Positions 1-11,227 of a DNA stretch of 11,227 bases are shown one piece after another (within the stretch, counting starts at the first letter, position 1; each line of letters starts with the position of its first letter). The translations under genes were made by a program, and so were the position numbers. Origin of the DNA: an uncultured bacterium. Lineage in GTDB: Bacteria; Abyssobacteria; SURF-5. The DNA lies in contig CAZEBC010000132.1 in the NCBI GenBank assembly GCA_964510165.1, forward strand, positions 1 through 11,227, written 5' to 3'. The notes beneath the pieces are model-generated. The model ran no database searches. It saw only the letters and a list, made by a program, of their open reading frames with translations, and was not told the DNA's origin.

Positions 1-70
1 TAATATTGTGTCCAAAGCAAGGGGAACAGCGCGGCTTAACAGGCTTGGGGCTGGACATGCACCGAAAGCG

Positions 71-595
71 TCATTTTACGAAGTTCAAATCGAGGTTCAT
101 TTCGGCGGCCAGACGCAGGAGATCATCCTTGACGGTGGCGATCGATGTGGTCGCCGGGACATTTGCCTCCAGAATCAGGTCAAACAGGGAAGCGCCGGAC
201 AGGGGAGCGCTGGTAACCCGGGTATCCAGGGTCAGGATGTTCACATTGTGGTGATGCAGAAGAGAGACAACCTTCTGGACAATTCCCGGATGGTCCATGG
301 AGATTATCTCAAGCTTCAAAGGGAGGCCTGCCTGTCGCGGAACAGCGGCCGGGTCATCCGCCTCGTGAAGAGAGACCTCAAACCCCGTCGCCCTGAGTTT
401 GTCCAAATCGCGAGTGATCGCACTCAGTTGCTCCGAACTGCATGAAAAGAGAGTCATGACAGAGAATCGTCCTCCGAGGGCAGCCATGCGGCTGTCTTCA
501 ATGTTTGCTCCTCGCTCGAAGAGGAAAGTCGAGACATCGTCCGCGATTCCGGGGCGATCCCTTCCCACCAGGAATAATATCCTATATTCCTTCAT
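71..595 (-). CDS. gcvR: GcvR-like double ACT-domain protein (glycine cleavage regulator family)
   Basis: 174 aa with two ACT starts (GRDRPGI...NIEDSRM and MDHPGIV...NILTLDT). Last gene of the gcv cluster; its ATG overlaps the lipB stop (ATGA, 592-595). Confidence 0.8.
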   Translation of the reverse strand: MKEYRILFLVGRDRPGIADDVSTFLFERGANIEDSRMAALGGRFSVMTLFSCSSEQLSAITRDLDKLRATGFEVSLHEADDPAAVPRQAGLPLKLEIISMDHPGIVQKVVSLLHHHNVNILTLDTRVTSAPLSGASLFDLILEANVPATTSIATVKDDLLRLAAEMNLDLNFVK

Positions 596-1311
596 CTGGC
601 CGTCCCCTGGTAAGATAATACCATTTCAAACTCCGATCTCTTCAATGGAACAATTTGTACTTCGAAGACTCTTTCGAGTTGACGCAAGAGAGCCTCCTTC
701 ACATTATCCAAAGGCAATTCCCGCGACAATTCTTGCTGCATTGAAGTCATGCTTGCTCCCTTGAGTCCACACGGATCAACCCACTCAAACGGTTCCAGCG
801 AAACATTCGCGTTCAGTGCGAGGCCGTGAAACGTGATCCCGTGGCGAATTGCCACGCCGATGCTTCCCAGTTTTCTCCCGCCTGCCCAGACTCCTCTGTT
901 CAAGCTGTTCCGTTCCGCTGGAATACCCCACTCCCCCGCCACACCAATCATGGCCTCTTCTAGACCGGAGATGTACTCGTCGGCGCTCAGTCCGGCCTTC
1001 GCCAGGCATATGATGGGATATACGACCAACTGGCCGGGTCCGTGAAAAGTGACGCTGCCCCCTCGCTCCGTTTGCATGACGGCAATTCCCGATTCTTCGA
1101 GAAAGCGTTCCGTGACCTTAATGCTCTCTCGGCCGCCCCTTCGACCGAGCGTGAATACGGGATGATGCTGCACTGAAATGACAACGTCTGAATCGAGCTC
1201 CCCACTGAATCTCGCGGCAACAAGGCTGTGCTGAAGATTCCACGTCGCCAGGTAGTCCATAACCGGCAACTCGATCAGCCGCCAGTTTTTCGTTTTCGAC
1301 GAAACAGCCAT
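592..1311 (-). CDS. lipB: Lipoyl(octanoyl) transferase LipB
   Basis: LipB motifs HHPVFTLGRR, RGGSVTFHGPGQLVVYPI, KLGSIGV, HGLALN and catalytic PCG; located in the gcv cluster. Confidence 0.95.
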   Translation of the reverse strand: MAVSSKTKNWRLIELPVMDYLATWNLQHSLVAARFSGELDSDVVISVQHHPVFTLGRRGGRESIKVTERFLEESGIAVMQTERGGSVTFHGPGQLVVYPIICLAKAGLSADEYISGLEEAMIGVAGEWGIPAERNSLNRGVWAGGRKLGSIGVAIRHGITFHGLALNANVSLEPFEWVDPCGLKGASMTSMQQELSRELPLDNVKEALLRQLERVFEVQIVPLKRSEFEMVLSYQGTAR

Positions 1312-1338
1312 GCTCTTCTGACGCCCTCGGTCGCCCGG

Positions 1339-2796
1339 TTACCCTGTGAGACACGGATGCCGTGCGGCTCCGGTCTCATCCAGTCTCCTGACCTTGCTTC
1401 TGTCAGGCGCGGTGCGAAGCGCCTCCAGGCCCGACTCCGCCTCGCCTGCAATGGTTTTGCAGACCTCGATGAAAAGGTCTATCTCTTCTTTGGATTCGGT
1501 CTCGGTAGGTTCTACCATGATTGCGCCGCTCACCACCAATGGAAAGTAAACCGTCGGCGGATGAAATCCATAATCAATGAGGCGTTTTGCTATTTCAAGG
1601 GTTGTGATCTTATGCTGCCTCTGCAATTTGTCCGAGAACACGCACTCATGCATGCAGGGGCGATCATAGGGAAGATGAAACACGTCTTTCAACCTGGCCC
1701 TGATGTAATTGGCGTTCAGGACAGCAAGCTGGCTGGCCTTCTTCAGGTTTTCGGCGCCCATGCTGAGGATGTACGCATACGCTCTTATCATGACGCCGAA
1801 GTTTCCATAAAATGAGTGGATTCTTCCGATGGAGTCCGGATTCTCATAGGAAAGAGAGTACTTGCCGCCGCCCTCCGTTACGCGAGGGACAGGCAAGAAC
1901 TTCTCAAGGTGTTTCTTCACGCACACGGGGCCGGAGCCTGGGCCGCCTCCTCCATGCGGGGTGGAGAACGTCTTGTGAAGGTTGAGATGTTGAACGTCCA
2001 CCCCGATGTCTCCCATCCGAACAATACCCATCACCGCGTTCATGTTTGCGCCGTCGCCGTAAACGAGCCCGCCCTTCGCGTGCACAATCCTGGCAATTTC
2101 GATGATGTTCTCTTCAAACAGGCCGAGCGTGTTCGGATTGGTGATCATTATGCCCGCCGTTTCTTCATCCATGACCTCGGCAACTGCTTCCGGAGAGAGA
2201 ACCCCCCGTTCATTCGACCTCACCGGCACCGGTTGATACCCGCACAGTGCGGCGCTCGCCGGGTTTGTGCCGTGTGCGGTATCCGGCACAATGATTTTGG
2301 AGCGAAAAGTGCCGTTGCTCTTGTGAAACGCGTTGATGATGAGCATTCCGGTGAGTTCCCCGTGGGCTCCAGCGGCGGGTTGGAGCGAGACTGCGTCCAT
2401 CCCGGTGATCTCGGCTAATAACCGTTCGAGATTGAACATCAACCTCAGCATGCCTTGTGAGAGCGACGCCGGAAGTAAGGGATGCGCGCCGGCGAGTCCC
2501 GGATGGGCCGCCAGCTTCTCGTTGAGTTTCGGGTTGTACTTCATGGTGCAGGAGCCCAATGGATACATTCCGGTATCGACACCGAAGTTCCATTGCGATA
2601 GCCGCACATAGTGGCGCACGACGTCGAGTTCGCTCAAATCCGGAAAATCCGGGCCGCCACCCTCGATACTCTTGTCCAAAGGGAACGAGTCTACGTCGCT
2701 GACGGGGAGACTCATACCGCTGCGTCCCTTTTTCCCCTTCTCCCAGAGCAGTGGTTCGTTAAAGATCAAGCCCGTGGCGCCAGGAAATTCCGTCAT
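1339..2796 (-). CDS. gcvPB: Glycine dehydrogenase (decarboxylating) P-protein subunit 2
   Basis: PLGSCTMKYNP, QPAAGAHGE, AHGTNPASA and PLP-lysine motif LNLHKTFSTPHGGGGPG. Start placed at ATG 2796 (GGAGG RBS 7 nt upstream, ATGA overlap with the gcvPA stop) rather than 2856. Confidence 0.96.
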   Translation of the reverse strand: MTEFPGATGLIFNEPLLWEKGKKGRSGMSLPVSDVDSFPLDKSIEGGGPDFPDLSELDVVRHYVRLSQWNFGVDTGMYPLGSCTMKYNPKLNEKLAAHPGLAGAHPLLPASLSQGMLRLMFNLERLLAEITGMDAVSLQPAAGAHGELTGMLIINAFHKSNGTFRSKIIVPDTAHGTNPASAALCGYQPVPVRSNERGVLSPEAVAEVMDEETAGIMITNPNTLGLFEENIIEIARIVHAKGGLVYGDGANMNAVMGIVRMGDIGVDVQHLNLHKTFSTPHGGGGPGSGPVCVKKHLEKFLPVPRVTEGGGKYSLSYENPDSIGRIHSFYGNFGVMIRAYAYILSMGAENLKKASQLAVLNANYIRARLKDVFHLPYDRPCMHECVFSDKLQRQHKITTLEIAKRLIDYGFHPPTVYFPLVVSGAIMVEPTETESKEEIDLFIEVCKTIAGEAESGLEALRTAPDRSKVRRLDETGAARHPCLTG

Positions 2797-4112
2797 TGTT
2801 GAACCTCCCTCACGAGGGCATCCATGTCTTTCCTGGTCTTTGCTTCGGTAACGCACAGCAGGTGTTGGCCGGCAAGCTCGGGATAATAGGCATCCAACGG
2901 AAGGCCGGCCAATATGTTCTTTTCAAGCAGTCTTTCATACGTGGAACGCGCATGCTTCGGATACTTCACCACGAATTCATTGAACGTCGCGGATGGGAAT
3001 GTGATGGTACATCCCGCCTTTTTCAGCGCGCTCTTGAGATATTCGGTCTTATCGTAATTGAGTCGGGCCAGTTTCCGAATGCCCGTCCCGCCGAGAGAAG
3101 CCATGTAAATCGCGGATGCCAGGGCGCAGAGACTATGATTGGTACAGATATTAGAGGTCGCTTTTTCTCTCCGGATGTGCTGTTCCCTTGTGGCGAGCGT
3201 CAGCACGAAACCGCGCTTTCCGTTTACATCCGTGGTTTGGCCCACCAGGCGTCCCGGCATGTTTCTGACGTAGTTCATCCTGGTGGCGAACATCCCCAGC
3301 CCCGGCCCTCCGAACCATTGCGGGATACCAAGGCTCTGGCCTTCTCCGCAGGCTATGTCGGCGCCCTGTTCGCCCGGGTTCTTGAGAATCCCGTACGCCA
3401 ACGGCTCCGTGAATGCGACCACACAGAGCGCGCCTTTCCCATGGGCTTCTTGTGCGACTTCGTCAACACGCTCGACGATGCCGAAAAAATTCGGTGACTG
3501 CACGGCAATTGCGGCCAATCCATCATGCACGTCAATGTTTGAAAAGTCTGTGCGACCTTCAGTGTCATACACTAGCTCCACCACTTCATATCCAGTGGGC
3601 GCAAAATAAGTCTTGATCACCTGCCGATAAAAAGGATGAACCAGGCGTGACACGGCCACCTTCCCGCGCTTGGTCACGCGAATGGCCATAAGCAACGCTT
3701 CCGCCAGGGCGGACGCGCCGTCGTACAGCGACGCATTGGCCACTTCCATCCCCAGGAGCCGGGCCGTCAGCGTCTGGTACTCATAAATGGCCTGGAGCGT
3801 GCCCTGGCTGACTTCCGGCTGGTAAGGAGTGTACGCGGTCGCAAACTCGGAGCGCCCTGCAAGGAAGGATACGGTCTCCGGAATATGGTGCTCGTAGCTG
3901 CCCGCCCCTATGAATACCTTGCAGCCGTGATGTGCAGAAAGGGCTGCCATGTGTTCCTTGAGTTCCCATTCCGTCATCGGGCCGGGGAGATTCAATTCCC
4001 CTGGATACCGACAACCTTTGGGCACAGTGGAGAAAAGCTCGTCAAGGCTGGCCGCGCCAACCGTCTTGAGCATCGAAGCAATATCTTCATCGGTATGAGG
4101 AAGGAAGCGCAT
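2793..4112 (-). CDS. gcvPA: Glycine dehydrogenase (decarboxylating) P-protein subunit 1
   Basis: TAYTPYQPEVSQGTLQAIYEYQ, ANASLYDGASALAEA, GGPGLG, TREQHIRREKATSNICTN. Its ATG directly abuts the gcvH TAG. Confidence 0.96.
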   Translation of the reverse strand: MRFLPHTDEDIASMLKTVGAASLDELFSTVPKGCRYPGELNLPGPMTEWELKEHMAALSAHHGCKVFIGAGSYEHHIPETVSFLAGRSEFATAYTPYQPEVSQGTLQAIYEYQTLTARLLGMEVANASLYDGASALAEALLMAIRVTKRGKVAVSRLVHPFYRQVIKTYFAPTGYEVVELVYDTEGRTDFSNIDVHDGLAAIAVQSPNFFGIVERVDEVAQEAHGKGALCVVAFTEPLAYGILKNPGEQGADIACGEGQSLGIPQWFGGPGLGMFATRMNYVRNMPGRLVGQTTDVNGKRGFVLTLATREQHIRREKATSNICTNHSLCALASAIYMASLGGTGIRKLARLNYDKTEYLKSALKKAGCTITFPSATFNEFVVKYPKHARSTYERLLEKNILAGLPLDAYYPELAGQHLLCVTEAKTRKDMDALVREVQQ

Positions 4113-4517
4113 CTAATCTGTTCCTTTCAGCTTTTCCAGATAATCCTTCCTGTTCAACAAGGAGTCCAACTCAGCCGGGTTATGCGGCTTCACCATGATT
4201 ATCCATCCGTCACCGTAAGGGTCCTTGTTTATCAGGTCGGGCGAGTCCTCCAGAGTCTCGTTCACCGCCACAACCTCTCCGCCGAGCGGCATAAACAGTT
4301 CGGAAACGGCCTTCGTTGATTCCACGGTTCCGAACTCGTCGCCTGGATTGAAGGTCGTGCCAACTTCGGGCATGCCCACAAACGTGATGTCGCCCAGTTG
4401 ATCCTGGGCATAATCGGAAATGCCTATTCGCACCTTGTCACCCTCGCGCCTCGCCCACTCGTGGTCTTCGGAATATCGGATGTCATCGGGAAAATTCAGC
4501 TCGCCTAGCTCCTTCAT
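4113..4517 (-). CDS. gcvH: Glycine cleavage system H protein
   Basis: HEW, GISDYAQDQLGDI, lipoyl-lysine motif VESTKAVSEL, INKDPYGDGW. Start at ATG 4517 with a GAAGGAG RBS 6 nt upstream (134 aa). Confidence 0.96.
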   Translation of the reverse strand: MKELGELNFPDDIRYSEDHEWARREGDKVRIGISDYAQDQLGDITFVGMPEVGTTFNPGDEFGTVESTKAVSELFMPLGGEVVAVNETLEDSPDLINKDPYGDGWIIMVKPHNPAELDSLLNRKDYLEKLKGTD

Positions 4518-4540
4518 CTCATGCTCCTTCTCTCTAGGTC

Positions 4541-4573
4541 GGGCGCAGCCACGCTGAGGCGTGGGGCCCCTAC
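4541..4573 (-). repeat. Degenerate GTAG-type REP-like hairpin overlapping the gcvT-glyA stop codon
   Basis: Minus strand reads GTAGGGGCCCCACGC-CTCA-GCGTGGCTGCGCCC, with a perfect 6-bp CCACGC/GCGTGG stem. It starts GTAGGGGC and ends GCGCCC, like the REP at 10232-10257. Confidence 0.45.
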
Positions 4574-7215
4574 AGTAACTCGTGAAGTTTTTGCAGTATA
4601 TCCGCGTACTCATCTCCGCGGAAACAGAACTGAATCTCGCAGAACGGCTTTCGCAGTTCCTTGATGCGCTCCTTCACATTTTTTCCTCTGATAATGACAT
4701 CGCTCATCAGTTCTGCCATGCGCCTGAACTGTTCCTCGCCCATGCCGAACCGGGTCATCTCCGCGACTCCGAGCCTCAACCCGCCCGCCGCCGTAAACCC
4801 CTCATCCTCAGGGGTGGCCTGGTAGTTGCAGATGATGTTATTGGTTTCGAGACGCCTTGCCATCTCGGGCCCACGCGAATACCCGACGTTCACAACCACC
4901 TGGTGTGTTTCGGTATAGCTGATAGACGGGTCCCCGGCCACATCCAGCCCGCACTCTTTCAGCGCCCTCGCGAACGCCTTCGCGTTGGCGATCACTTTCG
5001 GCTGATACTCGTCCTTGAAATGGTTCATCTCGAAAGCGGCCATCAGCAAACCAAGCAGGGTTCCGAGGTGATGATTCGAGACCGAGCCGGGGAATGTCCG
5101 GCGGAGCACTGCCTCCCAGAGTTCGTACCGCACGTCATGCTCCACGAAACGCGAGCCTATAACCCCGCGCTGCGTGCCGAAAAACGTCTTGTGCGTGGAG
5201 CCGGTCACGAAGTCCGCCCCTTCCTCAAATGGTGTCTGGAAGTGCGGCCCTAGCAGCCCGAGCACATGCGCTGCATCGTACATCACAATGCAATTGATTC
5301 CTTGGGCGTCGAGAAAACGCCGAATCTCGGCCACCGGCTCCTTGTGCAGGAACATGCTCTTGCCGAAGACGATCAAATCAGGGCGGTAATCGTCAATCAA
5401 CTCCAGCGTGGCTGGCAGGTCGATCTTGTAACGGTTTTCCTCAAGCACGGGGAAATTCTCGACCGCCGCCCGCTCGGTCAAAAGATCGCGCGCGACGTAG
5501 TCGCGCAACGCGCCCATCGGCTGAGCGCTCAGGTGGCCGCCCTTGCCTATATGGTGGTTCAACACGCGGGCGATGCGCAGCGGCTCACGTTTGCGGTCGG
5601 CGAAGTTGATGTAGTCCACCAACGCGCTGAAGACCGCCATGTTGGCCGTCTGGCCGCTGATCAGGCGCATCTCGACTTCCTCACATCCGAGAAATTTTCT
5701 GAATTCCTCGTCCAGCAGCCGCTCGACCTCCGCGATGAAATCGGTGCCCTGATAGTAGAAGACCTCGGCCTCGTAGAGCGCCTCCATCTTCTTGTGCTCG
5801 GCATAACGGAATGCCGGGTCCATCACCGACAACAGCCTCGCCATGGGCGAGGCCGTCATCTCCGAAGGAATGAGGTTGACGCACTCCCGCTGACGCCATA
5901 CCGTGTTCTCGAGCGCCTTTTCCAGGAGGAGGTGCACCTTGGCGGACACTTGGCTTGGCGCGGATTTTCCCTCCGGCAATTCCTGACCATAAACGATCGG
6001 GCGGGCGTAGGGCGGCGCCTCTCCCCGAAGATGGAACGGAACCACGATGGCCTCGACCTTCTTGCCGCGTATTTCGACCGTCACCCGCTCGTCCTCGATG
6101 ATGTCGCTATCAAGCAGAGCGAGTGCGATTGCGCGCAGCTTGTGTTGGTCGCCCGGAACGGAAGTTAAACCCTCTCCTTCAAACACCCACATCGGCACGG
6201 TCGTGCCGCTGGTCACATAGCCGACATGTCGCCCGTCTTTGAAGACCTTGTCGCCCGCCCGGGCCACTCCACGGCCGAGCATCGTGATCGGTCGAATCAT
6301 TCGCGGCAAATCGGCGATCAGCGAGTAATCGCCGTACACGATCCTCTTGAACGCCTCTTGCTGACGTTCCAGCGCTGCCCGACCGACATAATTTCCCTTT
6401 AGCGGAGAAAAGCTTACGGCGAATTTGGCCAGTGGAACTGCAAAGATGGGAATTTCCTTTCCCTCGGAGTCCTTGCCCAACTCATGCCCATACAGCGGCA
6501 GGCCCGCTTCCAGCCGGAGTGTGTCGCGTGCGCCGAGTCCGCATGGGGTAGCGCCCTCGGCGACAAAAGTGTCCCATAGACAAGACGCGCTCTCGCGCTT
6601 GACAAAAAGCTCGAACCGGATTGGTTCGCCTGTATAGCCAGTGCGTCCCACCATCACGTCTGCATCGCAGATTCTGACGGTGCTCAATTCATTCGGCAAC
6701 GGTTCGGGCAGCCGACCGGACTGGATGACCTTGAGGAGTATCTCTCGCGACACCGACCCCTGCAGCGCCAACATCGCCAATTCTTCCGTATGATCAGCCA
6801 GCTCCACATCGCTGAACTGCTTCAATAATGACCGAAGATGCTCCAGGTCCTTTCCGCGATTGTCAGCGTTGACGACGAGCAGATATTCATCCTCCACAAA
6901 GCGGTACAGGTATGCGTCGTCGACGGCGCCCCCTGTCTCGTTCGGAATGAAGGTATACTGAGCTTGCTCAAGATCAAGCGCCTGGGCGTTGTTGCTCAGC
7001 GCGTGTTGAAGGAAGCGGATCGCTCCGGGGCCGCGTATAGTCATTCGGCCCATATGCGAAATGTCGAAGACGCCCGCTCGCTTGCGTGTCGCGAGGTGTT
7101 CGCCCACAATGCCGGCGGGGTAATAAAGCGGCATCTCCCAGCCGACGAAGTCAACCATCTTCGCACCGAGCGCAACGTGCCGGTCATGGCAGACAGTTCG
7201 TCGAAGCTCTTTCAT
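4570..7215 (-). CDS. gcvT: Bifunctional fusion: N-terminal aminomethyltransferase GcvT plus C-terminal serine hydroxymethyltransferase (GlyA, archaeal-type motifs)
   Basis: One uninterrupted ORF of ~881 aa (alternative ATG at 7224 gives 884 aa). GcvT half: FVGWEMP, FDISHMG, GGAVDD, RTGYTGE, GLGARDTLRLEAGLPLYGHEL, VGYVTSG. SHMT half (from ~5950): NLIPSE, RYAE, YYQG, GGHLS, YDAAHVLGL, STHKTFFG (PLP Lys at 5188-5190), GLRLG. Confidence 0.93.
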   Translation of the reverse strand: MKELRRTVCHDRHVALGAKMVDFVGWEMPLYYPAGIVGEHLATRKRAGVFDISHMGRMTIRGPGAIRFLQHALSNNAQALDLEQAQYTFIPNETGGAVDDAYLYRFVEDEYLLVVNADNRGKDLEHLRSLLKQFSDVELADHTEELAMLALQGSVSREILLKVIQSGRLPEPLPNELSTVRICDADVMVGRTGYTGEPIRFELFVKRESASCLWDTFVAEGATPCGLGARDTLRLEAGLPLYGHELGKDSEGKEIPIFAVPLAKFAVSFSPLKGNYVGRAALERQQEAFKRIVYGDYSLIADLPRMIRPITMLGRGVARAGDKVFKDGRHVGYVTSGTTVPMWVFEGEGLTSVPGDQHKLRAIALALLDSDIIEDERVTVEIRGKKVEAIVVPFHLRGEAPPYARPIVYGQELPEGKSAPSQVSAKVHLLLEKALENTVWRQRECVNLIPSEMTASPMARLLSVMDPAFRYAEHKKMEALYEAEVFYYQGTDFIAEVERLLDEEFRKFLGCEEVEMRLISGQTANMAVFSALVDYINFADRKREPLRIARVLNHHIGKGGHLSAQPMGALRDYVARDLLTERAAVENFPVLEENRYKIDLPATLELIDDYRPDLIVFGKSMFLHKEPVAEIRRFLDAQGINCIVMYDAAHVLGLLGPHFQTPFEEGADFVTGSTHKTFFGTQRGVIGSRFVEHDVRYELWEAVLRRTFPGSVSNHHLGTLLGLLMAAFEMNHFKDEYQPKVIANAKAFARALKECGLDVAGDPSISYTETHQVVVNVGYSRGPEMARRLETNNIICNYQATPEDEGFTAAGGLRLGVAEMTRFGMGEEQFRRMAELMSDVIIRGKNVKERIKELRKPFCEIQFCFRGDEYADILQKLHELL

Positions 7216-7730
7216 CTCTTGCATACTCTCTGGATGATTGCGTTAACGACGGCGTCAATGCCGTCAGTTTCAGAAATCTCTATCACTATGTCAGCGTAGT
7301 TCCTGTAAAGAGGCAGCCGATCCTCAAAAAGCGCTCTCAAACCTTTCTTCTTAAGTCCGACGATACCACGCGTGTCTTTGTTCGCAAGGCGGTTCTCTAT
7401 GCTCCCGAATGACGCATGCAAGAATACGATTGCTGAGTGTTCTCTCAAAAACTGCATCGCAGCCCTTGAATAGATTACACTGCCGCCGGGGGAAATGATG
7501 CTCCTCTCGACTTTGCCCAGGCTCAGGACCGCTCGTTCCTCGATTTCCAGAAACTTCTCGTCGCCGGAATTGTCGAGTGTCTCTTGCAGCTTCTGCCCTG
7601 TCGCTCGTTCGATTATTTCATCAATCTCGACAAATGCATAATCGAGTCGCCTGGCCAGTTCCCGGCCTATCACGCTCTTGCCGACGCCGGCCATTCCAAT
7701 CAGGGTTATGTTCGTACTCATAGCTTTCAT
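7212..7730 (-). CDS. Shikimate-kinase-fold P-loop kinase (AroK-like; substrate uncertain)
   Basis: NITLIGMAGVGKS Walker A, DEIIE, ISPGGSVIY and C-terminal RLPLY; ~170 aa. Start at ATG 7730 or 7721. Its stop overlaps the gcvT ATG (ATGA, 7212-7215). Confidence 0.85.
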   Translation of the reverse strand: MKAMSTNITLIGMAGVGKSVIGRELARRLDYAFVEIDEIIERATGQKLQETLDNSGDEKFLEIEERAVLSLGKVERSIISPGGSVIYSRAAMQFLREHSAIVFLHASFGSIENRLANKDTRGIVGLKKKGLRALFEDRLPLYRNYADIVIEISETDGIDAVVNAIIQRVCKR

Positions 7731-7751
7731 GTGCCAAATTCCATATGCGGC

Positions 7752-7781
7752 AGTATACATCAAGAAGTTTTGCCGTATCAA
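7752..7781 (-). promoter_or_regulatory. Putative sigma70 promoter of the kinase-gcv operon
   Basis: Minus strand TTGATA (7781-7776), 18-nt spacer, TATACT (7757-7752), about 20 nt upstream of ATG 7730. Confidence 0.5.
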
Positions 7782-7784
7782 CTG

Positions 7785-7811
7785 CGCCGCCAGTTGCAAT
7801 AATTGGCGGCG
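7785..7811. promoter_or_regulatory. Inverted repeat, candidate operator between divergent promoters
   Basis: CGCCGCCAGTT-GCAAT-AATTGGCGGCG: 11-bp arms with 10/11 matched and a 5-nt spacer. Overlaps the -35 of the + strand promoter. Confidence 0.5.
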
Positions 7812-7822
7812 ACAGATAGAAT
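7794..7822 (+). promoter_or_regulatory. Putative sigma70 promoter of the molybdopterin oxidoreductase gene
   Basis: TTGCAA (7794-7799), 17-nt spacer, TAGAAT (7817-7822). RBS AGAGGA at 7875-7880 precedes ATG 7888. Confidence 0.55.
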
Positions 7823-7887
7823 CCTTTTGGAATCGTCGTACAACACTGCGCGAATCGCTATGCCAATGGTAACAAGAGGAATGAAAT

Positions 7888-10125
7888 ATGAATGACTGGA
7901 AGAAAACCACATGCGTGCTCTGTGCGGTGAACTGCGGTTTGGAGGTCCAGACCGAGGGAAACCGAATTGCCAAGGTTAGGCCCGACAAGGACTGTCCTCG
8001 CAGCCAGGGATATGCGTGCCGCAAAGGGCTATCTATCGCCTATTTTCAGAGCCACGCCCAGAGGCTTACCCATCCGCTCAAGAGGGTCGGAGACAAGTTC
8101 GAGAGAATCTCATGGCAACAGGCCACAAGCGAGATCGCCGCGAGGTTAAAGGAGATTGTAGCGACTCACGGCCCCAAATCGTTCGCGTACATGGGAGGTG
8201 GCGGACAGGGCTGCCATCTTGAGGCCGCGTTCGGCGTTCGGCTCTTGAGGGCGCTTGGTTCGCGCTACCATTACTCCGCGCTCGCGCAGGAACTGACCGG
8301 CTTCTTCTATGTTCAGGGCGAAGCCCTCGGGCGTCAATACCTCCATGTGTTCCCCGACGTCGAGCGCACCGACGTCCTTGTCCTTTGGGGCAGCAACGCA
8401 TGGCGCAGCCACGGGATGAACCGTGCCCGGCCCGAGCTCATGCGCTTGAGCAAAGACCCGAACAAGCTTCTGATTGTGATTGACCCGTGCAAGACCGAGA
8501 CCGCAATGCGCGCAAACATTCATCTCGCTCCGCGGCCCGGCACCGACGCGCTGCTCCTTAAGGCGATGATCGCCATGATTCTTGACGACCGCATATATGA
8601 CGAGGAGTATGTGGAGGAATCTACGACTGGCTTTAGCGAAATTCTGCCGCTTTTCTCAAATTTCGACGTGAGCGAGGCGCTCAAAGTATGCGAGCTTGAT
8701 GAGCGCGAGGTGCGCGAGGTGGTCCACCTGCTCGCGGCCAATCGGTGCAGCTTCCGCTCCGACCTCGGCCTGCTCATGGGACGCAGCAGCACCATGAATT
8801 CGTATCTCGAGATGATTCTGATCAATCTGCTCGGGAACATTGGAAAACCCGGAGGCAACGTCTTCCTCGGACACCTTGTCCCACTCGGCTCACACACGCC
8901 CATCGAAGACCCCGCCAACTGGCGGACCGTCGAGGCCGGCTTCCCCGCGATCATGGGCGTGTACCCGCCAAATGTCGTGCCCGAGGAAATCCTGAGCGAC
9001 AAACCGGAGCGTTTGCGCGCGGTCCTTGTCAGCGGCTCGAACCCGCTCATCACGTACGCGGACACACACGCATACGAGGAAGCCTTCAAGAAACTGGACC
9101 TGCTGGTGACCGTCGAAGTCGCGATGACCGAGACCGCCCAGTCGTCCCACTACGTCCTGCCCGCCAAGTCCGCATACGAGAAATGGGATGCGTCGTTCTT
9201 CTCCTGGAAATATCCCGAATACTATTTCCATTTGCGACGGCCCGTGTGCGAATGGCTCGGCGAACCCAGGGAGGAAGCCGAGATATACACCGACCTCGCG
9301 GAGGCGCTCAGCGTGATTCCCGCCTATCCGCGAGAGTTAGAGGAACTCGCCTCCGGCGACCGCATGGCGTACGGAATGGCATTGATGGACTACCTCGCCG
9401 AGAATCCGAAGAGCGCCGATATGCTGCCGTTCATCGTAGCGAAGACCCTCGGCAAGGCGCTCGGCTCGCCCGCATTGTCCCTGGTATGGGCGATTTTGAA
9501 CCGGTATTGCCAAACTGCCGGCCCCAAGCTTGAACGCGCGGGGTATACCCTCTCCCCCGCTCTCGGCGACGAGCTTTTCGAGAAGATGCGCACTACCCCG
9601 GGCGATATGCTGCTCGGCGTGCAAGATATGGAAAACAATCTCACCGAGAACATCAAGACCTACGATAGAAAGGTGCATCTGCACATACCCGCGTTGGACG
9701 CATGGCTTGCCGAAATCAACCCGACAGATGAATCGAAGGCTCTGGAAACTCCGGGCTACCCGATGACGCTCGTTGCGGGCGAGCGCACCGACTTCAACGC
9801 CAACTCTCTCATGCGCGACCCCGACTGGACCGCCGGCACGCGCGCCTGCACGATGAAGGTTCATCCCGAAGACGCGAAAAGCCTCGGGCTTGAGACCGGC
9901 ATGACGGCGCGCATCGAGACCGAGGCAGGTTCGCTCGATGTGTCGGTCGAGGTCAGCGGAGTGCCGCGACGCGGAATGGTTATCATTCCCCACGGTTTCG
10001 GCATGGAGTACCGCGGGCACACTGACGGCGTGAACGTGAACTGTCTCACTCCCGCTCGCAACCGCGACCGTCTCGCGGCCACACCCTTGCACCGGTTCGT
10101 GCCATGCAAAGTCTCGAGAATATGA
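7888..10125 (+). CDS. Molybdopterin-dependent oxidoreductase, DMSO reductase family catalytic subunit (cytoplasmic, 4Fe-4S)
   Basis: N-terminal CVLCAVNC...CRKG Fe-S motif, WGSN, VIDPCKTETA, PRPGTDA, GSNP, MTETA..SHYVLPA, and a C-terminal dinucleotide-binding domain (HPEDA..LGL, IPHGFG, NVN.LT). No Tat signal. Confidence 0.92.
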   Translation: MNDWKKTTCVLCAVNCGLEVQTEGNRIAKVRPDKDCPRSQGYACRKGLSIAYFQSHAQRLTHPLKRVGDKFERISWQQATSEIAARLKEIVATHGPKSFAYMGGGGQGCHLEAAFGVRLLRALGSRYHYSALAQELTGFFYVQGEALGRQYLHVFPDVERTDVLVLWGSNAWRSHGMNRARPELMRLSKDPNKLLIVIDPCKTETAMRANIHLAPRPGTDALLLKAMIAMILDDRIYDEEYVEESTTGFSEILPLFSNFDVSEALKVCELDEREVREVVHLLAANRCSFRSDLGLLMGRSSTMNSYLEMILINLLGNIGKPGGNVFLGHLVPLGSHTPIEDPANWRTVEAGFPAIMGVYPPNVVPEEILSDKPERLRAVLVSGSNPLITYADTHAYEEAFKKLDLLVTVEVAMTETAQSSHYVLPAKSAYEKWDASFFSWKYPEYYFHLRRPVCEWLGEPREEAEIYTDLAEALSVIPAYPRELEELASGDRMAYGMALMDYLAENPKSADMLPFIVAKTLGKALGSPALSLVWAILNRYCQTAGPKLERAGYTLSPALGDELFEKMRTTPGDMLLGVQDMENNLTENIKTYDRKVHLHIPALDAWLAEINPTDESKALETPGYPMTLVAGERTDFNANSLMRDPDWTAGTRACTMKVHPEDAKSLGLETGMTARIETEAGSLDVSVEVSGVPRRGMVIIPHGFGMEYRGHTDGVNVNCLTPARNRDRLAATPLHRFVPCKVSRI

Positions 10126-10181
10126 TTACCTGCAAAAATGAGCGTCATAAGGACTCAGTTGCCGAATCCCCTTTTCGAGGT

Positions 10182-10269
10182 TGTCCCGTAATTTGGTATT
10201 TGGTCGTAGGGCCGGCCCTGTGTGGCCGCCCGGGCGCCCACATAGGGGCGCCCCTACAATTACGGGACA
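10182..10269. mobile_element. Putative MITE-like element bounded by perfect 12-bp terminal inverted repeats
   Basis: TGTCCCGTAATT (10182-10193) and AATTACGGGACA (10258-10269) are exact reverse complements and enclose a REP doublet. No transposase in the window. Confidence 0.5.
10206..10257. repeat. Inverted doublet of GTAG-family REP sequences (REPIN-like)
   Basis: GTAGGGCCGGCCCTGTGTGGCCGCCC (10206-10231) and the reverse complement of 10232-10257 (GTAGGGGCGCCCCTATGTGGGCGCCC) are 22/26 identical. Each is GTAG followed by a GC hairpin. Confidence 0.75.
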
Positions 10270-10270
10270 G

Positions 10271-10309
10271 TCCCCCTTCCCCCCTTTCTAAGAGGGGGAG
10301 TAAGGGGGA
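10271..10309. repeat. C-tract/G-tract hairpin repeat (CCCCCTT...AAGGGGG type)
   Basis: TCCCCCTT (10271-10278) pairs with AAGGGGGA (10302-10309); inner CCCCCT (10280-10285) pairs with AGGGGG (10293-10298). Confidence 0.55.
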
Positions 10310-10360
10310 TTTCGAATGAACCGACATCACGTGATTACAACGTAGTACTGGGAAGCGCAC

Positions 10361-10861
10361 ATGACCGACGCCAAAAAGAAAATCGAAGCTCTGCGAAAGG
10401 ACCTGTTCCTGGCAACCGCCAACCGGGGCCTGGCCTACACCGCCATCTTGAGGGAATTGCGGAAGGAACTCGGAGACGAACGAGCGAGCGAAATCTTCAA
10501 GCGCGCCATATACAACCACGGCGCAAATGTTGCCAGACTCTTCAATCCCCCCAACACGCTCGCCGAGTTCAAGGACTGGCTGCTGGATTTCTTCCCCGAT
10601 GAAGGCGCGATGAACGAGCCCGAGGTCATCCGGTGCGACGAACACGAACTGGCCGTGAGGCTTCCCCGCTGCCCCCTCAAGGAGGGCTGGCGAATGTTCG
10701 GCCTCTCTGATGAGGAAGTCGCAGACATGTGCCGTCACGCCGACGCCTTCGACCACGGCTTTTTCGGCAGTTTCTTCGACTACGAGATGGAACTCTGGGC
10801 GAACCGGCCGGACGACGCCTGTGTGCTGCACTTCTGGCCAAAGGGGCACTCCCGGGTGTAG
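10361..10861 (+). CDS. L-2-amino-thiazoline-4-carboxylic acid hydrolase-like (ATC_hydrolase / V4R-like) small protein, function unknown
   Basis: 166 aa with a helical N-terminus (LRKELGDERASEIFKRAIYNHG), then RCPLKEGW..FG...MC..AD.FD and a C-terminal C-x-L-x-F, a pattern typical of this family. GGAAG RBS upstream. Confidence 0.7.
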   Translation: MTDAKKKIEALRKDLFLATANRGLAYTAILRELRKELGDERASEIFKRAIYNHGANVARLFNPPNTLAEFKDWLLDFFPDEGAMNEPEVIRCDEHELAVRLPRCPLKEGWRMFGLSDEEVADMCRHADAFDHGFFGSFFDYEMELWANRPDDACVLHFWPKGHSRV

Positions 10862-10927
10862 GCGCGAATACATTCGCACATGCATGCCCTCCGATAATCT
10901 CTCCAATGTGCGGACAGCTCCATCTCT

Positions 10928-10964
10928 ATCTGTAACCCATCTGTAACCCCTGCCGCGATACAAT
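10928..10964 (+). promoter_or_regulatory. Tandem 11-bp direct repeat (OmpR/PhoB-family box-like) followed by a -10 element
   Basis: Two exact copies of ATCTGTAACCC (10928-10938, 10939-10949), then TACAAT at 10959-10964. Confidence 0.5.
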
Positions 10965-11081
10965 TAGGGAAAAGAGGGAGAGGAATTATTGCCTGCGGCG
11001 CCCGCGTTTGCCTGCGAAACCGTGCGAGGTCCGACTCGCAATTCAGGTGGTTCCTTTCCTTCAAAACCACAGGGGGGAATC

Positions 11082-11227
11082 ATGGCGGTCTTCAAAATCT
11101 TCGAGGGACTACACAAACCCGAAATTGCGGACATTTTCGGCCTGGGCATCATTCACCCGATTGAGCAAGGAGCGGTGGTACTCCAAAAGGGCGATATCGG
11201 CCGTGAGATGTTCGTCATACTGACGGG
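11082..11227 (+). CDS. Cyclic-nucleotide-binding domain (Crp/Fnr-type) protein, 5' part only, truncated by the window end
   Basis: Not in the ORF track. My translation from ATG 11082 is MAVFKIFEGLHKPEIADIFGLGIIHPIEQGAVVLQKGDIGREMFVILTG, matching the cNMP-domain start (IFxGL, GxxxxxxGDxGxxMFVIxxG). Preceded by an AGGGGGG RBS-like tract. Confidence 0.8.
   Translation, partial: MAVFKIFEGLHKPEIADIFGLGIIHPIEQGAVVLQKGDIGREMFVILT

Follow-up and report, generated by a model that had tools for sequence, protein, structure and literature searches.

In plant mitochondria, glycine decarboxylase is coupled to SHMT, such that two molecules of glycine yield serine, CO2 and NH3, with SHMT taking over the methylene-tetrahydrofolate (methylene-THF) from the T-protein. 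The enzymes of that system are separate proteins and its SHMT is canonical. In contrast, the locus described here encodes a T-protein and an archaeal-type SHMT in a single polypeptide, for which we propose the same net chemistry.

Each half of this polypeptide has well-described relatives. The fold of the N-terminal half resembles those of the T-proteins 1WOO, 1YX2 and 1VLO/3A8I (TMt 0.85-0.90), and the closest solved relative of the C-terminal half is the SHMT of Methanocaldococcus jannaschii (PDB 4UQV/4BHD), a standalone enzyme of approximately 430 residues from a methanogen that uses H4MPT. According to passages of two studies, characterized archaeal-type SHMTs prefer H4MPT or sulfopterin (PMC3697235, PMC9012536). 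Canonical GlyA (NF000586/PRK00011) belongs to the same family of fold-type I PLP enzymes and has the catalytic Lys, Asp, Arg and Glu at the same positions. Both halves of the fusion are thus textbook enzymes, and nothing in them is categorically new. Nevertheless, our literature searches found no description of a GcvT-SHMT fusion and no reported assay for any enzyme of the fused clade or of the bacterial archaeal-type clade, and in the Abyssubacteria genome paper glycine appears in the reference list only. A match in a Dehalobacteriia paper proved irrelevant, as “Fusion” is the name of a mass spectrometer there.

The window, i.e., the whole 11,227-nucleotide stretch analyzed here, comes from an uncultured bacterium of the Abyssobacteria (SURF-5) lineage (assembly GCA_964510165.1, contig CAZEBC010000132.1). 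Its relevant features are as follows.

71 to 595, minus strand: tandem-ACT protein, weakly GcvR-like (Pfam ACT_6 and ACT)
592 to 1311, minus strand: lipB, octanoyl/lipoyl transferase (TIGR00214, 148.7 against a cut-off of 83.55; NF010925, 162.2 against 155)
1339 to 2796, minus strand: gcvPB, P-protein subunit 2 (NF003346, 707.3 bits; cut-off, 441)
2793 to 4112, minus strand: gcvPA, P-protein subunit 1 (NF001696, 598.4 bits; cut-off, 364)
4113 to 4517, minus strand: gcvH, H-protein; start taken at M33 of the long ORF, an internal ATG, as read from the translation
4570 to 7224, minus strand: GcvT-SHMT fusion, a single open frame of 884 residues; stop codon at 4570-4572
4573 to 5934, minus strand: archaeal-type SHMT half, residues 431-884 (Pfam SHMT at residues 436-839)
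5935 to 6009, minus strand: inter-domain linker, residues 406-430, between the Pfam domains (pLDDT <50 at residues 415-421)
6010 to 7224, minus strand: GcvT (aminomethyltransferase) half, residues 1-405 (Pfam GCV_T at residues 12-253, GCV_T_C at 364-396)
7212 to 7721, minus strand: shikimate-kinase-family gene (Pfam SKI, 109 bits; start read from the sequence)

The fusion heads a gcvH-gcvPA-gcvPB-lipB cluster. The gcvH product scored 144.6 bits with Pfam GCV_H and 168.9 with NF002270 (cut-off 117), the gcvPB start (M21 of the long ORF, read from the translation) overlaps the stop of gcvPA, and the lipB product would lipoylate the H-protein. At the distal end, the tandem-ACT protein reached 58.1 bits with the glycine cleavage repressor model NF008612, far under its cut-off of 267. 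On the other side of the fusion, the stop of the shikimate-kinase-family gene overlaps the fusion start codon. Its product scored 155.3 with the Desulfo-type homoserine kinase model NF040667 (cut-off 197), and this gene was rejected as a conserved partner since a homologue occurred at none of 74 metagenome loci. When the whole window was scanned against Rfam at E <= 1, neither a glycine riboswitch nor any other known RNA was detected, and the single match, which was snoRNA-like, lay below threshold.

Profile searches identified both halves. The N-terminal half exceeded the cut-offs of the two NCBIfam GcvT models, NF001567 (314.9 against 300) and TIGR00528 (248.8 against 235.85), and gcvH, gcvPA and gcvPB lie directly downstream, which together assign it to GcvT. 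The C-terminal half scored 125 bits with Pfam SHMT (PF00464, cut-off 27). It also has K679, D650, R817 and E455, which we take to be the PLP lysine, the Asp partner of PLP, the carboxylate-binding Arg and the catalytic Glu, respectively, and it thus falls in the SHMT superfamily. The AF2 model of the 884-residue chain had a mean pLDDT of 90.8 and a pTM of 0.88; as the latter value covers the whole chain, we infer that the modeled domains have a fixed arrangement. The gene product is therefore predicted, most likely, to be a bifunctional protein in which a T-protein is joined by a short linker to a catalytically intact PLP-dependent SHMT.

The earlier note had described this gene as a chimera of a bacterial GcvT with an SHMT of archaeal lineage. 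As for the first half, the best solved chains were 1woo (192 bits) and 1yx2 of Bacillus subtilis (188 bits), with the Pyrococcus horikoshii T-protein ranking lower, and a quick tree placed it as sister to two bacterial GcvTs (SH-aLRT 95). This ranking and the sister pair favor a bacterial origin, although more weakly than the evidence on the other half, as the backbone of the quick tree was unresolved. The fused T-domains formed their own clade in that tree (SH-aLRT 99), and they differ from known T-proteins by the additional C-terminal SHMT of approximately 455 residues.

The archaeal character of the SHMT half had been proposed from three motifs, all of which are present in the translated frame.

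5212 to 5280, minus strand: YDAAHVLGLLGPHFQTPFEEGAD, residues 649-671, including D650
5164 to 5205, minus strand: TGSTHKTFFGTQRG, residues 674-687, including the PLP lysine K679
5065 to 5094, minus strand: FPGSVSNHHL, residues 711-720

The contrast between archaeal and bacterial motifs that the earlier note had drawn holds on real sequences. We compared 28 canonical GlyA proteins from this genome and its relatives with 78 standalone archaeal-type SHMTs, 57 archaeal and 21 bacterial. THK..GPR and PG.QGGP were found in all 28 canonical proteins and in none of the archaeal (0/57) or bacterial (0/21) standalones. Conversely, THK..G.Q was present in 57/57 archaeal and 21/21 bacterial standalones and in 0/28 canonical GlyA, and an SNHHL-like motif occurred in 48 of the 57 archaeal and 20 of the 21 bacterial standalones, again in no canonical protein (0/28). 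The pattern D.[AS]H[VIT].G[LIMF] did not discriminate, being found in all 57 archaeal and all 21 bacterial standalones but also in 21 of the 28 canonical proteins; its canonical form, D[IMLV][AS]H.[AS]G, did (28/28 canonical, 0/78 archaeal-type). The fusion has the archaeal-type signatures THK..G.Q and (S/C)NHHL and lacks both THK..GPR and PG.QGGP. For comparison, the second, canonical glyA of the same genome reads DIAHIAGL, TVTTHKTLRGPRGG and FPGIQGGP, whereas the Methanocaldococcus SHMT reads MGSTHKTFFGPQGG and FPGVVSNHHL.

Similarity searches and predicted structure led to the same assignment. Among solved structures, the M. jannaschii SHMT (4uqv/4bhd) was the best relative of the SHMT half (181.3 bits, E 2.8e-52), a match far beyond chance, and no bacterial or eukaryotic SHMT scored higher than the best non-archaeal SHMT match, at 88.5 bits. 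Foldseek with the predicted C-terminal half also ranked M. jannaschii SHMT first (4bhd, TMt 0.88; 0.87-0.88 for 4UQV/4BHD). The two proteins share YD.AHVLGL..FQ.P..EGA, GSTHKTFFG.Q.G and FPG..SNHHL and fall in the same major clade. They are nonetheless only about 33-35% identical, and the fusion half differs by two extra insertions, SEM for SEN, NYQ for NKN and TQRG for PQGG, in addition to being fused to GcvT in a genome without H4MPT marker genes. With the canonical GlyA model NF000586 it scored 241.4 bits, below the cut-off of 335, and the motif signatures of the two types are mutually exclusive.

In phylogenetic analyses, canonical GlyA and the archaeal-type clade were separated with 100/100 support in a careful tree (78 rows, 441 columns), in agreement with a quick tree of 83 rows. 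The SHMT half thus does not branch within canonical bacterial GlyA, the outcome that had been set beforehand as refuting the proposal. The fused proteins formed a clade (100/100) inside a 34-row clade (100/99) that, bar three unnamed rows, consists of bacterial standalones and fused-clade proteins; the next row outside it in the careful tree was a Micrarchaeota sequence. An AU test disfavored archaeal monophyly without the bacterial and fused clade (p-AU 0.025, lnL difference 24.9), for a group that was named post hoc, with the tree already seen. Sequence, predicted fold and trees thus agree in assigning the SHMT half to the archaeal-type family of the M. jannaschii enzyme, and in the trees it falls in a bacterial sub-clade that is itself nested within archaeal sequences.

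The closest kin outside the fused clade are bacterial standalone archaeal-type SHMTs from Planctomycetota, Latescibacterota, Chloroflexota (including Ktedonobacteria), SAR324 and Tectimicrobiota. They are 36-41% identical to the fusion half and have PQRG and FPGSSSNHHL in common with it. Since the nearest relatives are bacterial, any archaeal donor predates the fusion. The “archaeal lineage” of the earlier note is to be qualified accordingly. Unlike the fusion, these enzymes are unfused and seldom near gcv genes, and four of the five genomes searched have no other SHMT, whereas here a canonical GlyA accompanies the archaeal-type domain. The idea that standalone archaeal-type SHMTs were already gcv neighbors before the fusion was rejected, as a gcv gene was found at only 3 of 81 archaeal and bacterial loci (~6 kb).

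The fused proteins formed one clade in the trees of both halves, GcvT and SHMT, and a single fusion event is likely on this sequence evidence. The fusion is widespread in metagenome-assembled genomes (MAGs) and uncultured anaerobes; cluster look-ups for the closest standalones and for divergent fused proteins gave few names, among them MAGs of Schekmanbacteria, Woesearchaeota and Pseudomonadota. The fusion is the only GCV_T match in the genome under study, as in the other genomes of the set G000, G004, G006, G007 and G009, and each of the family's five fusion-bearing genomes also encodes a canonical GlyA. Within the contig stretches examined, gcvH and/or P-protein genes were present at 11 of 22 metagenome fusion loci, and the other 11 had neither.

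Among 29 fused proteins, D102, D103, N119 and R233 of the T-domain are invariant. In the SHMT domain, D650, R817 and Y491 are found in all 29, and K679 and E455 in 27 each. In a sublineage of two proteins, P0137 and P0304, the PLP lysine is replaced by His, and H564 and H653 each differ in two rows. The identity of the SHMT half is 73-77% across proteins assigned by their sources to several phyla, which argues for strong purifying selection. Near the folate site, the fused clade departs from canonical GlyA by the replacement of SEN with SEM or SEQ and of NKN with NYQ, and by two insertions. The second Asn of NKN, presumably a pterin binder, is Gln in 26 of the 29 proteins.

We consider it probable that the fusion is a THF-dependent bifunctional module that couples the T-protein and SHMT reactions, with the canonical GlyA retaining the housekeeping role. 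Glycine would first be decarboxylated by the P-protein onto lipoyl-GcvH. The T-domain would then transfer the methylene group to tetrahydrofolate with release of NH3, and the SHMT domain of the same polypeptide would use the 5,10-methylene-THF and a second glycine to form serine, so that THF would be restored on the spot. The overall reaction, 2 Gly + lipoyl-H(ox) <-> Ser + CO2 + NH3 + dihydrolipoyl-H, would be reversible, and housekeeping would be left to the canonical GlyA encoded elsewhere in the genome. Both the coupling and the hand-over of methylene-THF between the domains, as well as the direction of flux, are features of this model that we infer.

An alternative that we regard as rather improbable is that the SHMT-like half functions mainly as an aldolase or transaldolase that needs no THF, with threonine or a different beta-hydroxy amino acid as its substrate, and would feed glycine to the attached cleavage system while the canonical GlyA present in the genome performs the folate-dependent reaction. 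Aldolase side activities of SHMTs are known, and among solved structures the L-threonine transaldolase 7K34 ranks second for the SHMT half (108.6 bits, TMt 0.83), above all bacterial and eukaryotic SHMTs. The changes near the folate site, i.e., SEN to SEM and the Asn-to-Gln replacement in NKN to NYQ, are also in line with this alternative. However, M. jannaschii SHMT is a far better match (181 versus 109 bits), the 7k34 alignment is limited to query residues 177-455, and the score with the fluorothreonine transaldolase model TIGR04506 was 131.6 against a cut-off of 650, placing the protein outside that family. In addition, 27 of the 29 fused proteins retain the Glu of SE(N/M), and a shared folate is the simplest account of a fusion to a folate-using T-domain.

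A THF-dependent coupling module also has to be weighed against the possibility that the SHMT half has kept the preference of archaeal enzymes for modified pterins, e.g., H4MPT, in which case THF would not be the carrier used by the fusion. The domain is archaeal-type, characterized members of the type are described as selective for H4MPT or sulfopterin in passages of the studies cited above (PMC3697235, PMC9012536), and the fused clade deviates from canonical GlyA near the folate site. The earlier note had raised a possible unusual pteridine preference, and had suggested searching the genome for a canonical glyA and for H4MPT genes. The first search was positive, with a canonical glyA at G000:C30. 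The second was not: in this draft genome (97% complete, 325 contigs), Mch, Ftr and RFAP synthase, the three marker families by which H4MPT was judged, gave no matches, whereas the same searches were positive in methanogen controls. The folate genes FolD, FTHFS and HPPK are present, and RFAP synthase is missing from all four fusion-bearing relatives searched. Furthermore, the fused T-domain is nearest to 1woo, 1yx2 and 1vlo, the last of which is titled THF-dependent, and among five bacteria with a standalone archaeal-type SHMT, that enzyme is the sole SHMT match in four and RFAP synthase was found in none (0/5). Gene content thus points to THF rather than H4MPT as the most likely carrier and makes a modified-pterin enzyme very unlikely; the fusion is most likely no evidence of an exotic cofactor.

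Last, it is hardly conceivable that the SHMT half is a non-catalytic structural, dimerizing or regulatory appendage of the T-protein: the His of P0137 and P0304 and the changes at H564 and H653 indicate that the domain can lose catalytic residues yet persist, but the window's protein and 27 of the 29 fused proteins retain the PLP lysine, none of the 29 has lost the carboxylate-binding Arg or the Asp partner, and the high identity across phyla points to selection on the domain.

Beyond the coupling module itself, we tentatively envisage a larger picture, which is possible but rather doubtful as a whole. The fusion may represent a natural, undescribed single-polypeptide glycine-serine interconverter with direct hand-over of methylene-THF that bypasses the free folate pool, its SHMT having been retuned for THF. 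It would have arisen once and later reached many phyla of anaerobic bacteria, and possibly DPANN archaea, by horizontal transfer, with a role in glycine catabolism or in the serine branch of the reductive glycine pathway.

The source names that we saw label the fused proteins plainly as “GcvT” with no mention of a second catalytic domain, and this annotation gap hides the SHMT half. As a natural T-protein-SHMT fusion, the protein offers a ready test case for methylene-THF channeling, and it is a potential building block for the engineering of reductive-glycine or formate-assimilation pathways. For the SHMT family, our analyses indicate that the “archaeal” type also occurs outside archaea and is probably not restricted to H4MPT. 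The existence of bacterial archaeal-type SHMTs affects the inference of C1 carriers from GlyA phylogeny, as done for ANME archaea.

The GcvT-SHMT fusion lies in a row of closely packed minus-strand genes (71-7721), listed here with two further ORFs:

7212-7721, minus strand: shikimate-kinase-family gene (best NCBIfam model, Desulfo-type homoserine kinase, 155 bits, cut-off 197)
4570-7224, minus strand: 884-aa GcvT-SHMT ORF (Pfam and NCBIfam)
4113-4517, minus strand: gcvH
2793-4112, minus strand: gcvPA
1339-2796, minus strand: gcvPB
592-1311, minus strand: lipB
71-595, minus strand: tandem-ACT protein
7888-10125, plus strand: molybdopterin oxidoreductase, divergent from the row (best model, formate dehydrogenase alpha, 237.7 bits, cut-off 666)
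10145-10963, minus strand: 272-aa ORF, unmatched in Pfam and NCBIfam

The 3′ end of the shikimate-kinase-family gene overlaps the coding start of the fusion by 13 nt; of 74 metagenome loci, none has a homologue of this gene adjoining the fusion. The window yielded no glycine riboswitch.

Pfam assigned GCV_T to residues 12 to 253 of the 884-aa protein, GCV_T_C to residues 364 to 396 and SHMT to residues 436 to 839. The protein passed the cut-offs of the NCBIfam GcvT models and scored 241 bits with the GlyA subfamily model NF000586, whose cut-off of 335 it did not reach. The three archaeal-type motifs that an earlier note had read in the SHMT half are all present in the translation (5212-5280, 5164-5205 and 5065-5094, all on the minus strand), and the second, canonical glyA that it proposed to look for was found in the genome (G000:C30; 547.6 bits with Pfam). 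The motifs of that copy are DIAHIAGL, TVTTHKTLRGPRGG and FPGIQGGP; those of a Methanocaldococcus SHMT are MGSTHKTFFGPQGG and FPGVVSNHHL. The bacterial-versus-archaeal motif contrast given in the note separates real sequences: THK..GPR and PG.QGGP occur in 28/28 canonical GlyA proteins, 0/57 archaeal and 0/21 bacterial standalone archaeal-type sequences, and the distribution of THK..G.Q is the opposite.

Comparison of the SHMT half with all PDB sequences yielded 88 distinct matches at E <= 0.001. The M. jannaschii SHMT (4uqv/4bhd) ranked first at 181.3 bits and the L-threonine transaldolase 7k34 second at 108.6 bits, while bacterial and eukaryotic SHMTs reached 88.5 bits at best (E. coli 1dfo, 75.2 bits). 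The GcvT half matched 1woo at 192 bits, B. subtilis 1yx2 at 188 bits and 1vlo/3a8i at about 165 bits; P. horikoshii 1v5v, at 146 bits, fell below these. An AF2 model of the entire protein (29-row alignment, mean pLDDT 90.8, pTM 0.88) gave a fold ranking in agreement with the sequence ranking, with 4bhd as the best match of the C-terminal half (TMt 0.88) and the T-proteins 1wos, 1woo and 1yx2 as those of the N-terminal half. The whole-chain pTM hints at a fixed arrangement of the two domains.

A quick SHMT tree of 83 rows and a careful one (LG+C20+F+G4 PMSF, 78 rows, 441 columns), from which P0148, P0158, P0172, P0263 and P0270 were left out for long branches or odd composition, were concordant. 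Eight canonical GlyA sequences, including the genome's own, were split at 100/100 from all archaeal-type rows, which clearly places the SHMT half outside canonical GlyA. With the root assumed on the canonical branch, an outgroup whose eight sequences are all bacterial, and with MAG taxonomy taken from record titles, the basal lineages were Archaeoglobi, Methanococci with Methanobacteria, Thermococci and Thermoplasmata, then TACK and DPANN. The fused proteins fell in a 34-row clade (100/99) made up of 16 named bacterial standalones, 13 fused proteins, two near-standalones and three rows without a name; none of its rows is named archaeal. Represented by name among its bacteria are Planctomycetota, Latescibacterota, SAR324 and other Pseudomonadota MAGs, Ktedonobacteria and Tectimicrobiota, together with single MAGs of Aminicenantes, of Clostridia and of an unclassified bacterium, and genome G028; the sister of the clade is a Micrarchaeota sequence (100/99). 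Constraining the 26 archaeal rows to monophyly against the main bacterial and fused clade and canonical GlyA cost 24.9 lnL (p-AU 0.025), a test that is only moderately strong because the group was named after the tree had been seen. The "archaeal-lineage" origin suggested earlier holds for the type of SHMT, but the nearest kin are bacterial, and any archaeal donor would therefore be older than the fusion. Apart from this clade, Patescibacteria (CPR) SHMTs from loci L019, L046, L061 and L071 group with one from Aenigmarchaeota (L051; 100/99), which, judged from the tree, is a second, independent archaeal-bacterial link among archaeal-type SHMTs.

The fused proteins were monophyletic in the SHMT tree (100/100, stem length 0.79), and three shorter proteins, P0133, P0138 and P0167, also fell within their clade. 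In a quick GcvT tree of 49 rows (20 fused, 16 bacterial and 12 archaeal T-proteins, and one dimethylglycine-oxidase-like outgroup), all fused T-domains formed one clade (SH-aLRT 99), whose sister group is a pair of bacterial GcvTs (SH-aLRT 95) that includes one from the window's own family; the backbone lacked resolution. Monophyly in both trees is consistent with the fusion having arisen once.

When the SHMT region was compared with 5.8 billion proteins (length range 486 to 1547 aa), 6061 of the 8000 candidates scored matched at E <= 0.001. The 120 matches listed are 73 to 99% identical; those of about 880 aa have PF01571, PF00464 and PF08669. Abyssubacteria (89% identity), Poribacteria, Zixibacteria, Syntrophobacteria and Deltaproteobacteria are among the sources named, and the usual label is just "GcvT". 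Of 1.84 billion 50%-identity representatives searched in full with HMMER, 2268 matched at E <= 0.001 (225 at E <= 1e-30), among them fused forms down to 34 to 40% identity and standalone proteins of 410 to 485 aa. A GTDB scan of one genome per species with a standalone-led alignment matched at least 600 stretches, of which 599 were confirmed; the best 80 are all standalone (frames of 407 to 497 aa), 57 archaeal and 21 bacterial by record title, with Altiarchaeota and Aminicenantes rows outside both counts. A very divergent fused form (P0148/P0310, 945 to 949 aa, SHMT half 37% identical) and a standalone relative (P0172, 470 aa) are labelled as Candidatus Woesearchaeota MAGs, which may mean either that the fused clade extends to DPANN archaea or that these bins are mixed. 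In G010, the sole same-class relative outside the family, the only SHMT match is a canonical copy; two frames of about 840 to 850 aa in which GCV_T is C-terminal (contigs C114 and C16, loci L128 and L141) are probably not GcvT-SHMT but fusions resembling dimethylglycine or sarcosine oxidase.

Two papers describe H4F-specific and H4MPT-specific versions of GlyA and a preference of characterised archaeal-type SHMTs for H4MPT or sulfopterin (PMC3697235, PMC9012536). The window's genome (97% complete, 325 contigs) gave no match for Mch (PF02289), Ftr (PF01913) or RFAP synthase (TIGR00144), methanogen controls being positive, and encodes FolD, formate-THF ligase and HPPK. RFAP synthase was likewise absent from 4/4 fusion-bearing relatives and from 5/5 bacterial genomes in which an archaeal-type SHMT is encoded as a standalone gene. 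In four of these five, a planctomycete, a chromosome-level Latescibacterota MAG, SAR324 and Tectimicrobiota (the sources of L003, L006, L013 and L030), the archaeal-type gene is the only SHMT match; the fifth, Ktedonosporobacter, has a canonical-like copy besides. The C1 carrier therefore cannot be predicted from GlyA type alone. By gene content, archaeal-type SHMT evidently functions in bacteria without H4MPT, and the unusual pteridine preference suggested earlier is thus not supported.

The fusion is the only GCV_T match in the window's genome and in four relatives (G004, G006, G007 and G009), and is therefore their T-protein. All five also encode a canonical GlyA, which makes the fused SHMT an extra, dedicated copy. 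Contiguous fusions occur in 22 of the 74 metagenome loci fetched, 11 of them with gcvH and/or P-subunit genes. In one further locus, L183:2233-6459, gcvPA-gcvPB is directly followed by a fused-clade SHMT (49% identity); a T-domain was not detected in the locus. Fused proteins retain the T-domain residues D102, D103, N119 and R233 (29/29 each) and the SHMT residues D650, R817 and Y491 (29/29 each), K679 and E455 (27/29 each). Changes specific to the clade, namely SEN to SEM/SEQ, NKN to NYQ (Gln in 26/29), PQGG to TQRG and two insertions, may be a sign that the folate site has been retuned. In one sublineage (P0137 and P0304, fused, 889 aa), His replaces the PLP lysine (GSAHHTFFGTQR), and its SHMT domain may be inactive. 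Two of the 29 aligned fused rows, perhaps these two proteins, also have Leu at H564 and Gln at H653.

In the full-text literature accessible without subscription, we did not find a natural GcvT-SHMT fusion described. The family is large and already in databases as GcvT, and thus represents a new architecture of known enzymes, not a new kind of system. The fusion is predicted to work as a THF-dependent module in which the reactions of T-protein and SHMT are coupled (proposed: 2 Gly <-> Ser + CO2 + NH3 + 2[H]), possibly with channelling between its domains. Flux could run either way, as glycine catabolism or reductive glycine assimilation; a formate dehydrogenase adjoining the gcv operon, for which the gene at 7888-10125 scores below the model's cut-off, would suit the reductive glycine pathway.

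Follow-up and report, generated by a model that had tools for sequence, protein, structure and literature searches.

A gcvT-SHMT gene fusion in a glycine cleavage operon of an uncultured bacterium: a candidate bifunctional enzyme of glycine and serine metabolism

The window analysed here, a stretch of 11,227 nucleotides from an uncultured bacterium, carries on its minus strand a single gene (4570..7224, 884 amino acids) in which a T protein (GcvT) of the glycine cleavage system (GCS) precedes, in the same frame, a serine hydroxymethyltransferase (SHMT) domain of putatively archaeal type. Our favored reading, in which we place moderate confidence, is that the product is a bifunctional enzyme that would couple glycine cleavage or synthesis to serine, with a defined tether between its two domains and use of the folate at a nearby site. 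Anaerobic bacteria commonly carry the fusion, which seems to be unstudied: neither a description nor a characterization was found in searches of open-access main texts, which agrees with the first-pass annotation, made from the sequence, whose author knew of no biochemical work on such a protein. The excerpts of PMC12674515 and PMC6121073 contain no mention of a GcvT-SHMT fusion.

An intact fused gene in a glycine cleavage operon

The reading frame contains no internal stops and ends with a stop codon at 4570-4572. It had been annotated as 4570..7215, and the frame itself proved real and intact; 7215 is the position of the second methionine (M4) of a frame that reaches 7224, and either start is possible, since the consensus of 78 aligned homologues has a methionine at the M4 position too. 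The claim that one frame joins GcvT to SHMT was likewise borne out, also by the coverage over the junction, whose inspection had been suggested: Logan contigs from four DNA runs in three studies bridge it (spans 5300-6397, 5608-6170, and 5902-6328), with no insertions or deletions listed. The best-matching of these runs may be the source sample itself, and all Logan matches to the stretch are DNA runs, with no RNA runs among them. An error of assembly or sequencing that merged two adjacent genes is a barely credible explanation. The one observation in its favor, a frameshift or in-frame stop within the gene at 5 of 80 related loci, is offset by break points that differ between the disrupted loci, by the independent contigs that span the junction with zero indels, by the full-length gene in a single frame at 70 of the 80 species loci (5 more are in frame and truncated by the end of a contig), and by the equal length and domain content of all 120 homologues, from many sources, among the matches listed. 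Two of the disrupted loci are records labeled MFD, which we assume to be long-read assemblies. Three loci considered as clean split genes were rejected as such, being frameshifts or an in-frame TAG within an otherwise collinear fused gene.

The fusion is followed downstream, without a change of strand, by gcvH, gcvPA, gcvPB, lipB, and a gene for an ACT-ACT protein, and the operon of H, PA, PB, and lipB that had been recognized from the sequence was confirmed by Pfam and NCBIfam matches. The H-protein gene, gcvH (4113..4517, minus strand), matches Pfam GCV_H with 144.6 bits over residues 46-163 and NCBIfam GcvH above its cut-off; its translation likely begins at Met 33, inside the listed frame 4113-4613, judging from where the family match begins. 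The two subunits of the P protein are encoded by gcvPA (2793..4112, minus strand; NCBIfam GcvPA, 598 bits against a cut-off of 364) and gcvPB (1339..2796, minus strand; NCBIfam GcvPB, 707 bits against 441, with the match beginning at residue 32), and the likely start of the latter is Met 21 of the listed frame, where it would overlap the gcvPA stop. The octanoyl/lipoyl transferase for the H protein, lipB (592..1311, minus strand), matches Pfam LplA-B_cat and NCBIfam LipB TIGR00214 (148.7 against 83.55). Upstream of the fusion is a kinase gene whose best model is the homoserine kinase of threonine synthesis, at a score below the cut-off, and upstream of that gene a sigma-70-like promoter match (7752..7781, minus strand) agrees with 10 of 12 hexamer positions, a consensus match alone and not proof of function. 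The kinase neighbor, of the shikimate kinase family, was considered as a conserved partner and rejected, recurring at 1 of 80 loci. No Rfam family, the glycine riboswitch included, reaches its gathering score in the window, and its terminator-like sites (13, against a shuffle mean of 11.2) are not in excess.

Domain identity and active sites

The Pfam scan proposed earlier matched GCV_T, GCV_T_C, and SHMT in the one frame. The T-protein (aminomethyltransferase) domain comprises residues 1-410 (5995..7224, minus strand), with Pfam GCV_T (PF01571) at residues 12-253 (E 5.6e-74, 249.1 bits against a cut-off of 25.6), GCV_T_C (PF08669) at residues 364-396 (39 bits against 25.9), and both NCBIfam GcvT models passed (PRK00389, 314.9 against 300; TIGR00528, 248.8 against 235.85). 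Its closest solved match by sequence is 1woo from Thermotoga maritima, and Foldseek places its fold at TMt 0.83-0.90 to solved T proteins, with 0.88-0.90 to 1wos, 1yx2, and 3a8k. The motifs by which the domain had been picked out, GGAVDD (6916-6933) and GLGARDTLRLEAG (residues 229-241), are both located in it. All 78 of the 78 aligned sequences share D102, D103, N119, and R233, which we take by motif to match the catalytic D97 and the folate-cavity Asn and Arg of the E. coli enzyme, of which structure entry 3a8k is titled as the D97N mutant. By profile, fold, residues, and gene context the fused protein is thus a GcvT. It shares fold, NCBIfam cut-offs, and the H/P operon context with the T. 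maritima protein and with the E. coli T protein of the T-H complex 3a8i, and differs from solved T proteins in two insertions (about residues 296-309 and 346-366) and in some 470 additional C-terminal residues, which form the SHMT domain. It is the sole GCV_T match in its own 97%-complete genome, and its T domain would transfer the aminomethyl group between the H protein and tetrahydrofolate (THF).

The C-terminal part, residues 429-884 (4573..5940, minus strand), matches Pfam SHMT (PF00464, a family of fold-type I pyridoxal phosphate (PLP) enzymes) over residues 436-839 (E 3.8e-36, 125 bits, with a cut-off of 27) in an alignment that takes in positions 10-398 of the 399 in the profile, and has the PLP lysine, K679 (5188-5190), within a THKT motif at 5185-5196. 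The annotation had called it a full SHMT with its PLP lysine, and the domain is indeed complete and the lysine present; what does not hold is that it is an ordinary GlyA, as it reaches 241.4 bits with NCBIfam GlyA PRK00011, below the cut-off of 335, a point that we count against the bifunctional reading, and belongs to a separate paralogue of putatively archaeal type. Its fold lies at TMt 0.83-0.88 to solved SHMTs, the closest being those of Methanococcus jannaschii (4uqv/4bhd; E 2.8e-52, TMt 0.88), with which it shares an identical PLP motif, STHKTF, and the sequence FPGxxSNHH where bacterial enzymes have FPGxQGGP. In common with bacterial GlyA it has the family, the fold, and the catalytic residues, at an identity of about 29% and with 125 Pfam bits against 548 for the glyA of its own genome.

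Within the SHMT domain, no sequence of the 78 departs from Y474, E476, Y491, S523, G562-H564, D650, H653, T677, H678, K679, N800, or R817, and Y490 is kept in at least 90% of them; the conserved residues align to the YAEG, YYGG, GGHL, D-AH, THK, N, and R motifs of the organism's own GlyA. We take the E. coli equivalents of Y474, E476, Y491, H564, D650, H653, K679, N800, and R817 to be Y55, E57, Y65, H126, D200, H203, K229, N347, and R363, respectively, among them presumably the glutamate tied to the folate-dependent reaction (E57); Y64/Y65, E57, N347, and R363 are, by the same correspondence, the residues of the folate-dependent reaction and of carboxylate binding. The Schiff-base lysine, the aspartate to the pyridine N1, and the stacking histidine are all present, and from the alignments both catalytic sites of the fused protein look intact. 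This bears on the suggestion that the SHMT-fold domain is catalytically idle and serves the T protein in dimerization or in regulation, perhaps by sensing glycine or serine, which we hold to be very improbable: invariance of all PLP-binding and catalytic residues across 78 aligned full-length sequences, that of the window included, is a constraint unexpected for a mere scaffold, even though nearly all hosts have a housekeeping glyA and in one 50%-identity representative (P0142) both the PLP lysine and the GGH motif are lost and the fused architecture is kept, so that SHMT catalysis is not retained everywhere.

The domain might, alternatively, be a folate-independent aldolase or transaldolase that acts on threonine or other beta-hydroxy amino acids and feeds glycine to the adjacent GCS. 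SHMTs do have side aldolase activity, and the second-best solved match of the domain is the ObiH-like L-threonine transaldolase 7k34, which, however, aligns just to the C-terminal 280 residues (domain residues 177-455), without the N-terminal YAE...YY region, and scores 108 bits against 181 for the M. jannaschii SHMT; on this partial alignment and lower score, membership in the transaldolases was rejected. The neighborhood can be read both ways, as L-threonine 3-dehydrogenase lies immediately 3' of the fusion at 5 of 80 loci and already supplies a route to glycine that requires no aldolase, and the upstream gene of the window, with threonine synthesis as its best, sub-threshold model, has a counterpart at just 1 of 80 other loci. 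Given, further, that the 78 sequences show little or no variation at the equivalents of the folate-reaction residues E57, Y64/Y65, and N347, we regard an aldolase function as quite improbable.

We return to the bifunctional reading with the question of its cofactor. According to the review PMC3697235, archaeal SHMTs, namely those of M. jannaschii, M. marburgensis, and S. solfataricus, work with modified folates, H4MPT being one, which we count against the bifunctional reading, and the M. jannaschii enzyme, reported there as an H4MPT user, is a standalone protein, unlike the fused domain. We assume THF for the latter because the T domain is THF-dependent and the hosts are bacterial.

Distribution, origin, and genome context

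The SHMT domain of the fused type occurs in at least 596 species genomes, with GcvT directly upstream of it at all 80 loci inspected, and in one sampled Desulfobacterota class the fusion is found in about 37 of 121 genomes; the architecture survey that had been suggested thus returns a recurrent and widespread protein, not an unusual one. Its homologues of about 883 amino acids among the matches listed (120) all have the same three Pfam domains. Their source names are GcvT or aminomethyltransferase, with a single "hypothetical protein" and never SHMT, and ESM Atlas cluster names are likewise GcvT or aminomethyltransferase, much as had been predicted of automated pipelines. Among the carriers of an orthologue is a cultured bacterium, Brotocaccenecus cirricatena CLA-AA-H272. 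In the tree, all 81 fused SHMT domains group with 4 shorter proteins in a single clade (SH-aLRT 100) on a long stem (0.56), which sets it apart from the M. jannaschii SHMT, and its sister groups are standalone proteins. Three insertions of the clade, one following the YAE motif, one following the SGQxAN helix, and one preceding the VxNFPV strand, are missing from the standalone relatives. The fused copies have diverged down to 34-40% identity, and their sequences indicate a single origin.

At least one of gcvH, gcvPA, and gcvPB stands within the flanks at 37 of 80 related loci, and Lpd, LplA, and LipA genes are near the fusion at 11, 9, and 4 of 80, respectively. When all reading frames of the 80 loci were clustered and the recurrent clusters were compared with Pfam, the neighbors identified were just genes of the GCS and of lipoylation, Lpd, threonine dehydrogenase, and a class I aminotransferase, with no conserved serine dehydratase, FolD, or Fhs adjoining the fusion. 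The organism's own genome has an L protein as well as formate-THF ligase and acetyl-CoA synthase of the Wood-Ljungdahl pathway. A search of this 97%-complete genome for SDH_alpha (Fe-S L-serine dehydratase) gave no match, which we count against the bifunctional reading. GRDB gave no match there either, an uninformative negative, as the control genomes were equally silent.

The same genome has a canonical glyA on another contig (547.6 Pfam bits), so that the fusion adds a second, dedicated SHMT. Canonical glyA genes of 455-578 bits are found in it and in 4 other fusion-bearing genomes of the same phylum, as well as in 5 of 5 from five other lineages, and 34 of the 37 fusion-bearing genomes of the Desulfobacterota class have a canonical glyA besides the fusion. 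A housekeeping enzyme in the cell leaves the need for a second SHMT without explanation and is counted against the bifunctional reading, as is the standalone gcvT in 9 of the 37; in one genome of that class, the fusion adjoins a complete gcvT-H-PA-PB operon.

Coupling of the two sites and its significance

On the bifunctional reading, the N-terminal T protein would convert the aminomethyl group of lipoyl-H-protein and THF to 5,10-methylene-THF and ammonia, and the C-terminal PLP- and folate-dependent SHMT, of archaeal-type lineage, would interconvert glycine plus methylene-THF with serine plus THF. Together with P (GcvPA/PB), H, and L, this would tie glycine cleavage or synthesis directly to serine, with the net reaction 2 Gly + NAD+ + H2O <-> Ser + CO2 + NH3 + NADH, and as a process separate from the housekeeping GlyA that the same cell keeps. 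By analogy with all SHMTs, a family of obligate dimers with shared active sites, the domain probably dimerizes to give a T2-SHMT2 particle, in which the folate product of one site would probably be consumed at the other, nearby site; we infer the physiological direction, as we do the two activities, the dimer, and this local hand-over.

The linker, placed earlier at about 5945-5990, is the 18-residue segment VYGQELPEGKSAPSQVSA (residues 411-428; 5941..5994, minus strand), close to where it had been expected. Its sequence is unconserved, with top residue frequencies of 0.18-0.38, and in 76 of 78 sequences the conserved anchors at 410 and 440 are spaced 27-33 residues apart (median 29). AlphaFold2 modeled the full-length chain with a mean pLDDT of 93.7 and a pTM of 0.90, the linker having a pLDDT of 77-83. 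Docked as separate chains, the two domains reach an ipSAE of 0.52, with the best control at 0.00, three runs agreeing on 95% or more of their contacts, and a pLDDT of at least 91 for the partner; among solved complexes, 58 of 80 attain the docking mark, as do 2 of 110 mismatches, and scores of 0.60 or less come from just 7 of the 80 solved complexes and from both passing mismatches. The docking thus weakly suggests a defined domain-domain interface, and, as part of the bifunctional reading and with the same moderate confidence as the whole, we would expect a tether of fixed length to keep the two domains in a definite position relative to each other. The annotation had proposed that the fusion channels methylene-THF and that SHMT oligomerization scaffolds several T domains; both ideas are plausible, since the fixed linker length, the pTM of 0.90, and the weak docking pass would fit either.

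Channeling is nevertheless not the only way in which two active domains could serve one pathway, because the fusion might merely ensure their equal amounts and co-localization, with methylene-THF diffusing freely and no interface being needed. The presence of Wood-Ljungdahl genes means that both domains may share the methylene-THF pool in parallel, in which case a hand-over is unneeded, as in Wood-Ljungdahl organisms both reactions are parallel with respect to methylene-THF. The unconserved linker sequence and the weakness of the docking result point the same way, and some relatives use separate genes, one genome having a second, bacterial-type glyA with lpd divergent from an AsnC-gcvT-H-PA-PB-lipB-lipA cluster. 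Against mere co-localization stand, on the other hand, the near-constant length of the linker across phyla, the clade's own insertions in both domains, the pTM of 0.90 for the two-domain chain, and the retention of a fusion of single origin through divergence to 34-40% identity, and we consider this reading unlikely.

A stricter form of coupling can also be envisaged, in which the fused protein would be a self-contained serine synthase/cleavage module with a polyglutamyl folate bound as a quasi-prosthetic carrier that swings between the sites. The net reaction would then be glycine + aminomethyl-H-protein + H2O <-> serine + NH3 + reduced H-protein, and the free folate pool would experience no net draw. 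A bound carrier would explain the separate housekeeping GlyA and the sometimes separate GcvT, as well as the fixed linker length and the clade-specific insertions in both domains; we put it forward as a speculative proposal that is, on balance, unlikely. If true, it would insulate glycine/serine flux from the Wood-Ljungdahl and biosynthetic one-carbon pools.

The bifunctional reading has precedents in chemistry and in architecture. In plant mitochondrial photorespiration, glycine decarboxylase and SHMT convert 2 Gly to Ser, CO2, and NH3, and THF cycles from one to the other of the T protein and SHMT; the net chemistry is shared, whereas the plant system consists of separate proteins with a eukaryotic tetrameric SHMT and the present one would be a single polypeptide in anaerobic bacteria. 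Formiminotransferase-cyclodeaminase and DHFR-TS are bifunctional folate enzymes in which substrate channeling has been measured, and they resemble the fusion in having two folate-dependent sites per chain between which a polyglutamyl folate may pass, although folds and reactions are unrelated and channeling in the fusion is conjectural. GCS and SHMT form the core both of the photorespiratory conversion of glycine to serine and of the reductive glycine pathway, a current subject of engineering for the assimilation of formate and CO2, and the direct passage of methylene-THF from the T protein to SHMT is an old question. A natural and widespread single-chain T-SHMT is a direct test object for this hand-over, through comparison of fused and split forms, and a ready-made part for pathway engineering. 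Finally, names that mention GcvT only, in at least 596 species genomes, conceal a second, predicted SHMT activity, which has consequences for reconstructing the metabolism of sulfate reducers, syntrophs, Planctomycetota, Thermoleophilia, and gut Oscillospiraceae.

The fused gene and its operon

The fused gene occupies 4570..7224 on the minus strand and encodes 884 residues without an internal stop, across which Pfam matches GCV_T (residues 12-253, E 5.6e-74), GCV_T_C (residues 364-396) and SHMT (residues 436-839, E 3.8e-36, profile positions 10-398 of 399), in agreement with the first-pass annotation, which had described a full GcvT and a full SHMT joined in one ORF. The motifs quoted there are all found in the ORF, namely GGAVDD (6916-6933), GLGARDTLRLEAG (residues 229-241), THKT with the PLP lysine K679 (5185-5196) and the interdomain linker VYGQELPEGKSAPSQVSA (5941-5994, residues 411-428), each on the minus strand. 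The ORF itself is real, but its end had been placed at 7215, which is the second methionine (M4) of a frame that reaches 7224; because the consensus of a full-length alignment of 78 homologues also has methionine at M4, either start is possible.

On the same strand, 3' of the fusion, follow gcvH, gcvPA, gcvPB, lipB and a gene for a two-ACT-domain protein; the products of the first four each exceed a curated NCBIfam cut-off, which upholds the H/PA/PB/lipB operon originally proposed around the fusion. The last gene (71-595, minus) shows a weak likeness to GcvR (58 bits, cut-off 267) and also to the 'ACT domain-containing protein' PRK00194, and its product may serve the operon as a small-molecule sensor. 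The 5' neighbour (7212-7730, minus) encodes a small kinase of the shikimate-kinase family (Pfam SKI), for which the Desulfo-type homoserine kinase model NF040667 leads the NCBIfam matches by a wide margin (157 bits against a cut-off of 197), with shikimate kinase models giving at most 101 bits. A consensus match to a sigma-70-like promoter lies 5' of the kinase gene (7781-7752, minus), and an Rfam scan of the window detected no family, and hence no glycine riboswitch. Divergent from the fusion, a gene on the plus strand (7888-10125) encodes a molybdopterin oxidoreductase of 745 residues with an N-terminal 4Fe-4S domain, which falls below all curated cut-offs, its nearest model being formate dehydrogenase alpha (238 bits against 666); the 272-residue ORF at 10145-10963 (minus) matches nothing in Pfam or NCBIfam and is possibly not a gene.

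Integrity and distribution of the fusion

The junction is covered by contigs of four DNA runs, which belong to three studies of freshwater and hot-spring metagenomes; the best-covering run is possibly the source sample of the window. Single contigs bridge the junction at 5300-6397, 5608-6170 and 5902-6328, and no insertion or deletion across it is listed in the contigs of the four runs. We rate the comparative evidence as stronger. The best 120 homologues in a collection of 5.8 billion proteins range from 876 to 887 residues, each carry the three Pfam domains of the fusion and show 69-99% identity, the closest named relatives among them being 'Candidatus Abyssubacteria'. The survey of this architecture across genomes, which the first-pass annotation had suggested, was made with one genome per species and yielded at least 600 matching stretches, at least 596 of them encoding a relative of the SHMT-like domain; in all 80 loci kept for inspection the GcvT part lies directly upstream and collinear, the gene being full length in a single frame in 70, in frame but ending at the contig end in five, frameshifted at differing positions in four, and interrupted by an in-frame TAG in one. 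The bridged junction, together with the same architecture across homologues and loci, excludes for practical purposes an assembly or sequencing artefact. The TAG (L068:1012-1014) interrupts the T-domain part of a Deltaproteobacteria MAG gene whose two parts are otherwise collinear, and may reflect an error, a pseudogene or codon recoding.

According to the record titles of the 80 loci, the hosts include Desulfobacterales, Syntrophobacteraceae and other Thermodesulfobacteriota; Pirellulales and other Planctomycetota; Acidobacteriota, Thermoleophilia, Nitrospiraceae and Spirochaetaceae; Chloroflexota, Gemmatimonadota and Armatimonadetes; Xanthomonadales and Chromatiales; and many Oscillospiraceae and Clostridiales, among them the cultured Brotocaccenecus cirricatena. 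The fusion is present in 5/11 genomes of the window's own small phylum and in 37 of 121 genomes evenly drawn from the class of one Desulfobacterales carrier, as one full-length match in 35 of these, with both halves in a 975-residue frame in one and with the halves on two contig ends in another. At least 14 clusters of the ESM Atlas have the GcvT-SHMT architecture, and the expectation that pipelines label it only gcvT proved right, as the source names there and among the best 120 homologues are GcvT or aminomethyltransferase, once 'hypothetical protein', and never SHMT. A separate ESM Atlas cluster, named 'Multifunctional fusion protein' and commonest in Bacillota, groups 52 proteins (about 741 residues) that combine GDC-P with GCV_T and GCV_T_C, and represents another kind of glycine cleavage system (GCS) fusion, of T with a P subunit.

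The two domains and their tether

The T domain beats the NCBIfam GcvT cut-offs (314.9 against 300, and 248.8 against 235.85) and has 1woo and 1yx2 as its nearest solved structures by sequence; the model of the fused protein matches solved T proteins with a Foldseek TMt of 0.88-0.90, from which the fused T domain differs by a pair of insertions (near residues 296-309 and 346-366). D102, D103, N119 and R233 are invariant in 78/78 fused sequences.

The SHMT domain is complete and carries its PLP lysine, as had been claimed, but it is a distinct paralogue, which lies below the NCBIfam GlyA cut-off (241 against 335) and scores 125 Pfam bits, against 548 for the genome's own true glyA on another contig. 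Its nearest solved relatives are the structures 4uqv and 4bhd of Methanococcus jannaschii SHMT (E 2.8e-52; TMt 0.88), with which it shares an FPGxxSNHH stretch, followed by L-threonine transaldolase, whose alignment is limited to the C-terminal 280 residues. In a maximum-likelihood tree built quickly from 114 SHMT-fold sequences (LG+G4, SH-aLRT support only, rooted on the genome's own GlyA), all 81 fused domains and four shorter proteins form one clade (support 100, stem length 0.56), whose sister groups are standalone proteins; several long branches were flagged, so the finer branching order is uncertain. Three insertions set the clade apart from its standalone relatives, and these are kept in the two nested shorter proteins that were checked (P0138 and P0143); the four shorter proteins probably arose by secondary splitting or reflect truncated gene calls. 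The class sample also contains SHMT-fold proteins that stand alone, with 436-518 residues, 42-44% identity to the fused domain and about 185-207 Pfam bits (genome:contig G086:C12, G115:C3, G046:C28, G059:C23 and G103:C274).

Within the 78-sequence alignment of fused proteins, Y474, E476, Y491, S523, G562-G563-H564, D650, H653, S676-T677-H678-K679, N800 and R817 are invariant, and Y490 and R686 reach a conservation of at least 90%. They align to the YAEG, YYGG, SGxxAN, GGHL, D-AH, THK, N and R motifs of the genome's own GlyA, and we take their E. coli equivalents to be Y55, E57, Y64/Y65, H126, D200, H203, K229, R235, N347 and R363, a set that includes the residues used in the folate-dependent SHMT reaction. 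This conservation speaks for an SHMT that works and is of the folate type, rather than for a mere scaffold. At least one lineage appears to have abandoned catalysis, as represented by P0142 (889 aa, a 50%-identity representative), in which SAHH replaces the STHK motif and GGHLS is degraded, and where the domain is probably inactive.

The linker (residues 411-428) is unconserved in sequence across 78 proteins, and the spacing between anchors 410 and 440 is 27-33 residues in 76 of them (median 29). AlphaFold2, given the 78-row alignment, models the full-length chain with a mean pLDDT of 93.7 (linker blocks 77-83) and a pTM of 0.90, which for a two-domain chain means a confidently predicted mutual domain position; no solved structure among the fold matches spans both halves (best TMq 0.44). 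Folded as separate chains, the domains reach an interface score (ipSAE) of 0.52 (0.51-0.54 in three runs) against 0.00 for the best control, with at least 95% of contacts agreeing among runs and partner pLDDT of at least 91. The pass mark of this test was reached by 58/80 solved complexes and 2/110 mismatched pairs, counts that are approximate here as our own alignment served as input, and scores of 0.60 or less came from only seven of the 80 solved complexes and from both passing mismatches; the test thus weakly suggests docking of the T and SHMT domains. From family membership, the protein would be expected to dimerise through its SHMT domain.

Coexistence with GlyA, gene context and probable metabolic role

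Canonical glyA (here 455-578 Pfam bits) accompanies the fusion in its own genome and four other carriers of the phylum, in 5/5 carriers from five other lineages and in 34/37 carriers of the sampled class; of the other three, one has glyA fragments at contig ends and two have a standalone archaeal-type SHMT (about 200 bits), seemingly their only SHMT besides the fusion. The fusion therefore supplements housekeeping GlyA instead of replacing it. The fused T domain is the sole GCV_T match in its own genome (97% complete) and the sole strong one in five genomes of other lineages, and a standalone gcvT is also present in 9/37 class carriers. In one genome (L094, G093:C42:9000-24000) the fusion is flanked on one side by a divergent lpd and on the other by a complete AsnC-gcvT-gcvH-gcvPA-gcvPB-lipB cluster, and in L095 (G082:C109:181000-195000) a second bacterial-type glyA and lpd take the analogous place beside AsnC-gcvT-H-PA-PB-lipB-lipA, so that a dedicated SHMT near GCS genes recurs, by fusion or by neighbourhood.

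Flanking gcvH, gcvPA or gcvPB genes were found in 37/80 loci (downstream in 21, upstream on the same strand in 10, and on the opposite strand in 6), a lower bound because many loci are short. Clustering of all ORFs in the 80 loci recovered Lpd (11), LplA (9) and LipA (4) as recurrent neighbours, as well as a class I (aspartate-aminotransferase-like) PLP aminotransferase in 11 loci of several phyla, directly upstream in L031, L037, L042, L054, L060 and L058 and nearby in L020, L029, L030, L045 and L055, for which no specific NCBIfam model passed; serine dehydratase, FolD and Fhs were not recurrent among these ORFs. A gene similar to the window's kinase gene is found directly 5' of the fusion in L083 (Dehalococcoidales) and in none of the other 79 loci. 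L-threonine 3-dehydrogenase (NF003808, 524.5 bits against a cut-off of 380) lies directly downstream in five loci titled Oscillospiraceae, Eubacteriales, Bacillota or Clostridiales (L048:3548-4603, L064:7579-8643, L066:7507-8610, L076:7601-8650 and L084:7540-8589), which suggests a route from threonine through glycine to the GCS and hints at glycine catabolism in these Bacillota. The window's own genome encodes an L protein, has formate-THF ligase and acetyl-CoA synthase on one contig, and gave no SDH_alpha match. Passages of PMC6121073 report a complete Wood-Ljungdahl pathway for 'Ca. Abyssubacteria' and make no mention of its glycine cleavage genes.

We consider it reasonably probable that the fused protein is a bifunctional aminomethyltransferase/SHMT coupled to the GCS, which, with P, H and L, would link glycine cleavage or synthesis to serine. 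Even on that reading, the true channelling of methylene-THF proposed at the outset is less likely than not. In the glycine-to-serine direction, methylene-THF from the T cavity would be the co-substrate at the SHMT site and THF would return; here a hand-over would pay, limiting the loss of labile methylene-THF as formaldehyde, which a passage of PMC7227101 names as a substantial GCS by-product. In Wood-Ljungdahl organisms, including this one, both domains may draw on or feed one methylene-THF pool, serving serine and glycine synthesis from it or the oxidation of both, in which case the fusion would give stoichiometry and proximity only. The physiological direction may be either glycine cleavage or synthesis.

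Both halves belong to well-known families whose metabolic coupling is textbook knowledge, and the fused architecture is already visible in public domain annotations. No description of the family was found in the main text of openly accessible papers, and there appears to be no account of how far it extends, of its single origin from an SHMT of archaeal type, of its coexistence with GlyA or of its fixed tether. The fusion will be no great surprise to the specialist. It offers a clean natural test case for the old question whether folate is handed over between T protein and SHMT, and is of practical interest for annotation and for work on the reductive glycine pathway.
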